Program-made: the position numbers and the translations under genes | Notes under the pieces: generated by a model | Told to the model about the DNA's origin: nothing | Databases searched by the model: none | What the model saw: the letters and a program-made list of their open reading frames with translations, nothing else | Assembly: GCA_963744665.1 (NCBI GenBank) | Contig: CAVUUM010000026.1 | Coordinates: forward strand, 97,270 to 161,269 | Direction: 5' to 3' | DNA length: 64,000 nucleotides | From: an uncultured delta proteobacterium | GTDB taxonomy: Bacteria > Desulfobacterota > Desulfobacteria > Desulfobacterales > B30-G6 | Part shown: one piece after another, positions 1-64,000 of the stretch | Position numbering within the stretch: position 1 is the stretch's first letter | Layout: each line of letters starts with the position of its first letter

Positions 1-933
1 GACATTTGACAGGGGAACATTTTCATACACTTGCGCTTCCTGACCGGACCGGGTATGGGGTTTGACCACAATTTCCATTCCCTCGATCTCGGACAGCAGG
101 TCAAAGGTCTTCAGCATCCTTTCAACATCAATCCGGTAAGCAAAACGGGTTGTCATAAAAACAACTTTCAATCGCCCAGAGTTTTTCGTCACTAATTTCA
201 TGGTACGTGGTAAAATCTTTTTGTTCTGCGCCATCCATTCCCTGCAGTAGCGAGCGCTGCCCATCACGGAGATTCTTTCTTTATCTACGCCTGCCCGGGC
301 TAAAACATCTGCACGCAATTTGTTCTGGGTAATGATGTAATCAAAGCGATTGAATTTTTCATAGCGGCTTTCCTCGCTTGAACCGGTCCTCACAAAACTA
401 TTGGTATATATGAACACACCATGGGGAAGCGCAATAGAGGGGACCGATTTTTCGCCGGCGGCCGTTAAAAGTATGTCGACAACGTATCGATTTGGATTGA
501 CATGGTCAAAACATACAACCCGTGCTCCAGATTGCTCGATAATGTCACGCGCCCAGGCAATGTCGTAAAATTTCTGCCTGCAGCGTTTATAGACTTTTTT
601 GCCGATCTTTCTGGCATACTTTTGGAGGGTCGCCAACCCGGCAGAAAAGAAGGTCCGGGAATGATGGTCAAGCCTGTTGGCAAGTGCAAAAGAGGTCCTG
701 CCGACAAACCGCATGACACGGTGGGTCGGGCCTAAGTTCCGACTGAATTCATCAAAAATATAAGCTACTTTGACTCCCTGATTTCTCAGAAACCGGAGAC
801 GGTAATCAGCATGAAGGTCATACTCCGGATTCAAACAGAAAACAGCCACCGGATAATTATCCTGCTGCAGTTTCCAGACAATAGGCGTGATATGATCGAT
901 GTCGTTGAACTCCCGGACAAAAAACAGGTACAT
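1..933 (-). CDS. Partial CDS (C-terminus runs off the window): polysaccharide-biosynthesis protein, paralog of 8108..9412
   Basis: I translated the minus strand from the ATG at 933..931. It reads MYLFFVREFNDIDHITPIVWKLQQDNYPVAVFC...IALPHGV...MGSARYC...VKPHTRSG and stays open to position 1. It is colinear with MRVTSVYLFFVRHFNDIDHLTPVVWKLRKDRYQVAVFC...LPHGV...GSARYC...KPHTRTH of 8108..9412. It is missing from the ORF track because no stop lies inside the window. Confidence 0.75.
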   Translation of the reverse strand, partial: MYLFFVREFNDIDHITPIVWKLQQDNYPVAVFCLNPEYDLHADYRLRFLRNQGVKVAYIFDEFSRNLGPTHRVMRFVGRTSFALANRLDHHSRTFFSAGLATLQKYARKIGKKVYKRCRQKFYDIAWARDIIEQSGARVVCFDHVNPNRYVVDILLTAAGEKSVPSIALPHGVFIYTNSFVRTGSSEESRYEKFNRFDYIITQNKLRADVLARAGVDKERISVMGSARYCREWMAQNKKILPRTMKLVTKNSGRLKVVFMTTRFAYRIDVERMLKTFDLLSEIEGMEIVVKPHTRSGQEAQVYENVPLSNV

Positions 934-941
934 GTCGTATT

Positions 942-2897
942 TTATCCTTTTCTATCCACTCCGGATGAAAGTGGGCTGTCATGAAGTTTTAAAATCACTT
1001 TTAAATGCTTTCCGCTCTTTGCAATTTCCCAGGCTTCTTTAAATCTGGATAGCGGGAGTACTTTTTCCATGAACACATCGGTCTTTATTTGAGGTAGTAA
1101 TTCGATTGCCAGATCGAAATGCTTGGCCGCACTGCCTACGGAGCCTACAAGCATCTTATCATAGGCGACAATGGTTTCAAACGTATATTGCCGGTGGGCA
1201 TAGGGCAGACCCAGCAGGAGAATCCTGGCGCCGGCTGGACTCTGATGAAGAATAGCATCCAAGGCATCTGGATTGCCTGTCACCTCCACGAGATTTTCAA
1301 AATCAGCCAGACCGGCCAGATCGTCTGAAACACTGATATCGGAACCGCTGAAATATCCCAGCCTTTGATTGTTATGGTCGAAGACTGTCACATGATGGCC
1401 CCAGCGTGCCAGTACCCGGGCGCAAAGGTGCCCGAGTGATCCGGCACCCACCACGGCAACGTGTCTTTGGGCCTTTCTGTCTCGCCAGGTTCGCCGCAGA
1501 CGTTTGAGTCCTTTCAGCGCAACCGCCAGGGGTTCACAAAGACAGGCTTTCATCAGTTCCAAATCCGGCGGCAGCCGATGAACATACCGTCCGGGTACTA
1601 CCACATATTCCGCATAACCACCGTTTCTACCGATAACGCCCAGTTCCGTCCTCTGTCTACAGGCGATCCAATTTTCCCGTTGGCATGCCTCACAGCTGCC
1701 GCAACTTTGAATACATTCCACAACAACGGGATCGCCGGCTTCCAGGTGATTGACGTTGGGTCCCACATTCACCACCCGGCCACTGAACTCATGACCCGGG
1801 ACGATGGGATATTTTGCCGTACCATTCTGGTAATACCCCAGGGTTCCTTCGTAAATTTCGATGTCGGTGGAACAGACAGCTTCGTAGGCCACCCGGATCA
1901 ACGTGTCCCCGGGCTTGACCTCCGGAATCTCAATTTCCTCGATTGCGGCTTGGTGCGCACCATGAATGACCACGGCCTTATAGGTGCGGTCAAAGAGTAT
2001 CTTTTCCCTGAGATTTGGATTTTTCATGATTCCACCGTCCAACAAACCCTTTACGGTGCCGATGCTCTTGTTGGCTCGAAAGCGGATTGTCTGCCGCAAC
2101 ATGTCCCGGAATCGCATTGTGTCAGTTTTCCTATTTTCACCTGCAGACAGGAAGCGTCCCCAGTCAAAAACGAGTCTGACCGCCTCCACTAACGGATTGA
2201 CAATTGCATGTTTGGTCCCTCTGATCCCGATCCAGCGGGCCGCCACCGCCTCGCGGTAGTATCGTCTACGGACCTGTCGCCAGTTTTCCTCATGGATATG
2301 GTAAAGGGCCGCCCGGGGTTCATAGATAACGTGATAGTTACGCTCCATCCAGTATTTGGCCCAGTCAATATCTTCCAGCCCCAGCAGCCCCTCATCAAAT
2401 GGATATTGCTGCCACAGATCCTTGCGAACGGCTGAGTTGGCATTGTTGGCAAAAAACCTGGGCGGTTGTAACATCATACGTTTCATGCCAAACGTGCGGC
2501 GCATATCCTGGCTTTCACTGAATTTGGATGATTTCCCCCCCAGCTGTCGCCCGTAGACCATGGCGGTGTCGGCGTCGCGCAGGGGTTCGATCAGGTTTCC
2601 CAGCCAGTGTTCATCAAACGGACGTGTATGTGCCGAAACAATTGCGATATATTTGCCGGATGTTTCCTGAATCCCGATGTTTAACGAGTGACCAAAGGTG
2701 AAATCGCGGCTCTCAATTGGCAACAACTTGTCGGCTTTTTGGGCCGCAATCTCTCTGGTGCGGTCCAACGAGCCTGAATCGACGACAATGGTTTCATAGT
2801 CGCGATAGGACTGCTGTTCGATTGCCGCCAGCAAATCCGGCAGAAATTTTTCCTCGTTGAAGGTGCGGATAACCACGGATGATTCGGGGTGGTTCAT
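942..2897 (-). CDS. Fusion protein: N-terminal family-2 glycosyltransferase plus C-terminal zinc-type (MDR) alcohol/sorbitol dehydrogenase
   Basis: 651-aa ORF. The N-terminus (SVVIRTFNEEKFLPDLLAAIEQQSYRDYETIVVDSGSLDRT, LEDIDW) is GT2-like. The C-terminus has GHEFSGRVVNVG, CGSCEACQ and VVGAGSLGH (Zn-ADH and Rossmann motifs). Confidence 0.8.
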   Translation of the reverse strand: MNHPESSVVIRTFNEEKFLPDLLAAIEQQSYRDYETIVVDSGSLDRTREIAAQKADKLLPIESRDFTFGHSLNIGIQETSGKYIAIVSAHTRPFDEHWLGNLIEPLRDADTAMVYGRQLGGKSSKFSESQDMRRTFGMKRMMLQPPRFFANNANSAVRKDLWQQYPFDEGLLGLEDIDWAKYWMERNYHVIYEPRAALYHIHEENWRQVRRRYYREAVAARWIGIRGTKHAIVNPLVEAVRLVFDWGRFLSAGENRKTDTMRFRDMLRQTIRFRANKSIGTVKGLLDGGIMKNPNLREKILFDRTYKAVVIHGAHQAAIEEIEIPEVKPGDTLIRVAYEAVCSTDIEIYEGTLGYYQNGTAKYPIVPGHEFSGRVVNVGPNVNHLEAGDPVVVECIQSCGSCEACQRENWIACRQRTELGVIGRNGGYAEYVVVPGRYVHRLPPDLELMKACLCEPLAVALKGLKRLRRTWRDRKAQRHVAVVGAGSLGHLCARVLARWGHHVTVFDHNNQRLGYFSGSDISVSDDLAGLADFENLVEVTGNPDALDAILHQSPAGARILLLGLPYAHRQYTFETIVAYDKMLVGSVGSAAKHFDLAIELLPQIKTDVFMEKVLPLSRFKEAWEIAKSGKHLKVILKLHDSPLSSGVDRKG

Positions 2898-3838
2898 TTT
2901 TCAGCCTTGCGAAGACCCTCGAGCAGGTTTCGTATGGTATTCTCGTGTACCCTGTCCCATGCCCGCGGGCTGCTGTTGGCAGTGTGGGGTGCCAGAAGGC
3001 AGTTGTCCAGGACCCGCAAGGGACTGTCCGCCGGCAAAGGTTCTTCTTCAAATACATCCAGAGCGGCACCGGCGATGCGGTGTTGCTGCAGAGCATCTAT
3101 CAAAGCAGGTTCTTCCAGAACCGGACCGCGTGAGGTGTTGATCAAGTATGCGTCGGCTTTCATCAGCTCAAGCTGTTTCTTGCCGATAAGGTGGTAGGAT
3201 GTGTCGTTGAGGTCCGCGTTTAGGCTGACAAAATCCGCCGTGGCCAGAAGTTTTTCCAGTGAAACAACCTCCAGGCCTGTAGTCGCCACGAAGTCATCGG
3301 GCAGTTCCACAATATCATTGCCAAGAACCCGCATCCCGAAACTTTTGGCGCGCCGCACAACGGCCTTGCCGCAATCCCCCACTCCCACGACACCCAAAAC
3401 AGATTCGCCCAGGGCCATCAGGCGGGGTTTTTCCCACCGGCCCTGCCGGATATCCCGATCCAGCCACGGCAGTTTGCGGGCAAACGTCAATATGTATCCC
3501 AGTACCGTATCCGCCACCGGTTCGGAAAAGGCATTGCGGGTTCTACACACGGGTATACCCCGTTGAGCAGCCGCCTCCGCATCAATGGAATCAATCCCCG
3601 TGCCCCATTTGGAAATTACCTTAAGCCGGGGAGCTGCTGCCAGGACACGCGCAGTAATCCGGTCATCACCGCAAATAATGCCGTCAATGTCTTTCACGAC
3701 CTCAAGTAATTCTTCTTCGCTCAAGCGCTCGTTGACCCGGGCACCAATCAGTTTAACACCCTCCTCGGCAAGACGCTGCCGATAGGTTTCCATCACAGGG
3801 AGAAAATATGGAGCGGAAACCAGAACATTCCAAGTCAT
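2894..3838 (-). CDS. D-isomer-specific 2-hydroxyacid dehydrogenase (phosphoglycerate/glycerate dehydrogenase-like)
   Basis: 314-aa ORF with VLGVVGVGDCGKAVVRRAKSFGMRV (NAD fold) and INTSRGPVLEE...ALDVFEEEP...APH. A 4-nt ATGA overlap joins it to the downstream gene. Confidence 0.8.
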   Translation of the reverse strand: MTWNVLVSAPYFLPVMETYRQRLAEEGVKLIGARVNERLSEEELLEVVKDIDGIICGDDRITARVLAAAPRLKVISKWGTGIDSIDAEAAAQRGIPVCRTRNAFSEPVADTVLGYILTFARKLPWLDRDIRQGRWEKPRLMALGESVLGVVGVGDCGKAVVRRAKSFGMRVLGNDIVELPDDFVATTGLEVVSLEKLLATADFVSLNADLNDTSYHLIGKKQLELMKADAYLINTSRGPVLEEPALIDALQQHRIAGAALDVFEEEPLPADSPLRVLDNCLLAPHTANSSPRAWDRVHENTIRNLLEGLRKAEK

Positions 3839-3883
3839 TGCTATTGTATTCTCCTAATCCGATCGAGCCGGATTTGATTGAGG

Positions 3884-4639
3884 TTACAGATATTCTTTGG
3901 TCAATGAATCCTTTTGCAGCAATTCTTCGACCCGTCTTAAATCTTCATTGGTGTCAACGGCATGGGTGGAATATGCGGTTTGTACCATTTTCACCTTGCG
4001 CCCGTGCTCGATAAACCGCAGCATGTCTATGGACTCGGCCACTTCCAGGGGTGTCGGGGACAGTTGGATAAATTCCTGCAGTGAGGCGGCAGTAAACGGG
4101 ATGATACACACCTGCTTGAAAGTCGCGAGCTGATCGAAGGGCTGAATTCGCCGGGTGGGTATGGCTTCCCGGGACATGTAAACGGCAAACCCATCGGCAT
4201 CCATGACGACTTTGATGGTGTTCGGATCTGCAAATTCTTCTTCCGTTTGAATGCGCGCCGTCAAATTGACACAGGCGATCTGTTTATCATTGTTGCGCAA
4301 GGGTGCCACTGCGGACTCTATCATCTGCGGATAAGTCATTGGTTCATCGCCCTGGACCATAACGATAATATCCGCGCTGAATTTCTCGGCTGCCTCGGCC
4401 ACCCGGTCGCTGGCCCGTTGATGGGAACTGGATGTCATGATGGCCCTGCCGCCAAAGGCGTTGACCGCATCCATAATTTCCTGATCGCAGGTAGCCACAA
4501 AAACATCGTCCAATGCCGGGCACATGGCCGTGCGCCGGTAAACATGCTCGATCATCGGGCGGCCCAGAATGGGTGCCAACGGCTTTCCCGGAAAGCGGGT
4601 CGATCCCATACGGGCCGGTAATACGGCAACAATTTTCAT
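3884..4639 (-). CDS. Sugar-acid cytidylyltransferase (KdsB / CMP-KDO synthetase family)
   Basis: 251-aa ORF. MKIVAVLPARMGSTRFPGKPLAPILGRPMIEHV is the typical N-terminus of the CTP-transferase-3 family. Confidence 0.8.
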   Translation of the reverse strand: MKIVAVLPARMGSTRFPGKPLAPILGRPMIEHVYRRTAMCPALDDVFVATCDQEIMDAVNAFGGRAIMTSSSHQRASDRVAEAAEKFSADIIVMVQGDEPMTYPQMIESAVAPLRNNDKQIACVNLTARIQTEEEFADPNTIKVVMDADGFAVYMSREAIPTRRIQPFDQLATFKQVCIIPFTAASLQEFIQLSPTPLEVAESIDMLRFIEHGRKVKMVQTAYSTHAVDTNEDLRRVEELLQKDSLTKEYL

Positions 4640-4642
4640 GAG

Positions 4643-5278
4643 TTATCCTTCAATGAGTACTGCCCGGGCAGGCGCCCCATCGCTGCCGACCAACTTCAGC
4701 GGCAGGCAAATCAGCTGGTAAGACCCCGGACGAACAGCCTGCAGATCTAATCCCTCCACAACAACAACCCCGGCTTTGAGCAACGTACGGTGGGTCAACG
4801 GTTCTGGATCGGCAAACATTTGCACCGACAAATAATCGACGCCCACCAGTCGAATGTTCCGTTCAACGATCCAGGCCGCCGCTTGCGGGCTGAGAGCGAC
4901 AAAATCGGAATGGAAGTTGTGATCGGGTTTTCGCCACAAGTCCGAATTAGGTGTTTTGAAAAGCAGCCGGCTGGTATCGTGAGGCAGCGAAACACTTTCC
5001 AGAAAATCCGGCTCAATAGACCGGACTGCCGGTACCTCAATCACCATGGCCGGCCCAATAAGTGTGTCCAAGGACAGGTCTTCGACCGTCGAGGCATTGT
5101 CGATAAAGTGTCCCGGAGCATCCACATGGGTGCCGGTGTGCACACTGCAGCAGATCCGTGAAACGTTGCACTCATCTCCTTCTGAAAGCGCCCGATAACG
5201 TTCCAAGACAACCGGGGAGTCGCCAGGCCACACCGGAAGACCCGGGCTGACCGGTACCGAGATATCTATAATTTTCAA
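4643..5278 (-). CDS. Cyclase-family protein (kynurenine formamidase-like metal hydrolase)
   Basis: 211-aa ORF with the HTGTHVDAPGHF motif. It sits 3 nt upstream of the cytidylyltransferase gene on the same strand. Confidence 0.7.
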   Translation of the reverse strand: MKIIDISVPVSPGLPVWPGDSPVVLERYRALSEGDECNVSRICCSVHTGTHVDAPGHFIDNASTVEDLSLDTLIGPAMVIEVPAVRSIEPDFLESVSLPHDTSRLLFKTPNSDLWRKPDHNFHSDFVALSPQAAAWIVERNIRLVGVDYLSVQMFADPEPLTHRTLLKAGVVVVEGLDLQAVRPGSYQLICLPLKLVGSDGAPARAVLIEG

Positions 5279-5565
5279 CGAACACCCCTCTCAGATTGCA
5301 TCAAACGATTCGTGACAACGCACTCAGCTTTGCCGATAGTGGGCCATTATCTATCTTTTGACTTCAATTTTGTCAAGCGTTTTAGTATTTTATGCATCTC
5401 TTATCCATACCTCTAGGTATGGCAAACCATCCTATATTTGGCTTGCAATGCTGTCGAATTTTGTGGTAGATAATAAGTTTACATCCGTAATCAGATTTAA
5501 TTTATTATGGTATGGATATGATTCAGACTTTTCGGTTAGACATGTGAAAGGAGACTACCGGGACC

Positions 5566-6969
5566 ATGACGTCGAAAAATCCTGTTTTATTGATCCCGGT
5601 TGAAAACCAGGTGCGCGAGCTGGATGCCAAGCTTTTGCTGGCCTGCATCGCAGCTATACGGGGACTGCCGTCCATCATCGGCTCCAAGCGGGAAATGGAA
5701 TCGCGCATTACGGATTTCCCAAGAGGCATATACCTCGCCAAATCCCTGCTGCATGGCCACAGCAAGTTTTTAAGAATTGCCCGCAAGCTGGGCTATGAAA
5801 TCGCGGCCTGGGATGAAGATGCCCTGGTCCACCTGCCGGCAGATACCTATTTTTCCCGAAGACTCTCACCCGTATCCATCGGTTGTCTGTCCCATCTTTT
5901 TGCATGGGGAGAAGATAACGCCGAATTGTGGCGCCAGTATCCCGACCTGCCAGCCGATCTACCGATCCATATTACCGGCAACCCCCGCAATGATTTGCTG
6001 CGCCCCGAGATACAACCGTATTATGAAAAGGAAGTCAGCAAAATAAGGGAGACTTACGGGGAGTTCATTCTGATCAATACCAACTTCAATCATGTGAACG
6101 CTTTTTCTCCCATCCGCAATCTATTCCTGCCGACTGACAATCCAGATGAAATACCAAAATTCGGACGAGCCGCCCGGGGTATGCCCCGCGAATATGCCGA
6201 AGGATTGCGAGATCTTAAACAAGCAACTTTCGAACATTTTCAAGAAATGATCCCGGCCCTTGAAAAGGCTTTCCCCAACACCACCATTGTCGTGCGTCCC
6301 CACCAGGTAGAAAATCCCGAGATCTATCGACAAATCGCTTCGGGCTGCCGGCGGGTGCACGTAATAAACGAGGGCAATGTCGTGCTCTGGCTGATGGCCT
6401 GCAAAGTGCTGATCCACAATGGCTGCACCACCAGTGTCGAGGCTTTTGCCATGGGGGTACCGGCGGTCAGCTATCGAGCCACAACAAATGACGAATACGA
6501 CCATGGCTTTTACCGTCTGCCGAACATGCTCAGTCACCCGTGCTTCAATTTAGAGGAACTGCGACAAACCCTTAAAAAAATTCTTGACGGTGAGCTTGGC
6601 GTTGGAAATGGAAACGGGCGACAGGAACTCATTGACCACTACCTGGCCGCACAAAAGGGGCCGCTGGCCTGTGAAAAAATCGTTGATGTTCTTGAAAGGG
6701 CGGCGTCCGATTTATCCAATTTCCCGGGGCCACCGATGGGTGATCGTCTGCAAGCATGGTTCAAGGCAAATACTCGCCGGGTACGGCGATGGTTCAAACT
6801 ACGCAAGGCAGATCCTACCCGATCGCTGGAACACCAGCAAAACAAGTATCCCGAAGTCCCTATTGCCGAGATTCGTAACAGGGTTGAACGTTTTCAGCAA
6901 ATACTCGGCAATGACAGTCGACTTAATATAGAACAAATCTGCCGAAGTCTCTTCCGGATCAGTGCATGA
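5566..6969 (+). CDS. Surface-carbohydrate biosynthesis protein (uncharacterised family); paralog of 10637..12040
   Basis: 467-aa ORF. KNPVLLIPVENQVRELDAKLLLACIAA... aligns along its whole length with KKPVLLIPVENQVRELDAKLLLACVAA... of the minus-strand ORF at 10637. Confidence 0.75.
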   Translation: MTSKNPVLLIPVENQVRELDAKLLLACIAAIRGLPSIIGSKREMESRITDFPRGIYLAKSLLHGHSKFLRIARKLGYEIAAWDEDALVHLPADTYFSRRLSPVSIGCLSHLFAWGEDNAELWRQYPDLPADLPIHITGNPRNDLLRPEIQPYYEKEVSKIRETYGEFILINTNFNHVNAFSPIRNLFLPTDNPDEIPKFGRAARGMPREYAEGLRDLKQATFEHFQEMIPALEKAFPNTTIVVRPHQVENPEIYRQIASGCRRVHVINEGNVVLWLMACKVLIHNGCTTSVEAFAMGVPAVSYRATTNDEYDHGFYRLPNMLSHPCFNLEELRQTLKKILDGELGVGNGNGRQELIDHYLAAQKGPLACEKIVDVLERAASDLSNFPGPPMGDRLQAWFKANTRRVRRWFKLRKADPTRSLEHQQNKYPEVPIAEIRNRVERFQQILGNDSRLNIEQICRSLFRISA

Positions 6970-7024
6970 AAATTATCTGAGAAACATATTATAAAATGCT
7001 TGAAATCGTAACAAGGATAACGTC

Positions 7025-8065
7025 ATGGGTTTGACACCTCAATTTAAACCTGGATTGAATTCCGGATTGACCGGCAATACACTTGATGACAGCCGGACAC
7101 TTTTGGCCAACGCATATGAATCCTGGCTGGAACATATACAACCGGTATCTGCCCCTTTGGCGTTGATTTCACAAATCCAGCGTTCGGGGGGATCTATGCT
7201 GAGCCAGCTTTTTGATGGCCACCCACAAGTGCATGCCCACCCGCATGAATTAAAGTTCGGATATCCTAAAAAATATATCTGGCCCCCCATAGACCTTGGC
7301 AACCGCCCGGATCGATGGTTTGAAATTCTATTCGAAGATATTGTGGTACGGCATTTTCGGTATGGATATAAAAAAATGGCAAAGTACGAGGATACCTTCC
7401 TTTTTATTTTTCTGCCGTTCCTGCAGAAAAAACTTTTCCTGAACTATTTTAAATCCATAAATAAAATAAGCCAAAGAGACGTGTTTGACGCGTACATGAC
7501 TTCTTATTTCGGTGCCTGGGTAAACAACCAGAATCGTCTTGGAGACAAAAGGTTCATTACCGCCTTCACGCCTAGAATGGCCTTTATGGATTCGAACATG
7601 GCGTCGTTTTTCAAGGTATACCCTGACGGTCGCTTGATCTCTGTTGTGCGTGATCCTAAAAACTGGTTTCCCTCTGCAAAGCGTCATCAGGTGGACAAAT
7701 ATGGTGATATCACATTAGCGCTGAACCAGTGGAATGAAAGCACCCGCAGTATGGTTCGCAACAAAAAAGACTATGGCGATCGGGTCTGTATTATCACCTT
7801 CGATGATTTGGTACAACGCACCGGGCCGGTGATGCGCTATCTGGCTGAATTTCTTAACATCCGCTTTGAAGACATTTTATTGACGCCAACCTTCAATAAA
7901 ATACCCATAAAACCGAATACGAGTTTTAAACTTGAAAACCCCGGTATCATGATCAGTGCACTTGAAAGGCACAAGACTTTAAGCCGGGAAGAACTGGATA
8001 CCATCGAGACCATGACGGGCGACAGATATTCGCAGGTCATGAACATGGTTACGTCGATTCCGTGA
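7025..8065 (+). CDS. Sulfotransferase-family protein
   Basis: 346-aa ORF. It has a PAPS-loop-like SQIQRSGGSMLSQL and LISVVRDPKNWFPS. It is a paralog of 9405..10550. Confidence 0.65.
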   Translation: MGLTPQFKPGLNSGLTGNTLDDSRTLLANAYESWLEHIQPVSAPLALISQIQRSGGSMLSQLFDGHPQVHAHPHELKFGYPKKYIWPPIDLGNRPDRWFEILFEDIVVRHFRYGYKKMAKYEDTFLFIFLPFLQKKLFLNYFKSINKISQRDVFDAYMTSYFGAWVNNQNRLGDKRFITAFTPRMAFMDSNMASFFKVYPDGRLISVVRDPKNWFPSAKRHQVDKYGDITLALNQWNESTRSMVRNKKDYGDRVCIITFDDLVQRTGPVMRYLAEFLNIRFEDILLTPTFNKIPIKPNTSFKLENPGIMISALERHKTLSREELDTIETMTGDRYSQVMNMVTSIP

Positions 8066-8107
8066 ACGCCCTGTTGGGTGCCATGCTAAACCTGTCGCAA
8101 GAGTTCC

Positions 8108-9412
8108 GTGAGGGTTACGAGTGTGTATTTATTTTTCGTAAGGCATTTCAATGATATAGACCACCTGACACCTGTGGTATGGAAACTGCGGAAAGACCGC
8201 TATCAGGTGGCTGTTTTCTGCATGAACTTAAGATACGATATCCAGCAGGATTATCGCCTCCGGTTTTTAAAAGATCAAGGTGTGACTGTCGATTATCTGT
8301 ACGATGCATTTGATATAAAACGGGATCCGGTACATCAATTCCTTTATGGGCTCATTCGTGCAAGTTACAATGCCCAGCAGAAACTGACACACAATTCTCA
8401 AGGTTCATCCGGAAGTCTGCCAAAACTGCTGGGCCAACTGTTTGGTCTTGCAGGAACCCTGTTTTATAAAATTGTCCGCTTAATTTATTATGGCCGCCGG
8501 TGGGCACGTTCGGTTTTAGAGCGCACCAATGCGCAGGCAATCTGTTTTGACTACATCATGCCAAGATCGCTCGTTGTTAATGCTTTTTTAAAAGCCGCCC
8601 GACAGATGTCCATACCTGTCCTGACACTGCCACATGGTGTTCAGCTGTATACCAATGAAACAACCAAGCCAAAATCAACGGAGACAAGAAGATTTGCCAA
8701 ATTTAACCGTTTTGACTACATCATCGCATCCGATAAATTACGTAAAGACATTTTGATCAAAGCCGGCGTGGCCGAGAACAAAATTGCCGTGCTCGGAAGT
8801 GCTCGATACTGCCGCACCTGGATAGAGAAAAACAATGAAATAGTTCCAAAAGCATCTGCAACACTCAGCGGCAGTCCGGAAAAATTAAAAGTTGTTCTAA
8901 TGCCTTCCAAGCCTCAATGCCGGCTTGATCTGGAACGCATGTTTGCCTCATGTCAACTGATTTCCGAACTTAACGGAATTGAAGCCGTGATCAAACCCCA
9001 CACCCGGACGCACGCCATAGATCAATTCGGTAATTACCCGCTGCCGGATGTATCCCATATGCTTACGGCGGATCTGTTCGGGTGGGCCGATGTTCTTCTG
9101 GTTGTCGGTTCCAGCGTCATAACCGAGGCGCTCATGCGGAACAAACCGGTTCTTTACCTGAAATACCTGCATGACAATACAACTTTGTTTGAAGAATTGG
9201 GTGCCTGCTGGATCATACGCAATGAACTGGAGCTGAAAAACGCCTTGGTATCCCTGCAGACCCGAAAGACGGAGGTACCGTATAATCAAGAAAGTGTCGC
9301 GGCTTTCCTTGCAGAAATAGTCTACGGAGGTGATAGCAACAGGGATGTGCTGGATGCCTATGAACAGTTTATCGTAAATTGCACTTTGAGAAAATCACCG
9401 ACGTTTGCATAG
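8108..9412 (+). CDS. Polysaccharide-biosynthesis protein (GT-B-like, function unknown); paralog of 1..933
   Basis: 434-aa ORF whose N-terminal and central motifs are shared with the partial CDS at 1..933. It ends in TAG (9410..9412). Confidence 0.7.
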   Translation: MRVTSVYLFFVRHFNDIDHLTPVVWKLRKDRYQVAVFCMNLRYDIQQDYRLRFLKDQGVTVDYLYDAFDIKRDPVHQFLYGLIRASYNAQQKLTHNSQGSSGSLPKLLGQLFGLAGTLFYKIVRLIYYGRRWARSVLERTNAQAICFDYIMPRSLVVNAFLKAARQMSIPVLTLPHGVQLYTNETTKPKSTETRRFAKFNRFDYIIASDKLRKDILIKAGVAENKIAVLGSARYCRTWIEKNNEIVPKASATLSGSPEKLKVVLMPSKPQCRLDLERMFASCQLISELNGIEAVIKPHTRTHAIDQFGNYPLPDVSHMLTADLFGWADVLLVVGSSVITEALMRNKPVLYLKYLHDNTTLFEELGACWIIRNELELKNALVSLQTRKTEVPYNQESVAAFLAEIVYGGDSNRDVLDAYEQFIVNCTLRKSPTFA

Positions 9413-10550
9413 CAAAGGGACACATTATATGTTTTATCAGCTTATCAAAAAAATGGATACCAGGAAAAAACTTGGTAAAAGGATTTTAAGTCGCCTTATT
9501 ACGGAGGAAAAAAGGTTAAAGCTGGAACGATATCTAAAAGATGGACCCAGAAGAAAAATGATCAGACAGGTCAGCGACGCCGGGACGTCTCACCTGGAGG
9601 ATATTCTTCAGATTTGTTTGCAGCATATATCACCGGTAACAACGCCCCTTGTGCTGCTTTCTCAAGTATCGTGCTCGGGGGGATCACTTCTGGGCCGTCT
9701 TTTGGACGGGCACTCCAACCTGCATACATATCCGCATTCTTTCGCGGTTGAGGCCCCTGGCACGGGTTCATGGCCGGAAATTGATATCAAAGGCAACCCG
9801 GAAGAATGGTTGAAAATCTTCTCCAGAGCCACAATCCTTGACGGTATCCGGGAAAGGTTCAAACAAGACAAAGCAGACAATGCTCGATTTCCCTTCATCT
9901 ATCTACCGGTTCTTGAAAAACAACTATTCATCAAATATATGGAATCCGTTCAACCGCTAAACACGCGCCATGTATTTGATGCCCATATGACCGCCTGTCT
10001 CGGGGCCTGGCTCAATTATCAAAACCATGGACCTGACAAGAAATTCGTAACAACTTACGCACCCGGTTTGAGCGTACAGAACCAGGCGGAAAATAACTTC
10101 TTTGAAATATACCCTGACGGCAGACTGATTTCCATCATCAGGAATCCTGTGGACTGGTTTGCTTCTGCTTCCAGGTTCGAACCGAAAATCTTCGGGGATG
10201 TTGAATCAGCACTCGGCCTCTGGAAGAAAAGTGTCCGGGCTACAATGGAAGCCCGGGAAAGATTTGGTGATCGCGTCTGCCTCATTCAATTCAAAAGTCT
10301 GACAGACCAGAGGGAACCCGTTATGCGCCATCTGGCGAATTTTCTGGGAATCACCTATGAAAACATCCTTCTGGAACCGACCTTCAACCAGATCCCCATC
10401 CAATCGCCTGACAGCATTAGAACAGACCACTCCCCTGGAAAACATCAAGGTGTCACCGAATCTAAAACGATCGATAACGATCAGCGGGCACGCATTGAGG
10501 AAATGACAGCCGCAACGTATCAATCAGCATTACAGCATGTCGAGGGCTGA
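9405..10550 (+). CDS. Sulfotransferase-family protein (second copy)
   Basis: 381-aa ORF with SQVSCSGGSLLGRLLDGH and LISIIRNPVDWFAS, parallel to 7025..8065. The true start may be an internal Met (9429 or 9453). Confidence 0.65.
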   Translation: MHSKGTHYMFYQLIKKMDTRKKLGKRILSRLITEEKRLKLERYLKDGPRRKMIRQVSDAGTSHLEDILQICLQHISPVTTPLVLLSQVSCSGGSLLGRLLDGHSNLHTYPHSFAVEAPGTGSWPEIDIKGNPEEWLKIFSRATILDGIRERFKQDKADNARFPFIYLPVLEKQLFIKYMESVQPLNTRHVFDAHMTACLGAWLNYQNHGPDKKFVTTYAPGLSVQNQAENNFFEIYPDGRLISIIRNPVDWFASASRFEPKIFGDVESALGLWKKSVRATMEARERFGDRVCLIQFKSLTDQREPVMRHLANFLGITYENILLEPTFNQIPIQSPDSIRTDHSPGKHQGVTESKTIDNDQRARIEEMTAATYQSALQHVEG

Positions 10551-10636
10551 TCCTTGAACGGCTGTCCATCGTTCGGCAGTCTTCACACGAACAATAGGGT
10601 TCAGTGACGGATATGTCGAGCAGAACGATGATAATC

Positions 10637-12040
10637 TCAACGGCTGATTTTAAATATCTTGTCACGGATCTGGCGCAATTGAAGCGGGGTGTCTTCTCCG
10701 AGCACCCGCTGAAAACGGGCTATCCGGTCTGTAAGCTCCCTGGGGGTAATCCCGGGATAGCGGTGCCGTTCAAAAGCGATTGACTTAAAGGAACCCGGCA
10801 AATACGCTTTGTGAGTCTTTCGCACGCGACGCCGGGTGGCCTGGTACCAACCCACCAGCCGTTTCTTTAGCGTCGGTTCGGGCGTGCGGCGCATGTCGTC
10901 CGCGATCCTGTCCAGAATATCGACCATCCGTGAACAGGCCAGGGGGCCATCTTGTCCCGCCAGGAAACGCTCGATCAGGGCTTTTCTCCCCTCCCCCTTG
11001 GCAACACCCAGTTCACCATCAAGAATACGCGCAAGGGTTGTCCGCAATTCGTCAAAATCAAAACACTGATGGCTCAAGCGGTTGGGTAACCGGTAAAAAC
11101 CATCGTCGTAGAAATCGTTGATTGTTTTGCGGTATGAAACAGCAGGCACCCGCATGACAAACGCTTCCACACCCGTGGTGCAGCCGTTGTGAACAAGCAC
11201 CCTGGCAGCCATTAACCAGGGAACCACATTGCCCTCATTGGTTACCCTTACCCTCCGGCAACGGGCGGCAATCTCGTGGTAAATATCCTGATTTTCAGTG
11301 GGATGCGGTCGCACCACAATGGTGTGATCCGGAAAGGCCTGGTCCAGTTCGGGTATCAGTTTCTGGAAATCCTCAAAAACGGCCTGTTTATGATCCCGGA
11401 ACCCCTCAGCGTACTCACGATCCATCCCCCGGGCTGCCTGGCCGAATCTGGCTTTTTCCCCAGGCACCTTCACCGGCTGGAATAAATTCTGGGTCGGATA
11501 AAACGCATTGACATGATTAAAATTGGTGTTGATAAGAATGAAGTCGCCGTAAGTCTTATGGATCTGATCGGCCTCGGGTTTATAATACCCCTGCATATCC
11601 GGCCGCAGCAGATCCACGCGTGGATTACCGGTGATATGAATCGGAATTCCGGGGGGCAATTGGGGATATTGCCGCCACAGTTCGGCGTTGTCCTCACCCC
11701 AGGCAAACAAGTGAGACACGTTCTCCATTCCCACAGGTGAGAGCCGGCGTGAAAAATAGGTTTCGGCCGGCAGATGAACCAGCGCCTCTTCATCCCAGGC
11801 TACTATTTCATGACCCAGCAAACGTGAGATCGGGAAAAATCTGCGTTTCACGATCCGCAGAGATTTGGACAAGAAAATTCCGCGGGGAAAAGAGGCGATG
11901 TGGTTTTCGATTTTCCTCTTGGGCCCGATGATGGAAGTAAAATCCCGTTTGGCGGCAACACACGCCAGCAAAAGCTTGGCGTCCAGTTCACGCACCTGGT
12001 TTTCCACCGGTATTAACAATACAGGTTTCTTCATTTTCAT
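10637..12040 (-). CDS. Surface-carbohydrate biosynthesis protein, paralog of 5566..6969
   Basis: The ORF runs 10637..12184. I place the start at the ATG at 12040..12038 (MKMKKPVLLIPVENQ) because it is preceded by AAGGA and matches the paralog N-terminus. Confidence 0.75.
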   Translation of the reverse strand: MKMKKPVLLIPVENQVRELDAKLLLACVAAKRDFTSIIGPKRKIENHIASFPRGIFLSKSLRIVKRRFFPISRLLGHEIVAWDEEALVHLPAETYFSRRLSPVGMENVSHLFAWGEDNAELWRQYPQLPPGIPIHITGNPRVDLLRPDMQGYYKPEADQIHKTYGDFILINTNFNHVNAFYPTQNLFQPVKVPGEKARFGQAARGMDREYAEGFRDHKQAVFEDFQKLIPELDQAFPDHTIVVRPHPTENQDIYHEIAARCRRVRVTNEGNVVPWLMAARVLVHNGCTTGVEAFVMRVPAVSYRKTINDFYDDGFYRLPNRLSHQCFDFDELRTTLARILDGELGVAKGEGRKALIERFLAGQDGPLACSRMVDILDRIADDMRRTPEPTLKKRLVGWYQATRRRVRKTHKAYLPGSFKSIAFERHRYPGITPRELTDRIARFQRVLGEDTPLQLRQIRDKIFKISR

Positions 12041-12388
12041 ATCCTTGCCATCTTGGGTCTGTGCATCATTGCCCCTTACAGGGTCCCCTTGCATTTGGTT
12101 TGTCAGTGCTCTCAACAGGGATTGACTTTCCGGACAATGTAAGCGCTGAGTATTACAACAGGATGATTTTGTGTCAAGCCGCATCGTGCGCTCGGGTGTT
12201 CAAAATTGCTCCGTCTGGAAAACAAATGGGTTGACATATGGCTGTCCTGTTACCATTTTCACACATGCATCATTTGTTAACGGTTTTATAACCATCATTT
12301 AAAAACACCACGGCAAGATTTCGGCGAGATCAGTTGCCTCGCCACGGGGAATGCGCGCCTTATTGCTGTTCGGCAGGAAAACCATTCT

Positions 12389-13345
12389 ATGGGGATTCGA
12401 AAACAATTCTTTTTGTTTGTCTTTTCTTTTATGGCTATTGCCTTAACGGGTTTTCCACATTCAACCCGAGCCCAGTCCTATTCTCAAATCGAACTTGATC
12501 AAAAGCGTGTATCGTGGACACAACTATCGTACAAAATCAAAAACTTCTCAGCGGATGTAGACGTCCAGGTGCAGTTGGAATCACTGCCGGCTGAAGAAGT
12601 TGAAGCAGCATTGATAAAGAGTCCCCAGGGCGCTCCAATAAAGGCTTGTAGCCCGGATGCCAATAGGATCACCGTCCACTATAGGGTCGATTCCATATTT
12701 AAACCGCCCGTAAAGACCATCAATCAGGTCTGGTTCAATCCAAAAGATGCAACAGCGCTGGGAAGGATCAGACTACGAAGGGGCAATGAAGATTTTGAAA
12801 AACGCTACCGATTCACCGAGCAGGGTGTCTTTAGACATCAGCGGGAGCCGAAAGATCAGCAGGAATTATTAAAACAACCAGACAAATGGACAGATGTCAA
12901 AGATACATTCTATGCCTACGACCTGGATCAACTGGGATGTCCCAACATCACCGAACGTCTGGTACTGATTTATATTGCTTCGGCCTCAGTCGCTGAAATA
13001 TCCAAAAGCATGCAGCCGCTTTCTTTTTGTGTTTTTGGGAGAAGACAATTATTTCATGTGCGGCTTAAACCAGAAGGATTTCACTCACTGAAGGTTGACT
13101 TCATGGAAAAAAAACAGCAAGGTGACATTCGTCGTCAGGGCGAAATCCAGGCACTTAAAATCGTACTCGAGGTACAACCGCTGGCATCGGAGCTGAAAAA
13201 AGGTGAAGACTTCTCTTTCCTCGGATTTCAGGAAGACATTGCTATTTTCATCGATCCCCGTTCGACCATACCCATCCAACTAAGTGGTCAAATACCGATG
13301 GTCGGCAATAAGACCATAAAACTGAGCGAAGTAACGTTGAGATAA
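12389..13345 (+). CDS. Hypothetical secreted protein
   Basis: 318-aa ORF with a signal-peptide-like N-terminus (FFLFVFSFMAIALTGFPHSTRAQ). I recognise no family. Confidence 0.55.
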   Translation: MGIRKQFFLFVFSFMAIALTGFPHSTRAQSYSQIELDQKRVSWTQLSYKIKNFSADVDVQVQLESLPAEEVEAALIKSPQGAPIKACSPDANRITVHYRVDSIFKPPVKTINQVWFNPKDATALGRIRLRRGNEDFEKRYRFTEQGVFRHQREPKDQQELLKQPDKWTDVKDTFYAYDLDQLGCPNITERLVLIYIASASVAEISKSMQPLSFCVFGRRQLFHVRLKPEGFHSLKVDFMEKKQQGDIRRQGEIQALKIVLEVQPLASELKKGEDFSFLGFQEDIAIFIDPRSTIPIQLSGQIPMVGNKTIKLSEVTLR

Positions 13346-13524
13346 AGAACCCGATGTCAAAAACTGAATGAACATCGAACGTCCAACATCGAATGTTGAA
13401 TTTGAAATTACCACAGAGATTGGAGTCGTTCCGGTCCTCAACAACAAATCAAAGTAGTTTGAAATTACTGTCCAGACAAATCAGGAGGCACATGTTTCGG
13501 TTAAAATGTCGCCTAACAAGTTCA

Positions 13525-13854
13525 TCATTTCCACCCCCCAAGAAGGTGAAGATGCAGGTGGAAAATCATCTGGCCTCCGCCTCGCTCCACATTGAAAACA
13601 AGCTTGTAACCTGAAGCGGCTATTCCCACTTCATTGGCCATATGTTTCCCCGCTGAGATCAGGGATGATACAATGGTGTCGTCCGATATTCCCAGGTCGT
13701 TGATACTGCGGATATGCTTTTTAGGAACCACCAGCAGGTGCACCGGCGCATGCGGATGAATGTCCTTGAAAACCACCAGGGATTCATTTTCGAATAAAAA
13801 TTCCGTTTCTGTTTTGCCGTTCACGATATTGCAGAAAATACAGTCTGTTGTCAC
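13525..13854 (-). CDS. HIT-family (histidine triad) nucleotide hydrolase
   Basis: 109-aa ORF with CIFCNIV... and the HLHLHLLGG triad. Confidence 0.85.
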   Translation of the reverse strand: MTTDCIFCNIVNGKTETEFLFENESLVVFKDIHPHAPVHLLVVPKKHIRSINDLGISDDTIVSSLISAGKHMANEVGIAASGYKLVFNVERGGGQMIFHLHLHLLGGWK

Positions 13855-14021
13855 CGGACACCCCTTTTTTTTATTCTTGACAGCCTATTTACTACATTGT
13901 AGCATATAGCAATTGCTAAATAAACATATCCTTTGAAATTGTTTTTTCTCCCTTATTCTTGATGAAATTGTAAAAAGTCAGAATCAGACGGTTTCGAAAA
14001 AAAGTTCAAATTGAAGAACCT

Positions 14022-14138
14022 CGCAGCAAGCTGCGAGGAATCTTCGACCGTAAGGAATTCTGTCTAATTTAGATTCGCTCGCTAACCCCGCAGCAAGCTA
14101 CGGGGAATGCGCTCGCTATTTCGGTTCAAGGCGTGCAA
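14022..14138 (+). repeat. REP/MITE-like intergenic repeat, family A, copy 1
   Basis: It contains the hairpins cctcgcagcaagctgcgagg and ccccgcagcaagctacgggg. An ~85-nt core is nearly identical to 30270..30360. Related copies lie at 16724..16812 and 53050..53135 in reverse orientation. Confidence 0.8.
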
Positions 14139-14279
14139 GTTTTGTAATCATGAGGCGTACGGTTCGTACGTTGAATGATTACGAAATGCAGCACAACGCA
14201 GAAGTTGGACTTTTTACGAGACCGTCATTGTTAAAACTTGAAACGCTCATCTTAGGTCTAACCATGAGGTATCGATGCC

Positions 14280-14843
14280 ATGAAAAAAAACAACATTATC
14301 AAAGCAGCGACCCGCTTTTTTGCCTCACAGGGTTTTGACGGAACGACAACCAAGACAATCTCAGACAAAGCCGGTGTAACAGAACCACTTCTGTACTATC
14401 ACTTTTCCGGAAAAGATGAAATCTACACATCGATTTTTGATTCGATCTTTTCTGAATACTTCAACCAATTGGACGTGTTGAAAACGGAAACCAATACCCT
14501 GTTTGAAAAAATTGAAAGCCTTTTTCTGGTACACTTCACGCTTGTCAAAAAAATGCCCAATGAAATGGCTCTCATTTTGTCTCCCCGACCCGCAAAACTA
14601 AACGACCCGGACAACATTTACACAAAAAACACAAAACAACACAAGAAATGGCTGAAATCCTATATCAGCGACTGTTTAAAGAAAGGGATCGATTCCGGTG
14701 AGTTTAATCCCGTTCAGATTAAAGAGACCACCAGCATCATCATCATGATGCTCAACGAAATCCTTCATAAAAAAGAATATAAGGACACCCAAGCCATGCG
14801 GGATTCTGTGATAGGTTTCTGGCGAAAAATTCTGGTGTCCTGA
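14280..14843 (+). CDS. TetR-family transcriptional regulator
   Basis: 187-aa ORF with the N-terminal HTH AATRFFASQGFDGTTTKTISDKAGVTEPLLYYHF. Confidence 0.85.
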   Translation: MKKNNIIKAATRFFASQGFDGTTTKTISDKAGVTEPLLYYHFSGKDEIYTSIFDSIFSEYFNQLDVLKTETNTLFEKIESLFLVHFTLVKKMPNEMALILSPRPAKLNDPDNIYTKNTKQHKKWLKSYISDCLKKGIDSGEFNPVQIKETTSIIIMMLNEILHKKEYKDTQAMRDSVIGFWRKILVS

Positions 14844-15114
14844 CAACAAATCCGAACAATCAAACTTGACCATCGTGCCACTATGTGGTATGTTATTGTA
14901 GACGCTTCTGAATCGATCTGATACAGGTGCGTGTTACCAAAAACAATCACCACAACAAAAAGGGATTTGCTTTTACAATAGCAATCCCCTTTTAAATTAT
15001 TGAAACTGATCAATAAGCAAACGCTCGCTATGGCATTTGTCCGGGCTTCCCTGGTTTACGCGCAGACGGCATACAGGGAAGCCCGTATCCCGATTTATTT
15101 TTATTCAGTGGAAT

Positions 15115-16500
15115 CTATATGAGTCCTTTGCTCTCTAATCGCTTGACACAATTGATGTCAATATCCAGGATTTTGGCAATACGAATTTTAGCCTCAATTC
15201 CCTTCACACATCCAGGTAGTGGGGAAAGACTGCCCATCTCCAAATCTTCACGGATTTCCGTCATTACCACCGGATCGGAAAGATCATGAACTGAAACACG
15301 CAACTTGTCTGCCACATAGGCCTTGGCGTCGTTTATCTTCATACCACGGGTCATCTGCATTCGTGCCACCAGATCTCCGGCAGCCCGCATTCCACCCATG
15401 CCCGAGGCAATAGCGTGGGAAATAGCCATGCCTAACGGATCACCTACGCCAACCTACAACCCGTCGAGCCGGCAGATTTCCACCATGGCCGCAGAGGCGC
15501 GGGATGTAATGTCCACCGGCGGGTGATTGGTCATGGGAACACCGCCGACGCCCATACCCATGTTCGCATGGATCGGAATGTTGGCCACGTCACAGCAGGC
15601 TTTGGTAAAAGTAATGGCCCGAGCCAGATTCCAGGGGCAGGAATGATTGGTTTTGACATTGACCACCGGTCCAAAAATTGTCACGCCGGCTTTTTCCGCC
15701 ATCCTGACTTGATCATGGGCATACATACCGGCCAAGCGTTCGCCCTGGTACCTCAAATCCCCGTGCATTCCTAGAACAAATTCCCCTGCCATTCCAAGTT
15801 CAATACAGATACCGGGATACTTTTCATTCAGAATTTCAGAAGCCTTCAAACCGGCAAGGAAATCAGCATCCCCCGCCGCACCTACGGTATCAAGATTGAC
15901 ACCGTCTGCTCCGGATTCAACCATGGCGCCGGCAACAAAGACAATATCTTTGACAGCGGCCTCTACTGAATTCTCATAAGATTTTTGAACTTCGTCAATC
16001 TTTCCCATGGTCAACAGTTCCGAGGGATTTTGAAAAGGACCGTCCGGTTGGGTATACAAACCCAGGTTCGGCATGGCACCGTAGAAGAGTGGCGGGTGCG
16101 TCACCATCAATACTTGCTCCAGAACGGTTTGTTCCATGCTCACAATCGGTTTGACCTGCTTGTAGCTGTAGTCGATATGACCCAGTTCAAGGGTATCCGC
16201 TCCCAATAGCTTTTCATAGACCTGCAATGCTTGAACACGATGGACATCGATGGCAGTGCGCATCATCTTGATGGGTGCACCGTCATAAGAAAGTACGACT
16301 TCATTACCAGGTTCCACACCCACAAAACGATACGGTGTCATAAAAAGATCGAACAGGTATAGCAGCGCTTCTTTTGAAAGAGGGGCAATCCTGCCGTATT
16401 TGGCAGCATTTTCCGCACCTTCAACCAGATCGCTCATGAGTTGTTTTTCAGTCATTTCAACGGGAAACCCATCACCCATTCGTGTCATTATTTTTCCCAT
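15115..16500 (-). CDS. mtbB: Dimethylamine:corrinoid methyltransferase with in-frame UAG (pyrrolysine) at 15456..15454
   Basis: ORFs 15454..16500 and 15115..15429 share one frame and are separated only by TAG plus 8 sense codons. The joined sequence reads ...[45 protein letters not shown]. That matches my memory of the region around the Pyl codon in Methanosarcina MtbB. The N-terminal part ([40 protein letters not shown]) is also MtbB-like. The joined length is 461 codons. Confidence 0.85.
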
Positions 16501-16581
16501 AAGATCTCCTTTTTCACGTTATTTAAAACCTGGTCCTTTGGGCTAGGTCAGAGATATTTGGCTATGCCGAATGCGATAGTT

Positions 16582-16870
16582 ACTTAAATCCGAAGCACGA
16601 AATTCGAAATCCTAAACGGTTCGACAGGCTCACCACCCCGAGCAACGTCGAAAGGCAATACTTAAAGATCCAAATTCGAATGATCAAAACAAGACCGTGG
16701 AGATACAAGTTCGAGCACTATGTTTGAACCGCCATAGCGAGCGCATTCCCCGTAGCTTTAACCCCGTAGCTTGTCGAAGATCCCGGTTTATCGGGGCTGC
16801 GAGGATCTTCATTCATTTGAGCATTTGATATTTGGATTTGTTTTGTATTTCGATATTCGGATTTAGAATT
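16582..16870. repeat. Composite palindromic intergenic element (terminal inverted aaatccgaa/ttcggattt) enclosing family A copy 3 (16724..16812)
   Basis: The left arm (taaatccgaagcacgaaattcgaaatcc...caaattcgaatgatcaaaacaag) and right arm (gatatttggatttgttttgtatttcgatattcggattta) are imperfect reverse complements. A fragment of it (atttcgtgcttcg) recurs near 47455. Confidence 0.6.
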
Positions 16871-16949
16871 TATCATACGCTAAATGTGCATAATATTAAT
16901 CCCTTATAGGGTCGAATCAGTAGCAGGCCCTTTGGACCCGGGTATTTAT

Positions 16950-18449
16950 CTATTTGGAGACTTTGAGTTCCTTTTCTGCTTCCTCCACAATCGCTCGCAT
17001 GGTGGCCAGAACATCATCGGGCAGCGGGTCAGGCTTGTGGGTTTCTAAAATACGCCGCGCCTCTTCCGAAGCCCTTGCATATATATCTGTACTGCCGGAG
17101 GCCTCCCATTCTTCCCGCATCCTGCGATCGATGAGTTTAGGCTGGGATTGAGACCGCATGTGTTTGAACGTGGCATCATGACTGAGGAAATTTTTCCCTA
17201 TCCCAATCTCCCGAATGACGTCCACTGCCAGCGTTTCGTCGTTGACGGGGATTCCATGCAGCAAGAATTTGATCATCTTGGCAAATTCGTTGTCCATAAC
17301 CAGTTGGCCGAAATCGATGGTCATGCCCATTTCGATCATACCCAGGCCGTAAATCAGGTTGGCACCTGCCAACGCTGGTAACAGGCCTGTGATGGTTTTC
17401 TCGTGACCGGACTGGGCATCACAGACTTTGCTGTCGCCCTACCCGCCAGCGACCCAGCTGGGAAGCAGATAGTAGATGGACATTTGAGCCACCGCGGCGT
17501 TGATCAAAGCACACTCAGGAGATCCCACGGATGCGGCAGCCAGCCTCAGATCCATGGCCGTCGTGGAACTGCCGTAAATAAATTTCGCTCCTTTACGGGT
17601 ACACTGACTGAGCACAAGTCCTCCAAGGATTTCCGCGTTATGATCCACCAGGGTGCCGGCCAAGGTCACTGGAGACGAGCCACCGGCCATGGCCATGGAT
17701 AAAACATTTACGGCCAAATCTGCCCGAGCGGATTCCATGATAATTTCACAGCTGTCCTTAACAAGCTGCAGCGGACTCACCGGGCAGGTAATAAACGAAA
17801 TAATGGGACGCTCTTTCAGTTTTTCCTTGCCGCCGACAATGGCAGCGGCCATTTCAACAATTTTTTTGGTCAAATATCCATTGCCGGACCCCATGAACCC
17901 ATGTTTGGTCGTGTTGGGCAGCCAGGCTTCGGCGTTATGAAGCTGCACCGTCTGCGTCGGCACATCACTGGCGCCAACGGCCCGTTCATAAACATCGATT
18001 TCGCTCAGATAGTCGGCAATCAGAGCCGAGGCAGCCACATCCGCCTTGGTCGTCTCCCGATGCTCCCCCGTGTATGGGTCGTTAATAAAAACGCCTTCCC
18101 CAAAATTAGTGAAGCCTACGCGGTTTTTTTCCATAATAAAGTCGTTTTTTGAATCACGCCCGTACAACACAATTTTTGGCGGTGCTGAACGGATGGCGTC
18201 CTCAACCATGTGAGGGGGGAACTTGGCTATACGGTTCTTTTTGTCGATGACAGCGCCTCCGCCATCGAGGACAGCCAGCGCCTCTTCATCCTCGAAAAAA
18301 AGACCGGTCTTTTCCAGAACCTCAAGTGTGGCCAGATGAATTTCATCCATTTCCTCATCGGTAAAGACCTTGAATTCTAGGCCACCATCCCTGCTTTTTC
18401 CTGCTCGCATATTGCGTCTCAAGAAATCACCTCCTTTTGGTTTTACCAA
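16950..18449 (-). CDS. mttB: Trimethylamine:corrinoid methyltransferase with in-frame UAG (pyrrolysine) at 17441..17439
   Basis: ORFs 17439..18449 and 16950..17372 share one frame. I read the codons across the gap as ...[50 protein letters not shown] with no other stop. The joined length is 499 codons, with the UAG at codon 337. That size and position fit my memory of archaeal MttB. Confidence 0.85.
17385..17426 (-). other. 10-bp stem-loop in the mttB mRNA, starting 12 nt 3' of the in-frame UAG
   Basis: In the sense RNA, GUCUGUGAUG (17426..17417) pairs with CAUCACAGGC (17394..17385). That gives 9 Watson-Crick pairs plus one G-U and a 22-nt loop. The G-U position is a C-A mismatch on the opposite strand, so the structure is specific to the sense strand. 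Confidence 0.4.
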
Positions 18450-18674
18450 TTTACCTCAAATAGGAAACGATAACAGATCCTTTTCAGTTTAGCAAGGGAT
18501 CGGTTGCGGTGTTAGCTGAGTATACAACATTATTTTAGATAGTTATATTTAATGTCGCCAGGATTTTTTGTTGCCGGTCAAGATTGAAACGATTAAAGCA
18601 TATTGACAGGCAATACCCTAACTTCTTAAAGTCTGATAATGAGCAAACATTTTCATCGATAAAGGAAACGTCCC

Positions 18675-19436
18675 ATGAACTGGATAATGGACCCGAATAT
18701 CTGGCTGGCCTTATTGACATTGAGTGCCATTGAAATTGTGCTAGGTGTCGACAATATTGTTTTTATCGCTATTTTAGCCGGCAAACTTCCCGAACATCAA
18801 CAGGCCAGAGGACGAACAATCGGATTGATTTTGGCAATGGCCACACGAATTCTGCTTCTTTTTTCCATTACCCTGATCATGAAATTGACCCAACCGCTTT
18901 TTGTGATTTTTTCTTTTGAGATATCGGGTCGTGATATCATTCTGATTGCCGGTGGATTGTTTCTTCTGGTGAAGAGCACACTCGAAATTCACAGCAATCT
19001 GGAAGGCGAAGAAGCACACGTACAACAGGACCGGGTCAAAAAAGCAACATTTACAAGCGTGGTGACCCAGATCATGATCCTGGACATTGTTTTTTCAATC
19101 GATTCCGTGGTCACGGCCATTGGCCTGGCCAAGCAACTCAGTATCATGGTTGCGGCCATTGTTATCGCCGTTATCGTCATGATCTTTTTAGCGGGGCGCA
19201 TCAGTTCGTTTGTCGATAATCATCCAACCATCAAAATGCTGGCGCTGAGCTTTCTTTTGCTCATAGGCATCTCCCTGGTGGGGGAGGGGCTGGCGCTGCA
19301 CATCCCCAAGGGGTATATCTATTTTGCCATGGCGTTTTCGATATTCGTCGAAATCCTCAACATGAAAATCCGCAAGCATCGGGTCAAACCTGTAAAACTT
19401 CGCAACCCCAGGTCGGCAAAAATCATCCACACATAA
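18675..19436 (+). CDS. TerC-family integral membrane protein
   Basis: 253-aa ORF. LALLTLSAIEIVLGVDNIVFIAILAGKLP is typical of TerC/YoaE. There are multiple TM segments. Confidence 0.8.
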   Translation: MNWIMDPNIWLALLTLSAIEIVLGVDNIVFIAILAGKLPEHQQARGRTIGLILAMATRILLLFSITLIMKLTQPLFVIFSFEISGRDIILIAGGLFLLVKSTLEIHSNLEGEEAHVQQDRVKKATFTSVVTQIMILDIVFSIDSVVTAIGLAKQLSIMVAAIVIAVIVMIFLAGRISSFVDNHPTIKMLALSFLLLIGISLVGEGLALHIPKGYIYFAMAFSIFVEILNMKIRKHRVKPVKLRNPRSAKIIHT

Positions 19437-19588
19437 AATCGACTCACCATTAAATTAACCGCTTGACTTTCAATTCAACTTCCCTCTAAAGCACATGTCA
19501 TCAAATCGTTCCGATTTATAAGGGAAAATCAACACAAAGATTGGGACAAAAGACATTTTTGAGATAGTTTCTGCAAAGGAACCATGGC

Positions 19589-21595
19589 ATGACAGTTGTA
19601 TTGGGTATCGATACGGGCGGGACATATACAGATGCGGTTCTGATCAATTATGAGAACGGCAAAGTCCTGTCGAGTGCCAAGTCTTTGACGACGCACCAGG
19701 ATCTTTCCACCGGTATCCATGCGGCTGTCACGTCCGTTATGACCATCAATCGCAAAGCTATTTCCCCCAAAAAAATCTGCCTTGTGGGTCTGTCCACGAC
19801 CCTTGCTACCAACGCCATTGCAGAAGGGCACGGCGTCCCTGTTTGTCTTCTATTGATAGGGTATGACCGGGACTTGATCCATCAATACCGTTTCCAACAT
19901 GCCTTGGGAACACCCAATGTGGTCTATCTGCAAGGTGGGCATGACCAGCAGGGCAACGAACGTCGACCCCTGAACGAAGATGCCGTCAAAAATACCATTT
20001 TAAAGTGGCGAAAAAAAATCAATGCCTTTGGCGTCTCGGGCTATTTTGGTGCATTCAACCCGGAACACGAATTAAAGGTCAGAACATGGATAGAAGACCT
20101 TACAGATCTTCCGGTGACCTGCGGTCATGAACTTTCCACGCGTCTGGACGCCATCCGCAGGGCAACAACCGTGGCCCTGAATGCCCGATTGATTCCCATC
20201 ATACAAGATCTGATATTCAATGTCCGTGCCACCCTGAAAGCCCTGTCCATTCCGGCACCACTGATGGTGGTAAAGGGTGATGGAAGCCTGGTTCAAGCGG
20301 ATTGGGCCTTGAAGCGGCCCATCGAAACGGTCCTTTCCGGCCCGGCCGCAAGCGCACTGGGGGCCCTGAAACTCACCGGGGGAAAAAATACATGGGCTGT
20401 GGACATGGGCGGAACCACCACTGATATTGTCGAGCTCATTGAAGGTGCGCCGTCGCTCAATCCGAATGGAGCCTGTATTGGCGGATGGCGGACCATGGTT
20501 GAAGCCGTAGATGTTCACACCATAGGACTTGGAGGAGATAGCCATGTCCGTGTGTCTTCCGAAAACCAGTTGGTTATAGGTCCTAATCGTGTCATACCGC
20601 TATGCAAACTGGCCAGTGAATACCCGGACAAGGTAATGGGTACACTGAGAGCCCTTGGTAATTCAGACAAATCTGATCTGGATGCTACCCAGTTTCTGAT
20701 TTCGGGAAAAGCAGAACAACCCCAACTGTCTCAAAACGACGCAACACTATTGGCAAAATTGGATGATGGACCCCAACCGCTGACAACCATCACCGGCCCC
20801 GCTGCTTATGCAGACCCATGGATTTCAAAACGTATCCAGAACCTTGCAGAAACAGGTCTAATTCAATGCGCAGGCTTCACTCCAACGGATGCGCTGCACG
20901 TCCTGAAATGTTTTCAGGAATGGGATGCAGAGGCATCTCTACTGGCGGGCAAACTTCTATCCACCCATCTTGGATTGCCCACAGAAGTATTCTGCAAACA
21001 GGTGGTGGAAACCGTGTCCAGAAAGACCGCAACAGCCATTGCATCCAAGGCTATCACAGACGAAATGGGGAATCCTGATTGGAAACAGGTGCAAACTGAC
21101 GGGTTTCTGCTGAATAAAGCCCTCAAACAAGACCAGAAAGGAAAATTGATTCCAGAAATCAGATTGAAGCATCCCCTGGTCGCTCTGGGTGCGCCGGTAA
21201 CAGCATATATGCCCGGAGCCGCAGATATCCTGAGGACCGGGCTTTCAATTCCTGAATTTGCGGAGGTAGCCAACGCTATCGGAGCTGTCAGCGGTCAAAC
21301 GGTTTTACGACTCAGAATCCGCATCCGACCCATAAGCGGAAGTCAAAACGTCCGGCTTCTTTCCCCTCACAGCCCCAGGGATTTTTCTAATATTGAAGAA
21401 GCCGTTGAATATGCCATGGGTCACATGACACCCCTGGCAGAAGATATGGCACGTCAGGCCGGTGCCAAACATGTGCAGGTGCAGGTAATCCGAAAAGAAA
21501 AAAAGGCCAGAGCGAAAGGAAACAAAGAGGTATTTCTTGAGACCGAATTGACTTTCATAGCCCTTGGAAGACCGGCCATGGCATTTAAACAGTAA
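19589..21595 (+). CDS. Hydantoinase/oxoprolinase-family (ASKHA-fold ATPase) protein
   Basis: 668-aa ORF. The N-terminus VVLGIDTGGTYTDAVL and the later AVDMGGTTTDI are the two phosphate-binding motifs of the hydantoinase A family. Confidence 0.7.
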   Translation: MTVVLGIDTGGTYTDAVLINYENGKVLSSAKSLTTHQDLSTGIHAAVTSVMTINRKAISPKKICLVGLSTTLATNAIAEGHGVPVCLLLIGYDRDLIHQYRFQHALGTPNVVYLQGGHDQQGNERRPLNEDAVKNTILKWRKKINAFGVSGYFGAFNPEHELKVRTWIEDLTDLPVTCGHELSTRLDAIRRATTVALNARLIPIIQDLIFNVRATLKALSIPAPLMVVKGDGSLVQADWALKRPIETVLSGPAASALGALKLTGGKNTWAVDMGGTTTDIVELIEGAPSLNPNGACIGGWRTMVEAVDVHTIGLGGDSHVRVSSENQLVIGPNRVIPLCKLASEYPDKVMGTLRALGNSDKSDLDATQFLISGKAEQPQLSQNDATLLAKLDDGPQPLTTITGPAAYADPWISKRIQNLAETGLIQCAGFTPTDALHVLKCFQEWDAEASLLAGKLLSTHLGLPTEVFCKQVVETVSRKTATAIASKAITDEMGNPDWKQVQTDGFLLNKALKQDQKGKLIPEIRLKHPLVALGAPVTAYMPGAADILRTGLSIPEFAEVANAIGAVSGQTVLRLRIRIRPISGSQNVRLLSPHSPRDFSNIEEAVEYAMGHMTPLAEDMARQAGAKHVQVQVIRKEKKARAKGNKEVFLETELTFIALGRPAMAFKQ

Positions 21596-21789
21596 GCTGT
21601 AAGCACTGAGCGCATGCGGCTTAACGCTCAAAACGTATACCTCAGATTTATGTCTTGGCTTTTTTTATAAAATATCATAATTTTGAATGGAAACGACAGG
21701 TCCCTGGCCCGAAATTGTTTTACATTGATATAAAATGAGGCATCGCCGCTCATACGGCAACATACTAACGCTACTAATAGGAGCTCACC

Positions 21790-22587
21790 ATGTTAATTGT
21801 TGGAGAACTGATCAATGCAAGCCGAAAGACCATTGGCACGGCCATTGAAATAGAGGACGGGGAAAGCATAGCAAAAATCGCCAGAGATCAGGCCGAAGCC
21901 GGTGCTGATTTTATTGATGTCAATGCCGGTGTTTTTGTCGGTAAAGAGCCTGAATACCTGGAATGGCTGGTGAAAACTGTTCAAGCAGCCGTCGATAAAC
22001 CCTGCTGCATAGACAGCCCGGACCCCAAGGCCATCGAAAAAGCGCTGGCTGCCCACAAAGGCATAGCCATGATCAATTCCATATCCCTGGAAAAAGAACG
22101 CTATGACACCCTGATGCCCATCATTGCCGGAACCGATCTTAAGGTGGTAGCCCTCTGTATGAGCGACGAAGGCATGCCGGAGACCACCTCGGATCGAATG
22201 AGAATTGCCGATAAACTGATCAACGGTCTCATCCAGAATCGTATCCCCTTGGAAAATATCTATGTAGATCCACTGGTTCAACCCGTATCCACGAACAACA
22301 ACTTTGGAGTGGAATTTCTGAACGCCATCCAACAAATTATGAATACATTTGACGGTATTCACACGGTTTGTGGTCTTTCCAATATCTCATTTGGCCTGCC
22401 TCTCAGAAAATTTCTGAATCAGACATTTATGAGCATGGCCATTGCCAAGGGACTTGATGGGGCCATAGTCAACCCGCTGGACAAGAAAATGATGGCCAAT
22501 ATCATTGCAGCAGAAGCCCTTGCCGGCAGGGATGATTATTGCATGTCATACCTCAAGGCCTACCGGGCAGATCTCTTTGCATCTTAA
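21790..22587 (+). CDS. Methyl-corrinoid:tetrahydrofolate methyltransferase (pterin-binding, MtrH/AcsE-like)
   Basis: 265-aa ORF with GELINASRK, AGADFIDVNAG, INSISLE and VCGLSNISFGLP. These are hallmarks of pterin-binding (DHPS-like) methyltransferases found in bacterial corrinoid methyl-transfer systems. Confidence 0.75.
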   Translation: MLIVGELINASRKTIGTAIEIEDGESIAKIARDQAEAGADFIDVNAGVFVGKEPEYLEWLVKTVQAAVDKPCCIDSPDPKAIEKALAAHKGIAMINSISLEKERYDTLMPIIAGTDLKVVALCMSDEGMPETTSDRMRIADKLINGLIQNRIPLENIYVDPLVQPVSTNNNFGVEFLNAIQQIMNTFDGIHTVCGLSNISFGLPLRKFLNQTFMSMAIAKGLDGAIVNPLDKKMMANIIAAEALAGRDDYCMSYLKAYRADLFAS

Positions 22588-22637
22588 CGGAAATGAACAT
22601 ATGTGTTTTCACAATTTGCGATTGAAAGGAGTGTAGC

Positions 22638-23279
22638 ATGTCTGAAATAATTTACCAGGAAGCCATGGAGGCTATCCTGAAGGGTGATGTGGACAAAGCC
22701 GTTGACACCGCCAAAAAGGGGATCGACATGGGTATGGATCCTTTGGACCTGATGAACAACGGTTTCATCTCCGGCATCAATGAAGTGGGCGACCTTTTCG
22801 AAACCGGCAGACTTTTTCTGCCCCAGCTGGTTATGTCCGCCTCGGCCATGGAAAAAGCCACGGAAATTATCAATGCGGCCATTCCAGAAGGTAAGGGAAC
22901 CATATCCGGGAAAGTTTTGGTGGGGACGGTCGAGGGCGACGTACACGACATTGGAAAAACCATTGTCGTGGCCCTGTTCAAAGCCAATGGCTTCGATGTA
23001 CTGGATATCGGAAGGGACGCACCCATCGAACGTTTTATTGACGAGGCTGAAAAATTTGGAGCCGATATTATCGGTTCGAGCACCCTTTTAACCACCACCA
23101 TGGCCGTGCAGAAACAGATCGAAGAGGAGTTAAAAAAAGCCGGTATAAGGGATAAATACAAAACCCTTGTGGGCGGTGCTCCTGTAACCCAACGATGGGC
23201 AGACCGAATCGGTGCCGATGCCTATGCCCAGGATGCAAGCGACGGTGTGCGCAAGGTTAAGGAATTGTTAGCAGGCTAG
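22638..23279 (+). CDS. Corrinoid (B12-binding) methyl-carrier protein, MttC/MtbC-like
   Basis: 213-aa ORF with an N-terminal helical cap and GTVEGDVHDIGKTIV (DxHxxG) plus SSTLLTTTM and GGA. It ends in TAG (23277..23279). Confidence 0.85.
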   Translation: MSEIIYQEAMEAILKGDVDKAVDTAKKGIDMGMDPLDLMNNGFISGINEVGDLFETGRLFLPQLVMSASAMEKATEIINAAIPEGKGTISGKVLVGTVEGDVHDIGKTIVVALFKANGFDVLDIGRDAPIERFIDEAEKFGADIIGSSTLLTTTMAVQKQIEEELKKAGIRDKYKTLVGGAPVTQRWADRIGADAYAQDASDGVRKVKELLAG

Positions 23280-23382
23280 GAAGATTGGCGGCTGGGAGGC
23301 CGGAAAGCTGCTATCAGCTTATAGCGGACAGCCAATAGGAGCCTCCAGGCATATAACTTCCAAGCTTTCCAGCTACGACTGC

Positions 23383-23456
23383 GGGGAGTGGATCGCAATG
23401 GGATCGTGTGGACTCTAAATCCACATAGACGGGTGCAACTCCCGTACTCCCCGCCA
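23383..23456 (+). tRNA. pylT: tRNA-Pyl, anticodon CUA (amber suppressor), CCA encoded
   Basis: Folded by hand. The acceptor stem pairs GGGGAGU with ACUCCCC. The anticodon stem is 6 bp (UGUGGA/UCCACA) with loop CUCUAAA, placing CUA at 23415..23417. The variable loop is 3 nt (UAG). The T arm is ACGGG-UGCAACU-CCCGU, without the canonical T-loop sequence. The discriminator is G, followed by CCA. A long anticodon stem, short variable loop and single base between acceptor and D stem are the known oddities of tRNA-Pyl. Confidence 0.9.
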
Positions 23457-23533
23457 TTGATCCTTCGGATACCAGTGGCTCTTAGCCCTTGGCTTGTAGC
23501 TAAGCTAAAACCTAAAACATAACACCTAAAACA

Positions 23534-24376
23534 ATGACAATCTCCTGGACACAAACACAGATACGACGACTGAATGCCTTGAATGCCCCGGGCGCGGCAT
23601 TGAAAAAGACCTTCGATGACAAACCCGCGCGTGAGAATGCTTATCAAGCCTTGGAAAAATCACTGGTGATGACTCAGCGACAGCAGTTGGCGGAATTTCA
23701 AACCACGCCCGGCTGTCCCGAACTTTGCCGGCTTGAAACCAGGCTTGTCCGTATTCTGACGCAAGCCGGATTTGCCCAGGTAACGACCCCCATCATCATG
23801 TCCAGGGGACTGTTGAAGAAGATGTCAATCGATGCAAAGCACCCGCTCAATTCCCAAATATTCTGGCTCCAGGACGATAAATGCCTGCGACCGATGCTGG
23901 CGCCCCATCTCTACTATCTCCTGGTTGACCTGCTCCGCGTTTGGGAACGACCTGTACGAATCTTTGAAATTGGCCCCTGCTTCCGAAAAGAATCCAAGGG
24001 AGCGAAACACGCCGGTGAATTTACCATGTTGAACCTGGTTGAAATGGGTACCCCCGAGAAAACCCGGAAAGAAAGAATCCTGAATCTGGGCGCACGTGTG
24101 GCCACGGCAGCAGACGTGAAAGACTTTCGTTTTGAGACAGTGTCCTCGGAAATATACGGCGACACCATCGATATCGTCGCCGGAAAAGACAATCTCGAAA
24201 TTGCCTCTGCCGCCATGGGGCCACATCCTCTGGATCGGCCATGGAAGATAAGTGAATCCTGGATCGGAATCGGTTTTGGTCTCGAACGCCTCCTGATGGC
24301 CTCCCACCAATCCAGGAACCTTGCCAGGTTCTGTCGAAGCCTGTCTTATTTAGACGGCGTCCGGTTAAATATTTGA
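23534..24376 (+). CDS. pylSc: Pyrrolysyl-tRNA synthetase, catalytic C-terminal polypeptide (bacterial split form)
   Basis: 280-aa ORF with class II aaRS motifs LRPMLAP, FEIGPCFRKES and IGIGFGLERLL. It lies immediately 3' of the CUA tRNA. Confidence 0.9.
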   Translation: MTISWTQTQIRRLNALNAPGAALKKTFDDKPARENAYQALEKSLVMTQRQQLAEFQTTPGCPELCRLETRLVRILTQAGFAQVTTPIIMSRGLLKKMSIDAKHPLNSQIFWLQDDKCLRPMLAPHLYYLLVDLLRVWERPVRIFEIGPCFRKESKGAKHAGEFTMLNLVEMGTPEKTRKERILNLGARVATAADVKDFRFETVSSEIYGDTIDIVAGKDNLEIASAAMGPHPLDRPWKISESWIGIGFGLERLLMASHQSRNLARFCRSLSYLDGVRLNI

Positions 24377-24479
24377 GCACTCGGGAAGTTTTTAACCATT
24401 TTGGAGCGGGAGGAAGAATCCACGACCCCGGTACGCCAGCACATGTATAAGGCACCTAAAGAAAGAACAATATTCGATA

Positions 24480-25676
24480 ATGAAAGTAGCGATCATCGGT
24501 GGTAAACTTCAAGGGCTTGAAGCGGCATATCTTGCCGAAAAAGCCGGCTGGGATGTGACAATCATCGATCGGGCGCCCGATGTGCCGGCTGCGGGTCTCT
24601 GCCACCAGTTTTTGCTTGCCGACATTACCAACCAAACAGACTTGAAGCGCTTTCTGCAACCGTTTGACCTAATCATACCGGCCCTGGAGAACCATGACGC
24701 TTTAGCGTGTCTCCAAAATTGCGCACAAAATGACAGAACACGCATTCTTTTCGATTTCGATGCCTATGCCATCACCTCCTCCAAGATTGAATCGGACAAA
24801 CTGCTCGCCGGCATCCACATCCCCACCCCATCATCCTATCCCGACGGTGGTTTTCCTGTTATCGTCAAACCAAGTAGAAGCAGCGGCAGCAAGGGAATTT
24901 GTGTTGTTCATGATTCAAAACAACTTGAATCTCATCTTGCAACGGCACCCGGAGAGCAGGTCATTCAGAAATTTGTCCATGGCCCCTCATACTCCCTGGA
25001 AATCATCGGCTACCCGGGAAACTATTGTCCCCTCCAGGTAACCGAACTTGAAGTGGATCCGGTCTTTGATTGCAAGCGGGTGATTGCCCCCTCGGGTCTT
25101 TCCCAAAAAATGATTGCGGATTTCGAACATATCGCCGTCACCACTGCCAACGCCCTAAAATTAAAGGGTTTGATGGACGTAGAAGTCATTCTGGATTATG
25201 AGGTACTGAGAGTTCTCGAAATCGATGCGCGCCTCCCCAGCCAGACACCCATAACCGTGCATACCTCCACCGGTGTCAACATGCTTCAGTTGCTGGCAGA
25301 GCAACATTGCCGGCCGTCACACAATGGGGCGGGTATTGCTGTTGCCCAGAGAGGTGTCGTGTATGAGCATATCAGGGTTAGCGGCAGCACATTGGTTGTC
25401 ACGGGTGAACATGCCATGGCATCCGCAGGCGCTCTCCATCTGGTAGAGGATTTTTTCGGTGCCGATGAAGCCATCACCTCCCAGACGGGCAACCGGACGG
25501 ATTGGGTGGCGACATTGATCATTTCCGCAGAAAACAGAACCACGGCATGGGAGAAACGGGAGGCGGTTATCGCCGATATTATGCGTTTTTTTAATCTCGA
25601 CACCTACAGGGACCACAGCCCGTTCCATTATGGTGCTGACGAGCCATCCCTGACGTTGAAAGGATCATTCAAGTGA
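24480..25676 (+). CDS. pylC: Pyrrolysine biosynthesis ATP-grasp ligase
   Basis: 398-aa ORF. MKVAIIGGKLQGLEAAYLAEKAGW, FDFDAY, VIVKPS and LEIDARLPSQTP run parallel to my recollection of Methanosarcina PylC. Confidence 0.85.
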   Translation: MKVAIIGGKLQGLEAAYLAEKAGWDVTIIDRAPDVPAAGLCHQFLLADITNQTDLKRFLQPFDLIIPALENHDALACLQNCAQNDRTRILFDFDAYAITSSKIESDKLLAGIHIPTPSSYPDGGFPVIVKPSRSSGSKGICVVHDSKQLESHLATAPGEQVIQKFVHGPSYSLEIIGYPGNYCPLQVTELEVDPVFDCKRVIAPSGLSQKMIADFEHIAVTTANALKLKGLMDVEVILDYEVLRVLEIDARLPSQTPITVHTSTGVNMLQLLAEQHCRPSHNGAGIAVAQRGVVYEHIRVSGSTLVVTGEHAMASAGALHLVEDFFGADEAITSQTGNRTDWVATLIISAENRTTAWEKREAVIADIMRFFNLDTYRDHSPFHYGADEPSLTLKGSFK

Positions 25677-26521
25677 CCCGGCTGACATCAAGTGATATTC
25701 AAGGCATTTCCGAAGAACTGCCCGCATACGAATCATCACTGATGAAAAAAACCGGTTGCTCCCTGCGACAGCTTGCCTGTCGGGCAATGAAAGTGACTGA
25801 AATAGATGTCCAGACATCTTTGGAACACACCCTTGTGGGTGTCATACCCATGACATCGGGTGGCGGCGTATTAAAAGGATTTTGTGGGACTGTGGCAAAG
25901 ATTGTCAACCACATCGGTTGCAGAGCCTTTGCTACACGGAGTACGGATGCTTCGGGTATCGCCGAAGCAGTGGAAAAGAAGGCCGACATCCTCATGTTTG
26001 CCGATGAAAATCGGTTTGTCGCCCTTGATATGCAGCACCGCAAACTCATGGACAATGCCGATGCAACCGGCAGGGGCTTCGTGGCGGGTCTGAACCTCAT
26101 GGCAGAGAGCTTGAACGATCAAAAGGTACTTGTCCTGGGATGTGGTCCGGTGGGGCAGAGCGCGGTGAAGGCCCTGGCAAAAACGGGGTGCCGTATTTCT
26201 GTCTACGACATCGAAACAAAAGCATACGACCGCGTATCAACGGAATTCAAGAACGACCCGGATATTGAGATTCAATTTTTGTACAACCTTGATCTGGCAT
26301 TGCATCAACACGCACTCATGGTCGATGCATCCCCGGCGGGCGGTTTCATTGGGGCGCGGCATATCAGTCCCCATACGATTATCAGTGCTCCCGGTATGCC
26401 TCTTGGCCTTGACAGGTCAGCGCTGGCAGCCATCGGCGGCAGACTCCTCCACGACCCGCTTCAGATCGGGGTGGCAACCATGGTGGTCGGTGCTTTAGCC
26501 CGAACATTTCATGAAATTTGA
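25673..26521 (+). CDS. pylD: Pyrrolysine synthase (NAD-dependent dehydrogenase)
   Basis: 282-aa ORF with IPMTSGGG, ILMFADENRF, VLVLGCGPVGQSA and SAPGMPLG, as in PylD. A 4-nt overlap joins it to pylC. Confidence 0.85.
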   Translation: MTRLTSSDIQGISEELPAYESSLMKKTGCSLRQLACRAMKVTEIDVQTSLEHTLVGVIPMTSGGGVLKGFCGTVAKIVNHIGCRAFATRSTDASGIAEAVEKKADILMFADENRFVALDMQHRKLMDNADATGRGFVAGLNLMAESLNDQKVLVLGCGPVGQSAVKALAKTGCRISVYDIETKAYDRVSTEFKNDPDIEIQFLYNLDLALHQHALMVDASPAGGFIGARHISPHTIISAPGMPLGLDRSALAAIGGRLLHDPLQIGVATMVVGALARTFHEI

Positions 26522-26593
26522 CGAGAAATTTTTATTTATCTTTACATGGCAGCAGGTTGTCATATTATATCAAGTTAATCAGAATATCGAACG

Positions 26594-26935
26594 ATGAAAT
26601 CAAAAAAACCAGCCAAACGATTTTACCGCAAACGGGTGGAGCTTTTCCGTCTGATCGAGAAGATAAAACTCTGGCCAGCCAGAAGCGGTCTCCTCCACGG
26701 TATCAAATCCATCGACATCATGGGTGACCAGGCCCGTATCACAACCCATTGCAATAAAACATTCATGGTGAACAACTCCCGAAACAGCCGCGCGGCAAGA
26801 TGGCTTCGCAACAAATGGTTCAATGGGGCCTGCGGCGCATGCGGTGTCCCTGAGTGGAAACTAGAAAAATATGCGTCCACACAATTCAGACGTCACTTTG
26901 GGTCACAATTGCTGAAAAAGACTGGACCCGAATAA
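26594..26935 (+). CDS. pylSn: Pyrrolysyl-tRNA synthetase N-terminal tRNA-binding polypeptide
   Basis: 113-aa basic ORF (KRFYRKRVELFRLIEKIKLWPARSGLLHGI...HCNK...ARWLRNKW...CGACG). Its size, position after pylD and Cys/His pattern fit bacterial PylSn. Confidence 0.75.
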   Translation: MKSKKPAKRFYRKRVELFRLIEKIKLWPARSGLLHGIKSIDIMGDQARITTHCNKTFMVNNSRNSRAARWLRNKWFNGACGACGVPEWKLEKYASTQFRRHFGSQLLKKTGPE

Positions 26936-27115
26936 CCTTTGTAATCAAAGGGTATAACACCCAAACCTATCGTTGAACTTAACGTTTTGTCTTCTTGATT
27001 GTCAATCCTATACCATCGATATCGGAAAGAAGAGGTCGTTGCAGTAACCCTCGAAGAACATATATCAGGTTCTGCCAAACGTGATCAGCGAATGAGCGTC
27101 AACCACCAGGTTGTT

Positions 27116-27805
27116 CTATGACACACCAAATCCCGCTTCAATTTTTGGATCATAGGCAGCCTTTCGAGAAGGACAATCCTTGCGGTCACAAAGCTGGCAA
27201 CTGATAAATGGAACCTCTGTGGGAAAATAGATACCGGACACCGATTTTGCAGGAATCATCAGGCAGCTGCTGTTAAGGGAAACATTGATGGGGGTTTTCC
27301 CATCCCCAAACAAAGCAAACAAAGGCCGCTGTTCTTCCAGAGGCCAATCTGTCAATGACCCCGGGCTCATAAAGGACATACCCTCGAGGCCATACCCCGC
27401 CTGCAGCGTTTGTTCGAGATAGTTTCGCACGGTACTCAGGGCAATGTTGCCGATCACATCCAGATAGTATTTCACCACCAGGTCTTTCTGGGCATCCATC
27501 TGCTCCAGATAATGGCTTCCGATAGTAACAACAAATGGGAACACCCGCTCCACCGCTGCCAGGTTTTTTGCCAGCACCCGGCTCCTGAAACGCACCCCAT
27601 CAATACCGATGAGTTGGTCCTGCTTTTCATCGATATAGCAAACCCGGTAGACCGCTTTTGCCCGAATATCCGGCAAGATCGTCTGGATGAGAGTCTTGAC
27701 TTCGTCCCAGCGTGCACCCCTTTTCAGGTGAAGCTGGCGCCTGATTTCCCCAAAAGGCAAAGATAAAGGTATTTTTTCAAGAATATGCATTTTTTCTTCC
27801 AGCAT
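27116..27805 (-). CDS. Methionine-synthase activation-domain-like protein (corrinoid reactivation domain) with a C-terminal Cys cluster
   Basis: 229-aa ORF. SPGSLTDWPLEEQRPLFALFGDG...INVSLNSSCLMIPAKSVSGIYF resembles the MetH AdoMet/activation domain. The C-terminus reads CQLCDRKDC. It ends in TAG. Confidence 0.55.
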   Translation of the reverse strand: MLEEKMHILEKIPLSLPFGEIRRQLHLKRGARWDEVKTLIQTILPDIRAKAVYRVCYIDEKQDQLIGIDGVRFRSRVLAKNLAAVERVFPFVVTIGSHYLEQMDAQKDLVVKYYLDVIGNIALSTVRNYLEQTLQAGYGLEGMSFMSPGSLTDWPLEEQRPLFALFGDGKTPINVSLNSSCLMIPAKSVSGIYFPTEVPFISCQLCDRKDCPSRKAAYDPKIEAGFGVS

Positions 27806-27855
27806 CCGAACATCTATATCCGCTCAAAATATATTTTCAAGCGTTTTATCACGTT

Positions 27856-28946
27856 AGGGGACGTTCCTTTATATGTTGACAATCTAAAATTTGTCTGCAA
27901 TAAAACACAAATGCCACGCCAATCAAGAATAGACGCCCCTGGGGCTTTGCATCATATTATTGTGAGAGGCATCGAAAAAAAACCAATTTTTCGAGATGAT
28001 GCCGATAGAGATAACTTTTTGGAGCGATTGAAAAACATCTTGAAAGATGACGCAGCATTTTGCTTTGCATGGTCCCTAATGCCCAATCATGTTCATTTGC
28101 TTTTGAAAACCGGAAACACATCGATCTCAACTATTATGAGACGGCTTCTTACGGGTTACGCAGTCTATTATAATCGCAAACATGATCGTGCGGGCCATCT
28201 ATTTCAGAACCGATACAAATCGATTCTTTGCCAGGAAGACACATATCTTTTAGAACTGGTAAGATATATCCACTTGAACTCCCTCCGAGCAGGTATTGTA
28301 ACGGATCTTGAGTCGCTTGATAGATACAAATACAGTGGTCATGCAACAATAATTGGTAACGATAAGAACGACTGGCAAACTACTGAATATATTCTTGCTA
28401 TTTTTTCTGAAAGGCTATCACAAGCGCGCCGGAGATACCGGAAATACATACAAAAAGGAATATCTGCGGGGAAAAGACCGGATCTCGTTGGTGGTGGCCT
28501 TGTCAGGAGTGTTGGTGGCTGGCACGCTCTCAAGGATTTGAGAAGAAGAAAAGCGTACATGAAAGGAGATGAACGGATCTTGGGCGACAGTGATTTTATC
28601 AAAAATGTCCTTCAATCCTGTAGGGATGAATATGAACAAAAATATTTATTAAAAGCCAAAGGATACACTTTTGATACCGTTGTCGCTCGTGTCGCCGAAG
28701 TATTAGGCATGGAAAAAGCAGACGTTTTGTCAGCAGGTAGACAACCCCTACGGGTAAAGGCCAGAAGATTGTTATGTTTCTGGGCATCACGAGAACTCGG
28801 TATAACCATGGTGGACTTGGCCAAACGTTTAAAAATATCACCGTCGACCGTAAGCCAATCAGCTAGCCGTGGAGAAAAAATCGCAAAAGAAAGCAATTTA
28901 AGATTATTATGATGCAACATTATCAACTTATCAAGGAACGTCCCCT
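27856..28946 (+). mobile_element. IS200/RAYT-like unit: Y1 transposase gene bracketed by a perfect 13-bp inverted repeat
   Basis: aggggacgttcct at 27856..27868 and its exact reverse complement aggaacgtcccct at 28934..28946 flank the CDS 27911..28912. Confidence 0.6.
27911..28912 (+). CDS. REP-associated tyrosine transposase (IS200/Y1 HUH) fused to a C-terminal DnaA-C-like HTH domain
   Basis: From the Met at 27911, MPRQSRIDAPGALHHIIVRG...PNHVHLLL (HUH)...LVRYIHLN (catalytic Tyr region). The C-terminus RLLCFWASRELGITMVDLAKRLKISPSTVS is HTH-like. The ORF-track start at 27785 is probably too far upstream. Confidence 0.75.
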   Translation: MPRQSRIDAPGALHHIIVRGIEKKPIFRDDADRDNFLERLKNILKDDAAFCFAWSLMPNHVHLLLKTGNTSISTIMRRLLTGYAVYYNRKHDRAGHLFQNRYKSILCQEDTYLLELVRYIHLNSLRAGIVTDLESLDRYKYSGHATIIGNDKNDWQTTEYILAIFSERLSQARRRYRKYIQKGISAGKRPDLVGGGLVRSVGGWHALKDLRRRKAYMKGDERILGDSDFIKNVLQSCRDEYEQKYLLKAKGYTFDTVVARVAEVLGMEKADVLSAGRQPLRVKARRLLCFWASRELGITMVDLAKRLKISPSTVSQSASRGEKIAKESNLRLL

Positions 28947-28949
28947 ATT

Positions 28950-29774
28950 ATGATTGAGAAAATTGTATCCGGTGGTCGAACAGGTGTAGAAATGGCTGCC
29001 CTTGATGCGGCCATCAAGGTCGGCATGGCGTATGGTGGATGGATACCCAAAAATAACGGTGAGTTCGGTGACATGAAAGCGAATAAATACAACCTGACTG
29101 AAATGTCCACAACCCATCGGGTTGAAACCTTTAAAAAAAATATCCGGGAATCCGACGGGACGCTGATGCTTTCCCATGGAACATTATCCAAGGATGTAAA
29201 AACCACAAAAAATACGATCCAACGATACAGTACACCGCTGCTCCATGTAGACCTGAGCAGCACGAATGCCTTCAATGCCGCATCCCTGATCAATGACTGG
29301 CTTATCGATAACGATCTCAACATACTTCATGTTACAGGCCCCACCGAAAATGAGGATGACAACATATATTCGGCAACGCTTGACATCCTGCAGGCCGTCT
29401 ATTTTCTGAACCTGACAGAGACCAGTATGAACCACTCCATGGGAGTGCAGAATCTGCTTGCCCAGCCTTTGAAGACAGCGGTTCCACCAAAAACAGTGGA
29501 AGCAGCGGTCGACAATATCATCAATGAGATGCACCTGAAGGATCGGACGCTCATGGCCAATCTGAAAAAAGAGGAACTCGCCCCGCTGCAGTTGACCCTG
29601 GGACTGTATATCCAGAAAAAACTCGATCTCTGGTCCCAGGATGCAACACTAACTCATGCATGTGAAGCGGCGGCAGAAAAAGAAAAGCTGGACAAATCAA
29701 ACCTGCCCATGGTGCTGATCAAGATGATGTGGAAAAAGCTGAAAGATACGCATCGGCTGAGGGTGGTGAAGTGA
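28950..29774 (+). CDS. SLOG-superfamily (circularly permuted YpsA / putative molybdenum-carrier-like) protein with an extra C-terminal domain
   Basis: 274-aa ORF. MIEKIVSGGRTGVEMAALDAAIKVGMAYGGWIPK is typical of that family. The C-terminal ~120 aa form a separate helical domain. Confidence 0.55.
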   Translation: MIEKIVSGGRTGVEMAALDAAIKVGMAYGGWIPKNNGEFGDMKANKYNLTEMSTTHRVETFKKNIRESDGTLMLSHGTLSKDVKTTKNTIQRYSTPLLHVDLSSTNAFNAASLINDWLIDNDLNILHVTGPTENEDDNIYSATLDILQAVYFLNLTETSMNHSMGVQNLLAQPLKTAVPPKTVEAAVDNIINEMHLKDRTLMANLKKEELAPLQLTLGLYIQKKLDLWSQDATLTHACEAAAEKEKLDKSNLPMVLIKMMWKKLKDTHRLRVVK

Positions 29775-29775
29775 C

Positions 29776-29896
29776 GGAAGGGTTCAAGGTTCTGAGGGTG
29801 ATACAAGGGTTCGAGGGTCACGAACAACTATCAGCGGAAAGCAACATCCCAGTTTCCAGGCATCATAGCGTCCAAACATCCTGAGCGTATATGAGC
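29776..29896 (+). repeat. Intergenic repeat family B, copy 1
   Basis: ggaagggttcaaggttctgagggtgatacaagggttcgagggt...agcaacatcccagtttccaggcatc... matches the reverse complement of 50561..50697. Confidence 0.8.
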
Positions 29897-29903
29897 TTCT
29901 CCC

Positions 29904-30122
29904 TTACCTGTTACGATCCCTGTAAAGTTTCATTAGCAGTACTATTGTGGGGATCAGATGGTAAAAAAGGTCGAAGATATCAATGGGTCTGTACAATGTG
30001 CTGTTTTTGAGCATCATCAACTTCTCAACAACGTGGGGCATGGGCCGAAAAGGCGCTAGAAGCATAAGCACGGTCAAAATTAACAGAATGGTGTATGGTA
30101 TCCTGTCTATAAAGCTCCACAT
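29904..30122 (-). CDS. Small two-TM membrane protein (hypothetical)
   Basis: 72-aa ORF with two hydrophobic segments (ILLILTVLMLLAPF, FYHLIPTIVLLM). There is no competing ORF. Confidence 0.4.
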   Translation of the reverse strand: MWSFIDRIPYTILLILTVLMLLAPFRPMPHVVEKLMMLKNSTLYRPIDIFDLFYHLIPTIVLLMKLYRDRNR

Positions 30123-30254
30123 GGGGTGTCTCCTAATAAACTCGTTACCCGATTTTATCTGTTATTGAACAGAAGTCAACACGCACATCCGGGACATCCT
30201 GCAATTCTTTTTCCTTGACTAAAACGGGATTCCATGAGTATTTTGACCTCTCAT

Positions 30255-30375
30255 TTGAAGATTCCTTACAGCAAGCTACGAGGAATCTTCGACCGTAAGG
30301 AATTCTGTCTAATTTTGATTCGCTCGCTAACCTCGCGGCAAGCCACGGGGAATGCACTCGCTGTTGCGGTTCAAC
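30255..30375 (+). repeat. REP/MITE-like repeat family A, copy 2
   Basis: acgaggaatcttcgaccgtaaggaattctgtctaattttgattcgctcgctaacctcgcggcaagccacggggaatgcactcgct is nearly identical to 14043..14127. Confidence 0.8.
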
Positions 30376-30408
30376 AATTGCTGACCCGGCATCCAGGAGA
30401 ATTCGCCC

Positions 30409-31458
30409 ATGGACATGAAAAGGGATTACTATGAGGATGTACAGTTCTTTACATCCGGTGCCATCGCCTTCTGGCTGAGTATTCTGGTTATCGGACTCGC
30501 CCTCTTCCCGTTTGTCGCCAGGAATTATTATGTGTATGTGGCCAACTACATGGCCATCAATGTCATCGTTGTCATCGGTCTCAACCTTCTGGTGGGCTAC
30601 ACCGGGCAGATATCCATGGGGCATGCCGGTTTTTTTGCCATTGGCGCCTATGGCACCGTTGCTCTGATGACCCACGCGCACTTTCCTTTTCTGCTGGCCC
30701 TGCCCACGGCTGGACTTATTGCCGCAGGTTTCGGCTTTCTGCTGGGTCTACCGGCCCTGCGGCTGGAAGGACCCTATCTTGCCATCGCCACCCTCGGATT
30801 CGGCATTACCATCACCCAGATTATCGGCAAAATCAAAATTCTGGGAGAACGTCAGGGTTTGCACGCGCCGGAACTGACCATCGGCCCCTGGCATTTGAGC
30901 ACCGACAAGGATTTTTACTTTCTTTTGATTCCCATCACCATCCTTCTGGCGGTCCTGGCCCGCAATCTTGTCCACACAAAAGTCGGCCGGGCCTTTATCG
31001 CCATCCGTGACGCCGATATCGCCGCTGAAACCATGGGGGTCAACCTGACACTGTATAAAACCCTGGCCTTTGCCGTCAGCGCTTTTTATGCAGGGGTGGG
31101 CGGCGGGCTGTATGCCTTTGTGCTGCGATTTATCGAGCCAGAACTGTTCAGCCTTTTCATGTCCGTCATGTTTCTGACAATGGCGGTGGTGGGGGGTCTC
31201 GGCTCCATGATGGGACCGGTCGCCGGGGCCTGCCTGCTCGGTTTTCTTGATCTGCAACTTCGAAATATCCTTGAACTTCCTTATATAGGACAGTGGATAA
31301 AAGCCCTGTCGGAAAGCTATTTTACCCTAACCGGCGTTTCCAACATTCAAATGATAGTATTCGGATCGATCCTGGTCGCAATCATGCTTTTTGAACCCCT
31401 GGGCATCTACGGTATCTGGATACGAACCAAGAAATACTGGAAGATGTGGCCATTCTAA
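30409..31458 (+). CDS. Branched-chain-amino-acid-type ABC transporter permease (LivM-like)
   Basis: 349-aa polytopic ORF with LLVGYTGQISMGHAGFFAIGAY. Confidence 0.8.
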   Translation: MDMKRDYYEDVQFFTSGAIAFWLSILVIGLALFPFVARNYYVYVANYMAINVIVVIGLNLLVGYTGQISMGHAGFFAIGAYGTVALMTHAHFPFLLALPTAGLIAAGFGFLLGLPALRLEGPYLAIATLGFGITITQIIGKIKILGERQGLHAPELTIGPWHLSTDKDFYFLLIPITILLAVLARNLVHTKVGRAFIAIRDADIAAETMGVNLTLYKTLAFAVSAFYAGVGGGLYAFVLRFIEPELFSLFMSVMFLTMAVVGGLGSMMGPVAGACLLGFLDLQLRNILELPYIGQWIKALSESYFTLTGVSNIQMIVFGSILVAIMLFEPLGIYGIWIRTKKYWKMWPF

Positions 31459-31519
31459 AAATCGAAGAACAACTTTTTAGAATAGAACGCGGCTTCGCCG
31501 CTATTTTAAGAGGAATTAA

Positions 31520-32395
31520 ATGGTTGATTTTCTACAGATGGTGCTCAGCGGTATTGCCGTGGGCAGTTCCTATGCGCTCATGGGGCTCGGGATGGTTCTG
31601 ATCTACAAGGCCTCCGAGGTCCCCAATTTTGTTCAGGGCGAAATGGCGCTTCTGCCGGTCTTTATCACCTATATGCTACTCAGCTCTTATGGACTTCCCT
31701 ATTACATTGCCTTTCCCGCGACACTTATATTTGCATTTATCCTGGGCTGCATTCTGGAATTTGCCGTGCTCCGGCGGGCCAAGGAACCGAATGTCCTGGG
31801 TCTGATCATCATCACCATCGGTCTTGAAATGCTGCTGATCGGGTTTGTCTCCTGGAAATTCGGTGCCGAACAACACGTCATGCCCTTTCCCATCTCCACT
31901 TACGACGCCATCATTCTTGGCGATATTTTTATCAGTACCCTGGATATGCTGACCCTGGTGGTGGCCCTGATCATTATGCTGATCCTGTTTCTCTTTTTCA
32001 GGTTCTCCAAAATCGGCGTGGCCATGAAAGCCACCCAGCAAAACGAAAACGCAGCAGCCTTGATGGGCATCAAGACCCACCAGATCCGCATGATCACCTG
32101 GGGCATATCGGCTGTGGTTGGCAGTGTGGCCGGTCTGTTGATTGCGCCAGTCCTGATGCAACCCTATATGATGTGGGACCCCATGCTCAAGGGATTCGCC
32201 GGTGCCGTGGTGGGAGGCATGACCTCCTTGCCCGGAGCCGTTTTCGGCGCCTATATCGTGGGTGTGGTGGAACACCTTTTCGGTGGCTACGTATCCATCG
32301 AATTCAAATCCGTTGTAGCGTTTGTGGTTATAGTCCTGGTACTGTGCTTCAAACCGAGTGGCTTGTTTGCCAGGCATTATGTAAAGAAAGTATAA
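31520..32395 (+). CDS. Branched-chain-amino-acid-type ABC transporter permease (LivH-like)
   Basis: 291-aa polytopic ORF with SGIAVGSSYALMGLGMVLIY...NFVQGEM. Confidence 0.8.
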   Translation: MVDFLQMVLSGIAVGSSYALMGLGMVLIYKASEVPNFVQGEMALLPVFITYMLLSSYGLPYYIAFPATLIFAFILGCILEFAVLRRAKEPNVLGLIIITIGLEMLLIGFVSWKFGAEQHVMPFPISTYDAIILGDIFISTLDMLTLVVALIIMLILFLFFRFSKIGVAMKATQQNENAAALMGIKTHQIRMITWGISAVVGSVAGLLIAPVLMQPYMMWDPMLKGFAGAVVGGMTSLPGAVFGAYIVGVVEHLFGGYVSIEFKSVVAFVVIVLVLCFKPSGLFARHYVKKV

Positions 32396-32589
32396 CCTAG
32401 ATGAGCGTTTCAAATTTTAAGAATAACGGCAACCTCGACAATCGCTCAACTTAGGTGTAAACTAGTGTTTAGTTTTTTGTGTTTGGTCAGATTGACGAGA
32501 TACCATGCCAAACACCAAATACAACATACTAAACACAAAACACAAAACACGATACACCAAACACCAAATAACAAAAAAGGAGAAGAAGA

Positions 32590-33837
32590 ATGAAAAAGAA
32601 TCTTTTAAGCGTTTTTGCTGTGATGGTGGTGATGCTATTTGGTCTGACCTTGACGACCTCGGCCGAAGAAGGTGTAACCGATACCGAGATCCACGTGGGC
32701 CAATGGGGCCCCCAAACCGGACCGGCAGCTCCCTGGGGTTCCGTGGCCCGTGGTACGGATGCTTACTTTAAAATGATCAATGCCGAAGGGGGCATCCATG
32801 GCCGTAAACTGGTGCACCATTACTTTGACGATGGCTACAATCCCGCCAAAACCAAGGCCGGCGTCAAACAACTCCAGGAAGAAGTTGGTATGTTTGCCTG
32901 GGTGGTTGGTGTGGGCACGGCTCCCGGCCTGGCGGTTAAAGACTATCTCATGGAGCGTAAGATCCCCTGGGTGGGTCCGGCGGCTGCATCGCGTCATTGG
33001 GTTGAACCGCCCAACAAGTATCTTTTCAACGACTATCCGCTCTACCTTGGCGATGCCCAGGTGCTGTGCCAGTACGCTGTTGGCACATTGAAATTTAAAC
33101 GCATCGCCATCGCCTACCAGAACGATGATTATGGCAAACAGGGGCTGGAAGGGGCTGAGAAGCAACTGGCCAAATATGGCATGGAACTGGTGGAAGCCAT
33201 TCCGGTCAACCTATCCGATACCGACATGAAACCGCACATCATGAAATTCCGCAAGGCCGAGGCCGAGGCGGTTCTCTTGTTTGTTAGCCCAGGCCATGTG
33301 GCCCGTTTGCAGGGCACCGGCAAGGCCATGGAGTTTACACCCCAGTGGATGAGCACCAGCACCTGTAGCGACGTGCCCCTGATGATGCACATCACCAAAG
33401 GCGGTTTTGCCGGCACCATTTTTGCTGGCTTGGCAGCGTCAAGTACTAAGCTGGAAATAGGGAGTATCGACGATTTGAACAACCCGACCCATCCGCTGCT
33501 GAAAAAATACTACAACGATGCCTATAAAAAATTTGCGGCCAAGGAAGAGCGCTGGGGTGTTTTCTTCATCGCCGGTTTCACCTTTGCGGAGCCTTTTGTG
33601 GAGGGCTTGAAGCGCTGTGGCCGCGATCTGACCCGTGAAAAACTGGTGGCTGAAATGGAAAAACTCCAAAATTTCCGTGGCACTGCTGGACCGGTCAGCT
33701 ATGCGCCCTTTGATCCCAATGATCCTATGTGCCGTCTGGGAGCCTCTGCAGTTTTTCTGGGCCAGGCAACCGCCGAGGCTAAAACCAAAATCCTGACATA
33801 CTGGACGCCGACGGATTATATCCCCATGAGCAAATAA
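32590..33837 (+). CDS. ABC transporter periplasmic substrate-binding protein (LivK / Peripla_BP_6-like)
   Basis: 415-aa ORF with a signal peptide and a type I PBP-like sequence. It sits inside the liv-type operon. Confidence 0.8.
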   Translation: MKKNLLSVFAVMVVMLFGLTLTTSAEEGVTDTEIHVGQWGPQTGPAAPWGSVARGTDAYFKMINAEGGIHGRKLVHHYFDDGYNPAKTKAGVKQLQEEVGMFAWVVGVGTAPGLAVKDYLMERKIPWVGPAAASRHWVEPPNKYLFNDYPLYLGDAQVLCQYAVGTLKFKRIAIAYQNDDYGKQGLEGAEKQLAKYGMELVEAIPVNLSDTDMKPHIMKFRKAEAEAVLLFVSPGHVARLQGTGKAMEFTPQWMSTSTCSDVPLMMHITKGGFAGTIFAGLAASSTKLEIGSIDDLNNPTHPLLKKYYNDAYKKFAAKEERWGVFFIAGFTFAEPFVEGLKRCGRDLTREKLVAEMEKLQNFRGTAGPVSYAPFDPNDPMCRLGASAVFLGQATAEAKTKILTYWTPTDYIPMSK

Positions 33838-33842
33838 ATCAC

Positions 33843-33880
33843 ACTGTCGGCCGTGATGTTAATAAGCATCACGGCCGACA
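33843..33880 (+). other. Perfect 15-bp intercistronic hairpin (no U-tract)
   Basis: ctgtcggccgtgatg (33843..33857), an 8-nt loop, then catcacggccgacag (33866..33880). It starts 6 nt after the binding-protein stop codon. Confidence 0.7.
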
Positions 33881-33911
33881 GTATAGAATAACCATTTAGG
33901 ATACAAATTGT

Positions 33912-34700
33912 ATGTCTTTTTTTGAGGTAAAAAATTTGTCCATCAGCTTTGGTGGTCTCAAAGCATTGGACGACATCTCCTTTGGGGTCAAAAAGGGCGA
34001 GATCTACGCTATTATCGGTCCCAATGGTGCTGGAAAAACCACCCTGTTCAACTGCATCAATGGAATCTACAAACCCAACAAGGGTCAGATCCTTTTCAAA
34101 GACCGCAAGATTCGGGGCAAAAAACCGGACAAAGTCGCCAGGATGGGTATTGCCCGGACATTCCAGAACATCGAGCTCTTCAACAACATGAACGCCATGG
34201 AAAATATCATGATCGGCCGGCATCTGCATATGAAAACCGGTCTGTTCAGAGGCGCCTTTCTATGGGGAAAAAATTCCTTTGCAGGTAAAGAGGAAACGTC
34301 TCATCGCAAAAAAGTGGAAGAAATCATCGATCTCCTGGATCTTCAGTCGGCCCGCAACAAATTTGTGGGTGGTCTGCCCTACGGCACCCAGAAGCAGATC
34401 GAACTGGCCAGGGCTCTGGCACTGGAACCGGAGCTGCTTCTCCTGGACGAACCCTGTGCCGGCATGAATGCCGAAGAAAAGCAGGACATGATCTTCTGGG
34501 TCAAGGATATCCAGGATGAGCTGGGCATCACCATCTTGCTCATCGAACACGACATGACCATGGTCATGGACATTTCAGACCGTATCCTGGCCATAAATTT
34601 CGGAAAAACCATTACCGAGGGATCGCCGCAAGAGGTTCAGAAACATCCTGAAGTATTGCGAGCCTATTTAGGAGAAGACGACGGTGAGTGCGCTGCTTGA
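33912..34700 (+). CDS. ABC transporter ATP-binding protein (LivG-like)
   Basis: 262-aa ORF with Walker A GPNGAGKTT, signature LPYGTQKQIE and Walker B LLLLDEP. Confidence 0.85.
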   Translation: MSFFEVKNLSISFGGLKALDDISFGVKKGEIYAIIGPNGAGKTTLFNCINGIYKPNKGQILFKDRKIRGKKPDKVARMGIARTFQNIELFNNMNAMENIMIGRHLHMKTGLFRGAFLWGKNSFAGKEETSHRKKVEEIIDLLDLQSARNKFVGGLPYGTQKQIELARALALEPELLLLDEPCAGMNAEEKQDMIFWVKDIQDELGITILLIEHDMTMVMDISDRILAINFGKTITEGSPQEVQKHPEVLRAYLGEDDGECAA

Positions 34701-35460
34701 AATAAAGAATATTGAAACCTATTACGATCTGATTTATGCCATCCGGGGCGCATCCCTCACCGTTGAGGAAGGCAGCATTACCGCCATTCTGGGGAATAAC
34801 GGCGCCGGGAAATCCACGATCCTGAAGACGGTCATGGGTCTCATCGAAGACCAGCCGGACAAGGGCACCATCGAATTCATGGGCAAACGCATCGACGGCC
34901 TGGACACGGACAAGATCGTCCGCATGGGAATCACCCTGGTACCGGAAGGCCGGGAAGTGTTTGAGGAGCTCACGATCCGGGAAAATCTTCTCATGGGAGC
35001 CTACATCCGCAACGACAAAAATGAAATCGACCAGGATTTTGACAGGGTGTTTAACTACTTTCCCATTTTGAAGGAGCGTGTGAACCAGTGGGCCGGAACC
35101 CTCTCCGGCGGTGAACAGCAGATGCTGGCCATTGGCCGCGCCCTCATGAGCCGACCAAAGCTTCTCTTTCTGGATGAACCGTCTTTGGGTCTCTCCCCTA
35201 TCCTGGTCAAGGATATCTTTGATATTATCAAAACCATCAACATCGAGGGAGTCACGATCCTCCTGGTGGAGCAGAATGCCCGTATGGCTCTGGGCGTTTC
35301 GAAAACCGGGCTGATCATCGAAAACGGCCGCTTTGTCATGAAAGGCAATGCCTGCGACTTGATGGAAGACAAAGACGTCAAGGAGTTTTACATGGGCGTT
35401 AAATCGGAGGCTTCCGTCAAAGGGTATCAACGCTGGAAACGTAAGAAGGCATGGCGATAA
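34684..35460 (+). CDS. ABC transporter ATP-binding protein (LivF-like)
   Basis: 258-aa ORF with GNNGAGKST, LSGGEQQML and LLFLDEPS. Confidence 0.85.
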   Translation: MSALLEIKNIETYYDLIYAIRGASLTVEEGSITAILGNNGAGKSTILKTVMGLIEDQPDKGTIEFMGKRIDGLDTDKIVRMGITLVPEGREVFEELTIRENLLMGAYIRNDKNEIDQDFDRVFNYFPILKERVNQWAGTLSGGEQQMLAIGRALMSRPKLLFLDEPSLGLSPILVKDIFDIIKTINIEGVTILLVEQNARMALGVSKTGLIIENGRFVMKGNACDLMEDKDVKEFYMGVKSEASVKGYQRWKRKKAWR

Positions 35461-35635
35461 ATTTGCTGCGCAAATTTATATGACGCGGCTGCGCCGCTAT
35501 GGTGCGTTGGGATGTTGATTGGGTTGATAGGGTTCTTTGCTTTTACACCCTATCCGAAACAACAACATTGCAGCACATGCCTCACATAACACCAAACACC
35601 AAACACCAAACACGAAATACTAAACACTAAACACA

Positions 35636-37465
35636 ATGAACACAACAAACCCAATGAACTCAATCAACACCGAAGCTCAGACCGTACCGGCCGCATTTTT
35701 GACGGCTGTAAAAAATTGGGGTTCCCGAACTGCCATGCGTAAGAAGGAATTCGGACTCTGGCATGACATCAGCTGGAACGAATATTATGAAAATGTAAAG
35801 AATATTGCCTGCGCGCTGATGGCCCTGGGTCTCAAAAAAGGCGACTGTGCCGCCATTATCGGTGACAACAGCCCGGAATGGGTCTATGCCAGTGTCGGTA
35901 TTCAGTGCTGTGGCGCCGGGGCTGCCGGTGTTTACGCCACCAATGCCTGGCAGCAGGTGAAATATGTGGTATCCAATGCCGACGCCAAATTTCTCTTTGT
36001 CGAAAATGAAGAACAGCTGGACAAGTGGCTGCATTTTCGAGACAACGTGCCCGATTTAAAGAAGGTCATTGTCTGGGACACCGAAGGCCTGCGCCACTTT
36101 GACGATCCCATGGTCATGTCATTCGATGACCTGATGGCGTTGGGAGAAAAGGCCGCCCAGGAAAAACCGGACATGTTTCAAACCAGAATCAACCAGATCG
36201 ATCCCGAAGATCTGTCCGTCCTCATCTATACATCCGGGACCACCGGTCCTCCCAAGGGGGCCATGCTGTCACATCGCAACTGCGTCTGGATGGGAGGTGC
36301 CCTTACATCCAATAACCCTATGTTTGACGACGACGCCATTATGTCATTTCTACCCCTGTGTCATATTTTTGAACAGCTCTTTACCATTCTGGCTCACTTC
36401 CAGGTGGGTCATAAGGTCAATTTTATCGAGAGACCGGATACGGTCGTGGACAACATGATCGAAATTTCCCCCACCGTTGCACACGCGGTACCGCGAATAT
36501 GGGAAAAGTACTACTCCGCCATCATGATCCGCATGTCCGATGCCACCTGGTTCAAACGGCTTGTATTCGGGACTGCCATGAAAGTCGGTAAGAAACACGC
36601 CACCCTGGAAATGAATTTTGAACCGATTCCACTCTCTGTTAAATTTTTATTTGGGCTGGCTCACTTTGCCGTGTTCCGAAAACTCAAAGAACGCATGGGT
36701 TTCGACCGGATTCGAGTCGCCTACTCCGGTGCTGCCCCCATAGCGCCGGAAATCCTCCATTTTTTTCATGCCATCGGTGTGAACCTTGTGGAAGGCTATG
36801 GCCAGACCGAGGGTACCGGGGTCACCACCACTTCCGAAATCGGACACGTTAAATTTGGATCGGTGGGCATACCCCTGAAAGGGGTTGAAATCAAACTCGC
36901 CGATGACGGAGAAATACTCGTCAAATCACCGGGTGTGTTCATGGGCTATTTCAAGAACCCGGAAGCCACCGCTGAAACCATCGTGGATGGCTGGCTCCAT
37001 TCCGGAGACGTGGGGACCATTGACGAGGACGGGTTCCTGACCATCACGGACCGTAAAAAAGATATCATTGTCACGGCGGGTGGAAAGAATATTACCCCGC
37101 AGTATATCGAGAACAAACTCAAGGCGAGTCTCTATATCAACGATGCCGTGGTTATTGGAGACCGGCGCAAGTTCCTGTCCTGCCTGATTATCATCGATGA
37201 AGACAATGTCGTCAAGTTCGCCCAGGACCAGAAAGTTCAGTTTTCCACCTACAAGGATCTTACCCAGCACGAAGAGATCAACAAACTTATCGAAGGCGAA
37301 ATCAAGGCCGTCAATGAGTCTTTGTCCCGGGTGGAACAGGTCAAAAAGTTCACCATCCTGCCGAAAAAACTCTATGAAGAGGATGGTGAAGTTACCCCCA
37401 CCATGAAGGTCAAACGCAGTTTTATCAACAAAGCCTTTGGCGATCTCATCGAAGCCATGTACTAA
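35636..37465 (+). CDS. AMP-forming long-chain acyl-CoA synthetase
   Basis: 609-aa ORF with IYTSGTTGPPKGAMLSH, GYGQTE and GWLHSGD. Confidence 0.85.
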   Translation: MNTTNPMNSINTEAQTVPAAFLTAVKNWGSRTAMRKKEFGLWHDISWNEYYENVKNIACALMALGLKKGDCAAIIGDNSPEWVYASVGIQCCGAGAAGVYATNAWQQVKYVVSNADAKFLFVENEEQLDKWLHFRDNVPDLKKVIVWDTEGLRHFDDPMVMSFDDLMALGEKAAQEKPDMFQTRINQIDPEDLSVLIYTSGTTGPPKGAMLSHRNCVWMGGALTSNNPMFDDDAIMSFLPLCHIFEQLFTILAHFQVGHKVNFIERPDTVVDNMIEISPTVAHAVPRIWEKYYSAIMIRMSDATWFKRLVFGTAMKVGKKHATLEMNFEPIPLSVKFLFGLAHFAVFRKLKERMGFDRIRVAYSGAAPIAPEILHFFHAIGVNLVEGYGQTEGTGVTTTSEIGHVKFGSVGIPLKGVEIKLADDGEILVKSPGVFMGYFKNPEATAETIVDGWLHSGDVGTIDEDGFLTITDRKKDIIVTAGGKNITPQYIENKLKASLYINDAVVIGDRRKFLSCLIIIDEDNVVKFAQDQKVQFSTYKDLTQHEEINKLIEGEIKAVNESLSRVEQVKKFTILPKKLYEEDGEVTPTMKVKRSFINKAFGDLIEAMY

Positions 37466-37538
37466 TCCGGATTTTCCAGGTCCTGAAAAATCCGGATATG
37501 GATTACAATCTGAAACACAACTTTAGGGAGGTGCCATT

Positions 37539-38012
37539 ATGACCGTTGCCTATACCAGTTACCTGACAATAAAGAAGCACGCCGGGGCGCATCGAACAGC
37601 CCGTTTGAAAAACTTTGATGAGCCCATAAACTTTGGTATCCACGGCGGCATCAAGGATTTTTATCAGGAAAAGTACGGACGAAAACTTGAAGGACCGGAA
37701 TACCCGGCAACCCTCGACCATGTCGTTGCCGGCGTTGCCGGCTGACTGACGGGAACCCTTGCCGGTGCGCTGGATGCGCGCGGAATATCAGCAACTGAAA
37801 ATCTGGTGGCCCATGTCGAAGGCGATGTAGATGCTGTTGACGGAGTCCTGAGAATTACGAAGATACGAATAAAATATCAATTCGAGGCCCCCAAAGACCT
37901 TCTACAAAAGGCGGAAAGGGCCCTTCAGGTCTATGCGGACCTGTGTCCTGCCTACCAGTCCGTGAAGAATGGCATCGATTGCTCCTGGGATGCAGACATC
38001 GAGACAGTTTAA
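37539..38012 (+). CDS. OsmC/Ohr-family peroxiredoxin-like protein with in-frame UGA (candidate selenocysteine) at 37743..37745
   Basis: ORFs 37539..37745 and 37806..38012 share one frame. I read the gap without a further stop as ...LDHVVAGVAG-U-LTGTLAGALDARGISATENLVAHVEGDVD. The UGA falls where the OsmC family has its conserved Cys (A-x-C). The second family Cys is present (YADLCPAY). A hairpin lies 16 nt downstream, at 37762..37783. Confidence 0.65.
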
Positions 38013-38200
38013 CCTAAGTTGAGCGATTGCCGATCTTACCGCACCTACGGCGTCAGATGCCATACCGCATAGTTCACTATAGCAGAACAGCATCTTCCTT
38101 GTAGCAACGGCAACCTCGACAATCGTTTGACCTAAATATTTCATAATAATTTTCTAATCATCAGGAGCGTGATATATTCGGGTCAGGTTGGATATTTCAT

Positions 38201-38237
38201 AAAAAAATCCCTTGCAGCAAATACAAGGGATTTTTTT
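38201..38237. terminator. Bidirectional rho-independent terminator
   Basis: aaaaaaa-tcccttg-cagcaaata-caaggga-ttttttt is an 8-bp stem (atcccttg/caagggat) flanked by an A-run and a T-run. It lies between the convergent OsmC-like and IHF genes. Confidence 0.75.
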
Positions 38238-38302
38238 ATGTCACTTTAATTTATTTCAGACTGGGCCGGCATCCGCAATAAAAACTCCGGGCCGGTCAGA
38301 TG

Positions 38303-38581
38303 CTAGTTGATTCGGTCCCGCAGTTTACCTGAGCACTTAAAGGTCACAACTCTCCGCGGCGCCAGCATCAGATCGTCTCCGGTAGCGGGGTTCCGGCCTT
38401 TTCTCTCATTTTTATCACGGATACAAAACTTGCCGAATCCGCTGATGAGAACATCTTCGCCGGACTGAAGCGTACTTTTGATAATCTCTATGAGTGTTTC
38501 AATGATATCCGTACTCTGCTGCTTGGTTAAACCTTCATCGGCTTGAACCGTATTGATAATATCCGCTTTTGTAAGTGCCAT
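38303..38581 (-). CDS. Integration host factor / HU-family DNA-binding protein (IHF-alpha-like)
   Basis: 92-aa ORF with GFGKFCIRDKNERKGRNPATGDDLMLAPRRVVTFK. It ends in TAG. Confidence 0.85.
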   Translation of the reverse strand: MALTKADIINTVQADEGLTKQQSTDIIETLIEIIKSTLQSGEDVLISGFGKFCIRDKNERKGRNPATGDDLMLAPRRVVTFKCSGKLRDRIN

Positions 38582-38813
38582 CGTGAAAAATACTCCTATG
38601 TTTATATATCGTTTTTACAGGTACAGAAACTTATATATCAATTGTCAGTTTTAAATAATTATGTCAAGGGATTATATAATATATCTTCACTTTTTTTTAA
38701 TTTTTTGCACCATTTTGTCCTCCAATCACCCCACCCACATCATTGATTTGACAAAATCAGCGATTCATGCTCCAATAACTTTTCCGGTGAGCTAACATAA
38801 AAGGCACTCGAAC

Positions 38814-39131
38814 ATGGGTAAAAACCCCGAAAAAACAGGATCAAAAGATCGTAGACGTCATCCCCGTCAACCGTGTTCGCTAAAGGTCGGTTATGCAACC
38901 ATGGATCTCAGCTTCATCGACTTTATTACGGATATTAACTGCTGGGGTGTCTTTATTCAATCGGATAAAAAAGTCCCTGTCGGTGAATCGGTTAGTATGA
39001 CCATCCCCCTCCATGGGGAAGAACAATCCATCAAAGTCATCGGAGAAGTTATGTGGTCCAGCCCTCAGGGAATGGGCATCAAATTCAATATGGGCGTCAA
39101 TACTTCCGTTCTGAGCACACTGCTTGATTGA
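38814..39131 (+). CDS. PilZ-domain protein
   Basis: 105-aa ORF with RRHPRQP...DINCWGVFI (RxxxR and D/NxSxxG-like motifs). Confidence 0.55.
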   Translation: MGKNPEKTGSKDRRRHPRQPCSLKVGYATMDLSFIDFITDINCWGVFIQSDKKVPVGESVSMTIPLHGEEQSIKVIGEVMWSSPQGMGIKFNMGVNTSVLSTLLD

Positions 39132-39214
39132 CAGCATCAGCCGTTTTTTGATATAGCTACACCCGTTTATCACCGCATCCCCTTTTCATCCCCTCATGAA
39201 AGAATAGGTGGACT

Positions 39215-39352
39215 ATGTCGAGCCGGAAAAAGAAAGGTGTTTTCTCTGAGGAAATCATTGTCATCACCATCGGTATTGCCATTGTCTACTGGATCATCGA
39301 CTCGATTTTTTTGGTTTTTGCCCGGGAGATTGAAACCCTGAAGAACGTATAG
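39215..39352 (+). CDS. Possible 45-aa single-TM peptide
   Basis: AGGTGG lies 3 nt before the ATG. The sequence is MSSRKKKGVFSEEIIVITIGIAIVYWIIDSIFLVFAREIETLKNV and ends in TAG. It is below the ORF-track length cutoff. Confidence 0.3.
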   Translation: MSSRKKKGVFSEEIIVITIGIAIVYWIIDSIFLVFAREIETLKNV

Positions 39353-39436
39353 GTCTGGAATTCTCAAGCCCAACAACCTTAGATTGGGTTCAACGCTTTT
39401 GGAGATGCTTCATAGCAACAGAAAACAGCCTCACAA

Positions 39437-40675
39437 TCACCTTTTCAGCACCGTTGCAATACCGAGTCCGCCCCCACCGCAAATGGCTGCCAATCCATAT
39501 TCAATACCACCACGTTTCATCTCATGCAGAAGTGTCACCAGCACACGCGTCCCCGTACAGGCAATAGGATGCCCCAGAGATATCCCCGAGCCGTTGACAT
39601 TGATTTTTCCATACTCATCGCCGCCTATGCCCATGGCCTTTAAATCCGCCAGAACCTGGGCCGCAAATGCCTCCTGAATCTCGATGCATCCGATATGGTC
39701 CAGGGTCATCTTGGATGCTGCGAGAGCTTTCTTCACCGCAAGGGGTACCGTCAAATAAGCTCTCCGGGGATCCCCACCCGCCACCGCACAAGATTGGACA
39801 GACGCGAGGGGCTCAACACCGAGTTCCCGGGCCTTTTCTGCAGATGTCACCACCACGGCAGCTGCGCCATCGCTTTCTGTCGACGAATTCCCTGCCGTGC
39901 AGACCCCCCCCAGGACCGGTTTAAGACCTGCCAACTTCTCAATGGATGTATCCGGTCGAGGTGTTTCATCCGCATCAAACAGGACCACATCCCCTTTTTT
40001 ACCGGGTATCCCCACCGGGAGGATCTCGTCAGCAAATCTGCCGTCTGATACCGCAAATACCGCTTTACGGTGGCTCTCCAAAGACCACTGGTCACAGGCT
40101 TCCCTTGAAATGCCCTCTTCTTGCGCCGCTGTTTCCGCCCAGGACATCATGGATGGAAGAATTCCATAGCGGGCCTCTGGTTGAGACATGACCCGGGCCC
40201 GTTGGATGCGATCAAAAAACGGAAGACCCCAGATGGAAACATCTCCGTGGCCCTTTGGCATGCCCCCCTGGCCACCGATACCCCATTTGATGCCACCGGG
40301 GAGGTAAAATTCTGCATTGCTCATACTCTCCACACCGCCAGCCAGAACGATTTCCGCTTCATGGGATCGTATCAGAGACGCAGCATACCGAACGACCTCC
40401 AGGCCGGTACAGCATCGTCTGTCCAGGGTTACACCGGGAATATGATCCGGCCAGCCTGCCTGCAAAAGGGCCATCCTGGCGATATTGACATATTCGCCGT
40501 TCTGATAGGATTGCCCCATGATAACCTCGTCCACCTGGTCCGGGGAAAGGTTTGCCCTCTCCACAGCCGCATTTAAAACACCGGCAGCCAGGTCGTAAGC
40601 TTGAATATCCTTCAGGGTTCCCATATAACGCCCCACCGGCGTCCTGACGGCACTGATGATAACGACTTCTTTCAT
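39437..40675 (-). CDS. Acetyl-CoA acetyltransferase / thiolase
   Basis: 412-aa ORF with VIISAVRTPVG, CCTGLE and NGSGISLGHPIACTG. Confidence 0.85.
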   Translation of the reverse strand: MKEVVIISAVRTPVGRYMGTLKDIQAYDLAAGVLNAAVERANLSPDQVDEVIMGQSYQNGEYVNIARMALLQAGWPDHIPGVTLDRRCCTGLEVVRYAASLIRSHEAEIVLAGGVESMSNAEFYLPGGIKWGIGGQGGMPKGHGDVSIWGLPFFDRIQRARVMSQPEARYGILPSMMSWAETAAQEEGISREACDQWSLESHRKAVFAVSDGRFADEILPVGIPGKKGDVVLFDADETPRPDTSIEKLAGLKPVLGGVCTAGNSSTESDGAAAVVVTSAEKARELGVEPLASVQSCAVAGGDPRRAYLTVPLAVKKALAASKMTLDHIGCIEIQEAFAAQVLADLKAMGIGGDEYGKINVNGSGISLGHPIACTGTRVLVTLLHEMKRGGIEYGLAAICGGGGLGIATVLKR

Positions 40676-40900
40676 ATCTTTACCCCCAGATTAAATCGCA
40701 GAGCGATTTAATTTATGCTGCTTCGCAGCTTATTTTGTTACGTAAATCAAATAGAAGTGGTTTCAAAATCTTCAATCGTGCTCAAGGTCAAGGCGAGGTG
40801 ACTCGTTTAACCGCAGGAATACATATGGTATTTTGAGGATTGAACGTGTCACCTCAACACAGAGATTGAATTCGAGAGGAGTTTTTAAAACCACTTCCGG

Positions 40901-42688
40901 CTAAAAGGCCCTTTCCGGTATATCAACAACCTCCCGTCCCTCTCTCAGACAAGTGTCCATTTTAGCAAGGGTTCCGGGCAGTGTTTCATCGACAAAAAAA
41001 CGTGCCTGGAATACCTTGCCACGATAAAAATCATGTTTTCTGCCTTTTGGTCGGGAAGGGTCGTATGCGACCAGGGCCATGTCCAGCAACCGCCAGGCCA
41101 TGCCGATCTCGCCAAACACCATCAACATGGGATAAGACCTGGAAGCCCACTGAAGAGGGTCCTTCTTTTTCATGTCTGCCAATTTACCGGTGGTCTGTTT
41201 GAGCTGCTGCATCGCCTTTGCCAGTGCTTTGACCTGTTGCCCAAGACCGGGGTGATTCTCATGCGTCCGACAAAAAGATGTAATTTCCGTTTGAAAAGCG
41301 CCATAGCAAGCCCCTCCCCGAATGGTCATCTTACGACCCAAAAGATCCATGGCCTGGATGCCATTGGTGCCCTCGTAAAGAGACAGAATCTTGACATCCC
41401 GCAAGTATTGCTCCAGGGGGTAATCTTTACAGTATCCATATCCCCCCAGGCACTGAATGGCTGTCTCGCAAACCCTGAATCCCCATTCAGAGCAACAGGC
41501 CTTGATGATGGGTGTCATGAAATCCACAAGATTGGCATAGTGATCCTTCTCAGGACCCTGGGGGAGTTCCAAAGCAAAATCCTGCCAGAAAGCACAACTG
41601 TATATCATGGAACGCATGCCGTCCACGGTTCCCTTCATCCAAAGGAGCATGCGGCGAACATCAGGATGATCGATGATGGCGACATCACCTGTCTTAGTGC
41701 CCAGGATATCCCGGCCCTGTCTGCGCTGTGCTGTATATGCCAGTGCATTGAGATAGGCGGTACCGGCAATACCCATGCCACTGACACCCGTGTTGATCCT
41801 GGCCGAATTCATCATCTGGAACATGTGAGAGAGTCCTTTGTTCTCCCTGCCACACAGATAGCCGATGCATCCATCCCTGGCCCCGAAATTCAACACACAA
41901 GTAGGAGATGCATGCAAGCCCAGCTTTTCCTCCACACCGGTGCAAACGACATCATTGGGTCGGCCAAGACGGCCACCCTTCCCTACCCGTATCTTTGGCA
42001 CGACAAACAGCGAAATGCCTTCCACGCCTGGGGGAGCACCCTGAATTCGTGCCAAGGCAAGATGGATAATGTTTTCGGTCAGGTCATGATCGCCCCAGGA
42101 GATAAACACCTTTGTGCCCTTGATGCGGTATGCATCTCCGTCAGGTACAGCGGTTGTTTGAATCGCCGACAGATTCGATCCAGCCTCGGACTCGGTCAAA
42201 CACATGGTGCCGGCCCAGGCGCCCTTGAACATTTTCGGAACATACAAGCGCTTTAACGCATTGCTGCCGAAACTTTCGATCAAATGGGCAGCACCATGGG
42301 TGAGACTGGGTGCCATATTAAATGACTGGCAGGCACCATACATGAGGTCATTGATGATAATGCGCATCATATGCGGGAAACCCTGTCCGCCGTATTCCGT
42401 ATTCCTGGCCGCCGCGATCCACCCATCCTCACCATATTGTCTGAAGGCTTTTTGAAATTCTCTGGGGCAGGTAACGGAACCACCGCCAAAACCGACCCCC
42501 CTGGCTTCACCGATCTCCTGGAGGGGCGCCACAACACCCCTGGCAAAACTGATGGCTTCGGTTACCAGCATGTCAAAAGTAGGCTCGTTCAGATCTTTGT
42601 AACGGTCCAGCCGACACAGGGAACCGTATGACAATTGCTCTTTGAGGATGAAAAAAAGGTCTTTGGAATTAACTTTAAAATGATCCAT
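40901..42688 (-). CDS. Long-form acyl-CoA dehydrogenase
   Basis: ORF 40901..42772. The likely start is MDHFKVNSKDLFFILKEQL at 42688. It has TESEAGSNL and LGGYGY motifs. It ends in TAG. Confidence 0.8.
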   Translation of the reverse strand: MDHFKVNSKDLFFILKEQLSYGSLCRLDRYKDLNEPTFDMLVTEAISFARGVVAPLQEIGEARGVGFGGGSVTCPREFQKAFRQYGEDGWIAAARNTEYGGQGFPHMMRIIINDLMYGACQSFNMAPSLTHGAAHLIESFGSNALKRLYVPKMFKGAWAGTMCLTESEAGSNLSAIQTTAVPDGDAYRIKGTKVFISWGDHDLTENIIHLALARIQGAPPGVEGISLFVVPKIRVGKGGRLGRPNDVVCTGVEEKLGLHASPTCVLNFGARDGCIGYLCGRENKGLSHMFQMMNSARINTGVSGMGIAGTAYLNALAYTAQRRQGRDILGTKTGDVAIIDHPDVRRMLLWMKGTVDGMRSMIYSCAFWQDFALELPQGPEKDHYANLVDFMTPIIKACCSEWGFRVCETAIQCLGGYGYCKDYPLEQYLRDVKILSLYEGTNGIQAMDLLGRKMTIRGGACYGAFQTEITSFCRTHENHPGLGQQVKALAKAMQQLKQTTGKLADMKKKDPLQWASRSYPMLMVFGEIGMAWRLLDMALVAYDPSRPKGRKHDFYRGKVFQARFFVDETLPGTLAKMDTCLREGREVVDIPERAF

Positions 42689-43109
42689 TATAAATTCGCT
42701 CCACGAATTTATTCGGCCGGTTGGTGGCCGCTGCAATGTCCGTAATGGGAATTGCGGATGTGTTGCTTGCAAACAGGGTTCCCGGGCTGCAGATCCCGTC
42801 CAACAGTCGGAAAATTTCCTGCTTCAATTCACATTGTTCAAAAACAGCCTCTATCACCAGGTCGACATCTTTGCCCGTTGGAAGGTCTTGAATCGTCTTT
42901 ATACGACCGATAATGGTTGAGCTGGTTTCACCTAGCGTTCCTTTCTCAATCAATTGTCCCACGGACCATTCAATGTTTTTGACCGCCTTTTTCAAGGCCT
43001 CATCGGAAACCTCATATAACAGAACATCACGTCCTGCCTGTGCACTCACCTGCGCGATGCCACTCCCCATGAGACCCGATCCCACAACCATGATTTTCTG
43101 GATATCCAT
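42675..43109 (-). pseudogene. 3-hydroxyacyl-CoA dehydrogenase, NAD-binding N-terminal half only (truncated)
   Basis: MDIQKIMVVGSGLMGSGIAQV...ASNTSAIPITDIAAATNRPNKF reads as expected, then ends after ERIYNGSF. The whole C-terminal dimerisation domain is missing. The stop overlaps the start of the acyl-CoA dehydrogenase. AAGGAG precedes the ATG at 43109. Confidence 0.55.
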
Positions 43110-43409
43110 GATTGTCTCTCCTTTCATTCATTGGTTTTGTCCTGCCAACAGAATCATAGTTTACACATCTTTTCAAGAAGTTGCGGTTTTTAGTAGTTCA
43201 AAAAAACTTTTTATGCTAATAAATTTGTTGTACAAATTTATGAATCGCGACGTTTCCGCTTCAAGCGTTGTTCTAATCTATCTTGCAAAGTAATTGGTGC
43301 GCAGGGCTTCAGCCCTGCCATAACGGGTTTCGGGCAGCGCTGAAACGCTGCGCTACAACCTTGATACAACATTGTTGAGAAGCTAATATATCAACGGGGA
43401 GATTCTGTC

Positions 43410-45572
43410 ATGAAAGATAATATTGATATCTGGCGTGACGAAAATGGGGTTCCTCATGTTGAGGCTGACAACCTGGCAGATCTCTATTGGGGTCAGGGCT
43501 ACGTTCACGCTACCGACCGGGGTCTGCAGATGCTGCTCATGCGCATCCTTGGCCAGGGAAGGCTTTGCGAACTGATCGACGACAGCGATGCATCGCTGGC
43601 AATCGACGTCTTTTTCAGAAAAATGAACTGGTGCGGGCATGTAAAAGATGCTGTCAATGCCTTACCGGAAGAAACCCAGCAGCTTGTTGCATCCTATGCC
43701 CATGGCATTTCAACCGCATTTGCCCAAAGATACCCCTGGGAACTCAAACTGCTCGGATACACACCCGAGCCATGGAAAGCAGAGGATATCATTACCCTGA
43801 CCCGTATGGTGGGATATCTGACCTTAAGCCAATCCCAGGCTGAAATAGAGCGTCTACTCATGGAAATGATCCAGGCAGGTGTCTCGCAGGCGCATCTCGA
43901 AGAACTCTTTCCGGGACATCTGGGCGGTCTTGATATGGATCTTTTGAAGAAAGTCTCTCTGCAGGAACGGGTGGTCCCACCGGATGTCTTGTGGCAAACC
44001 GCGGCACCACGTATGATGGCCTCCAATAACTGGGTCATTTCCGGTGTCAAAACTGTCTCCGGAAAACCGATCCTGTCCAACGATCCTCATCTGGAAGTCA
44101 ACCGGCTTCCCAACATCTGGTGTGAAATTGTTCTCAAAATCAAAGATCAATTTGCCATGGGTGCCACCATGCCAGGTTTCCCTGGTATACTCACCGGCCG
44201 CACCCGGAATATTGCCTGGGGCGTTACCTATGCCTTTATCGACGCCATCGATTCATGGGTCGAAAAGTGCAAAGACGGTCAGTATTATCGCGAGGAAGGT
44301 GATCAATGGATACCCTTTTCCCAACGCAGGGAAACGATTCTGCGAAAAAAGAATCCTCCTCAAGAAGTGATCTTCTATGAAAATGACCACGGCGTCCTGG
44401 ATGGTGACCCTGAAACAGAAGGATACTACCTGACCACCCGCTGGTCGGCAGACAAATCCGGAGCGGTTTCTCTGGAGCACTATCTGCACATGTGGCATGT
44501 GGCCACCGTACAGGAGGCCATGGATACACTTGGCAGGCAGGAGAGCGCGTGGAGTTTTGTTTTTGCCGACATCAACGGTGACATCGGATTCCAGATGTCG
44601 GGTCTTGTGCCAGTGCGGCGGGAGGGCGTCAGCGGTCTGGTGCCGCTGCCAGGCTGGGACAAGGCCAATGACTGGCGGGGATTTGTGAGTCATGAAGACC
44701 TGCCACGGGCATTGAACCCTGACCAGGGTTTTTTTGCAACAGCCAATCATGACCTGAATGCCTTCGGCAAGGTGGCACCTATCAATATGCCCATGGGCTC
44801 GTACCGTGCAGACCGTATCAACGATCTCCTTGCACAGCGAGATGATTTTGTGACTGAAAATATGTTCGAGATGCAATTCGATCTCTTTTCCAGACAGGCA
44901 GAAGCCTACATGGCCATCCTCAAACCACTCCTTCCCGACACAGAACAAGGACGGATATTGAGGGAATGGGACCTTTGTTATGACCGGGACTCCCAGGGGG
45001 CCTTCCTCTTTGAAGCTTTCTACCGAAAACTCATCTCGGAAACCTTTGGGAAAAATGGATTCGGCAAGGATGTGTGCCAGCACCTGTCCGACGAGACAGG
45101 CGTCTTTATCGATTTCTACCAGAATTTTGACCGGATCTTGTTATCTGAAACCTCTGTGTGGTTTGGCGGGGAAAGCAGAGAATCACTCTATGAGCGTACT
45201 GCCCAAAAAGCCCTGGACATCCCCGTGGAACCATGGGGAAAATCACGGAATTTCATAATGCGTCATCTGGTGTTCGGAGGAAAACTTCCCGCTTTTCTGG
45301 GGTTCGACCGGGGGCCAATTACGGGAATCGGTGGTCGTGCAACGATTCACCAGGGTCAGATCTACCGCAGCGACAACCGGGATACGACCTTCTTTCCGTC
45401 ATATCGGATCGTGTCTGATCTTTCCAATGATGACTGTCGTTCCAATTTGGCCGGGGGACCGTCTGATCGGCGTTTTTCAAAATGGTATGTTTCCGATCTT
45501 GAAAACTGGCAGAAGGGGGAATATAAAACCCTCAGCATCAACGATAATCGGAAAAGATTACCATTCAAGTAA
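43410..45572 (+). CDS. Penicillin/AHL-acylase-family Ntn hydrolase
   Basis: 720-aa ORF. Family motifs include DRGLQM and the nucleophile context MASNNWVISG. Confidence 0.8.
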   Translation: MKDNIDIWRDENGVPHVEADNLADLYWGQGYVHATDRGLQMLLMRILGQGRLCELIDDSDASLAIDVFFRKMNWCGHVKDAVNALPEETQQLVASYAHGISTAFAQRYPWELKLLGYTPEPWKAEDIITLTRMVGYLTLSQSQAEIERLLMEMIQAGVSQAHLEELFPGHLGGLDMDLLKKVSLQERVVPPDVLWQTAAPRMMASNNWVISGVKTVSGKPILSNDPHLEVNRLPNIWCEIVLKIKDQFAMGATMPGFPGILTGRTRNIAWGVTYAFIDAIDSWVEKCKDGQYYREEGDQWIPFSQRRETILRKKNPPQEVIFYENDHGVLDGDPETEGYYLTTRWSADKSGAVSLEHYLHMWHVATVQEAMDTLGRQESAWSFVFADINGDIGFQMSGLVPVRREGVSGLVPLPGWDKANDWRGFVSHEDLPRALNPDQGFFATANHDLNAFGKVAPINMPMGSYRADRINDLLAQRDDFVTENMFEMQFDLFSRQAEAYMAILKPLLPDTEQGRILREWDLCYDRDSQGAFLFEAFYRKLISETFGKNGFGKDVCQHLSDETGVFIDFYQNFDRILLSETSVWFGGESRESLYERTAQKALDIPVEPWGKSRNFIMRHLVFGGKLPAFLGFDRGPITGIGGRATIHQGQIYRSDNRDTTFFPSYRIVSDLSNDDCRSNLAGGPSDRRFSKWYVSDLENWQKGEYKTLSINDNRKRLPFK

Positions 45573-45686
45573 ACCTTTTTTGGTGATGACGCCGGTCTGG
45601 TTTCAACCACATTTTTAACCACAACCTATCAACACCAAACAATTGAGACCCTGTTTTTTCAGAAACAGGATTAAGGAATCAGGGAT

Positions 45687-46148
45687 ATGCAATACAGACG
45701 TTTAGGCCGCTCGGGGCTGATGGTTTCAGAATTGACATTGGGCACGATGAATCTTGGTGGGCCCACAGACGAACCCACCTCATTGCTGATGATAGACAAG
45801 GCCCTTGACCACGGCATCAATTTACTGGATTGCGCCAACGTCTATGCAGACCGTATTACAAACGCAGGCATAAAAATAGCTCAAAAGGTCAGCAAGCGGG
45901 CAAAAGAAAATGAATGGTCACCGGCATCACTATCCGTGTCATGGATTTTGCACAAGCCTGCCATCACCTCAGTCATTATCGGCCCTCGCACACCAGAGCA
46001 CCTGGATGATCTTGTCTCGGCCCAGAATATCCACCTGTTACCTGAAGACCTGGCCTGGTTCGACACCCTGGTTCCCCCCGGAACAAATGTTTCCGACCAT
46101 TTCAACACGGCCGGATGGCGACGGCCTATCCAGACTCATATCCATTGA
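45687..46148 (+). pseudogene. Aldo/keto reductase with a large internal deletion
   Basis: The N-terminus (MQYRRLGRSGLMVSELTLGTMNLGG...LDCANVYA) joins directly to the C-terminal end of the fold (SLSVSWILHKPAITSVIIGPRTPEHLDD). The total is 153 aa, against roughly 300+ aa for this family. Confidence 0.6.
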
Positions 46149-46738
46149 CCCACAAACTGTTTCAGCGCTTCATACGGCTGGGCTCCCACCAGACGGCCCG
46201 CCCCATACAAGAAAGTGGGAACGGCCGTAATACCCAGCTGATGTGCACGCTGCCAGTCGGCATCCACAGCTTCTTTATAGGTTCTTTTTTCGATACTTTT
46301 TCTGGCCTCATCCGGGTCCAGGGAGACGGAACTCACGATATCGAGCAGGTTTTTCATCCTGGCAATGTTTTTGCCATCTGCAAAATAGGCCCGAAAAGCA
46401 GCCTGGTGGAAAGCATCTCCCTGGCCCTGATCTTCGGCCCACTTGGCCAGTTCCTGGGCCAAACGACTGTTATAGGTTTTCGTGCGGGCGCCAAAAGGGA
46501 GACCTTCAGCATCGGCAACTGTCTTCATATGCGACAGCGCCTCTGGGATGTTATACGAACGACCGGCAAAAAGTTCCTCCAGGGTTCGCCCCTCTTCCGG
46601 TGTTTCCGGGTGCAATGGAAATGCCAGCCAGCGAATGTTAATATCCATTTCTTTTTTCAGTTTTTCAATACGACCTGTAATGAAGTAACACCACGGTCAG
46701 ATGGTATCCGAGAAGATTTCGAGTGTTGGTTCATTCAT
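46136..46738 (-). CDS. DsbA/FrnE-like thiol:disulfide oxidoreductase with in-frame UGA (candidate selenocysteine) at 46699..46697
   Basis: The listed ORF 46136..46648 extends in frame upstream to the ATG at 46738: MNEPTLEIFSDTI-U-PWCYFITGRIEKLKKEMDINIRW. The UGA replaces the first Cys of the family's CPWC(Y) redox motif. Confidence 0.65.
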
Positions 46739-46896
46739 AATTTCATTCCTTAAATAACATGCATATATGATTTTATCAAACGCGACATTGCCGCTTCAGA
46801 TCGCTCCCGTCTTGTGCTATATACCTATATCGAATTGAAAAGCATCCCATTCACTCTCCAATTCCATGTAGCGCAGCATAAACAATAGAGGAATAT

Positions 46897-47445
46897 ATGA
46901 TCGATACGAGAGCTTGTCAAAAAATTCACACACGCAGCATTGATGTGTCCATCTTAACCTATGCCGAGGATACCATTGTCGTCGAAGGGCATCTGAAAGA
47001 CGATCGATTAATCGACTCCTTTCGTTCCGGCGGTGATGTAATACCACCCGGTGTTGTCCACAACATGATCATCCGTATGAAAGTCCGGGGACCGGAACTC
47101 ATTATTGAAGACATCGACGTGGAAATGCCCACAGTTCCCAACGATGACTGCCTTGAAACACGCCGATCCCTCGAACGCATCAAAGGCATGTCAATTGTGT
47201 CCGGCTTTACCGCAAAAGCCCGAAGCCTTGTGGGAGGTGCCAAAGGCTGCGCCCATCTGATGGCGCTCCTGATGGCCATGGCGCCAGCGGCTGTGCAAGG
47301 TGCCTGGACCGCAGCAACCCGTTTGCCAAACGATTCCCAGGCACTCAAAACCTATTCCATGAAAAGATTGAAAAACACTTGCTATGTCTGGCGCTCTAAC
47401 GGACCGGCATTTGCGAAATACAAGCAGTCATTGGAGATTGATTGA
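46897..47445 (+). CDS. Conserved hypothetical protein (DUF2889-like)
   Basis: 182-aa ORF. GAKGCAHLMALLMAM resembles that family. This is a low-certainty family call. Confidence 0.5.
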   Translation: MIDTRACQKIHTRSIDVSILTYAEDTIVVEGHLKDDRLIDSFRSGGDVIPPGVVHNMIIRMKVRGPELIIEDIDVEMPTVPNDDCLETRRSLERIKGMSIVSGFTAKARSLVGGAKGCAHLMALLMAMAPAAVQGAWTAATRLPNDSQALKTYSMKRLKNTCYVWRSNGPAFAKYKQSLEID

Positions 47446-47542
47446 GATTTGAGATTTCGTGCTTCGTATTTACCAACTCTTCATTGAGGTTTTAGATCAG
47501 AATAGATTCATTTTTATTAAATAGTATCAAGGAGGCATATCC

Positions 47543-48673
47543 ATGGGTCCATTAAACGGCGTTAAAATCATCGAGGTCGGTGGCATCGGACCGGGGCCTT
47601 TCTGCGGTATGATGCTCTCGGACATGGGTGCTGAAATTGTCCGTGTGGAAAGAAAAGGCGGGTTGTCATTGTCTGATCCCAAATACGATCTTTTGACTCG
47701 AAACCGTAAATCCATCTCCATCAACCTCAGAGCGCCGGAAGGTGTCCAGACCCTGCTCAGGATGCTGGAGCAGGTGGATGCGCTCCAGGAAGGGTTTCGC
47801 CCCGGCGTCATGGAAAAGCTGGGTATCGGACCCGATGTCTGTCTGAAAAGAAACCCCAGACTTGTTTACGGCAGAATGACGGGCTGGGGTCAGGAAGGGC
47901 CCCTGGCACGAGCGGCCGGCCACGATATCAACTATATTGCGCTTTCCGGCGCTTTGCACACCATCGGTCGTAAAGATCAAAAGCCTGTGCCACCGTTGAA
48001 TCTTGTGGGAGATTTTGGCGGTGGCGGCATGCTCTTGGCCTTTGGGATGGTCTGCGCATTGTACGAGGCCCAAAACTCAGGACAGGGGCAGGTGGTGGAT
48101 GCTGCCATGACAGACGGTTCCGCCGCACTCATGACCATGATATACGGGCTAAAGGCCGCCGGTCTCTGGGCGGACAAACCGGGAACCAACCTGCTGGACA
48201 CGGGTGCCCATTTCTATGATACCTATGAAACCGCAGACAACAAGTATATCGCCATCGGTGCCATCGAACCCCAGTTTTACGAACTCCTGTTGAAACTCGG
48301 TGAAATCGATGACCCGGATTTTCAGAACCAGCTCGATTTCGCCCGATGGCCTCAGCTGAAGGAAAAACTCTCGCTCGTGTTCAAGACCAAAACCCGGGAA
48401 GCGTGGTGCGAGATCATGGAAGGCAGTGATGTCTGCTTTGCTCCGGTATTGTCCATGTCGGAAGCACCCGAGCACCCTCACAACAAGCATCGAAAAACCT
48501 TTGTCGAAAATGAAGGCGTGTTGCAGCCAGCCCCTGCCCCCCGTTTTTCAAGGACCGAACCCGAGATTAAGAGCCCACCACCCATTCCTGGCCAGGACAC
48601 GGAAACCGTCCTGGCAGCGTTTGGCTTTACCCCCCAGGAGATTGAATCACTCAAGGTTTCCGAAACCATCTGA
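47543..48673 (+). CDS. Family III CoA-transferase / alpha-methylacyl-CoA racemase-like
   Basis: 376-aa ORF with [32 protein letters not shown] and GHDINY. Confidence 0.8.
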
Positions 48674-48691
48674 CCAGGTTGTGTTGAAACG

Positions 48692-49474
48692 ATGCTGAAG
48701 ACTACCCATACGGATATCGGCAAAAAGCGCCTGGAAACCTGCTGGTATGGACCACCTCCGGATGAAGCCTTGACGCTTGTTTTCCTGCACGAGGGCTTGG
48801 GGTGTGTCGACATGTGGCGCGACTTTCCACGCAGACTGGCTTCGGCCACCGATTGTGGCTTGCTGATATACAGTCGTCTGGGCTATGGCCGATCAGATGC
48901 CTGTTCCCTCCCCAGACCGGTGCGTTTCATGCATGATGAAGGCTTGCATATCCTGCCTGAACTGCTTAGCAGAAACAGGGTTAAGGAATGTATTCTCATC
49001 GGACATTCAGACGGCGGGTCCATTGGAATTATATATGCCGGCGGCACACCGGCCCCGCCCTTGAGAGGCTTGATCACCGAAGCTGCACATGTATTCTGCG
49101 AAGAGATATCCATCCGGTCGATTCGTGAGGCACGGGAGCGGTATGTGGGAGGGAATTTACGCAAAAAACTTGAAAAATACCATGGTCGAAACACCGACTG
49201 TGCCTTCTGGGGCTGGAACAACACCTGGCTTCACCCTGATTTCAAACACTGGAACCTGGAAGAATATCTTCCTAATATTCAGGTCCCCGTGCTGGCAATT
49301 CAAGGGGAAAATGACCCCTACGGTTCACCGGCACAACTCCAAGCAATTGTAACGCAGTCCGCCGGGAAGACAGAATCCCTGATGCTTCCTGAATGCGGTC
49401 ATTCGCCCCATTTCGATCGCAGCGAGGCCACCTTTCAGGCGATGAAAGATTTTATTTTTTCAATCACGGTTTGA
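48692..49474 (+). CDS. Alpha/beta hydrolase
   Basis: 260-aa ORF with nucleophile elbow GHSDGG and C-terminal GHSPH. Confidence 0.75.
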   Translation: MLKTTHTDIGKKRLETCWYGPPPDEALTLVFLHEGLGCVDMWRDFPRRLASATDCGLLIYSRLGYGRSDACSLPRPVRFMHDEGLHILPELLSRNRVKECILIGHSDGGSIGIIYAGGTPAPPLRGLITEAAHVFCEEISIRSIREARERYVGGNLRKKLEKYHGRNTDCAFWGWNNTWLHPDFKHWNLEEYLPNIQVPVLAIQGENDPYGSPAQLQAIVTQSAGKTESLMLPECGHSPHFDRSEATFQAMKDFIFSITV

Positions 49475-49646
49475 TCCCTTTTTCCGAAATCCAGCTTTTG
49501 ACTTCCAAAAAAGGGTACGTGTCAAGGATGCCGAAATAGGGCAGTTTTTTTATTTTCAGCTTTGCGGATGACATCTTCCTGCCCTGTCATAAAAGCGTTG
49601 AACCCAAAATATTTCTGCAAATACTGTTGCAGCATCAAATACCCCT

Positions 49647-50447
49647 CTACTTGCTTTCAACGTTGCTCAATGGATTGATAAAGCTGCACGGCAGCATGGT
49701 GTTACACTTTCCGCACACATGGGTGGATTGAGGCAGGTCTGCATAATAATCAAGCGTATGCAGGTTTTCATTCAACCGATCCCAACACTTCCGGCGATCA
49801 AACCCATTCTCTGTCAGAGCGTTCACCGGGCATCTTTCGATGCATTTGCCACATTTTTTCCCCGCTTTGAGCAGACAGGCCTCTGACGTTCTCATGAGTG
49901 GGTTGTCACCCAGGTCTGCTTCGGTAACCAGGCTGCCAAATCGCCCGCAGACGCCCGCCGGCGTTATCAGCATGAAATGGGATCCAAACCGTCCCAGACC
50001 TGTCAGGTGGCCGAGATGTTTGTGGGACCAGCGCGCCATGAGTCGATTTTCGTCAAAGTTGTGGGTGGCCGGCGTCAACCCGGATGCATAGCCTGCCGCT
50101 TTAAGAAAATCGGCGATGACCTCCCCTGCCCGGTTGATGAGATCGTTGGTTTCAACATAAGCAATCCCCCAGTTCCTGCAGGGCCGGTTGCCTGAACGAT
50201 TCTCTTTGATGAGCTCTTTGACGAAAGGGATAAAAAAAACGATGACCGACCTGGCTGTTTTCAGCAGATCCTGTGGATGCAGATGCTCATCCATGGCAAT
50301 CTCCGTCAAAATGTCAAATCTCTGGTCAACGGGTGCTGAAACCAGTAACGGCTTTCGCCACCACCCCTCATGTTTCAACCGGGATGGTTCCTCTGTTACA
50401 TAGGTTTCCAATAATTGTCTCAATTCTAAAATCGATGGACGATTCAT
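49647..50447 (-). CDS. 4Fe-4S protein, epoxyqueuosine-reductase/reductive-dehalogenase-like
   Basis: ORF with CGKCIERCP. The probable start is MNRPSILEL at 50447. It ends in TAG. Confidence 0.5.
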   Translation of the reverse strand: MNRPSILELRQLLETYVTEEPSRLKHEGWWRKPLLVSAPVDQRFDILTEIAMDEHLHPQDLLKTARSVIVFFIPFVKELIKENRSGNRPCRNWGIAYVETNDLINRAGEVIADFLKAAGYASGLTPATHNFDENRLMARWSHKHLGHLTGLGRFGSHFMLITPAGVCGRFGSLVTEADLGDNPLMRTSEACLLKAGKKCGKCIERCPVNALTENGFDRRKCWDRLNENLHTLDYYADLPQSTHVCGKCNTMLPCSFINPLSNVESK

Positions 50448-50560
50448 TTTTTTCCTCTGATAATTTTCATTCCCCTGTCTCCGTAGCACCCGGTTCTTTA
50501 GTGGCCGGGGTACTGATAGGCTTTTAGCGATTTAGGCTGAAGGCTGTTAGGTGCCTTTTG

Positions 50561-50697
50561 CTGCTCGCCCTCAGCTACCCTCGAACCCTTTATACGCTGG
50601 GACGTCAGGATGCCTGGAGGCTGGGATGCTGCTGTCCGCTCATAGCCGTCAGCTACCCTCCAACCCTTGTATCACCCTCGGACCCTCGAACCCTTCC
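50561..50697 (-). repeat. Intergenic repeat family B, copy 2 (inverted relative to 29776..29896)
   Basis: Its reverse complement reads ggaagggttcgagggtccgagggtgatacaagggttggagggt...agcagcatcccagcctccaggcatc...aagggttcgagggtagctgaggg. Confidence 0.8.
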
Positions 50698-50698
50698 T

Positions 50699-52222
50699 TT
50701 ACTCAACCCCGCTGTCGGGAAGCAGAAAACAGATAACCAGACAAATTAGTGAAATAAACAGGGCAACCCAGAAGACGAACTGAACGCTGGATGCAATGGA
50801 TGACTGAAGCAGATGTCTTGCAGCTTCCGGTAACAGCGCCTGAAATTCCGGACGCAGTAAATTCTCAAAACTTCTTTGGGACTGAGTCAACAATGTCTCG
50901 GGCAGAATCCCCCCAACACCCTTATTCACCAAGCTGTCGATGGTGGTCGTCAGCCTGGACATGAGCAAGCCGCCACAGATACCGATACCCACCGTGCCGC
51001 CAAAGGTTCGCATGAACTGATGAGAAGCGGTCGCAACCCCCAGGTCAGAGGGATCCACGGCATTTTGAACAATCACGAGCGTTGCCAAAGCAACAAAACC
51101 CATGCCGAGACCCACCAGCTGAAATACGAGAAAGCTGAATAGCATGGAAGTTTCTGTATCAAATGTAAGGGATAAACCACAGCCCCCCACCAGACACATG
51201 GCACCCATGACTGCCGCTGTCTTTGCCCCAAGTCGATGCGATATCTGACCGAAGATGATGGAGCCGATGGACCATCCTAGACTCAGGGAGAGCATGGCAA
51301 TACCCACCTGCATGGGGCTCTTGCCCTGGGCACCCTGAATGAAAATAGGTGCAAAGGCAAAAAAAGCAAAAATGGCAAAACTGCTCATAAACACCGAAGC
51401 ATTTCCAATGGCAAAGCCTCGTATTTTAAATAATTCCAGGGAAATGATCGGATCTTCAGCACGCTTTTCACAATGAATGAACCCGATTCCCGCTAAAATA
51501 GTTACCACCAGAAGCGCCATAACCTGCGGGGATCCCCAGGCAAAATCTCTGCCCCCAACCAGAAACAGACTGAGCAATGCCACGATGGATACGGAAAGGG
51601 TCAACACACCAAGCAGGTCCAGAGACACTTTGCTGCGTTTTTCCCTTATCTCCACCAGGAAAAAGGCGATACCCCCTAACGAAAACAGGCCCAAGGGCAC
51701 ATTGATAAAAAAAATCCATCGCCAGGATACATAAGAGACAATGAAACCGCCCAATGTGGGCCCCAGAACACTGGCAATCCCCCAGACCGAACTGGCAAAG
51801 GACATGGTCTTGGTCCGCTGACCTGGCGGCGAGATATCCGCCAGTACGATATAGACCATGGCAAATATTCCGCCGGAACCAACACCCTGAAACACCCTGC
51901 AGACGATCAAAAACATCATGTTGGGCGAAAAGCCGGCCGTGGCAGACGACAGCAGGAAGATGACGATGGAAATCAAAAAAATGTGTTTGTTTTTAAAAAG
52001 ATCGCCCAGCTTCCCAAATACCGGAAGGGAAACAGCCCGTGCCAGAAGATAGGCTGAATAGACCCAGCTGTAGAGATGCAACCCACCGAGCTCTGCAACA
52101 ATCGTCGGCATGGCCGCCGTCATGATCAGGGCATCCATGGCACCCAGAAACAGCGCCAGCAGCGCAGAAAAGATAATCATCGTTCTGTGTTTTGAATCGA
52201 TGATTTCTGAGGGTGAATCCAT
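50699..52222 (-). CDS. MFS transporter, 14-TMS drug:H+ antiporter (DHA2/EmrB-like)
   Basis: 507-aa polytopic ORF with GKLGDLFKNK and typical DHA2 length. Confidence 0.8.
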   Translation of the reverse strand: MDSPSEIIDSKHRTMIIFSALLALFLGAMDALIMTAAMPTIVAELGGLHLYSWVYSAYLLARAVSLPVFGKLGDLFKNKHIFLISIVIFLLSSATAGFSPNMMFLIVCRVFQGVGSGGIFAMVYIVLADISPPGQRTKTMSFASSVWGIASVLGPTLGGFIVSYVSWRWIFFINVPLGLFSLGGIAFFLVEIREKRSKVSLDLLGVLTLSVSIVALLSLFLVGGRDFAWGSPQVMALLVVTILAGIGFIHCEKRAEDPIISLELFKIRGFAIGNASVFMSSFAIFAFFAFAPIFIQGAQGKSPMQVGIAMLSLSLGWSIGSIIFGQISHRLGAKTAAVMGAMCLVGGCGLSLTFDTETSMLFSFLVFQLVGLGMGFVALATLVIVQNAVDPSDLGVATASHQFMRTFGGTVGIGICGGLLMSRLTTTIDSLVNKGVGGILPETLLTQSQRSFENLLRPEFQALLPEAARHLLQSSIASSVQFVFWVALFISLICLVICFLLPDSGVE

Positions 52223-52466
52223 ATAGGGATAACATCCTTCTACGAATAAAATCGTGGGAACAATTTTACGAAACGCGACCTTGTCGCTTCTGAGTTGAAT
52301 AGAAGTGGAAACCTAAATCAAATCTACCAAAACATCAACTGTGAACTCGATTTTGGAGATGTCCCAAGCTCTTTTGATCCAATGCTGTCTATCTTTTCCT
52401 TGCATCCTGGCGGAATCGTACTTAAAATAAAACCGTTCCACGAATAAAATCATAGGATGATGTGGG

Positions 52467-53045
52467 GTGTATATTATGAAGGATAAACCCATAGCTGCAG
52501 GTAAAAGCAGCTTTTCCCTGATCGATTCAAATCAATTCTTCTCTGAAATCGGTTTGACAAAAAACATCACCATGCTGGATGTCGCGTGTGGTATAGGGGC
52601 TTATGCCATGGCGGCTTCTCCTTACGTGGGTTCGTCAGGAAAAATAGTTGCCGTTGACCTCTGGGAAGACGGTATCGATACATTGAAAACCGAGATTCAA
52701 ATCAGCAATATCGACAACATTTTCCCCCATGTTGCCGATGTCAGTCGGCACATACCCATGCCGGATCATTCTGTGGATATATGCCTCATGGCCACCGTGC
52801 TGCACGACCTTGTTCAAGACAACACAGACCAGGGCACCCTGAAAGAGGTGGCAAGAACATTGAAGCCGGACGGCCAGTTGGCCGTGATCGAGTTCAAAAA
52901 GAAAGAAAGCCCGCCGGGGCCTCCCATGAAAATAAGAATTTCACCGGAATCCCTGGAAACATTTCTGCGGCCATTCAAATTACTCCCGGCCAAAACGGTT
53001 GATATGGGTGAGCATCTATATTTGTCAATCTATTATCGGTCTTGA
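52467..53045 (+). CDS. Class I SAM-dependent methyltransferase
   Basis: 192-aa ORF with motif I MLDVACGIGAYA. An alternative ATG start lies at 52476. Confidence 0.75.
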   Translation: MYIMKDKPIAAGKSSFSLIDSNQFFSEIGLTKNITMLDVACGIGAYAMAASPYVGSSGKIVAVDLWEDGIDTLKTEIQISNIDNIFPHVADVSRHIPMPDHSVDICLMATVLHDLVQDNTDQGTLKEVARTLKPDGQLAVIEFKKKESPPGPPMKIRISPESLETFLRPFKLLPAKTVDMGEHLYLSIYYRS

Positions 53046-53049
53046 AATC

Positions 53050-53135
53050 TGAACCGAAACAGCGAGTGCTAACCCCGTAGCTTGCTGCGAGGTTCTTCAA
53101 TCTTCCCCGCTGATAGCAACGGGGAAGATTCAGTT
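53050..53135 (-). repeat. REP/MITE-like repeat family A, copy 4
   Basis: Its reverse complement contains gaagaacctcgcagcaagctacgggg and ctcgctgtttcggttca. An extra hairpin tcttccccg...cggggaaga is also present. Confidence 0.7.
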
Positions 53136-53192
53136 CAGATGTCGTAAAACAAATGTGTGATAGAATGTGTTGGTCGTAAAAGGAGAGTGGAG

Positions 53193-54098
53193 ATGAAAGA
53201 GAATAAAAAGGGAATGGTTTTTGGCTCATTCGTGGGGGATGCGCTGGCATTGGGACCCCACTGGGTCTACAACACGAATGTCATCGACAAAAAGTTCGGT
53301 CGGGTGCAACAGTATTTCGACCCCCTGGTCAGCTACCATGCCGGCAAGAAAAAAGGAGACTTCACCCACTACGGTGATCAAATGCTGTTGCTGCTGGAAT
53401 CGCTGGCAACCGCTTCAGGATTTGATCAGACAAAGTTTGCCGAAGCATGGCAATCTTTTTTCAATGATTACGAGGGATATCGTGACAAAGCCACGCTCGC
53501 CACACGCCAGAATATGACCGAAGGAAACAACATCCTGGAAAGCGGATCATCTTCAGACGACCTGGGTGGTGCCGCCAGGATTGCCCCCATTGTGTACAGG
53601 TATGCCAACGATATGGAATCGGCAATTCAGGCTGCCAGATACCAGACCGCCTTGACTCACAACAACCCATCTGTCCTGGACAGTGCCGCGTTTTTTGTAA
53701 GGCTGGCCCTTCGTGCGCTGGCAGGCGAAAAACCCTCAGAAGCCGTTCCCCATCTGCTGGAGGATTATTTTCAAGACACAGATATTGGGGACACCGTATC
53801 CCTGGGTCTGGCAAGTCAAGACAAGGACACCCGCACCATCATCGCAGCGTTCGGTCAGATGTGCAGTGTAGAGGCTGCCCTTCCAGGTACGATCCACTTG
53901 ATCACCCAATACGAGAATGACTTCAAGGAAGCATTGGTTGAAAACGTCATGGCAGGCGGGGATTCCGCAGCCAGGGGCATGCTCGTGGGCATGGTGCTGG
54001 GTGCGTATCATGGATTCGATGCCCTGCCCAAAGACTGGTTGGACACCCTCAATGCCCGGGATAAAATCGACAAGCTTTTATCCCGAATATCTCAATAG
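53193..54098 (+). CDS. ADP-ribosylglycohydrolase-family protein
   Basis: AAGGAG lies upstream of the ATG at 53193. The N-terminus reads GMVFGSFVGDALALG, and the C-terminal metal-site region is GGDSAARG. It ends in TAG. Confidence 0.75.
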   Translation: MKENKKGMVFGSFVGDALALGPHWVYNTNVIDKKFGRVQQYFDPLVSYHAGKKKGDFTHYGDQMLLLLESLATASGFDQTKFAEAWQSFFNDYEGYRDKATLATRQNMTEGNNILESGSSSDDLGGAARIAPIVYRYANDMESAIQAARYQTALTHNNPSVLDSAAFFVRLALRALAGEKPSEAVPHLLEDYFQDTDIGDTVSLGLASQDKDTRTIIAAFGQMCSVEAALPGTIHLITQYENDFKEALVENVMAGGDSAARGMLVGMVLGAYHGFDALPKDWLDTLNARDKIDKLLSRISQ

Positions 54099-54271
54099 AT
54101 TGGGAAAACATATTGACAATATCTTAAAATCATCAGAAGTTTATTGGGTACCCTGTTAGAGGCCGCTAAAACTGCCATTGATTACGATAATTACTAGAAG
54201 CCATCTCAAAAATTTAAGATAGCTTCTAGCTAACTTCCTAAATCCCTATGTACTGATCAAAGGAGGAATCG

Positions 54272-56155
54272 ATGAACCAAGCACTTTATGGATATTACGG
54301 CAAGCAGCTACGAGTTTCGCTTGATACCGGTGAGATAAAAACAGAAGACATCGACATTGAGATATTGAAAAAGTATATTGGTGGCGTAGGGTACGGAGCC
54401 CGTGTGCTTTACGATGAGCTTGAAAAAGGTATTGATCCGCTTTCTCCAAGCAATAAAATCGTTTTTGCCACCAGCCCTCTGACGGCCAACAAAATACCCG
54501 GCGGGGGCAGTATCATGGTCTGCTTCAAATCGCCGTTGACACACGTCTGGGGGGAATCCAGAAGCGGTGGAAATTTCGGCCCTGACCTTAGAAAAGCCGG
54601 TTATGATGCCCTCATCATTGAGGGCGCTTCAGCTGAGCCGGTCTTTCTTTCTATAAATGACCAAGAAGTTTCCCTTCATCCTGCCGGCCATCTGGAAGAA
54701 TAAAACCGTCACAGAAAAGACTGACTTGATCAGGGAAACTTTGGCTGACACAAAAATTTCCGTGCTGTGTATCGGACCTGGCGGAGAAAAGCAGGTCAAG
54801 TTTGCCACCCTTATGGTAGGTCACCGTGCTGCTGGAAGATGCGGTGGCGGCGCCGTCATGGGATCCAAAAATCTTTTGGGCATCGCCGTCAAAGGTTCAT
54901 GCCAGGCACCAGTGGCAGACCCGGACAAATTGAAAACGGCCATCAAAAACGCCATGGATGTTATCCGAGCCAGCGAAACCGCCGATGGATTCCGCGAGCA
55001 TGGAACAGCTGGTGACATAGGCGGCAATGATGCTGGCGGTGATTGGCCCACGAAAAACTGGCAAGCCAATTCCTGGGGAAAAGGCGAAGAAATATATGAT
55101 GCCTTTTTTAAAAATCATCTGGTCAAAAATAACGGATGCTACCTGGGCTGCCCCATTGCCTGCGGCAGGATCGCCGATGTAAAATCGGGCAAATTTGAAA
55201 CCCCGGCCCATGAAGGCAGCGAGTACGAGTCTCTTTCAGCATTTACGGCCTTCGTGCTGAACGAAAATGTCGAGTCGGCCGTTCACAGTACCTACCTGTG
55301 TAATGAATACGGTATTGATACCATAACTGCGGGTGCCATGATAGCATTTGCAATGGAATGCTATGAAAACGGTATGTTAACAAAGGAGGATGTTTCCGGT
55401 CTGGATCTCAGCTGGGGAAATCCGGATGTCCTGCCCGTATTGGTCAAAATGATGGCTCTCAGGGAGGGCATCGGTAACACGTTGGCCGAAGGCGTTAAAA
55501 AAGCATCCGAGCTGATTGGAAAAGGTTCCGAAGCCTTTGCCGTTCACATAAAAGGTCTTGAAGGGCCGGCCCACGACGCCAGATCTGGCAAGGCCCTGGC
55601 AATAACCTATGGTACTGGCAAACAGAGGCATGTGCCATATCCAGCCCTTGGAGGGCATGGCCTGGGATTCCGGCAAAATGGATTTTGGTTTAATGAAATA
55701 TGGTCTTCCCGACCCTGAAAAGGTAGACAGGTGGGATGAAAAAGGCAAAGGGTAAGGCGTTAAAATGCTGCAGGATGGACTCGTGGTACCCGACATATTG
55801 AATACCTGCAAATTCTTCATGTACGCCGATATTTCGCTAGAACATCTGGCAGATATCTACTCGGCAGCTACGGGATGGGAAACCAGCGGTCAGGATCTGA
55901 TGGCAGTGGGTGAGCGTGTACTCAACCTTCAACGAATGTTCAACATACGCGAGGGCCTGCAGAGAAAAGATGACCGCCTGCCTGAAAGAGCCGCCCAGCA
56001 ACCAGCTTTTGGATTCTACGAAAATGAAACGCGGTGTGCGATCCGAGACTTTGACAGCATGCTGGATGAGTACTATGAAGCCCGGGAATGGGATAGTAAA
56101 ACAGGTGAACCTTCAAAAGAAAAACTTGAAGCAGCTGGGACTCGAGAATCTCTGA
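54272..56155 (+). pseudogene. Tungsten/molybdenum aldehyde:ferredoxin oxidoreductase (AOR family), disrupted
   Basis: AOR-like sequence continues through three reading frames (ORFs 54272.., 54657.., 55765..). I infer frame changes near 54690 (PAGHL|WKNKT), near 55625 (ITYGT|ANRGMCH) and near 56125 (EKLE|LGLENL*). There is also an in-frame TAA at 55753..55755. Confidence 0.75.
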
Positions 56156-56161
56156 TCGCTT

Positions 56162-56399
56162 ATGGAAATCAAGGTATATCTATATACAGTTCTAAAGAAA
56201 TACGGCCAAGGCAAAATAGATGAAAACAATACCGTTCATTTGTCAGAACCCTTGTCCCTCAAGGAATTGTCAGCCTACTTTAATTTTCCGAAAAAACCAG
56301 GAAAAACCTTCCTGGTGAACAATACCCCCCAGCCCGAAGAGTATATTGTGAAAGGATGGTGATAGGATTAAGATCTGGGGTTTTATTTGTGGAGGATAG
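56162..56399 (+). pseudogene. MoaD/ThiS-like small sulfur-carrier protein, frameshifted near the C-terminus
   Basis: The ORF ends ...EEYIVKGW*. A shifted frame continues ...KDGDRIKIWGFICGG* with the canonical terminal Gly-Gly (TAG at 56397..56399). Confidence 0.55.
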
Positions 56400-56464
56400 A
56401 AACAGCGACAACCGGTGTTCACAAAACTCCCCGCCCAAAAGCGGGGAGTTTTTATTGTATTGGA

Positions 56465-57000
56465 TTATTTTTTAGCCTTTGGCAAACGAATAACCAGAAC
56501 CGGAATAGAAGATTGCTTGACTACTTTTTTTGCGGTACTGCCCTGCAAGAAGTTCCGTGATACCACCTTGGCCGTGGGTCCCCATGACGATGAGATCACA
56601 ATTCTGTTTTTTGGCTGTTTTAACGATGGTTTCAGCCGGAGGGCCATCTTCGATTAAAATTTCATCGGTGAGAAGGTTTTGATTATTGTCATTGGCTGCC
56701 ATTGCCTCGTCGGAAAATGCCTGAAGTGCATCCTTTATGACACCAAACTCCCGTCTCTTTCCGATCATATTTTTCCGGGCTTCTGATATGATGCTGTTCC
56801 TTAATTTCTTTCAGGGTCTTGGAACTGATCATGCTGGATATGAATTCTTCGCCAGAACTTTCAGAAACCACATGCAGCATGGTTATGCTGGCATTGTATA
56901 CCACGGCAAGACTTAGGGCATAGGAAAAAGCGTGAACAGCAGTTTCCGACAGGTCGGTTGCATAAAGAATCTTTTTTATCTGAATATTTGGTAAATTCAT
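56465..57000 (-). pseudogene. Universal stress protein (UspA family), at least two frameshifts
   Basis: Three overlapping minus-strand ORF pieces carry consecutive Usp segments: KKILYATDLSETA...; ...CDLIVMGTHGQGG...; ...GSTAKKVVKQSSIPVLVI. Confidence 0.7.
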
Positions 57001-57035
57001 TTTGCATCCTTGTTTATTGGTAATAATTCTTGATT

Positions 57036-58360
57036 TTAGTACCCAAAATAGATACCGGGCAGCCACAGGGAGATCTGGGGAAACAACATACAAACGACCA
57101 GACCCAGTACCATGACCAGTACAAAGGGCACAATGGAACGGTATATATCCGCCAGGGACACCTCCTTGGGCGCCATGGCTTTCATCAGAAACAGGTTATA
57201 GCCAAAAGGCGGCGTCATATAAGCAATCTGGCAGGTAATCGTATACAGAACACCGTACCAGATCGGGTTGTAACCCAGTTCGATAACCAGGGGCACATAC
57301 AGCGGTGCAACAATGATCAGCATGGCCGTGTCGTCCAGAAACATACCCATCAGGATGTAGGACAGCTGCATCATCACGAGTATCCCAAAGGGACTGAGAC
57401 CCCATTGGTCCAGAAACAGTCTTTTTATGGCATGCACGGCACCAAGACCGTCAAAAACGGCACCAAAGCAGAGTGCTGCCAGAATCACCCACATGAACAT
57501 GCAGCTGACGCTCAGGGTAAGCTTTAGTGTCTCTTCCAGCACCTGCCGGTTTAATCGTTTTTTGAGAAAAGCCACAAGGGTCGTTACCGCCGCACCGGCT
57601 GCAGAACACTCAACCAGACTGGTGATCCCCATCAGAAACAGGCCTGTCATGGAAAAAATAATGACCAGGGGAATGATCCCGGCCCTGAGCAGTCGAAATT
57701 TTTCTCCCCAGGTGATTTGCGCCAGCTCTTCTTTGGATAAGGCTGGACCCAGGTGCGGCTGAAGTCTGCATCGAATAGCGATGTAAGCAATAAACAAGAC
57801 CGCTAACAAGAGTCCGGGGAAAACACCGGCCAGCCACAGCTGGCCCACCGGTTGTCTGGCGATCATACCGTAAAGAACCAGGACCACGCTGGGGGGCACC
57901 ATGATCCCCAGGGAACTTCCCGCCTGGATGACGCCGGTAACCATGACCTTGTCATATTTTCGCTTTAGCATTTCAGGCATGGCAAGGCTGGCCCCGATGG
58001 CCATGCCGGCCACACTCAAGCCGTTCATGGCTGATACGGCAACCATGAGCCCCATGGTCCCGATGGCAAGCCCGCCGTGAATGGCCCCATCCAGACATGA
58101 AACATTCTGTAAAGATCGCTGGCTATTCCCGACTCGGAAAACATATATCCCATGTATATAAACAGCGGCAGCGTCAGGAGCGGATACCAGTTCAGCAGGG
58201 CAAAACTCGCGTTAAAGGGCATCTCCGCCGCACCCTCTCCCCATAGCATCAATGCAAAAACTGTTGCCACGCCACCAATGGCACCAAAAACACGCTGCCC
58301 GGTGAGAAGCATGAGCATCATCGAGAAAAAAATCAAAACGGCAATTATTTCATAACTCAT
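57036..58360 (-). pseudogene. dctM: TRAP transporter large permease (DctM), frameshifted
   Basis: ORFs 58025..58417 and 57036..58055 are consecutive DctM sequence in different frames. The junction HVWMG|AIHGGLAIGTMGLMV sits at a G-run near 58085. Confidence 0.75.
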
Positions 58361-58878
58361 GTTGTTTCTTCTCCCCCTTGCCGTATGCTTTTTCCAGGTC
58401 CTTGAAAAATGTCGCAATAGCCTGCAATAGCATCAGCACAATCCCTATTCCCATAATCAATTTTGATGGGGCCACACAGGGTGCCCATGCAGTATAATTT
58501 ACTTGCTGGTATATCGATGGCATATTCAGGCTGGAAAGGCCCCCCCAGAGGAGAAACACCAGATAGAACAAGCAGGAAAGGGCATGGTTATCGCATCCAT
58601 CACCGCTTGTTTTTTCTCTGACCATCGTCCATAGAGAAGATCCATTCTGACATGTCCTTTAAGAATCATGGAGTACCCCCCACCAAGCAGATAATAGGCA
58701 GCCATGGTGAACTGTGCGATCTCCACCGCCCATATATGGGGCTTGTCAAATAAGGTTCTGGCAATGGGTTCGTATAGCAGGACCCCGATCATAGCAAAGA
58801 CAAGATACATGGAGAACTTGCCGACAAATTTGTTCGTTGCATCGACACGCGTACGAAGACTTTAATTGCTTTAGGCAT
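58350..58878 (-). pseudogene. dctQ: TRAP transporter small permease (DctQ), frameshifted
   Basis: The ATG at 58878 is preceded by AAAGGGG. DctQ-like sequence is split over at least three frames (MPKAIKVFVR | VDATNKFVGKFSMYLVFAMIG... | ...LFYLVFLLWGG...). Confidence 0.65.
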
Positions 58879-59160
58879 CTTTGCCCCTTTCCTTTGGTAC
58901 CTTTACCCATAATTGAATCAAGCGATTTTTACACGATCTGTACCGAATCAATCGTGCAGAAGCGATTCACGAAACATCTTTAATCCACTGAATACGGATC
59001 GGGTATTTTCGTGGACCTTTTGACAAAATAACCCGGTTCATCTCTTGTAAAATATCGCTCAATGGGTTTTGTTCGGTCTTAAGGGGGCCTTCCCCGGCAA
59101 TCTAAAGTGGAGCCAGGAAAGGCCGCCGTTATGCTATAATAAACGTTTGGTACCCATTCA

Positions 59161-60209
59161 TTAATACCGGTAAGGAGGACCGGCATCTCTCATGGTTTGG
59201 GCATAATCTTTAAGTATCTTGACAACCTTGGCATTCTCTGCCGCTTTTTGCGGCTGTCTCGTCCCAAAATTTCATTGCGGCATCTTCCACCTGCTTCCAC
59301 TCTTCACGGGAATCGAAGTAAGCTTAAGTTTTCCGCCCTTGGTGCGGTAGTGTGCCTCTCCCCACCAATACCAGTGCTGCCGGTAATAGTTGCAACTGTC
59401 CATTTGCAGACGGAACAAGGTTTTCAGATGTTCTGGCAGGGCATTCCATGAATCGGAATTCGCAAAATACGAACCCGCCCATGCGCCGGATATGGGGTTG
59501 GTCAGATAATACTCGGTGACATCCGCCCAGCCCACTGTATAATCCTCTGTGATGCCGGACCAGGCAACACCGTCAAGTTCGCCCGTCTGAACGGCCATCT
59601 CGATGTCTTCCTAGGGAAGGGCCATGGGATAACACCGAACTGCTGCATGAATCTACCGCCGGTGGGAAAGCTGAACACTCTCAGACCCTTGAGGTCTGCG
59701 AGGCTTCTAATGGGCTTGGTGGTAGCGAAGTTACAGGGGTCCCAGGCGCCAGAACTCAGCCAGGTAACACCTTTTACCTCGGAGAACGCTTCCTCCCAGA
59801 TTTCGTTCAGCCCATACCAGTTCCACAGCGTTGGAACATCCAGCGAGTAACGTGAGGCAAAGGGAAAATAGGCGCCAAAGATGGAAACATCCACGGGCGC
59901 TGCAATGGAGTCGTCATCACTTTGGACGGCATCGATGGTACCCTTCTGCATGGCCCTGAAAAGTTCACCCGTTGGCACCAGCTGATCGGAGTTGTAGAGC
60001 TCGATCACCATCTCTCCATTAGCGGCTTTGTTAAACGCATCGATGGCCGGTTTACAGACATGCGCTGCCAAGGCCGGGCCGGCGTAAGTTTGCATTCGCC
60101 ATTTGATGGTGGTTTTCTTGGCAGCATGCACAAAGGGTGCATTGACTGCGGTAGCTGCTACCGCTGCTGCACCCACACCTGCTTTTTTGATAAATTCGCG
60201 TCTTTTCAT
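59161..60209 (-). pseudogene. dctP: TRAP transporter substrate-binding protein (DctP family, Tat signal), multiple frameshifts plus in-frame TAG
   Basis: A Tat motif (MKRREFIKKAG) opens the gene. Family sequence continues across frame changes near 59627, near 59290 and near 59240, ending ...ILKDYAQTMRDAGPPYRY*. There is an in-frame TAG at 59613..59611. Confidence 0.7.
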
Positions 60210-60941
60210 TCTACCTGCCTCCTTTCAGATTGGGGTATATTGGGTGTCAACATGATCGACCAAATACCGCTTAGGAAAAGTAATCCGGTCAATCGTATCA
60301 ACAAGCAATGGAGCCGCGGTGCTAAGTTCTTGAATCGTACCGATAGTTCTTTTAAATACCAAATCTTCTTGCATCACAATACTACAGCAAAGTGCACTCA
60401 CATTTGCGATCTGTTCCACCGCGCCACCACTGACACCCACAGCATCAATCAGCTCTCCGTCGCGCCATATGGGATACCCAGGAGAATACCATACGCCCCT
60501 AAATTATTTTGAAACATACGCTGGTCTTTGGTTTATGTAACCAAATTGCTCAAACGGTTGAAACACCGTGTGTTCCTTTTGGTGAATCTGGAGAGATCCG
60601 AGAACACAGACAGAAGGAACCATTTTTTTACATCACGGGGCAAGGTGTTGTCAAGTTTTTTGTTCGGTGACGCAAGTACAGTTCAACACGTCATGGTAGG
60701 CATTTCTGCAGGTAAACCCCGCCACTTTTGATTGAAAAATAACCGTGACCCAGCAGGCGGGATTTTTACTCCGCTCATTCTAATAAACACATCATTTTCA
60801 GTAAAAATGATATCGCAATGTACGCCCACTGTTTCCGTGTTCGATTTTCAAAAAGTAATTGACTCCTTCAAGGGCTCAATAAATTATAAATATTTTTAAA
60901 CATTGAGCAAATTAAAAAATAGCTGACCAGGGAGAATTAGC

Positions 60942-61895
60942 ATGCCGACAGCCAAAAGCCTCTTAGAGAGTGAATTCACCCAAGACATCTGTTATGAACT
61001 GCTGCCCGAATGGCAAGGACTCCATGTAAACATCTCCATACTGAGCGGTGGTATTACCAATAAACTCTATCGAATCCAATCTGAAAAAGGCGATTGTACG
61101 GTCCGGGTCTATGGGGATAAGACAGATCTTTTTATCGACCGCGAAAATGAAGCGCATACCATCCAGGAAATGGCAGAAATAGGGGTTGGCTCGCGCCTGG
61201 TTAAATTCATGCCCGAAAAAGGTGTCACCATCGTTGAATTCATCGATGACGCTATCGTGTTGACCAACGATCATTTTCTGGACATGTCTCTTCATTCAAA
61301 AATAGTCGATCCGGTTCGAAAAATTCACAATAGCGGCGTTAAGCTCAAACGGGTGTTCAATCCCTTACATGAAGTCATGAAAATGTCTGCCATTCTGCGG
61401 CAACTCAAAGTGGAATATCCGGAATTCGATATAGCAGGTACCATTCAAAGGCTCATCAAGCTGTCAAGTATTATCGATATCCCGGAATCTGAATATACAG
61501 CATGTCACAACGATCTGCTGGCCGACAACTTTATTCTCATTAAAGAAGAAGCAGCCCACAAGTATGATTCGTCCATGTACATCATCGACTGGGAGTATGG
61601 CGGCATGGCTCCCAAATATTATGACATTGCCGATATGTTTCAGGAAATTCTCGTGCCCCGTGATGTGGAAAAACATATTGTGAAAAAATATTGCAATGGA
61701 CGAAAGTTTGATCGGACCCTCTTTTATATAGATCTTTTCAAACCATTTCCGGATATTTACTGGTTTTTATGGAGTCTGATCCAATTGAATGTGTCGAAAA
61801 TTGAGTTTGATTACTACAACTACGGAAAAATCAAGTACGAGAACGCAATAAAGAATTTGACCTTTATTCTGGATAGATATGGTGTTCCTGTTTAG
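60942..61895 (+). CDS. Choline/ethanolamine-kinase-like phosphotransferase (APH fold)
   Basis: 317-aa ORF with HNDLLADNFIL and IDWEYGG. It ends in TAG. Confidence 0.75.
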   Translation: MPTAKSLLESEFTQDICYELLPEWQGLHVNISILSGGITNKLYRIQSEKGDCTVRVYGDKTDLFIDRENEAHTIQEMAEIGVGSRLVKFMPEKGVTIVEFIDDAIVLTNDHFLDMSLHSKIVDPVRKIHNSGVKLKRVFNPLHEVMKMSAILRQLKVEYPEFDIAGTIQRLIKLSSIIDIPESEYTACHNDLLADNFILIKEEAAHKYDSSMYIIDWEYGGMAPKYYDIADMFQEILVPRDVEKHIVKKYCNGRKFDRTLFYIDLFKPFPDIYWFLWSLIQLNVSKIEFDYYNYGKIKYENAIKNLTFILDRYGVPV

Positions 61896-61905
61896 CCTGA
61901 ACATT

Positions 61906-62345
61906 TCATGACAATTTAAAACGGATACGCAGAACACCCTCTTTAAAACTGGTAGTGGTAATTCTGAAATCACCTATCTCCCCTGTGGATGTCACATGGT
62001 CACCGATGCAAGGGCAGGCATCATAGGTGCCCATATGTACGATCCGAACACTGCCATCAACACCCTCTGGAAGCTTTTCGCGTATCATACAACCCTGTGC
62101 GCCTCTTCTTTCAAAACAAAGGTCTCTGAAACCGGCAGGTCAGATTCTATGACACGGTTAACACGGGACTGGATCACATCCACCTCATCCCCTGTCAATT
62201 CATGGTCGAAGTAATAATCACATTTAGACTTCTTTGTTTCAATATGGGCAGAGAAACAACGGCCACAGTCATACAGACGAACCATGGTCTGGTTCAAGAT
62301 GTGTTCCGCTGAGTGCATACGTGGGTCAGTTTGTTTTTTCATCAA
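61906..62345 (-). pseudogene. AlaX-type Ala-tRNA editing protein, split into two frames
   Basis: ORF 62085..62345 carries HSAEHIL. ORF 61906..62088 carries CPCIGDHV. Together they make about one AlaX-S length (86+60 aa), but the frames differ and overlap by ATGA. Confidence 0.5.
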
Positions 62346-62367
62346 GGATTTTCCAGATCTGTTTTTC

Positions 62368-62952
62368 TTATATCGAGCACGCTGCTGTTTGACCAGAGCT
62401 ATGCGGCCAGATCCGAACGGGTATTGTTACCGGGTTTGAATACCAGATCTGATCAAACAGGATCGAATCATATTTTTTTAAACAGTCACGAGCCATGGAT
62501 ACAGACTCGCTGTCCTTTTTGCGGCCCCGTACACAGCAGTCAATTTCCGGATACGCAGAGGTGCTGAATATCAATAACCAGTGTATTTCATGGTCTGATT
62601 GCATGTAAGGTTCTTCAAGCTCCCTCTGGATGCTGCGCTTTATGGATGTATTTAAACGAGCATTGTCAACCGCCAGGGGAATCTCTCCGTGCGCCTGTGT
62701 TATAAATTGATGATACCTGCCGGAATTGTACTCCGCCCTGGAAATGGGGAAAGCAAAATCTTCTTCTGCAATCTGGCTTACCTGCAACAGGATGTCACCA
62801 TCGTGGGTATGCAAAATAAAATCCCGATCATCTTCTGACAGTTTGCTCCAACCATTGATATCTTTACAGAGATTATGCTCTGAAAGGATAGATATAAAAT
62901 TTTCAACTACACGGGTTTTCTGCTGCTCCTTGTCAGATGATAATCCGTACAT
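62368..62952 (-). CDS. Hypothetical protein
   Basis: 194-aa ORF with no recognisable motifs. It lies next to a tRNA gene. Confidence 0.45.
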   Translation of the reverse strand: MYGLSSDKEQQKTRVVENFISILSEHNLCKDINGWSKLSEDDRDFILHTHDGDILLQVSQIAEEDFAFPISRAEYNSGRYHQFITQAHGEIPLAVDNARLNTSIKRSIQRELEEPYMQSDHEIHWLLIFSTSAYPEIDCCVRGRKKDSESVSMARDCLKKYDSILFDQIWYSNPVTIPVRIWPHSSGQTAACSI

Positions 62953-63325
62953 GTTTTCTGAACCTTCCCGATTTAAAAAATCTGATCTTTCATCACCTTG
63001 CTCAAAATGTTCTGATCGCTCCTCAAATACGTGAACAACACATATACTTGACTTGCAATGAAACGGGCTTTATGTTTCGCCTGTCCACGATAGCCTGTTT
63101 TCAGTGAATACCGCAACTCCTTTATACCAAAACTGGGCTGCAACTTTCTGGGAACATTCATTCTGAAATACTATGAATATGCGTTTCGTATAAGATAACT
63201 GGGGTTTCTGGGTGTGCTAGGCATGGTCGGCACCTATGGCACATCTTGTTAGCGATGGATTTGACCGATAGTGTCGAAGCTTACAGGAAAATTACTTGTT
63301 GTAAAACAGAAGGTTAAAAAAAAAG

Positions 63326-63412
63326 TGGTGCCGAAGGCGAGACTCGAACTCGCACGTGGAAACCCACACTAGACCCTGAACCTAGCGCGTCTACCAGTTC
63401 CGCCACTTCGGC
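63326..63412 (-). tRNA. tRNA-Leu (anticodon CAG), long variable arm, CCA encoded
   Basis: The reverse complement is GCCGAAGTGGCGGAACTGGTAGACGCGCTAGGTTCAGGGTCTAGTGTGGGTTTCCACGTGCGAGTTCGAGTCTCGCCTTCGGCACCA. The acceptor stem pairs GCCGAAG with CTTCGGC. The anticodon stem is CTAGG/TCTAG with loop TTCAGGG. The T arm is GCGAG-TTCGAGT-CTCGC. Confidence 0.9.
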
Positions 63413-63552
63413 ACGATGGGATTGGCGTTGATCAGTCCCTTTCATAATCTGTAACTGTATCGAACAAAAAGGGATTGATTCAATTCATAGGATGCTATAG
63501 GTATATCTTTTTATTTTTGATGTCAAGGCATTAATTCCTGTTGGGAAAATGA

Positions 63553-64000
63553 ATGAAACTTATTGAAAATATTGAAGAAATTGTAAACCCCTTCCATAAT
63601 GCAGTCATAACCATCGGCAATTTTGACGGGGTTCATATCGGGCACCAGGCACTTTTTCATACGGTTATGGAGGAGGCTGACATGAGAAAAGGTACGGCCA
63701 TTGCCATGACCTTTGAACCTCACCCGATTCGCGTCCTTAAAAACAACGGGCATCCCCCACTCATCACCCCTTACCCTCAGAAAATCGAACTGATCGCAAA
63801 GTCGGGAATCGACGTTCTCATCTGTGTTCCTTTTACCCGAGAATTTGCAGCCATTACAGCCAAAGAATTCGTTCTGGATGTATTGCTTGGCCGCATGGGT
63901 ATTCAGGCCATTGTCGTGGGAAAAGACTATACCTTCGGGAAAAACCGGGAAGGAAATCTCAATCTGTTAAAATCGTATGCGGAAGCTTTTGACTTTGAAG
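63553..64000 (+). CDS. ribF: Bifunctional riboflavin kinase / FAD synthetase, N-terminal part (runs off window)
   Basis: From the ATG at 63553: MKLIENIEEIVNPFHNAVITIGNFDGVHIGHQALF...MTFEPHP...FTREFA. It stays open to position 64000. Confidence 0.8.
   Translation, partial: MKLIENIEEIVNPFHNAVITIGNFDGVHIGHQALFHTVMEEADMRKGTAIAMTFEPHPIRVLKNNGHPPLITPYPQKIELIAKSGIDVLICVPFTREFAAITAKEFVLDVLLGRMGIQAIVVGKDYTFGKNREGNLNLLKSYAEAFDFE

Follow-up and report, generated by a model that had tools for sequence, protein, structure and literature searches.

A pyl gene island for probable methylamine-to-tetrahydrofolate methyl transfer in a Desulfobacterales-type bacterium, with two candidate accessory proteins of the corrinoid system

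In a stretch of 64 kb of DNA (the window), which is part of the 300-kb contig C26, we have characterized an island of genes that combines pyl genes with two methylamine:corrinoid methyltransferases and is organized as follows:

14280..14843, + strand: TetR-family regulator flanking the island (NCBIfam TetR-type matches)
15115..16500, - strand: mtbB, dimethylamine:corrinoid methyltransferase with one in-frame TAG/UAG (Pyl), read through with TAG=O
16950..18449, - strand: mttB, trimethylamine:corrinoid methyltransferase with one in-frame TAG/UAG (Pyl), read through with TAG=O
18675..19436, + strand: TerC-family membrane protein (PF03741, E 5e-47)
19589..21595, + strand: Hyd, a HyuA-like ASKHA ATPase that stands alone (668 aa; Pfam Hydant_A_N and first half of Hydantoinase_A)
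21790..22587, + strand: MeTr, an MtgA-like methylcorrinoid:tetrahydrofolate methyltransferase (MT2) of 265 aa (PRK07535, 352.9 bits, cutoff 259; Pterin_bind)
22638..23279, + strand: Corr, an MttC/MtbC/MtgC-like corrinoid protein (TIGR02370, 238.2 bits, cutoff 215.3; B12-binding and B12-binding_2)
23383..23456, + strand: pylT, tRNA-Pyl (CUA) (ARAGORN)
23534..26935, + strand: pylSc, pylC, pylD and pylSn (TIGR02367, TIGR03909, TIGR03911 and TIGR03912, each above cutoff)
27116..27805, - strand: MetHact, a TM0269-type protein of 229 aa with the fold of the MetH reactivation domain (profile and structure comparison)
27785..28912, + strand: IS200/RAYT-like Y1 transposase abutting MetHact (PF01797, E 7.5e-14)

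Rfam matches to PYLIS_2 (15357-15456, 88 bits) and PYLIS_3 (17342-17441, 78 bits) are located in mtbB and mttB, respectively, which share one strand as described in an earlier note on this DNA but fall outside of the span 18675-27805 in which it had placed them. The TerC protein, the 668-aa ATPase, the pterin methyltransferase, the corrinoid protein with its DxHxxG motif (GDVHDIG) and the pyl genes are all present on the opposite strand, as noted there, and so is the convergent protein resembling the MetH activation domain, although the sequence CQLCDRKDC, which had been taken for its end, comprises residues 203-211 of 229. MetHact is separated from Hyd by 5.5 kb and encoded on the other strand. 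The pyl cassette contains no pylB, and a search of the genome gave no PylB, the top match reaching 23 bits. A comparison of loci shows a TetR_N gene bordering the same cluster in the relatives L086, L087 and L088 and a Y1_Tnp gene adjoining the MetHact homologue of L106, with the transposase being a possible source of local rearrangement. TerC is not a constant member of the module, being found in L087 but not ahead of Hyd in L088 and L089.

The assignment of the methyl acceptor as tetrahydrofolate rather than coenzyme M, as made in the earlier note, is supported by the pterin-binding MT2, whose identity across related clusters is 69-89%, by the finding of no URO-D/MtbA in the island and by a CODH/ACS cluster on contig C27. 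The proposal of a single corrinoid protein holds within the island, whereas the genome as a whole has about 20 loci of the mttB family and 5 or more mtbB-like ones, but only about five small corrinoid proteins. We infer that MttB and MtbB both methylate the one shared corrinoid protein, from where the methyl group would be moved by the MeTr/MtgA-like enzyme onto tetrahydrofolate for the Wood-Ljungdahl pathway. With moderate confidence, we favor the interpretation that this Desulfobacterales-type bacterium uses the island as a module for Pyl-dependent transfer of methyl groups from trimethylamine and dimethylamine to tetrahydrofolate, with Hyd and MetHact in accessory roles. Islands of this kind and methylamine-to-folate transfer in marine Desulfobacterales have already been published.

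The earlier note had proposed that a RamA-type activator is missing and that Hyd and/or MetHact would replace it as RamA-independent activase of the methylamine corrinoid protein. Its premise is correct for the window and the entire contig C26, where no RACo_C_ter gene was found, but not for the genome, in which the suggested HMM search for RamA homologues identified four strong matches to PF14574 (RACo_C_ter; RamA/RACE), all outside of this contig. One of them is a 677-aa RamA on C1, located 8 kb from a corrinoid cluster also holding a MetHact paralogue, another is the RACo inside the CODH/ACS cluster on C27, and the remaining two RamA/RACo copies are orphans on C15. No activase is missing. 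The location of all four paralogues away from the island is consistent with a dedicated replacement, as are the ASKHA fold of Hyd, which also builds the ATPase module of RamA/RACo, and the conserved Cys motif of MetHact, which could carry a redox centre. Conversely, an activase can be encoded apart from the systems it serves, and Ferguson et al. reportedly found in 2009 that the MMA, DMA and TMA systems of M. barkeri are all served by one RamA. Within the order, RACo_C_ter is present in 113/121 genomes, including all that contain a full-length Hyd, while the eight genomes without it encode only an unrelated Hyd-like subfamily of ~545 aa with no corrinoid neighbours. RamA and a Hyd homologue are even found together in the loci L194, L195 and L198, and no Fe-S domain was matched in Hyd by Pfam. 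A replacement of RamA by Hyd or MetHact hence appears quite unlikely. Reductive activation of Co(II) would instead be provided by a canonical RamA/RACE encoded elsewhere in the genome.

Besides a canonical RamA in the genome, the earlier note had named an absence of conserved Hyd synteny as evidence against its proposal, and here our results differ, since the gene environment of Hyd is conserved. The relatives L086-L089, L106 and L108, whose Hyd proteins are 64-83% identical, keep the arrangement Hyd-MeTr-Corr-pylSc-pylC-pylD-pylSn with a convergent MetHact, and pylC, pylD, MeTr, Hyd, Corr and mttB are still together in the pyl-linked locus L191 at 52% Hyd identity. In a sample of 29 full-length Hyd loci from the order, 24 contain mttB, Corr, MeTr or DUF1638, alone or in combination (mttB 14, Corr 11, MeTr 6, DUF1638 adjacent or fused 15, RamA in the same locus 3). 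No corrinoid neighbours were found at L189 and L190, which are among the closest order-level orthologues of Hyd (56-57% identity). Genomes with a Hyd locus devoid of corrinoid synteny encode MTTB in 24/24 cases (1-21 copies), compared to 1/14 model genomes used as a crude control. In the wider family (80 species-representative loci, 36-53% identity), the immediate neighbours are highly mixed and mttB, Corr, MeTr or MetHact are located within 10 kb in only about 21 loci. With RamA in the genome, yet Hyd synteny preserved, the idea of a substitution fails, whereas that of an accessory role survives.

Pfam, NCBIfam and fold place Hyd in the HyuA class. Its Hydant_A_N domain is followed by a match to only positions 1-145 of 291 of Hydantoinase_A, the motifs DTGGTYTD and DxGGTTxD are invariant and the full-length fold resembles acetone carboxylase beta, N-methylhydantoinase and caprolactamase alpha (E 1e-28 to 1e-23). 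Such class membership might point to a catabolic hydantoinase, oxoprolinase, lactamase or carboxylase, whose products from an N-compound, such as an N-methylated lactam or hydantoin, would feed the methyltransferases, and this would agree with its induction alongside quaternary-amine catabolism in strain DCMF and also in R. pomeroyi, provided that SPO3739 is an orthologue. We regard a catabolic function as distinctly improbable, in light of the lack of a HyuB (Hydantoinase_B) partner in the island and in the neighbour families common to two or more of 149 flanking ORFs, the match to only half of the Hydantoinase_A profile, the occurrence of the family in methanogen corrinoid loci (L057, L061, L072, L076, L081), its coupling to a protein with B12-reactivation fold and its repeated fusion to DUF1638. 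The latter, verified by Pfam as DUF1638 + Hydant_A_N + Hydantoinase_A, occurs in 13 of the 43 genomes of the order that gave a hit. The DUF1638 gene of the genome itself is unlinked to the island (C15:98938-99618), and no similarity was detected between the profiles of DUF1638 and MetHact (hhalign probability 0.2%).

Although its match to the Pfam family Met_synt_B12 is below threshold (19.4 vs 25 bits), the predicted MetH activation-domain fold of MetHact is solid. Its profile matches PDB 1j6r (E 2e-6), the AF2 model (pLDDT 85) aligns to the same structure in Foldseek with a TM of 0.79, and each of the 19 Foldseek matches at E<=0.001 is a MetH activation domain. Invariant features include PGSL..W, KSxS and three Cys, the latter within a C-terminal CxxCx4-5C motif, which here reads CxxCx4C-P-x-R. 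The SAM motif RxxxGY is missing, which renders a classical MetH-type reductive methylation doubtful. MetHact resides beside pyl clusters from 89% to about 57% identity (L087, L106, L108, L111, L091-L093), and the commonest neighbours among 129 flanking ORFs are URO-D (8), B12-binding (3) and Pterin_bind (3). Its gene shares 4 bp with Hyd in each of L009, L010 and L011, overlaps with or abuts it in L014 and L128 and is located about 110 bp upstream in L042, with gene spacing thus indicating translational coupling in at least five other loci. As an alternative, MetHact could be the trans-acting, TM0269-like reactivation domain of a split cobalamin methionine synthase, its pyl-adjacent position being incidental and Hyd, too, a neighbour that takes no part in the module. 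The genome contains neither MetE nor a full-length MetH, and its Hcy-binding, pterin-binding and B12-binding pieces occur only as separate units. The top structural match TM0269 is deposited as 'Activation (AdoMet binding) domain of Methionine synthase', and split MetH systems sharing a corrinoid protein with betaine demethylation are documented (PMC12478193). Still, we find this explanation unlikely, given the retained position next to pyl genes, the coupling to Hyd within mttB/Corr/MeTr clusters and the absent SAM-binding motif. If one corrinoid protein were shared by both pathways, it would converge with our preferred interpretation.

Synteny, DUF1638 fusion, mutual translational coupling and MttB co-occurrence establish that Hyd and MetHact are truly linked to corrinoid methyltransferase systems. 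By guilt by association throughout, both are most likely accessory corrinoid-maintenance factors that operate beside RamA and do not replace it, and they may be part of a widespread accessory layer of such systems. Hyd may assist the corrinoid protein in an ATP-dependent manner, acting without a HyuB catalytic partner, and MetHact is a candidate partner of Hyd and docking factor, which probably contacts the corrinoid protein at its B12 domain, in the manner of the MetH activation domain, with a putative three-Cys metal or Fe-S site in place of the canonical SAM motif. Jointly, they would most likely mediate ATP-dependent maintenance of the corrinoid protein, by opening its conformation for reduction, by repair or by cofactor loading or exchange.

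A model of TMA-to-THF transfer involving ramA was published for marine Deltaproteobacteria (Kivenson et al., 2021, PMC8318568). Our system shares with it a Pyl-containing MttB, a nearby TIGR02370 corrinoid protein, a neighbouring pterin methyltransferase of the metH family, pyl genes, ramA in the genome and the lack of MtbA or Mcr, but differs in the additional mtbB and in pylB not being part of the cassette; the hydantoinase-like ATPase has 0 mentions in that paper. Like RamA/RACo/RACE (COG3894; Raco_middle, RACo_C_ter and Fe-S domain), Hyd is an ASKHA ATPase genetically associated with corrinoid proteins, and both would presumably hold cobalt active. Unlike these activases, with which it co-exists, sometimes in one locus, Hyd has neither a PF14574 match nor a ferredoxin-type domain and its full-length fold is of the HyuA and not the RACo type. 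With HyuA-type A subunits (acetone carboxylase beta 5m45, N-methylhydantoinase 9h03, caprolactamase alpha 6yra, acetophenone carboxylase 5l9w), it has Hydant_A_N and Hydantoinase_A domains, a whole-chain TM of about 0.55-0.67 and intact ASKHA phosphate motifs in common, yet it is distinguished by the missing B subunit, the half Hydantoinase_A profile, the identity of 14-18% and the DUF1638 fusions. MetHact has the same fold as Thermotoga maritima TM0269 (1j6r) and the MetH activation domain (PF02965), is a stand-alone protein like TM0269 and aligns along the loop with the PG residues and the beta-strand after it (KSxSG). It differs by F-M-S-P-G-S in place of RxxxGY, an extra invariant C-terminal CxxCx4-5C(P)xR and genomic partners that comprise pyl/methylamine genes, URO-D-type methyltransferases and the HyuA-like ATPase but no MetH core.

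DUF1638, genetically implicated in B12 reactivation, is an accessory that a modular corrinoid methyltransferase requires alongside a RamA-like protein in Phaeobacter inhibens and Ruegeria pomeroyi (Price et al., 2018, PMC5764234; PMC12478193). It recurs in fusions or operons with members of the Hyd family, whereas in the island the Cys-bearing partner is MetHact. RamA, DUF1638 and the 'hydantoinase/oxoprolinase family protein' SPO3739 are all induced in R. pomeroyi on N-osmolytes (PMC12478193, Dataset S1). The earlier note knew of no description of its pairing, which is nearly right: in cluster Ga0180325_114734-42 of strain DCMF, a 668-aa hydantoinase gene was drawn and measured between the genes of MtgB and the 265-aa MtgA of a glycine-betaine cluster but left as 'Unknown', and its product was more abundant with glycine betaine than with dichloromethane (log2 fold change -7.2; PMC9768040). 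The MtgB/MtgC/MtgA glycine betaine:THF system of Desulfitobacterium hafniense and DCMF likewise combines an MT1 of the MttB superfamily with a corrinoid protein and a pterin MT2 of 265 aa, although its substrate is a quaternary amine and its MT1 contains no Pyl. In DCMF, the hydantoinase-family gene is located beside the MT2 gene and co-induced, and, in a comparison by length and family, its 668 aa and the 265 aa of the MT2 exactly match the lengths of their counterparts in the island.

The genes that the earlier note had called in the island, from the sequence alone, were all recovered in ORF, Pfam, NCBIfam, Rfam and tRNA searches. The span of 18675-27805 that it had assigned to the module is too narrow, as mtbB and mttB lie outside of it. 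The source assembly comprises 4.77 Mb in 28 contigs, with an estimated completeness of 96% and a contamination of 6%. In loci from other genomes and metagenomes (L numbers), ORFs were called by a simple longest-ORF rule.

Genes of the island (coordinates in the window, strand, assignment)
15115..16500, minus: mtbB, with one TAG interruption and a match to Rfam PYLIS_2
16950..18449, minus: mttB, with one TAG interruption and a match to Rfam PYLIS_3
18675..19436, plus: TerC-family protein
19589..21595, plus: Hyd, HyuA-like ATPase of 668 aa, with Hydant_A_N and the first half of Hydantoinase_A
21790..22587, plus: MeTr, pterin methyltransferase of 265 aa; PF00809 (Pterin_bind) E 9e-23, PRK07535 352.9 bits (cutoff 259)
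22638..23279, plus: Corr, corrinoid protein of 213 aa; TIGR02370 238.2 bits (cutoff 215.3), GDVHDIG as DxHxxG His-on motif
23383..23456, plus: tRNA-Pyl, following Corr
23534-26935, plus: pyl cassette, in the order pylSc, pylC, pylD, pylSn
27116..27805, minus: MetHact, MetH-reactivation-fold protein of 229 aa, convergent with pylSn and abutting an IS200/RAYT-type transposase

Both mttB and mtbB are Pyl methyltransferase genes, with an in-frame UAG at the conserved site and with tRNA-Pyl, PylSc and PylSn present. Corr belongs to the TIGR02370 family by its score above cutoff and its DxHxxG motif, and MeTr is of the MeTr/AcsE/MtgA type by its Pterin_bind domain and its PRK07535 score. On the CODH/ACS-specific model, MeTr reaches 142.6 compared to a cutoff of 370 and is thus distinct from the AcsE encoded in the acs cluster. 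The island represents a methylamine-to-folate module of the standard Desulfobacterales kind, in which methyl groups would flow from MttB and MtbB via the single corrinoid protein to MeTr and on to methyl-THF. Promoter and terminator scans gave signals not above shuffled expectation. TAG is also the stop codon of mtbB (15115), mttB (16950), Corr (23279) and MetHact (27116), the same codon that encodes Pyl inside mtbB and mttB. The IS200/RAYT-like Y1 transposase adjoining MetHact (27785-28912) is found at the same place in an 80%-identical metagenomic relative (L106:3680-4699), which suggests that the element is an old resident of this junction.

The pyl cassette contains no pylB, which is also absent from the assembly (best match 23 bits). 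In the genome of the related locus L089, whose cassette likewise lacks pylB, the gene is located on a different contig (G121:C31:9348-10385), family-level relatives also have pylB, and in another locus pylC comes immediately after a pylB reading frame that contains a single internal TAA (L191:36-1061). Since relatives carry pylB elsewhere, loss of an unlinked pylB in the 4% assembly gap and true absence are equally probable.

The textbook parts of a corrinoid methyltransferase system are MT1, a corrinoid protein, MT2 and a RamA-type activase, whose gene is commonly unlinked to the client cluster. The earlier note had proposed that the activase is missing and that Hyd and/or MetHact take its place. 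The premise turned out to be false. A scan with PF14574 (RACo_C_ter), characteristic of the canonical reductive activases RamA, RACo and RACE, identified four strong matches of 264-352 bits in the genome, all outside the contig carrying the window (C26, positions 97270-161269). RamA is simply unlinked, and it seemed to be lacking because a single window of the genome had been inspected.

Activases of the same genome (contig, assignment)
C27: RACo, 648 aa, in the CODH/ACS cluster
C1: RamA, 677 aa, 8 kb from a second corrinoid methyltransferase cluster and flanked on both sides by Cys-rich ORFs of about 700 aa
C15: two copies of RACo_C_ter (PF14574 match)

A weak fifth match (C25:63678, 25.7 bits) is not a RamA. 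It falls on a 551-aa ORF within the mttB/mtbB cluster of contig C25, just 3' of two ORFs of about 300 aa, and near-equal 548-aa ORFs in related loci are assigned to ABC_tran. Across the order, RACo_C_ter is present in 113 of 121 species-level genomes, including every genome with a full-length Hyd homologue, and in three of the 29 full-length loci from the order (L194, L195 and L198) RamA and the Hyd homologue even share one locus. By its domains, Hyd itself is not a RamA, RACo or RACE, as Pfam detects neither RACo_C_ter (PF14574) with Raco_middle nor an Fe-S domain (Fer2 or Fer4) in its sequence. Hyd-like matches in seven of the eight order genomes devoid of RACo lend no support to a substitution: they constitute a different HyuA-like subfamily of about 545 aa (L215-L221, from genomes G012, G026, G063, G106, G051, G052 and G120) with 30-36% identity, in which ~100 residues are missing from the C-terminus and corrinoid neighbours are absent. 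That Hyd or MetHact replaces RamA for the island module appears very unlikely, and activation of Corr would be available from the unlinked RamA paralogues.

Hyd is a HyuA-type protein by its Hydant_A_N and Hydantoinase_A domains and its whole-chain fold. Its sequence matches PF05378 with 114 bits and PF01968 with 105 bits, in the latter case at profile positions 1-145 of 291 only, with other Pfam matches being weak and of MutL/FGGY type. Profile searches of the PDB returned 6yra, 7hk5, 5l9w and 5svb, and for the predicted structure (pLDDT 80) Foldseek aligned the whole chain with E-values of 1e-28 to 1e-22 and TM-scores of 0.54-0.67 to ATP-binding 'A' subunits of acetone carboxylase, N-methylhydantoinase, acetophenone carboxylase and caprolactamase. 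Seventeen diverse homologues all retain the ASKHA phosphate motifs DTGGTYTD and DxGGTTxD, together with four cysteines (86, 178, 339, 469) scattered along the sequence. These fold relatives would bring to mind a catabolic enzyme. A HyuB/Hydantoinase_B partner is absent among the island ORFs (Pfam, NCBIfam), and Hydantoinase_B is not among the families common to at least two of the 149 ORFs flanking Hyd in 80 homologous loci; we regard a catabolic role as highly improbable. The family is large, with at least 8000 database matches in Deltaproteobacteria and Chloroflexi, many of them exceeding 50% identity.

The synteny of Hyd with methyltransferase clusters, raised in the earlier note, is conserved at close range. 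In relatives with 64-83% Hyd identity (L086-L089, L106, L108), the order Hyd, MeTr, Corr, pylSc, pylC, pylD, pylSn is kept with MetHact in convergent orientation, and mtbB and mttB are often found divergent upstream. In a broad sample of 80 species-representative loci with 36-53% identity to Hyd, only about 21 carry a gene for MttB, Corr, MeTr or MetHact within 10 kb; these originate from Anaerolineae, marine Alpha- and Gammaproteobacteria, Methanomassiliicoccales, Methanosarcina and Methanolobus. A Pfam tally of the 80 loci revealed no dominant family among the heterogeneous immediate neighbours. Long-range synteny of Hyd is clade-dependent.

In light of this heterogeneity, we sampled the order of the window itself without bias; there, 43 of 121 genomes contain a Hyd match and 29 full-length loci were examined. 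In 15 of these, DUF1638 either adjoins the Hyd homologue or is its N-terminal fusion partner; Pfam verified the fusion architecture. The gene mttB is found in 14 loci, a corrinoid protein in 11 and a pterin methyltransferase in six, and at least one of these three or DUF1638 in 24 of the 29. The 24 tested genomes in which the Hyd locus shows no synteny with corrinoid genes encode MttB-family proteins without exception (1-21 copies) compared to one of 14 control genomes, which indicates that Hyd and corrinoid systems remain associated genome-wide even with dispersed operons, as described for roseobacter mtgBCD (PMC12478193). The sole DUF1638 gene of the window's own genome (C15:98938-99618) has 15% identity to the operon-type DUF1638 and no recognisable linked corrinoid gene. 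Used as jackhmmer query, this divergent protein had no match in the 80 species loci. Since Pfam found DUF1638 in two of the 149 immediate neighbours and better seeds in 15 of 29 order loci, the negative result reflects the sensitivity of this first search.

MetHact shows the fold of a MetH activation domain. Its match to Met_synt_B12 (PF02965) scores 19.4 bits, below the Pfam cutoff of 25, and is confined to residues 158-195, and NCBIfam contains no match. The family profile matches Thermotoga TM0269 (PDB 1j6r, E 2e-6), and for the AF2 model (pLDDT 85, pTM 0.80) Foldseek returned 1j6r first (E 1e-8, TM 0.79), followed by 8sse, 6bm5, 2o2k and 1msk, with all 19 matches at E<=0.001 being MetH activation domains. 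The family shows invariant PGSL..W and KSxS motifs and, towards the C-terminus, an invariant CxxCx4-5C with an R after it. The cysteine motif, which the earlier note had correctly seen and placed at the very end, is located 18 residues before the C-terminus, in a tail modelled at low confidence as expected of a metal- or partner-dependent segment. The sequence RxxxGY was reportedly described by Dixon and colleagues in 1996 as the AdoMet-binding motif of the MetH activation domain. It is not kept in MetHact, where F145-M-S-P-G-S150 is aligned, with S150 invariant and the position of the R variable; a paralogue on contig C1 carries R-M-G-P-G-L instead. The fold might suggest a pure role in methionine synthesis, which we consider unlikely. 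Homologues with 57-89% identity again reside beside pyl cassettes, and around MetHact in 36 metagenomic loci spanning 5 kb or more, URO-D-type methyltransferases (8) occur most often, ahead of B12-binding (3) and Pterin_bind (3). A 404-aa URO-D-like gene upstream of MetHact in L091-L093 was dismissed as general partner since it recurs in few loci only, although URO-D is still the commonest neighbour family overall. The most telling context is the linkage to Hyd: the MetHact gene overlaps the start of Hyd by 4 bp in L009, L010 and L011, both genes overlap or abut in L014 and L128, and MetHact lies about 110 bp upstream of Hyd in L042, with several of these coupled loci located within mttB, corrinoid and pterin-methyltransferase clusters. 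The idea that DUF1638 and MetHact are homologous, as alternative partners of one fold, was rejected (hhalign probability 0.2%).

Further methyltransferase genes are spread over the same genome. The second corrinoid cluster (C1:209900-228033) encodes an MttB-family protein, a 335-aa ORF with a CobW-like appearance judged from its N-terminal sequence alone, unassigned 311-aa and 460-aa proteins, a corrinoid protein and the MetHact paralogue (251 aa, CxxCx4C). Additional Pyl-type copies include at least three mttB and at least three mtbB genes on C25 (57243-84219), with one mtbB being fragmented, an mttB-mtbB pair on C14 (177084-179967) and an mtbB on C21 (100480-101868). No corrinoid protein was found near these copies on C25, C14 and C21, and Corr may serve many methyltransferases. 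The genome contains neither MetE (PF01717) nor full-length MetH. A 1087-aa B12-binding ORF on C13 was discarded as MetH, with a weak TIGR02082 match (E 0.004) to the B12 domain only; its N-terminus presumably is that of a fused mutase. Stand-alone Hcy-binding proteins are present (C7:111550-112428, C25:90949-91767, C15:73388-74197), corrinoid proteins are few, and pterin modules are limited to MeTr of the island and AcsE of the acs cluster. With so few modules and no MetE or full-length MetH, MeTr and Corr may double as a split methionine synthase, by analogy to MtgCD/MtgE of Ruegeria pomeroyi, which were shown to serve methionine synthesis too (PMC12478193).

The best reading of Hyd and MetHact is that both belong to an accessory layer of corrinoid systems. 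Hyd, a predicted ATPase coexisting with RamA, repeatedly has a small protein with Cys residues as its partner, either DUF1638 or a TM0269-fold protein, to which it is fused or translationally coupled. MetHact would cap or dock onto the B12 domain in the manner of the MetH activation domain, and Hyd might spend ATP on a conformational or phosphoryl step that helps reduction, repair or cofactor exchange. A far broader proposal, which we consider doubtful, is that a solo HyuA-like ATPase and a Cys-bearing partner (here the TM0269-fold protein, elsewhere DUF1638) form a second, widespread ATP-dependent machine for corrinoid activation or repair, distinct from RamA/RACo, that accompanies MttB-superfamily or other corrinoid methyltransferases in whichever bacteria and methanogens possess them. 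This machine could then correspond to MAP, in the summary of PMC5007285 an unidentified colourless autophosphorylating 'methyltransferase activation protein' purified in 1996 from Methanosarcina barkeri. In sediments, oceans and guts, the turnover of methylamine, betaine and methanol is driven by corrinoid methyltransferase systems, which thereby exert control over the precursors of methane and TMA/TMAO. If HyuA-like ATPases and their Cys-bearing partners were required, in-vitro reconstitution and heterologous expression may miss a factor, genome-based prediction of methylotrophy would gain a marker, and DUF1638, genetically proven and mechanistically blank, would obtain a partner and a testable mechanism.

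The core of the module corresponds to the published model for marine Deltaproteobacteria, where TMA is processed by Pyl-MttB, a TIGR02370 corrinoid protein and THF, with ramA in the genome (PMC8318568). A frameshift in the hydantoinase/oxoprolinase gene MA4396, observed in one M. acetivorans line evolved for switching from methanol to TMA, is anecdotal. In R. pomeroyi, N-osmolytes raise RamA and DUF1638 (PMC12478193). The 'Hydantoinase/oxoprolinase family protein' SPO3739 is up by ~3.5-4.8 log2 on all four N-osmolytes (PMC12478193 Dataset S1), alongside RamA, DUF1638 and MtgB2, and goes unmentioned in the main text of that paper (PMC12478193); it is a candidate Hyd orthologue only, and orthologues of ~668 aa bearing that name occur generally among the roseobacter genera. 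Strain DCMF encodes a 668-aa 'N-methylhydantoinase A/oxoprolinase' between the genes of MtgB and a 265-aa MtgA (PMC9768040), and this protein, listed as 'Unknown', reaches a higher abundance with glycine betaine than with dichloromethane, with a log2 fold change of -7.2 (PMC9768040).

What the first reader, a model, noticed from the sequence alone, without database searches (positions are those of the whole stretch)
23383..26935. Bacterial split pyrrolysine cassette pylT-pylSc-pylC-pylD-pylSn with no pylB
What the sequence shows:
- A hand-foldable CUA tRNA with tRNA-Pyl hallmarks is followed by pylSc, pylC, pylD and pylSn.
- Only 103 nt separate the pylSc stop (24376) from the pylC start (24480).
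- I see no radical-SAM (CxxxCxxC) ORF anywhere in the 64 kb.

Established background:
- PylB makes 3-methyl-D-ornithine from lysine, and PylC and PylD then complete pyrrolysine.
- In the bacterial clusters I remember, pylB sits between pylSc and pylC.
- Without PylB, PylC/PylD can still use D-ornithine to give desmethylpyrrolysine.

Inference: three explanations are possible.
- pylB is unlinked.
- The 22nd amino acid here is a variant.
- Another enzyme supplies the ornithine derivative.

Two UAG-containing methyltransferase genes next door argue that the system is in use.
Basis: partly seen in the sequence, partly recalled or inferred. Interest (0 to 1): 0.8.

Follow-up and report, generated by a model that had tools for sequence, protein, structure and literature searches.

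The report
Pyrrolysine gene cluster missing its pylB
This sediment bacterium has a working-looking gene set for the 22nd amino acid, pyrrolysine, that has lost one of its three biosynthesis genes (pylB); the gene most likely sits elsewhere in the genome, so this is probably a rearranged ordinary system rather than a new amino acid.

Summary
tRNA-Pyl(CUA), pylSc, pylC, pylD and pylSn lie at the stated coordinates and pass the curated models. The pylSc–pylC spacer is 103 nt. No PylB or radical-SAM gene exists in the 64 kb.

The pylB-less order recurs in five relatives (62–96% PylD identity), so it is not an assembly artefact. Four other close relatives (66–77% PylD identity where pylD is on the contig) keep pylB between pylSc and pylC. 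The tree implies two or three independent losses.

The system stays under selection after the loss:
- pylC and pylD dN/dS are the same in pylB-less and pylB-containing pairs.
- The in-frame UAG of mttB and mtbB is conserved.
- No conserved residue changes convergently.

A bona fide stand-alone pylB sits in a conserved aminotransferase–AOR–pylB–ABC transporter operon. That operon occurs in compositionally matched Desulfobacterales contigs, once in the same sample as a pylB-less cluster. Eight of 73 species-level bacterial pylB loci are unlinked from pylCD.

Best reading (about 0.75): pylB acts in trans and ordinary pyrrolysine is made. I could not show both loci in one genome, so a truly pylB-free lineage using desmethylpyrrolysine (about 0.1) is not excluded.

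The parts
23383..23456 (+). pylT, tRNA-Pyl with CUA anticodon
   Evidence: ARAGORN. The fold shows tRNA-Pyl hallmarks, z = -3.2. The gene is 98% conserved in five relatives.
23534..24376 (+). pylSc, catalytic subunit of pyrrolysyl-tRNA synthetase
   Evidence: TIGR02367, 310 bits against a cut-off of 178. dN/dS is 0.12-0.16.
24377..24479 (.). 103-nt pylSc-pylC spacer, the place where pylB sits in sister clusters (deletion site)
   Evidence: No pylB remnant by blastn-short. The start of the spacer is homologous in window, L025 and L001. L004 (51 nt) and L005 (19 nt) have different spacers.
24480..25676 (+). [quoted passage not shown]
   Evidence: TIGR03909, 397 bits against 248. dN/dS is 0.17-0.22 within the pylB-less subclade.
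25673..26521 (+). pylD, 3-methylornithyl-N6-L-lysine dehydrogenase
   Evidence: TIGR03911, 240 bits against 150, and PF21455. dN/dS is 0.22-0.29 within the pylB-less subclade.
26594..26935 (+). pylSn, tRNA-binding small subunit of PylRS
   Evidence: TIGR03912, 132 bits against 51. dN/dS is 0.04-0.12.
15115..16500 (-). mtbB, dimethylamine methyltransferase with in-frame UAG at 15454-15456
   Evidence: Translation. Rfam PYLIS_2, 88 bits, at 15357-15456. The TAG is at codon 349 in four loci, and the sequence downstream of it is 92-93% identical.
16950..18449 (-). mttB, trimethylamine methyltransferase with in-frame UAG at 17439-17441
   Evidence: Translation. Rfam PYLIS_3, 78 bits, at 17342-17441. 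The TAG position is conserved, and the sequence downstream of it is 99-100% identical.
19589..21595 (+). HyuA-like ASKHA ATPase (668 aa), conserved accessory gene of the locus with unknown role; inferred to serve the corrinoid system
   Evidence: Pfam Hydant_A_N and Hydantoinase_A. The PDB sequence search matches only residues 4-334. Present in all pylB-less loci and absent from L094. Also found beside the pylB-containing clusters L044 and L163.
21790..22587 (+). methyl-tetrahydrofolate:corrinoid methyltransferase (pterin-binding)
   Evidence: NF005719, 353 bits, and PF00809.
22638..23279 (+). cognate corrinoid protein of the methylamine methyltransferases
   Evidence: TIGR02370 pyl_corrinoid, 238 bits against 215.
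27116..27805 (-). 229-aa protein with weak similarity to the MetH reactivation domain; conserved downstream of pylSn
   Evidence: PF02965, E = 7.6e-4, below the Pfam threshold. A gene of similar size lies in the same position in L001, L004 and L005.

Best explanation
This is a functional bacterial split pyrrolysine system in an uncultured Desulfobacterales bacterium. It comprises pylT, pylSc, pylC, pylD and pylSn, next to Pyl-dependent mttB and mtbB and their corrinoid partners. The pylB gene was deleted from its ancestral place between pylSc and pylC.

Proposed mechanism:
- (3R)-3-methyl-D-ornithine is supplied in trans by a pylB encoded elsewhere in the genome.
- The most likely source is the stand-alone pylB found in a conserved operon: pterin methyltransferase, GABA-type aminotransferase, aldehyde:ferredoxin oxidoreductase, pylB, Liv-type ABC transporter.
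- PylC and PylD then make ordinary pyrrolysine.
- PylSc/PylSn charge tRNA-Pyl, and the UAG in mttB and mtbB is read as Pyl.

Shown here: gene identities, absence of pylB from the 64 kb, conservation of the pylB-less arrangement, its derived and repeated origin, continued purifying selection, and the existence of stand-alone pylB operons in compositionally matched genomes.

Inferred: that the stand-alone pylB lies in the same genome as this cluster.
For: 1. Gene identities and absence of pylB from the window.

2. The same pylB-less order with the same flanks occurs in L001, L004, L005/L006 and L025. L160 repeats it at 96-99% protein identity in an independent JGI assembly.

3. Sister clusters L094, L037, L031 and L030 keep pylB between pylSc and pylC. 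Their PylB sequences form one clade that co-diverges with PylC and PylD, so pylB is ancestral.

4. NJ bootstrap analysis:
- The clade has support 1.0.
- The pylB-less loci were monophyletic in 0 of 300 replicates.
- Within-clade parsimony needs 2 changes in 81% of 500 replicates, 3 in 6% and 1 in 13%.
- Spacer sequences differ between the loss lineages.
- Repeated loss of one gene is what redundancy predicts.

5. dN/dS within the pylB-less subclade equals that of the pylB-containing pair L094-L037: pylC 0.17-0.22 against 0.18, and pylD 0.22-0.29 against 0.28.

6. The in-frame TAG of mtbB and mttB is conserved, and sequence downstream of it is 92-100% identical. tRNA-Pyl is 98% conserved.

7. 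No convergent substitution occurs at the 98, 102 and 48 columns that are at least 90% conserved in PylSc, PylC and PylD.

8. Stand-alone pylB:
- The three scanned (L082, L090, L091) pass TIGR03910 at 455-461 bits against a cut-off of 348.
- The operon is conserved in L082 and L090-L093.
- L091 comes from the same sample (ERZ25039603) as pylB-less L004.
- L090 comes from a JGI sample numbered next to that of L005.
- With only non-homologous parts of the window as reference, four of the five stand-alone loci rank in the top 10 of 66 loci by tetranucleotide signature. The other places go to all five pylB-less clade loci and one interloper.

9. Unlinked pylB is common. Eight of 73 determinable species-level bacterial PylB loci have no pylC or pylD within 4-10 kb.

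10. There is an archaeal precedent: in 'Ca. M. alvus' pylB lies about 0.7 Mb from pylTSCD (PMC3941956).
Against: - No genome was shown to hold both the pylB-less cluster and a pylB. The window's own contig and genome could not be retrieved.
- No PylB hit shares a contig with any pylB-less cluster, on contigs of 170-525 kb.
- The contigs carrying pylB in the shared samples (L091, L009) are recorded from ENA only, whereas the pylB-less contigs L001 and L004 are also in an NCBI assembly. They were apparently not deposited in the same bin.
- The one clade genome in the species-representative collection (L025, MFD03804.bin.3.160) showed no PylB among the 80 loci kept. The cut-off fell exactly in the score range of the stand-alone type, so this result is uninformative.
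- The other pylB found in a shared sample (L009) groups by sequence and composition with a different lineage.
- Composition shows relatedness of genomes, not identity.
Confidence: 0.75

Rival explanations
1. The genome has no pylB at all. PylC and PylD use D-ornithine (or an imported 3-methylornithine, or imported pyrrolysine from neighbours), and the UAG codons are read as desmethylpyrrolysine (pyrroline-carboxy-lysine) or as scavenged Pyl.
For: - No pylB lies in 64 kb or on any pylB-less contig of 170-525 kb.
- No same-genome pylB was demonstrated.
- The loss occurred two or three times and the clusters persist.
Against: - Selection on pylC and pylD is unchanged, and no conserved residue changes in the independent loss lineages. 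Some pocket adaptation would be expected after a substrate change.
- No ornithine racemase or other D-ornithine source appears among the window's Pfam hits.
- A bona fide stand-alone pylB operon occurs in compositionally matched genomes and in a shared sample.
- Repeated loss is explained more simply by redundancy.
Confidence: 0.12
2. A non-homologous enzyme encoded near the cluster replaces PylB. The candidate is the HyuA-like ATPase at 19589-21595, which is present in all pylB-less loci and absent from pylB-containing L094.
For: Within the clade, presence and absence are complementary: five pylB-less loci have the gene and L094 lacks it. Its C-terminal 335 residues match no Pfam family or solved structure.
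Against: - Homologues at 51-52% identity sit beside clusters that do contain pylB (L044, L163). More distant ones at 33% identity sit near pylB in L009 and L011.
- The recognisable half is an ATPase of the oxoprolinase/hydantoinase type. That chemistry cannot perform the radical carbon-skeleton rearrangement of lysine (established knowledge of PylB as a radical-SAM lysine mutase, PMC11467909).
- Only one pylB-containing clade member has a readable upstream region, so the contrast rests on n = 1.
Confidence: 0.03
3. The cassette is a decaying remnant and UAG read-through no longer occurs.
For: One of the three biosynthetic genes is missing. Several genes elsewhere in the window look fragmentary.
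Against: - All five remaining pyl genes are intact in six loci at 62-96% PylD identity, with dN/dS of 0.04-0.31.
- mttB and mtbB keep the TAG, and sequence after it is 92-100% identical.
- tRNA-Pyl is 98% conserved.
Confidence: 0.03

Closest known systems
Desulfitobacterium hafniense-type bacterial pyl cluster (pylT-pylSc-pylB-pylC-pylD-pylSn)
   Same: Split PylRS (pylSc plus pylSn), the same gene order and orientation, tRNA-Pyl upstream, and adjacency to Pyl-dependent methylamine methyltransferase and corrinoid genes. Most of the bacterial loci fetched here have this order (PMC11467909).
   Different: pylB is missing from between pylSc and pylC; a 103-nt spacer takes its place.
'Candidatus Methanomethylophilus alvus' pyl arrangement (pylTSCD with pylB about 0.7 Mb away)
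   Same: A pylT-pylS-pylC-pylD cluster without pylB, with pylB unlinked in the same genome (PMC3941956). This is the arrangement proposed here.
   Different: That organism is an archaeon with a single-piece PylS lacking the N-terminal domain, and its pylB is proven to lie in the same closed genome. Here the host is a Desulfobacterales bacterium with split PylS, and co-residence of pylB is inferred, not shown.
Olavius algarvensis delta-1 symbiont and marine Deltaproteobacteria Pyl systems
   Same: Sulfate-reducer-related bacteria from marine sediment or symbiosis, with pylT, pylSn and pylSc and with UAG-containing mttB and mtbB (PMC1976440; PMC8318568).
   Different: The delta-1 symbiont is reported with pylB-pylC-pylD genes. 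The pylB-less arrangement is not described in either paper.
Engineered E. coli pylTSCD fed D-ornithine (desmethylpyrrolysine / pyrroline-carboxy-lysine)
   Same: The same gene content as this window: pylT, pylS, pylC and pylD without pylB (PMC11467909).
   Different: That is a laboratory construct dependent on added D-ornithine. Here there is no evidence for a D-ornithine source or for adaptation of PylC, PylD or PylS.

Membership tests
Bacterial split pyrrolysine system | tRNA-Pyl with CUA anticodon and atypical cloverleaf | tested here: met
   ARAGORN call at 23383-23456. The fold shows tRNA-Pyl hallmarks. Conserved in relatives.
Bacterial split pyrrolysine system | PylSc and PylSn encoded as separate genes | tested here: met
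   TIGR02367 at 310 bits (cut-off 178) and TIGR03912 at 132 bits (cut-off 51).
Bacterial split pyrrolysine system | PylC and PylD | tested here: met
   TIGR03909 at 397 bits (cut-off 248) and TIGR03911 at 240 bits (cut-off 150).
Bacterial split pyrrolysine system | PylB (radical-SAM methylornithine synthase) within the cluster | tested here: not met
   tblastn best E = 3.3. No Radical_SAM Pfam hit among the window ORFs scanned. The pylSc-pylC spacer is 103 nt.
Bacterial split pyrrolysine system | PylB somewhere in the same genome | tested here: inconclusive
   The window's genome is not retrievable. Stand-alone pylB operons occur in matched genomes and in one shared sample, but co-residence is not shown.
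Bacterial split pyrrolysine system | Client genes with a conserved in-frame UAG (mttB, mtbB) | tested here: met
Bacterial split pyrrolysine system | Pyrrolysine actually inserted at UAG | not testable with these tools
   Needs mass spectrometry of the MttB or MtbB peptides.
Unlinked-pylB arrangement ('Ca. M. alvus' type) | pylT-S-C-D cluster without pylB, and pylB at a distant locus of the same genome | tested here: inconclusive
   The first half is met. The second half rests on composition, sample co-occurrence and the pattern of repeated loss.
Natural desmethylpyrrolysine (pylB-free) system | No pylB in the genome | not testable with these tools
   Only 64 kb of the genome is available.
Natural desmethylpyrrolysine (pylB-free) system | A D-ornithine source and/or adaptation of PylC, PylD or PylS to the unmethylated substrate | tested here: not met
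   No racemase-like gene among the window's Pfam hits. No convergent change at conserved positions. dN/dS is unchanged.

The most novel reading that the evidence does not exclude
This Desulfobacterales lineage has no pylB anywhere in its genome. It either inserts desmethylpyrrolysine made from D-ornithine, or depends on 3-methylornithine or pyrrolysine released by neighbours. Either would be a naturally occurring 23rd-amino-acid-like variant, or a community-dependent genetic code.
Probability: 0.1. Interest if true: 0.8.

Novelty: new variant of a known kind. Interest (0 to 1): 0.3.

Why it matters
If pylB acts in trans, the practical lesson is for annotation and surveys. Pyl-decoding bacteria cannot be recognised by requiring pylB, pylC and pylD to be adjacent. 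At least one published survey filtered on that basis (PMC9723677), yet 8 of 73 species-level bacterial pylB loci fetched here are unlinked from pylCD.

It also gives a small evolutionary case study. The in-cluster pylB was lost two or three times, apparently because a second copy sits inside a separate amine-catabolism operon.

If the lineage truly lacks pylB, it would be the first natural system expected to encode desmethylpyrrolysine or to rely on cross-feeding of a genetically encoded amino acid. That would be of real interest, but the evidence makes it unlikely.

Tried and rejected
- Exact look-ups of the window's PylC and PylD found no contig. The source genome could not be retrieved, so pylB could not be searched in it directly.
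- P0194/L009 is a pylB in the same sample as L001, and at first looked like the missing gene. Its sequence groups with L010 and L011, whose PylC is about 49% identical to the window's. Its composition matches L011 (0.95) better than L001 (0.90). I rejected it as probably another organism.
- Matching 'longest_contig' values between the PylB and PylD hit lists tested for pylB on the same contig. There were no matches for the pylB-less contigs. Matches occurred only for clusters taken to have in-cluster pylB.
- A concatenated PylD+PylB query in the single genome-contig scan worked technically.
- The last two contig look-ups (P0280, P0013) gave different assemblies, so there was no same-MAG proof. 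P0013 did reveal L094, a pylB-containing sister.
- The metagenome scan gave only one clade PylD contig (L160). A sample-level co-occurrence statistic was therefore not possible.
- A search for pylB remnants in the spacers found only the pylSc 3' end and the pylC ribosome-binding region.
- The HyuA-like ATPase was considered as a PylB substitute and rejected, because it co-occurs with pylB elsewhere.
- A literature search for hydantoinase with corrinoid activase returned nothing.


Full report
**Observation**

The window is 48.9% G+C. ARAGORN finds tRNA-Pyl (anticodon CTA) at 23383-23456. It folds into a cloverleaf with one base between the acceptor and D stems, a long anticodon stem, a two-base variable region and no T-psi-C motif.

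Four ORFs downstream pass the NCBIfam equivalog cut-offs:
- pylSc, 23534-24376: 310 bits against 178.
- pylC, 24480-25676: 397 bits against 248.
- pylD, 25673-26521: 240 bits against 150.
- pylSn, 26594-26935: 132 bits against 51.

The pylSc-pylC spacer is 103 nt.

On the minus strand upstream lie two Pyl-dependent genes. mtbB is 15115-16500 with TAG at 15454-15456. mttB is 16950-18449 with TAG at 17439-17441. Each has an Rfam PYLIS match just after the TAG.

Between them and pylT lie TerC, a HyuA-like ATPase, a pterin-binding methyltransferase and the cognate corrinoid protein.

**No pylB in the window**

A genuine bacterial PylB was taken from L007, which has a canonical pylSc-pylB-pylC-pylD-pylSn cluster. 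By tblastn it finds nothing in the window better than E = 3.3. Pfam scans of the plausible ORFs of 180 aa or more show no Radical_SAM domain. The CxxxCxxC matches fall in a zinc alcohol-dehydrogenase domain and in frames judged to be shadow ORFs.

**Is the arrangement real and conserved?**

The window's PylD (P0001) is on record on a 299,681-bp contig, but that contig cannot be retrieved. Relatives can be.

- L001 (76% PylD identity), L004 (73%), L005/L006 (62%) and L025 (83%) all show pylT-pylSc-pylC-pylD-pylSn without pylB. Their flanks are largely the same.
- L160, a JGI sediment contig, carries the same cluster at 96-99% protein identity with the same spacer of about 103 nt.

The arrangement is therefore a lineage trait of an uncultured Desulfobacterales group, not an assembly artefact.

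**Ancestral state and number of losses**

Four other close relatives keep pylB between pylSc and pylC:
- L094: PylD 76%, with the same mttB-TerC-methyltransferase-corrinoid flank.
- L037: PylC 77%, PylD 73%.
- L031: PylSc 84%, PylC 79%.
- L030: PylC 68%, PylD 66%.

Their PylB sequences form one clade, 75-82% identical to each other. That matches the divergence of their PylC and PylD, so pylB is ancestral to this cluster type.

In NJ trees of PylC+PylD the clade has bootstrap support 1.0. Window+L025+L001 also has 1.0, and L005 is basal in 0.84 of replicates. The pylB-less loci were monophyletic in 0 of 300 replicates. Within-clade parsimony needs 2 state changes in 81% of 500 replicates, 3 in 6% and 1 in 13%.

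The best tree is (L005,(L030,((window,(L001,L025)),(L004,(L037,L094))))). All outgroups carry pylB, so this implies two or three independent losses.

The spacers agree with that. Window, L025 and L001 share a homologous spacer start, while L004 (51 nt) and L005 (19 nt) differ. None holds a pylB remnant.

**Is the system still in use?**

- Within the pylB-less subclade, dN/dS is 0.15-0.16 for pylSc, 0.17-0.22 for pylC and 0.22-0.29 for pylD. The pylB-containing pair L094-L037 gives 0.12, 0.18 and 0.28.
- The TAG is at the same codon in all loci compared. Sequence after it is 92-93% identical for mtbB and 99-100% for mttB.
- tRNA-Pyl is 98% conserved.

A decaying cassette is excluded.

**Is there a sign of a different amino acid?**

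I examined the 98, 102 and 48 alignment columns that are at least 90% conserved among PylSc, PylC and PylD of pylB-containing clusters. The pylB-less proteins deviate only sporadically, or together with their pylB-containing sisters. No conserved position changes convergently in the independent loss lineages. The window also encodes no racemase-like source of D-ornithine.

**Where could pylB be?**

Two database searches with PylB found no PylB on any contig that carries a pylB-less cluster.

They did reveal a well-populated group of stand-alone pylB genes.
- The three scanned (L082, L090, L091) pass TIGR03910 at 455-461 bits against a cut-off of 348.
- They sit in a conserved operon: pterin methyltransferase, GABA-type aminotransferase, aldehyde:ferredoxin oxidoreductase, pylB, five-gene Liv-type ABC transporter, ferredoxin-domain protein. 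This is seen in L082, L090-L093 and L096.
- In L090 a UAG-containing mtbB and a corrinoid gene are inserted.

Links to the pylB-less clade:
- L091 comes from sample ERZ25039603, the sample of L004.
- L090 comes from a JGI sample numbered next to that of L005.
- I used only the parts of the window that share no genes with any locus as the reference. By tetranucleotide z-score correlation, the ten best of 66 loci are the five pylB-less clade loci, four of the five stand-alone loci and one interloper. Raw-frequency correlations of 0.94-0.95 lie above the range seen between segments of the window itself, 0.88-0.94.

A different pylB, L009, shares a sample with L001. It groups with another lineage by sequence and composition, so I set it aside.

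**How unusual is an unlinked pylB?**

Among species-representative genomes, 65 of 78 PylB loci have pylC or pylD alongside. Eight have neither within 4-10 kb on both sides, including a chromosome-level Desulfobacterium MAG. Five are undetermined.

In archaea, 'Ca. M. alvus' has pylB about 0.7 Mb from pylTSCD (PMC3941956). In the searched literature I found no description of this arrangement in bacteria. One survey excluded PylB, PylC and PylD homologues that were not on the same contig (PMC9723677).

**Interpretation**

The most economical reading is that this lineage carried two pylB copies, one in the cluster and one in the aminotransferase-AOR operon. The redundant in-cluster copy was then deleted repeatedly. 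Ordinary pyrrolysine is made with PylB acting in trans. I give this about 0.75.

The main weakness is that I could not place both loci in one genome:
- The source genome was not retrievable.
- The one genome scan was truncated exactly in the relevant score range.
- The shared-sample pylB contigs are not recorded in the NCBI assemblies that hold the pylB-less contigs.

A truly pylB-free lineage therefore remains possible at about 0.1. It would use D-ornithine to make desmethylpyrrolysine, as engineered E. coli does (PMC11467909), or scavenge the precursor.

A substitute enzyme is unlikely. The HyuA-like ATPase tracks pylB absence within the clade, but it accompanies pylB-containing clusters elsewhere.

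**Verdict**

This is a rearranged variant of a known system, with modest evolutionary and annotation interest.

Noticed in passing
L082:5991-17971; also L090, L091, L092, L093, L096: A conserved operon places a bona fide pylB between an aldehyde:ferredoxin oxidoreductase and a Liv-type ABC transporter. It is preceded by a pterin methyltransferase and a GABA-type aminotransferase. In L090 a UAG-containing mtbB and a corrinoid gene are inserted. It looks like a Pyl-dependent catabolic operon for a methylated amino compound that carries its own pylB.
   Followed up: partly
window:19589-21595: A 668-aa protein whose N-terminal half (about residues 4-334) resembles the ATPase part of 5-oxoprolinase and N-methylhydantoinase. 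Its C-terminal half matches nothing. It is present in all five pylB-less loci and absent from pylB-containing L094. Homologues also sit beside the pylB-containing clusters L044 and L163, and the gene is fused to DUF1638 in L009. Its role in methylamine/corrinoid loci is unknown.
   Followed up: partly
window:15115-15117 and 16950-16952: Both Pyl-containing genes also end in TAG. mtbB codon 462 is TAG in all four loci compared, and mttB codon 500 is TAG in four of five. In a UAG-decoding cell these terminators could be read through. In mtbB the next stops are a TAG 29 codons on and a TGA 35 codons on.
   Followed up: partly
L009:8590-11119 compared with L010 and L011: L009 has mtbB-pylB followed by an aminotransferase and no pylC or pylD. 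Its nearest relatives, L010 and L011, have pylB-pylC-pylD. This is a second, independent way of splitting the biosynthetic genes.
   Followed up: partly
L019, L046, L052, L061, L064, L068, L071, L082: Eight of 73 determinable species-level bacterial PylB loci have no pylC or pylD within 4-10 kb. Recurrent layouts include pylSn-corrinoid-methyltransferase-pylB (L046, L052, L068) and pylB-pylSn (L019).
   Followed up: partly
window:27785-28912: A REP-associated (IS200-like Y1) tyrosine transposase homologue with an extra C-terminal stretch that weakly resembles DnaA domain IV. A Y1_Tnp gene lies at the same position downstream of the pyl cluster in L001 and L004, which suggests a fixed, possibly domesticated copy.
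   Followed up: no
window:54657-55718, 57036-58055, 59502-60209: Partial matches only: an aldehyde:ferredoxin oxidoreductase covering parts of both domains in 353 aa, a DctM starting at profile position 98, and a DctP fragment. These are either pseudogenes or frameshift errors of a long-read assembly.
   Followed up: no
L005:758-3639: The most basal pylB-less relative has an uninterrupted MttB-superfamily gene (483 aa, 31% identical, no UAG) plus an APH-family kinase where the window has UAG-containing mttB and mtbB.
   Followed up: no
L001:6929-7684 and L004:6902-7495: These two pylB-less relatives also lack the pterin-binding methyltransferase gene found between the HyuA-like gene and the corrinoid gene in window, L005 and L025. 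A paralogue at 72-78% identity heads most of the stand-alone pylB operons.
   Followed up: no

Follow-up and report, generated by a model that had tools for sequence, protein, structure and literature searches.

Gene structure and reading frame

On the + strand of the window (the whole 64,000-nucleotide stretch of DNA analysed here), an OsmC-fold gene of 157 codons occupies positions 37539..38012. The gene opens with an ATG at 37539, closes with a TAA at 38010..38012 and contains a single in-frame TGA, codon 69, at 37743..37745. Inspection of the sequence places a Shine-Dalgarno-like AGGGAGG (37525..37531, +) 7 nt upstream of the ATG. Gene callers break this gene into two short open reading frames, 37539..37745 and 37806..38012, and translation confirms the preliminary description of this DNA, according to which the two are in frame across the TGA and read ...VAGVAG-U-LTGTLAG.... 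The read-through product has 157 residues (...DHVVAGVAG-U-LTGTLAGALDARG...LCPAYQSVKNGIDCSW...), and the peptide spanning the UGA codon is VAGVAG-U-LTGTLAGALDAR. The Pfam OsmC model (PF02566) matches this product with a score of 50.1 bits (cut-off 27.5), and as the match, residues 56-149, extends to either side of the TGA, neither open reading frame is a full domain, in keeping with the earlier statement that neither half would be a complete OsmC fold. The second family Cys, placed downstream in LCPAY by the same description, is found there as C136 (37944..37946). A split gene encoding two subunits was also considered as a reading and rejected.

Upstream, a run of same-strand open reading frames (30409..37465, +) includes an ABC-ATPase-like protein and ends with a 609-residue AMP-binding acyl-CoA synthetase. 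Downstream lie an HU/IHF-type DNA-binding protein (38303..38581, -) and a small PilZ-domain protein (38814..39131, +). Beyond close relatives, none of these neighbours is conserved beside the OsmC-like gene: clustering of the flanking open reading frames returned only spurious antisense frames and synteny limited to 5-8 close relatives, with no conserved operon partner. A scan for promoters and terminators around the gene stayed at the level of shuffled sequence. A perfect 11-bp inverted repeat, ATCCGGATTTT ... AAAATCCGGAT, with an 11-nt loop (37465..37497) overlaps the stop codon of the upstream acyl-CoA synthetase; because no T-run follows, it is not a canonical intrinsic terminator. Chance-level Rfam matches to miRNA families coincide with this repeat.

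Conservation of the UGA codon

With one genome scanned per species, relatives of the gene turned up in 268 genomes, and the best 80 loci were examined together with 3 metagenome loci. One locus (L026) was not caught by the motif pattern; the TGA is present at the aligned codon in 82 of 82 loci, at 55-97% identity. By their labels, Planctomycetota supply 35 of the examined loci and Thermodesulfobacteriota 20, with about 11 more in unplaced “delta proteobacterium” MAGs; Myxococcota account for 7, MAGs labelled Pseudomonadota for 4 and Acidobacteriota for 2. Among the loci examined the TGA form is carried by at least five phyla. Three loci (L057, L061, L074) are labelled “uncultured Alcaligenaceae bacterium”, which is unexpected for a gene centred on Planctomycetota and Desulfobacterota; these could reflect a mislabelled MAG or horizontal transfer.

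An even draw of 401 genomes from the window's own phylum gives the same picture. The homolog is found in 47 of these genomes, and of the 51 matches 50 have a single TGA. The sole match without a stop (L099, G180:C23:41387-42215) has TGC (Cys) at the Sec position. A search of its genome, which is 98% complete, did not find selB, and L099 has no predicted hairpin. This single case would fit a Sec-to-Cys reversion following loss of the Sec trait.

Protein databases hold the gene in altered forms. A word-indexed protein search returned full-length 157-residue relatives with “W” at position 69, along with many halves of 68-90 residues; the “W” is the TGA as read by a gene caller under a TGA=Trp table. 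A HMMER search of 1.84 billion representatives gave 333 matches, many of which stop at query residue 68 or begin at residue 70-71. The split calls and the many deposited halves are what a pseudogene, or an assembly or sequencing error producing a TGA in a Cys-type OsmC gene, would leave behind, and this reading is in effect refuted and of negligible probability, given the same TGA in every one of the 82 independent assemblies across phyla and in 50 of 51 phylum-sample matches, an intact frame on either side of it, and purifying selection on both halves, with R19, H35, K45, E54, R81 and C136 invariant.

More distant homologs identify the residue that the codon replaces. In 39 of 48 distant full-length homologs (24-47% identity) the U69 column holds Cys, as it does in the Cys-form homologs P0015 and P0033, and the C136 column is Cys in 44 of the 49 sequences in the distant-homolog alignment. 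The profile of these homologs aligns U69 with the first Cys of the OsmC structures 1ukk (T. thermophilus) and 1qwi (E. coli), in AHAGCFS and AHAACFS respectively, and C136 with the CPV Cys of both. In OsmC/Ohr proteins we take the first Cys to be peroxidatic and the second resolving, and U69 and C136 occupy these positions. Failure of the UGA to align with a conserved Cys had been named beforehand as an observation that would count against a selenoprotein; the alignment with the family Cys instead holds.

The hairpin downstream of the UGA

A hairpin follows the UGA within the coding sequence. Its stem, CCGGUGCGC/GCGCGCGG, lies at 37762..37783 (+), starts 16 nt past the UGA and closes on the loop UGGAU, exactly where the preliminary description had placed it. 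Within this stem, a core of 6 bp pairs 37765..37770 with 37776..37781 around the loop at 37771..37775 (core 37765..37781, +), and the apical loop begins 25 nt after the UGA. The 17-nt core has an MFE of -9.5 kcal/mol (z = -2.7); with the outer extension, CC...GG with a bulged G, the MFE is -11.4 kcal/mol. The single-sequence fold of 58 nt of the window is not significant (z = -1.17), and an Rfam scan of 37400..38200 (E up to 10) brought up no SECIS family, its only matches being to miRNA and cis-regulatory families at chance level. It is the comparative evidence that sets the hairpin above chance, since the fold on its own is not significant.

That evidence comes from an alignment of 78 distinct orthologous 60-nt segments, gap-free from the UGA. 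RNAalifold finds exactly one helix in it, columns 23-28 with 34-39, which corresponds to 37765..37770 with 37776..37781 in the window. Paired cells make up 97.9%; column shuffles give 88.5%, and not one of 500 is as high as the real alignment. Sliding the 3' partners by 1-3 columns lowers pairing to 14-66%. The SECIS-like hairpin proposed earlier thus stands for its inner 6 bp, which alone are conserved and covary across the 78 orthologs; it does not stand for the full 9/8-nt stem, whose outer CC/GG pairs are specific to the window and its nearest relatives.

Two pairs switch between alternatives across the 78 sequences. Pair 27-35 is A-U in 38, G-C in 37, G-U in 2 and an A-C mismatch in 1, and is therefore paired in 77 of 78. 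Pair 23-39 is C-G in 51, G-C in 14, G-U in 5, U-G in 1 and other in 7. The synonymous third base of an Ala codon (GCR) falls in column 27 and a second codon position (Ala/Val) in column 35, so that RNA pairing couples a silent site to a residue change. When the hairpin codons are left out in building the gene tree, columns 27 and 35 change about 16 and 15 times on it. Both columns switch together in all five well-supported independent contrasts; the sign test gives p = 0.06 because the contrasts are few (n = 5).

The hairpin could also be a by-product of coding constraint on the peptide A-L-D-A/V-R rather than an RNA element, and its stem does lie wholly inside the conserved codons 76-81, in G+C-rich sequence. 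Synonymous third positions, however, are frozen only across the hairpin: Leu78 is CTG in 83 of 83 sequences, Ala76 GCC in 33 of 33 and Ala80 GCG in 41 of 41, and Ala77 is only GCG or GCA, whereas elsewhere in the gene Leu and Ala use 4-6 codons. The covariation of synonymous column 27 with non-synonymous column 35 likewise speaks against coding constraint, as does the Cys-form homolog P0015 (TGC), which has a similar peptide, AALERRG, and no hairpin at the equivalent place. A sister Sec clade, moreover, has a different hairpin at another offset. Coding constraint is thus a highly improbable source of the pairing, and the hairpin is under RNA-level selection.

The hairpin also agrees with the published bSECIS model, which describes an apical loop of 3-9 nt, an upper stem of 4-16 bp, a G in the first two loop positions, a UGA-to-loop distance of 16-37 nt and an MFE of at most -7.5 kcal/mol (PMC13188914, Fig. 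2 legend). Applied by hand, all four constraints of the model agree with the window hairpin, which has a loop of 5 nt, a stem of 6 bp, G-G at loop positions 2-3, a spacing of 25 nt and the core MFE given above.

Selenocysteine machinery and the genetic code

The genome from which the window comes (4.77-Mb assembly, 48.5% GC) encodes the machinery for Sec, the absence of which had been put forward as the other result that would tell against a selenoprotein. SelB scores 372.7 bits (cut-off 242), SelA 605 bits and SelD 371.4 bits, and a tRNA-SeC(tca) lies at C7:179057-179154. The selD gene, outside the window (G000:C2:36907-37830, -), is predicted to encode Sec itself: a TGA lies in frame at its canonical G-A-G-U-ASK site (VSGAG-U-ASKLAPG) and is followed by a hairpin of 5-6 bp with a GGA loop, CCAGG-GGA-CCUGG, which starts 18 nt from the first base of the selD UGA. 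With selD itself coded in this way, the organism already depends on Sec decoding. In the phylum, selB is found in 43 of 45 TGA carriers and in 42 of 46 sampled genomes that lack the OsmC-like gene; co-occurrence is uninformative here because selB is near-universal in the phylum. Four further carriers also have selB, namely the isolate Tautonia sp. JC769, a Pirellulaceae MAG, an Acidobacteria MAG and a deltaproteobacterial MAG.

The UGA could instead be read as a standard residue, either as Trp under a code of the 4/25 type or by near-cognate insertion of Cys or Trp, with the hairpin merely slowing termination. Some database entries do give W at this position, and near-cognate read-through of UGA occurs at a low level in bacteria. 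Against this, 421 of the 1260 open frames of 400 codons or more in the window genome finish with TGA; a codon that terminates a third of long frames serves as an ordinary stop, which excludes a code 4/25 reassignment. Distant homologs show Cys at the column and never a true Trp codon, the genome has full Sec machinery with a Sec-type selD, the hairpin fits the bSECIS model with its loop G, and the sole match without a stop uses TGC in a genome in which selB was not detected. Decoding as a standard residue is accordingly very unlikely.

The window gene is very probably a true selenoprotein gene, as the preliminary description had suggested; the Sec/Cys column, the conservation of the UGA, the hairpin and the Sec machinery together lend that suggestion strong support. 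From these sequence data we infer that selenium is incorporated at UGA-69. The reading as a whole, that of a single gene for a 157-residue OsmC-fold protein in which UGA-69 would be decoded as Sec by way of a SelB-bound hairpin and Sec69 would stand in the position of the peroxidatic Cys, is given a probability of about 0.88.

Fold, conserved residues and proposed mechanism

An AlphaFold2 model built from a 42-sequence alignment has a mean pLDDT of 92.5 and a pTM of 0.86. Its top Foldseek matches are all OsmC/Ohr structures (TM 0.6-0.84), and for 2onf the TM-score is 0.75 on query normalisation and 0.84 on target normalisation. As modelled, the window protein has the OsmC fold over its whole length. 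Sec69 lies near the N-terminal end of a long helix (58-80) in the model, and Cys136 lies between helices 119-135 and 137-142.

Several residues are invariant across the 83 orthologs: R19, H35, K45, E54, R81, C136, P137 and Y139. Cys136 (TGT, 37944..37946, +), in the CPAY motif and the presumed resolving Cys of the OsmC fold, is thus present in 83 of 83. Within the window's clade R19, E54, D60 and R81 are invariant, R19 and either E54 or D60 being candidates for the catalytic Arg and Glu of OsmC/Ohr proteins, and the clade has invariant N-terminal residues of its own (H14, H18, R19, H35, K45). Positions 145 and 148 (37971..37982) form a CxxC (GCIDCSW) in 63 of 83 orthologs and a GxxC in six, namely the window and its five closest relatives; Cys148 (37980..37982, +) is what remains in the window of this clade-specific C-terminal motif. 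In distant Cys-form homologs, position 148 is I, V or L. The C-terminal CxxC (orthologs L015-L094) may act as a redox relay peculiar to the clade or may serve as a metal site.

The cis and trans parts present suggest the steps of decoding, and homology suggests those of catalysis. SelB·GTP·Sec-tRNA(Sec) would bind the 6-bp UGGAU hairpin while the ribosome nears the UGA, and SelB would deliver Sec at the UGA in competition with release factor 2. The selenolate of Sec69 would then attack a hydroperoxide (ROOH), giving a selenenic acid. Cys136 would resolve this to a selenenylsulfide, which a thiol reductant would reduce, and in most relatives the C-terminal CxxC is a candidate relay.

Hydroperoxide reduction is, by a modest tilt of the balance, the favoured activity of the window protein; it is suggested by homology to characterised OsmC/Ohr proteins at 12-19% identity. 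A true selenoprotein with some other Sec-Cys chemistry, such as disulfide or persulfide reduction, transfer of S or Se, or handling of metals or metalloids, is a less probable but substantial possibility. Many uncharacterised OsmC/YhfA-like proteins may act in this way, and the window protein falls far below the cut-offs of both the TIGR03562 OsmC model (13.3 against 85.8 bits) and the TIGR03563 SACOL1771 peroxiredoxin model (17.7 against 166.15 bits). The invariant H14, H18, R19, H35 and K45 and the C-terminal CxxC are without counterpart in classical OsmC/Ohr proteins, and a conserved peroxide-stress neighbourhood was not found around the gene. Weighing the other way, both OsmC catalytic Cys positions are kept, the match to the OsmC/Ohr fold is whole-length, and Sec usually replaces a catalytic redox Cys in peroxidase-type enzymes (PMC1088965, PMC13188914).

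Significance

The kind of system is already known: OsmC-like proteins with Sec are established, as is SECIS decoding in bacteria, and no concept is changed by this gene. What is new is taxonomy and annotation, together with a SECIS difference between sister clades. Public records routinely split the gene into two fragments (“OsmC family” or “hypothetical”) or translate it with Trp. If the reading is true, hundreds of species have a selenoprotein that pipelines mis-annotate as two fragments, and recognising the clade would mend hundreds of records and raise the selenoproteome counts of Planctomycetota and Desulfobacterota. The two sister clades would also show, in nature, one SECIS hairpin giving way to another while the UGA stays in place. 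An OsmC-type enzyme with Sec in nearly all of its members would be well suited to the question of what advantage Sec has over Cys in the OsmC fold, and as the cultured Tautonia sp. JC769 carries both the gene and selB, the question is open to experiment.

Relation to known systems

“OsmC-like protein” has been a prokaryotic selenoprotein family since its description from the Sargasso Sea, with the motif UxxT (Zhang, Fomenko & Gladyshev 2005; PMC1088965). “OsmC-like” selenoproteins are also listed in PMC1976440, in the GOS set of 2008 (PMC2398784) and in a 2026 review (PMC13188914); three are mentioned in the Olavius symbiont paper (PMC1976440), and among the GOS sequences examined only the GF-U-LLT type occurs. 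The Sargasso sequence AACY01145085 (PMC1088965 supplement) reaches 157.4 bits with the NCBIfam model NF041052, “OsmC-related (seleno)protein”, and so belongs to that family. The same model gives the window protein 12.8 bits, below the cut-off of 95, and the U-L-T-G-T of this protein (Thr at +2 and +4, Gly at +3) departs from UxxT. On sequence comparison the window protein is a sister subfamily of NF041052 with predicted Sec at the same position, and not a member.

A sister clade to the window's own is seen in loci L100-L117 (genomes G227, G351, G147 and others), at 38-47% identity. These loci keep the in-frame TGA in the motif G-U-MMGTL. In most of the 18 (not in L116) a hairpin of the form CUGGCC-N4-6-GGCCRG is found at +15..+34 from the UGA, and its outer pair switches between C-G and U-A. 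The U-LTGT and U-MMGT clades have the Sec codon in common, and their predicted SECIS elements differ in sequence and offset. Somewhat better than an even case can be made that the gene represents a separate OsmC subfamily, distinct from the marine one of 2005, in which Sec is the usual state (about 98% of sampled loci, in at least five phyla) and the two clades display SECIS turnover. The traits of the proposed subfamily, which is without a curated model, are a length of about 157 residues, conserved N-terminal His, Arg and Lys, and usually a C-terminal CxxC.

Compared with the Sargasso OsmC-like family (NF041052), the window protein has the same OsmC fold (PF02566), predicted Sec at the first conserved Cys with U aligned to U, the second Cys kept and a bacterial-type SECIS hairpin just downstream, and both are known from sequence. 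The two proteins are nonetheless only 27% identical. The window motif is AG-U-LTGT whereas that of the Sargasso protein is GF-U-LLT (UxxT), and the lengths are 157 and about 137 residues. A C-terminal CxxC, which in the window itself is GxxC, sets the window clade apart. The SECIS hairpins differ as well, with a UGGAU loop on a GC stem in the window and GAAGCG-GUA-CGCUUC in the Sargasso sequence. Hosts of the window clade are Planctomycetota, Desulfobacterota and other phyla of anoxic habitats, whereas the Sargasso family comes from surface-ocean reads.

The OsmC/Ohr thiol peroxidases (among them E. coli OsmC 1qwi/1nye, T. thermophilus OsmC 1ukk and Ohr 1zb9/6ebc) match the window protein in fold over the whole length, and both catalytic Cys positions align; their first catalytic residue is Cys where the window has predicted Sec, and identity is 12-19%. 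The Sec-containing Prx of Eubacterium acidaminophilum (cited in PMC13188914) resembles the proposed enzyme in having Sec in place of the peroxidatic Cys, in being a thiol peroxidase of an anaerobe and in a decoding that needs a bSECIS and SelB, but it has a thioredoxin-like fold that is unrelated to the OsmC fold of the window protein.

What the first reader, a model, noticed from the sequence alone, without database searches (positions are those of the whole stretch)
46136..46738. DsbA/FrnE-like oxidoreductase with a U-P-W-C redox motif: second candidate selenoprotein
The listed 170-aa ORF lacks the family's N-terminal CxxC motif. Extending it in frame upstream gives MNEPTLEIFSDTI-UGA-PWCYFITGRIEKL.... 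The UGA (46699..46697) sits exactly at the first Cys of the CPWC motif, and an ATG lies at 46738. I could not fold a convincing SECIS by eye. Only a weak GACC/GGUC stem overlaps the UGA, so the recoding call rests on the motif position.
Basis: partly seen in the sequence, partly recalled or inferred. Interest (0 to 1): 0.6.

Follow-up and report, generated by a model that had tools for sequence, protein, structure and literature searches.

The report
Selenocysteine FrnE/DsbA-like oxidoreductase gene
This is a real gene for a small cytoplasmic redox enzyme whose reactive cysteine is replaced by selenocysteine (a recoded UGA stop codon), but the selenoprotein family has been known since 2005, so it is a correct annotation fix and not a discovery.

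Summary
On the minus strand an ATG (46738) with a Shine-Dalgarno opens a 200-codon frame. Its only interruption is TGA 46699..46697, exactly at the first Cys of the CPWC motif of a DsbA/FrnE-like thioredoxin-fold protein (Pfam DSBA, E=2e-33).

The selenoprotein reading is strongly supported:
- The same TGA, with the conserved upstream peptide LEIFSD-x-I, is present in all 112 orthologous loci examined, mostly Thermodesulfobacteriota MAGs.
- Cys homologs carry CPWC at that site.
- The genome has selA, selB, selD and tRNA-Sec.

It is the hairpin 46684..46664 (loop AGGUC), which starts 12 nt after the UGA. In 85 distinct sequences six of its base pairs are never broken, and three show compensatory double changes. 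Eight more distant Cys-form genes do not keep the hairpin.

The predicted fold (pLDDT 92) matches Deinococcus FrnE (TM 0.91).

The family ('DsbA-like protein', COG2761, UxxC) was described by Zhang, Fomenko and Gladyshev in 2005 and is listed in a 2026 review. This gene is therefore a new member of a known kind, and public gene calls for its relatives are mostly wrong (truncated, or UGA read as W). Interest is low. No reads or proteomics could be checked.

The parts
46136..46738 (-). Full-length coding sequence of the Sec-containing FrnE/DsbA-like oxidoreductase (200 aa plus stop; the stop is also TGA)
   Evidence: Pfam DSBA E=2e-33 over residues 5-195. AF2 model pLDDT 92, best PDB fold match drFrnE with TMq 0.91. 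Orthologs end at the same position, with TAA, TAG or TGA.
46697..46699 (-). UGA selenocysteine codon (residue 14, first position of the U-P-W-C redox motif)
   Evidence: Aligned to Cys22 of the CPWC motif of D. radiodurans FrnE and to Cys in the Cys-form homologs. TGA stands at this codon in 112 of 112 orthologous loci.
46688..46690 (-). TGT codon of Cys17, the resolving cysteine of the UxxC motif and the only Cys in the protein
   Evidence: Read directly from the sequence. C17 is invariant in alignment A2.
46664..46684 (-). SECIS hairpin: UUCA-U-UAC / AGGUC / GUA-U-UGAA, starting 12 nt after the UGA
   Evidence: Folds alone at -4.0 kcal/mol. In 85 distinct orthologous sequences six pairs are paired 85/85, with compensatory doubles at three pairs: AU>GC x4; UA>CG x13 and >AU x1; AU>GC x1. 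The count of structure pairs: 0 of 500 shuffles reach the observed covariation score, and slid controls show no double changes. Eight more distant Cys-form genes do not keep the hairpin.
46672..46676 (-). Apical loop of the SECIS (AGGUC here; CGGGC in most orthologs), formed by the Thr-Gly-Arg codons
   Evidence: The second loop base, G, is invariant in 85 distinct sequences. The loop begins 23 nt after the U of the UGA.
46747..46751 (-). Shine-Dalgarno-like AAGGA, 8 nt before the ATG
   Evidence: Read directly from the sequence.
46892..46920 (-). Sigma-70-like promoter match (TTGACA-17-TATATT, 11 of 12)
   Evidence: Consensus scan only. Two such matches were found in this 1.1-kb region against 1.2 expected from shuffles, so it is not evidence of function.
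46092..46115 (-). Terminator-like stem-loop with a T-rich tail, about 20 nt after the stop codon
   Evidence: Consensus scan only.
46217..46219 (-). Codon of Pro174 in the V-P-T loop, taken to be the cis-proline loop that faces the active site in thioredoxin-fold oxidoreductases
   Evidence: V173, P174 and T175 are invariant in A2. The role as cis-Pro is inferred from knowledge of the fold.
46778..46797 (+). Operator-like dyad motif AAACGCGACATTGCCGCTTC, 40-60 nt upstream of the ATG; two further copies in the window
   Evidence: three copies in the window, but the pattern was derived from those same copies. A copy lies upstream of the ortholog in one genome of the same genus. Function not tested.

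Best explanation
The gene at 46738..46136 (minus strand) encodes a 200-residue cytoplasmic FrnE-type (DsbA-family) thiol-disulfide oxidoreductase.

Active site. The attacking residue of the CxxC motif is selenocysteine (U14-P-W-C17).

Recoding. The UGA at 46699..46697 is read as Sec. The SECIS hairpin at 46684..46664 begins 12 nt downstream and has a G-containing apical loop. It is inferred to recruit SelB-GTP-Sec-tRNA(Sec) to the ribosome paused at the UGA. The genome supplies selA, selB, selD (itself UGA-containing) and tRNA-Sec. The gene's terminal UGA has no such hairpin and terminates.

Catalysis (inferred). Sec14 sits at the N-cap of helix 15-31. It attacks substrate disulfides, or other oxidised thiols, to form a mixed selenenylsulfide. 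Cys17 resolves this to an internal Se-S bond, which a cellular reductant then reduces. The protein has no C-terminal CxxxxC tail of the kind D. radiodurans FrnE uses for regeneration, so the re-reduction partner is unknown.

Shown here: the frame, the domain and fold, conservation of the UGA, covariation of the hairpin, and presence of the Sec machinery.
Inferred: actual Sec insertion, the cytoplasmic location (no N-terminal extension before strand 1), and the reductase or isomerase chemistry.
For: - Frame and motif.
- Domain: Pfam DSBA, E=2e-33.
- Solved relatives: the best sequence match is FrnE 5cnw, E=6e-27, with CPWC aligned to UPWC.
- Fold: AF2 model pLDDT 92; Foldseek finds drFrnE at TMq 0.91, rmsd 1.9 A.
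- Close relatives: more than 30 genomes of the same genus, family or order carry the ortholog with exactly one in-frame TGA, and the match extends upstream of it.
- All 112 loci read have ...FSD-x-x-U-PWC....
- Phylum sample: of 401 genomes, 82 have a hit and 72 of those carry an in-frame TGA.
- SECIS covariation.
- Cys-form control.
- Sec machinery: selB 372.7 bits, tRNA-Sec 75.4 bits, selA 605 bits, selD 371.4 bits, all above the curated cut-offs.
- Literature: DsbA-like UxxC selenoproteins (COG2761) are described in PMC1088965, PMC1794560, PMC1976440 and PMC13188914.
Against: - There is no direct evidence of Sec incorporation.
- The SECIS hairpin is small and only marginally stable on its own (-4.0 kcal/mol, z=-1.64).
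- In a 66-nt piece the MFE fold prefers the competing stem that includes the UGA.
- No Rfam family matches the hairpin.
- The hairpin lies inside a strongly conserved peptide (YFITGRIE), so part of its conservation is protein-driven. One Cys-form gene (L134) keeps 6 of the 7 core stem pairs scored (7 of 8 with the outer pair).
- No NCBIfam model specific to this selenoprotein exists to confirm membership.
Confidence: 0.95

Rival explanations
1. The gene is a 5'-truncated or decaying DsbA-like gene. The TGA is a genuine stop, and any product starts at Met31 (46648) without a redox motif.
For: Gene callers produce exactly this 170-aa product: P0002 and 45 other truncated clusters among the 120 best database hits. 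The window contains several eroded genes, including the AKR remnant next door (earlier notes).
Against: - The 13 codons upstream of the TGA are conserved at protein level (LEIFSD-x-I) with synonymous variation in 112 loci.
- The TGA is at the same codon in every one of those loci.
- Pfam DSBA needs those residues (profile positions 1 onwards).
- A truncated product would lack strand 1 and the active site.
- A pseudogene would not keep one identical lesion across orders.
Confidence: 0.01
2. The UGA is read through, but not as selenocysteine. It could be read as Trp or Cys by near-cognate or suppressor decoding, or under a reassigned genetic code.
For: Forty database clusters of relatives were called with W at this position. 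One checked case translates only with TGA=W.
Against: - Those W calls sit on short metagenome contigs and reflect the gene caller's choice of code.
- The same gene here ends with TGA, and the orthologs end with a mix of TAA, TAG and TGA.
- A complete Sec system is present.
- The position is the catalytic Cys, where Trp would kill the enzyme.
- A covarying SECIS-type hairpin follows at the canonical distance.
Confidence: 0.03
3. The TGA is a sequencing or assembly error for TGC or TGT in this MAG.
For: The genome is a draft of 28 contigs with 6.3% contamination.
Against: Independent assemblies of more than 100 species carry TGA at the same codon.
Confidence: 0.005

Closest known systems
DsbA-like selenoprotein family ('DsbA-like protein', COG2761; 'DsbA-like protein form 1', PF01323, UxxC). 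Zhang, Fomenko and Gladyshev 2005 (PMC1088965); reported in Deltaproteobacteria and Desulfotomaculum in 2006 (PMC1794560); two copies in the Olavius delta1 symbiont (PMC1976440); listed in the 2026 review PMC13188914
   Same: - Same Pfam domain.
- Same UxxC motif, with Sec at the first position.
- Bacterial SECIS immediately downstream.
- Found in Sec-rich anaerobic deltaproteobacterial lineages. Like the Olavius delta1 symbiont, this genome also uses pyrrolysine.
   Different: Nothing of substance. This is a further member, from an uncultured Desulfobacterales-like MAG.
Deinococcus radiodurans FrnE (DR_0659; PDB 5cnw, 5co3), a cytoplasmic disulfide oxidoreductase/isomerase (reviewed in PMC8945050)
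   Same: - Best sequence match (E=6e-27) and best fold match (TMq 0.91, 34% identity) among solved structures.
- The CP(W/F)C-type motif is at the same place.
- No signal peptide.
   Different: - Sec replaces Cys22.
- The protein is 200 aa and lacks the C-terminal tail with the CxxxxC motif that regenerates the drFrnE active site, so its reductant must differ.
Periplasmic DsbA (E. coli type)
   Same: Thioredoxin fold with an inserted helical domain, a CxxC-type motif at the N-terminus of helix 1, and a cis-Pro loop (V-P).
   Different: - No signal peptide; strand 1 starts at residue 5.
- The motif is UPWC, not CPHC.
- Only distant fold matches (TMq 0.55-0.67).
- It is expected to act as a reductant or isomerase in the cytoplasm, not as an oxidant in the periplasm.
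E. coli fdhF-type bacterial SECIS (my own knowledge, not fetched)
   Same: A small hairpin begins about 11-12 nt after the UGA. Its apical loop carries GG/GU (here AGGUC), and the upper stem has a non-Watson-Crick position (here a U-U mismatch).
   Different: The sequence is unrelated. The stem is shorter (7-8 pairs). No Rfam model matches it.

Membership tests
DsbA-like selenoprotein, form 1 (UxxC) | DSBA-like thioredoxin domain (PF01323 / COG2761 FrnE type) | tested here: met
   PF01323 E=2e-33, 116 bits against a cut-off of 25.6. The best PDB sequence and fold match is FrnE. COG2761 itself was not scanned.
DsbA-like selenoprotein, form 1 (UxxC) | In-frame UGA aligned with the first Cys of the CxxC motif of Cys homologs | tested here: met
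   U14 aligns to the first Cys of CPWC in FrnE and in 34 Cys-form database clusters. TGA is at this codon in 112 of 112 loci.
DsbA-like selenoprotein, form 1 (UxxC) | Conservation of coding sequence on both sides of the UGA | tested here: met
   LEIFSD-x-I upstream and PWCYFITGR downstream are conserved, with synonymous variation.
DsbA-like selenoprotein, form 1 (UxxC) | Bacterial SECIS hairpin shortly downstream of the UGA, with G in the apical loop | tested here: met
   Hairpin at 46684..46664. Compensatory changes at three pairs and no broken cell in six pairs over 85 distinct sequences. Loop G invariant.
DsbA-like selenoprotein, form 1 (UxxC) | Host genome has the Sec-decoding trait (selA, selB, selD, tRNA-Sec) | tested here: met
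   All four score above the curated cut-offs.
DsbA-like selenoprotein, form 1 (UxxC) | Selenium actually incorporated at the UGA | not testable with these tools
   Needs 75Se labelling or mass spectrometry.
FrnE subfamily of DsbA (cd03024), cytoplasmic | CP(W/F)C-type active site in a DsbA-like fold | tested here: met
   UPWC motif. Fold TMq 0.91 to drFrnE.
FrnE subfamily of DsbA (cd03024), cytoplasmic | No signal peptide (cytoplasmic) | tested here: inconclusive
   Only four residues precede strand 1, which leaves no room for a signal peptide. No dedicated predictor was run.
FrnE subfamily of DsbA (cd03024), cytoplasmic | C-terminal CxxxxC regeneration motif (present in many members, not all) | tested here: not met
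   The protein ends at residue 200 and Cys17 is its only Cys. According to PMC8945050, S. roseofulvus FrnE and D. maricopensis FrnE also lack the motif, so it is not strictly defining.
Periplasmic DsbA/DsbB oxidative folding system | Signal peptide and periplasmic location | tested here: not met
   There is no N-terminal extension. Periplasmic DsbA structures give only distant fold matches.

The most novel reading that the evidence does not exclude
In this FrnE-like sub-branch selenocysteine, not cysteine, may be the normal and possibly ancestral state across Thermodesulfobacteriota.

- In an even sample of 401 genomes of the phylum, 72 of 82 hits carry an in-frame TGA.
- In a quick tree the Cys forms are nested among Sec forms, and at least three Sec/Cys switches are needed.
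- One Cys (TGT) gene, L132, still carries the identical 'fossil' SECIS.

This would make the branch a clean natural series for asking what Sec buys a CxxC oxidoreductase.

A second, weaker reading is that the stem over the UGA and the SECIS form a switch. That stem shows no covariation.
Probability: 0.4. Interest if true: 0.3.

Novelty: new member of a known kind. Interest (0 to 1): 0.12.

Why it matters
The practical value is annotation. Among the 120 closest database clusters, 46 are truncated at an internal start and 40 read the UGA as Trp, so public gene calls mostly lose or garble the active site of this protein. Correcting this gene adds one selenoprotein to the count for a bacterium that uses both the 21st and the 22nd amino acids. 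The window also carries a pyl cluster and a candidate Sec-OsmC gene.

The well-supported 21-nt SECIS, with its covariation pattern, could seed a covariance model for finding this family automatically.

No open biological question is moved. The family, its motif and its occurrence in deltaproteobacteria were already published.

Tried and rejected
Two registers were tested: columns 4-14 with 21-32, and columns 8-14 with 24-30. Neither shows a compensatory change, and the scores equal the shuffles. The stem also contains the UGA, so by inference the decoding ribosome would melt it.\n- **Rfam.** No SECIS family or any other family matched, at gathering threshold or at E<=10 on 46560..46780.\n- **NCBIfam.** There is no model for this selenoprotein. 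The best hit is the Rcas_1661 (seleno)lipoprotein family at 30.9 bits against a cut-off of 190, so the gene is not a member of it.\n- **Conserved neighbours as a clue to function.** Only close relatives share the DUF2889 and family-III CoA-transferase neighbours (16-18 of 103 loci).

Full report
**Observation**

On the minus strand, ATG 46738..46736 follows an AAGGA Shine-Dalgarno after an 8-nt spacer. It opens a frame of 200 sense codons that ends at TGA 46138..46136. The only interruption is TGA 46699..46697. The product begins MNEPTLEIFSDTI-U-PWCYFITGRIEKL.

The ORF that a table-11 scan lists (46648..46136, 170 aa) begins after the motif. Pfam DSBA (PF01323) matches residues 5-195 against profile positions 1-189 of 191 at E=2e-33. 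The residues upstream of the TGA are therefore part of the domain.

**Is the UGA conserved?**

A six-frame search of 61 related genomes found the ortholog in 38. In more than 30 of these, from the same genus, family and order, the match has exactly one in-frame TGA and starts at query residues 1-5, that is, upstream of the TGA.

I extracted the loci and translated them. All 30 read ...LE(I/V)(F/Y)SD(Y/T)(I/V)-U-PWCY..., with a Met 10-14 codons before the U. A scan of one genome per species (GTDB) returned 80 further loci, and every one has TGA at that codon. They are mostly Desulfobacterales, Syntrophales, Desulfobaccales, Desulfobulbales and Syntrophorhabdales MAGs, plus a few MAGs labelled Alphaproteobacteria or Burkholderiales.

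In an even sample of 401 genomes of the phylum, 82 have a hit at E<=1e-30. Of these, 72 carry an in-frame TGA and 10 carry none. For that sample I did not verify the position of the TGA.

The codons around the TGA vary synonymously (ATC/ATT/ATA, GTC/GTT/GTG, CCC/CCG/CCT/CCA), which shows selection on the protein on both sides of the stop.

**Cys homologs and database state**

Of the 120 best protein clusters:
- 34 are full-length Cys forms with CPWC.
- 46 are truncated at an internal start.
- 40 carry W at the site.

One W form was looked up, and its DNA translates only with TGA=W. These W forms are therefore the same UGA genes called under the wrong code. The best solved relative is D. radiodurans FrnE (5cnw, E=6e-27), with its CPWC aligned on UPWC.

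**Sec machinery**

All four components score above the curated cut-offs:
- selB: 372.7 bits, cut-off 242
- tRNA-Sec: 75.4 bits, cut-off 47
- selA: 605 bits
- selD: 371.4 bits, itself with one in-frame TGA

The refutation condition 'no SECIS and no selB' is not met on either count.

**SECIS**

That stem is part of the MFE fold of a 66-nt piece, which is no better than shuffles. On the alignment of 30 orthologs it shows no compensatory change in either register.

A second hairpin lies at 46684..46664: UUCA-U-UAC / AGGUC / GUA-U-UGAA. It begins 12 nt after the UGA, and its loop begins 23 nt after the U. It is strongly supported:
- On alignment A1, four pairs show changes on both sides, covering 10 cells. 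Of 500 shuffles, 0 reach the observed covariation score or that number of cells, and 20 reach the count of four pairs. The slid controls show none.
- On all 112 loci (85 distinct sequences) six pairs are paired 85/85.
- Pair 22-36 changes AU to GC four times. Pair 24-34 changes UA to CG thirteen times and to AU once. Pair 25-33 changes AU to GC once.
- The internal U-U mismatch becomes G-U, U-G or G-C in 31 sequences.
- The second loop base, G, never changes.

Several of these changes couple a synonymous change in one codon to an amino-acid change in another. For example, Ile ATT to ATC goes with Ile ATT to Val GTT, and Thr ACC to Ala GCC goes with Arg CGT to CGC. That is RNA-level covariation and not protein-level.

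As a control, eight Cys-form genes from more distant relatives do not keep the hairpin. They break between one and five of the seven core pairs, and the energy of the fixed structure is -0.9 to +6.7 kcal/mol. All 85 Sec forms give -1.4 to -4.4 kcal/mol.

One Cys gene (L132, TGT; protein P0033, 65% identical to this protein) has the identical hairpin. It groups with a Sec form in the tree, which points to a recent Sec/Cys switch.

The position and loop resemble the E. coli fdhF SECIS (my own knowledge). No Rfam model matches. On its own the hairpin is small (-4.0 kcal/mol, z=-1.64). The case for it rests on covariation and position, not on stability.

**Protein and likely function**

The AlphaFold2 model built on 39 homologs has pLDDT 92 and pTM 0.87. 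Strand 5-10 leads into Sec14 at the N-cap of helix 15-31. A helical insert and the terminal strand-strand-helix element follow.

Foldseek ranks drFrnE structures first (TMq 0.91, rmsd 1.9 A, 34% identity), then SCO1869. Periplasmic DsbAs come far behind.

Three features bear on function:
- Only four residues precede strand 1, so there is no signal peptide.
- V173-P174-T175, the presumed cis-Pro loop, is invariant.
- Cys17 is the only cysteine.

[quoted passage not shown] It is induced by cadmium and radiation, and it is regenerated through a C-terminal CxxxxC tail. That tail is absent here, as it is in S. roseofulvus FrnE.

I therefore infer a cytoplasmic selenol/thiol oxidoreductase. Sec14 would attack, Cys17 would resolve, and an unknown reductant would recycle the Se-S bond.

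**Transcription unit**

A promoter-like site (46920..46892) and a terminator-like hairpin (46115..46092) bracket the gene (consensus matches only). The neighbours give no functional clue. They are a convergent aldo/keto-reductase remnant that overlaps the 3' end by 13 nt, and a divergent DUF2889 gene followed by a CoA-transferase. Only close relatives share them.

**Comparison with what is known**

'DsbA-like protein' (COG2761, UxxC, nine sequences) was one of the new selenoprotein families of the Sargasso Sea study (PMC1088965). It was later found in Anaeromyxobacter, Desulfovibrio and Desulfotomaculum (PMC1794560), and as two copies in the Sec- and Pyl-rich Olavius delta1 symbiont (PMC1976440). 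The 2026 review lists it as 'DsbA-like protein form 1, PF01323, UxxC' (PMC13188914).

Every defining feature that can be tested in silico is met here. Earlier agents of this scan reached the same verdict for orthologs in other genomes. I treat that as agreement, not as evidence.

**Verdict**

This is a real selenoprotein gene (confidence 0.95) and a new member of a known kind. Interest is low (0.12).

The most novel reading left open is that Sec is the default and perhaps ancestral state of this sub-branch, with repeated conversion to Cys. The supports are 72 of 82 hits in the phylum sample, a quick tree that needs at least three switches, and one fossil SECIS. That reading rests on a quick tree only.

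**Limits**

The careful tree did not finish.

Noticed in passing
window 43243-43262, 46778-46797, 52271-52290 (+): The 20-nt dyad-like motif AAWCGCGACNTTNYCGCTTC occurs three times. Each copy lies upstream of a minus-strand unit: the hbd remnant/acyl-CoA dehydrogenase genes, the Sec-DsbA gene and an MFS transporter. One genome of the same genus (G001, locus L023) has a copy about 90 nt upstream of its Sec-DsbA ortholog. It may be a shared operator. The chance estimate is circular, because the pattern was derived from the three copies.
   Followed up: partly
window 45687-46148 (+): A 153-aa aldo/keto-reductase fragment; its best Pfam stretch covers only the C-terminal part of the profile. It is convergent with the Sec-DsbA gene and overlaps its last 13 nt. 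It is probably a deletion remnant.
   Followed up: partly
window 42675-43127 (-): A 150-aa ORF that holds only the NAD-binding half of a 3-hydroxyacyl-CoA dehydrogenase. It abuts or overlaps the start of the acyl-CoA dehydrogenase gene (40901-42772). It looks truncated.
   Followed up: no
window 15357-15456, 17342-17441 (-), 23383-23456 (+): Rfam PYLIS elements of mtbB and mttB (88 and 78 bits) and a tRNA-Pyl (CUA). The organism decodes both UGA as Sec and UAG as Pyl, like the Olavius delta1 symbiont described in PMC1976440.
   Followed up: no
window 37539-38012: An earlier first-reader note describes an OsmC/Ohr-like candidate selenoprotein with TGA at 37743..37745. This is the 'first' candidate implied by the title of the present finding. 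I did not examine it.
   Followed up: no
G000:C2:36907-37830 (-), locus L141: The genome's selD gene itself contains one in-frame TGA, so it is a Sec-containing selenophosphate synthetase, a well-known case.
   Followed up: no
L132 259-879 (ENA metagenome contig; protein P0033): A Cys-form (TGT) gene whose 21-nt SECIS region is identical to the common Sec-form sequence. In the quick tree it is sister to a Sec form (L029). It appears to be a recent Sec-to-Cys (or Cys-to-Sec) switch with a fossil SECIS.
   Followed up: partly
L082, L103, L122, L123 (MAGs labelled Proteobacteria, Alphaproteobacteria, Burkholderiales): Sec-form genes in MAGs labelled outside Thermodesulfobacteriota. In the quick tree they group with the main Cys-form clade. 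This could be horizontal transfer or mis-binning.
   Followed up: no
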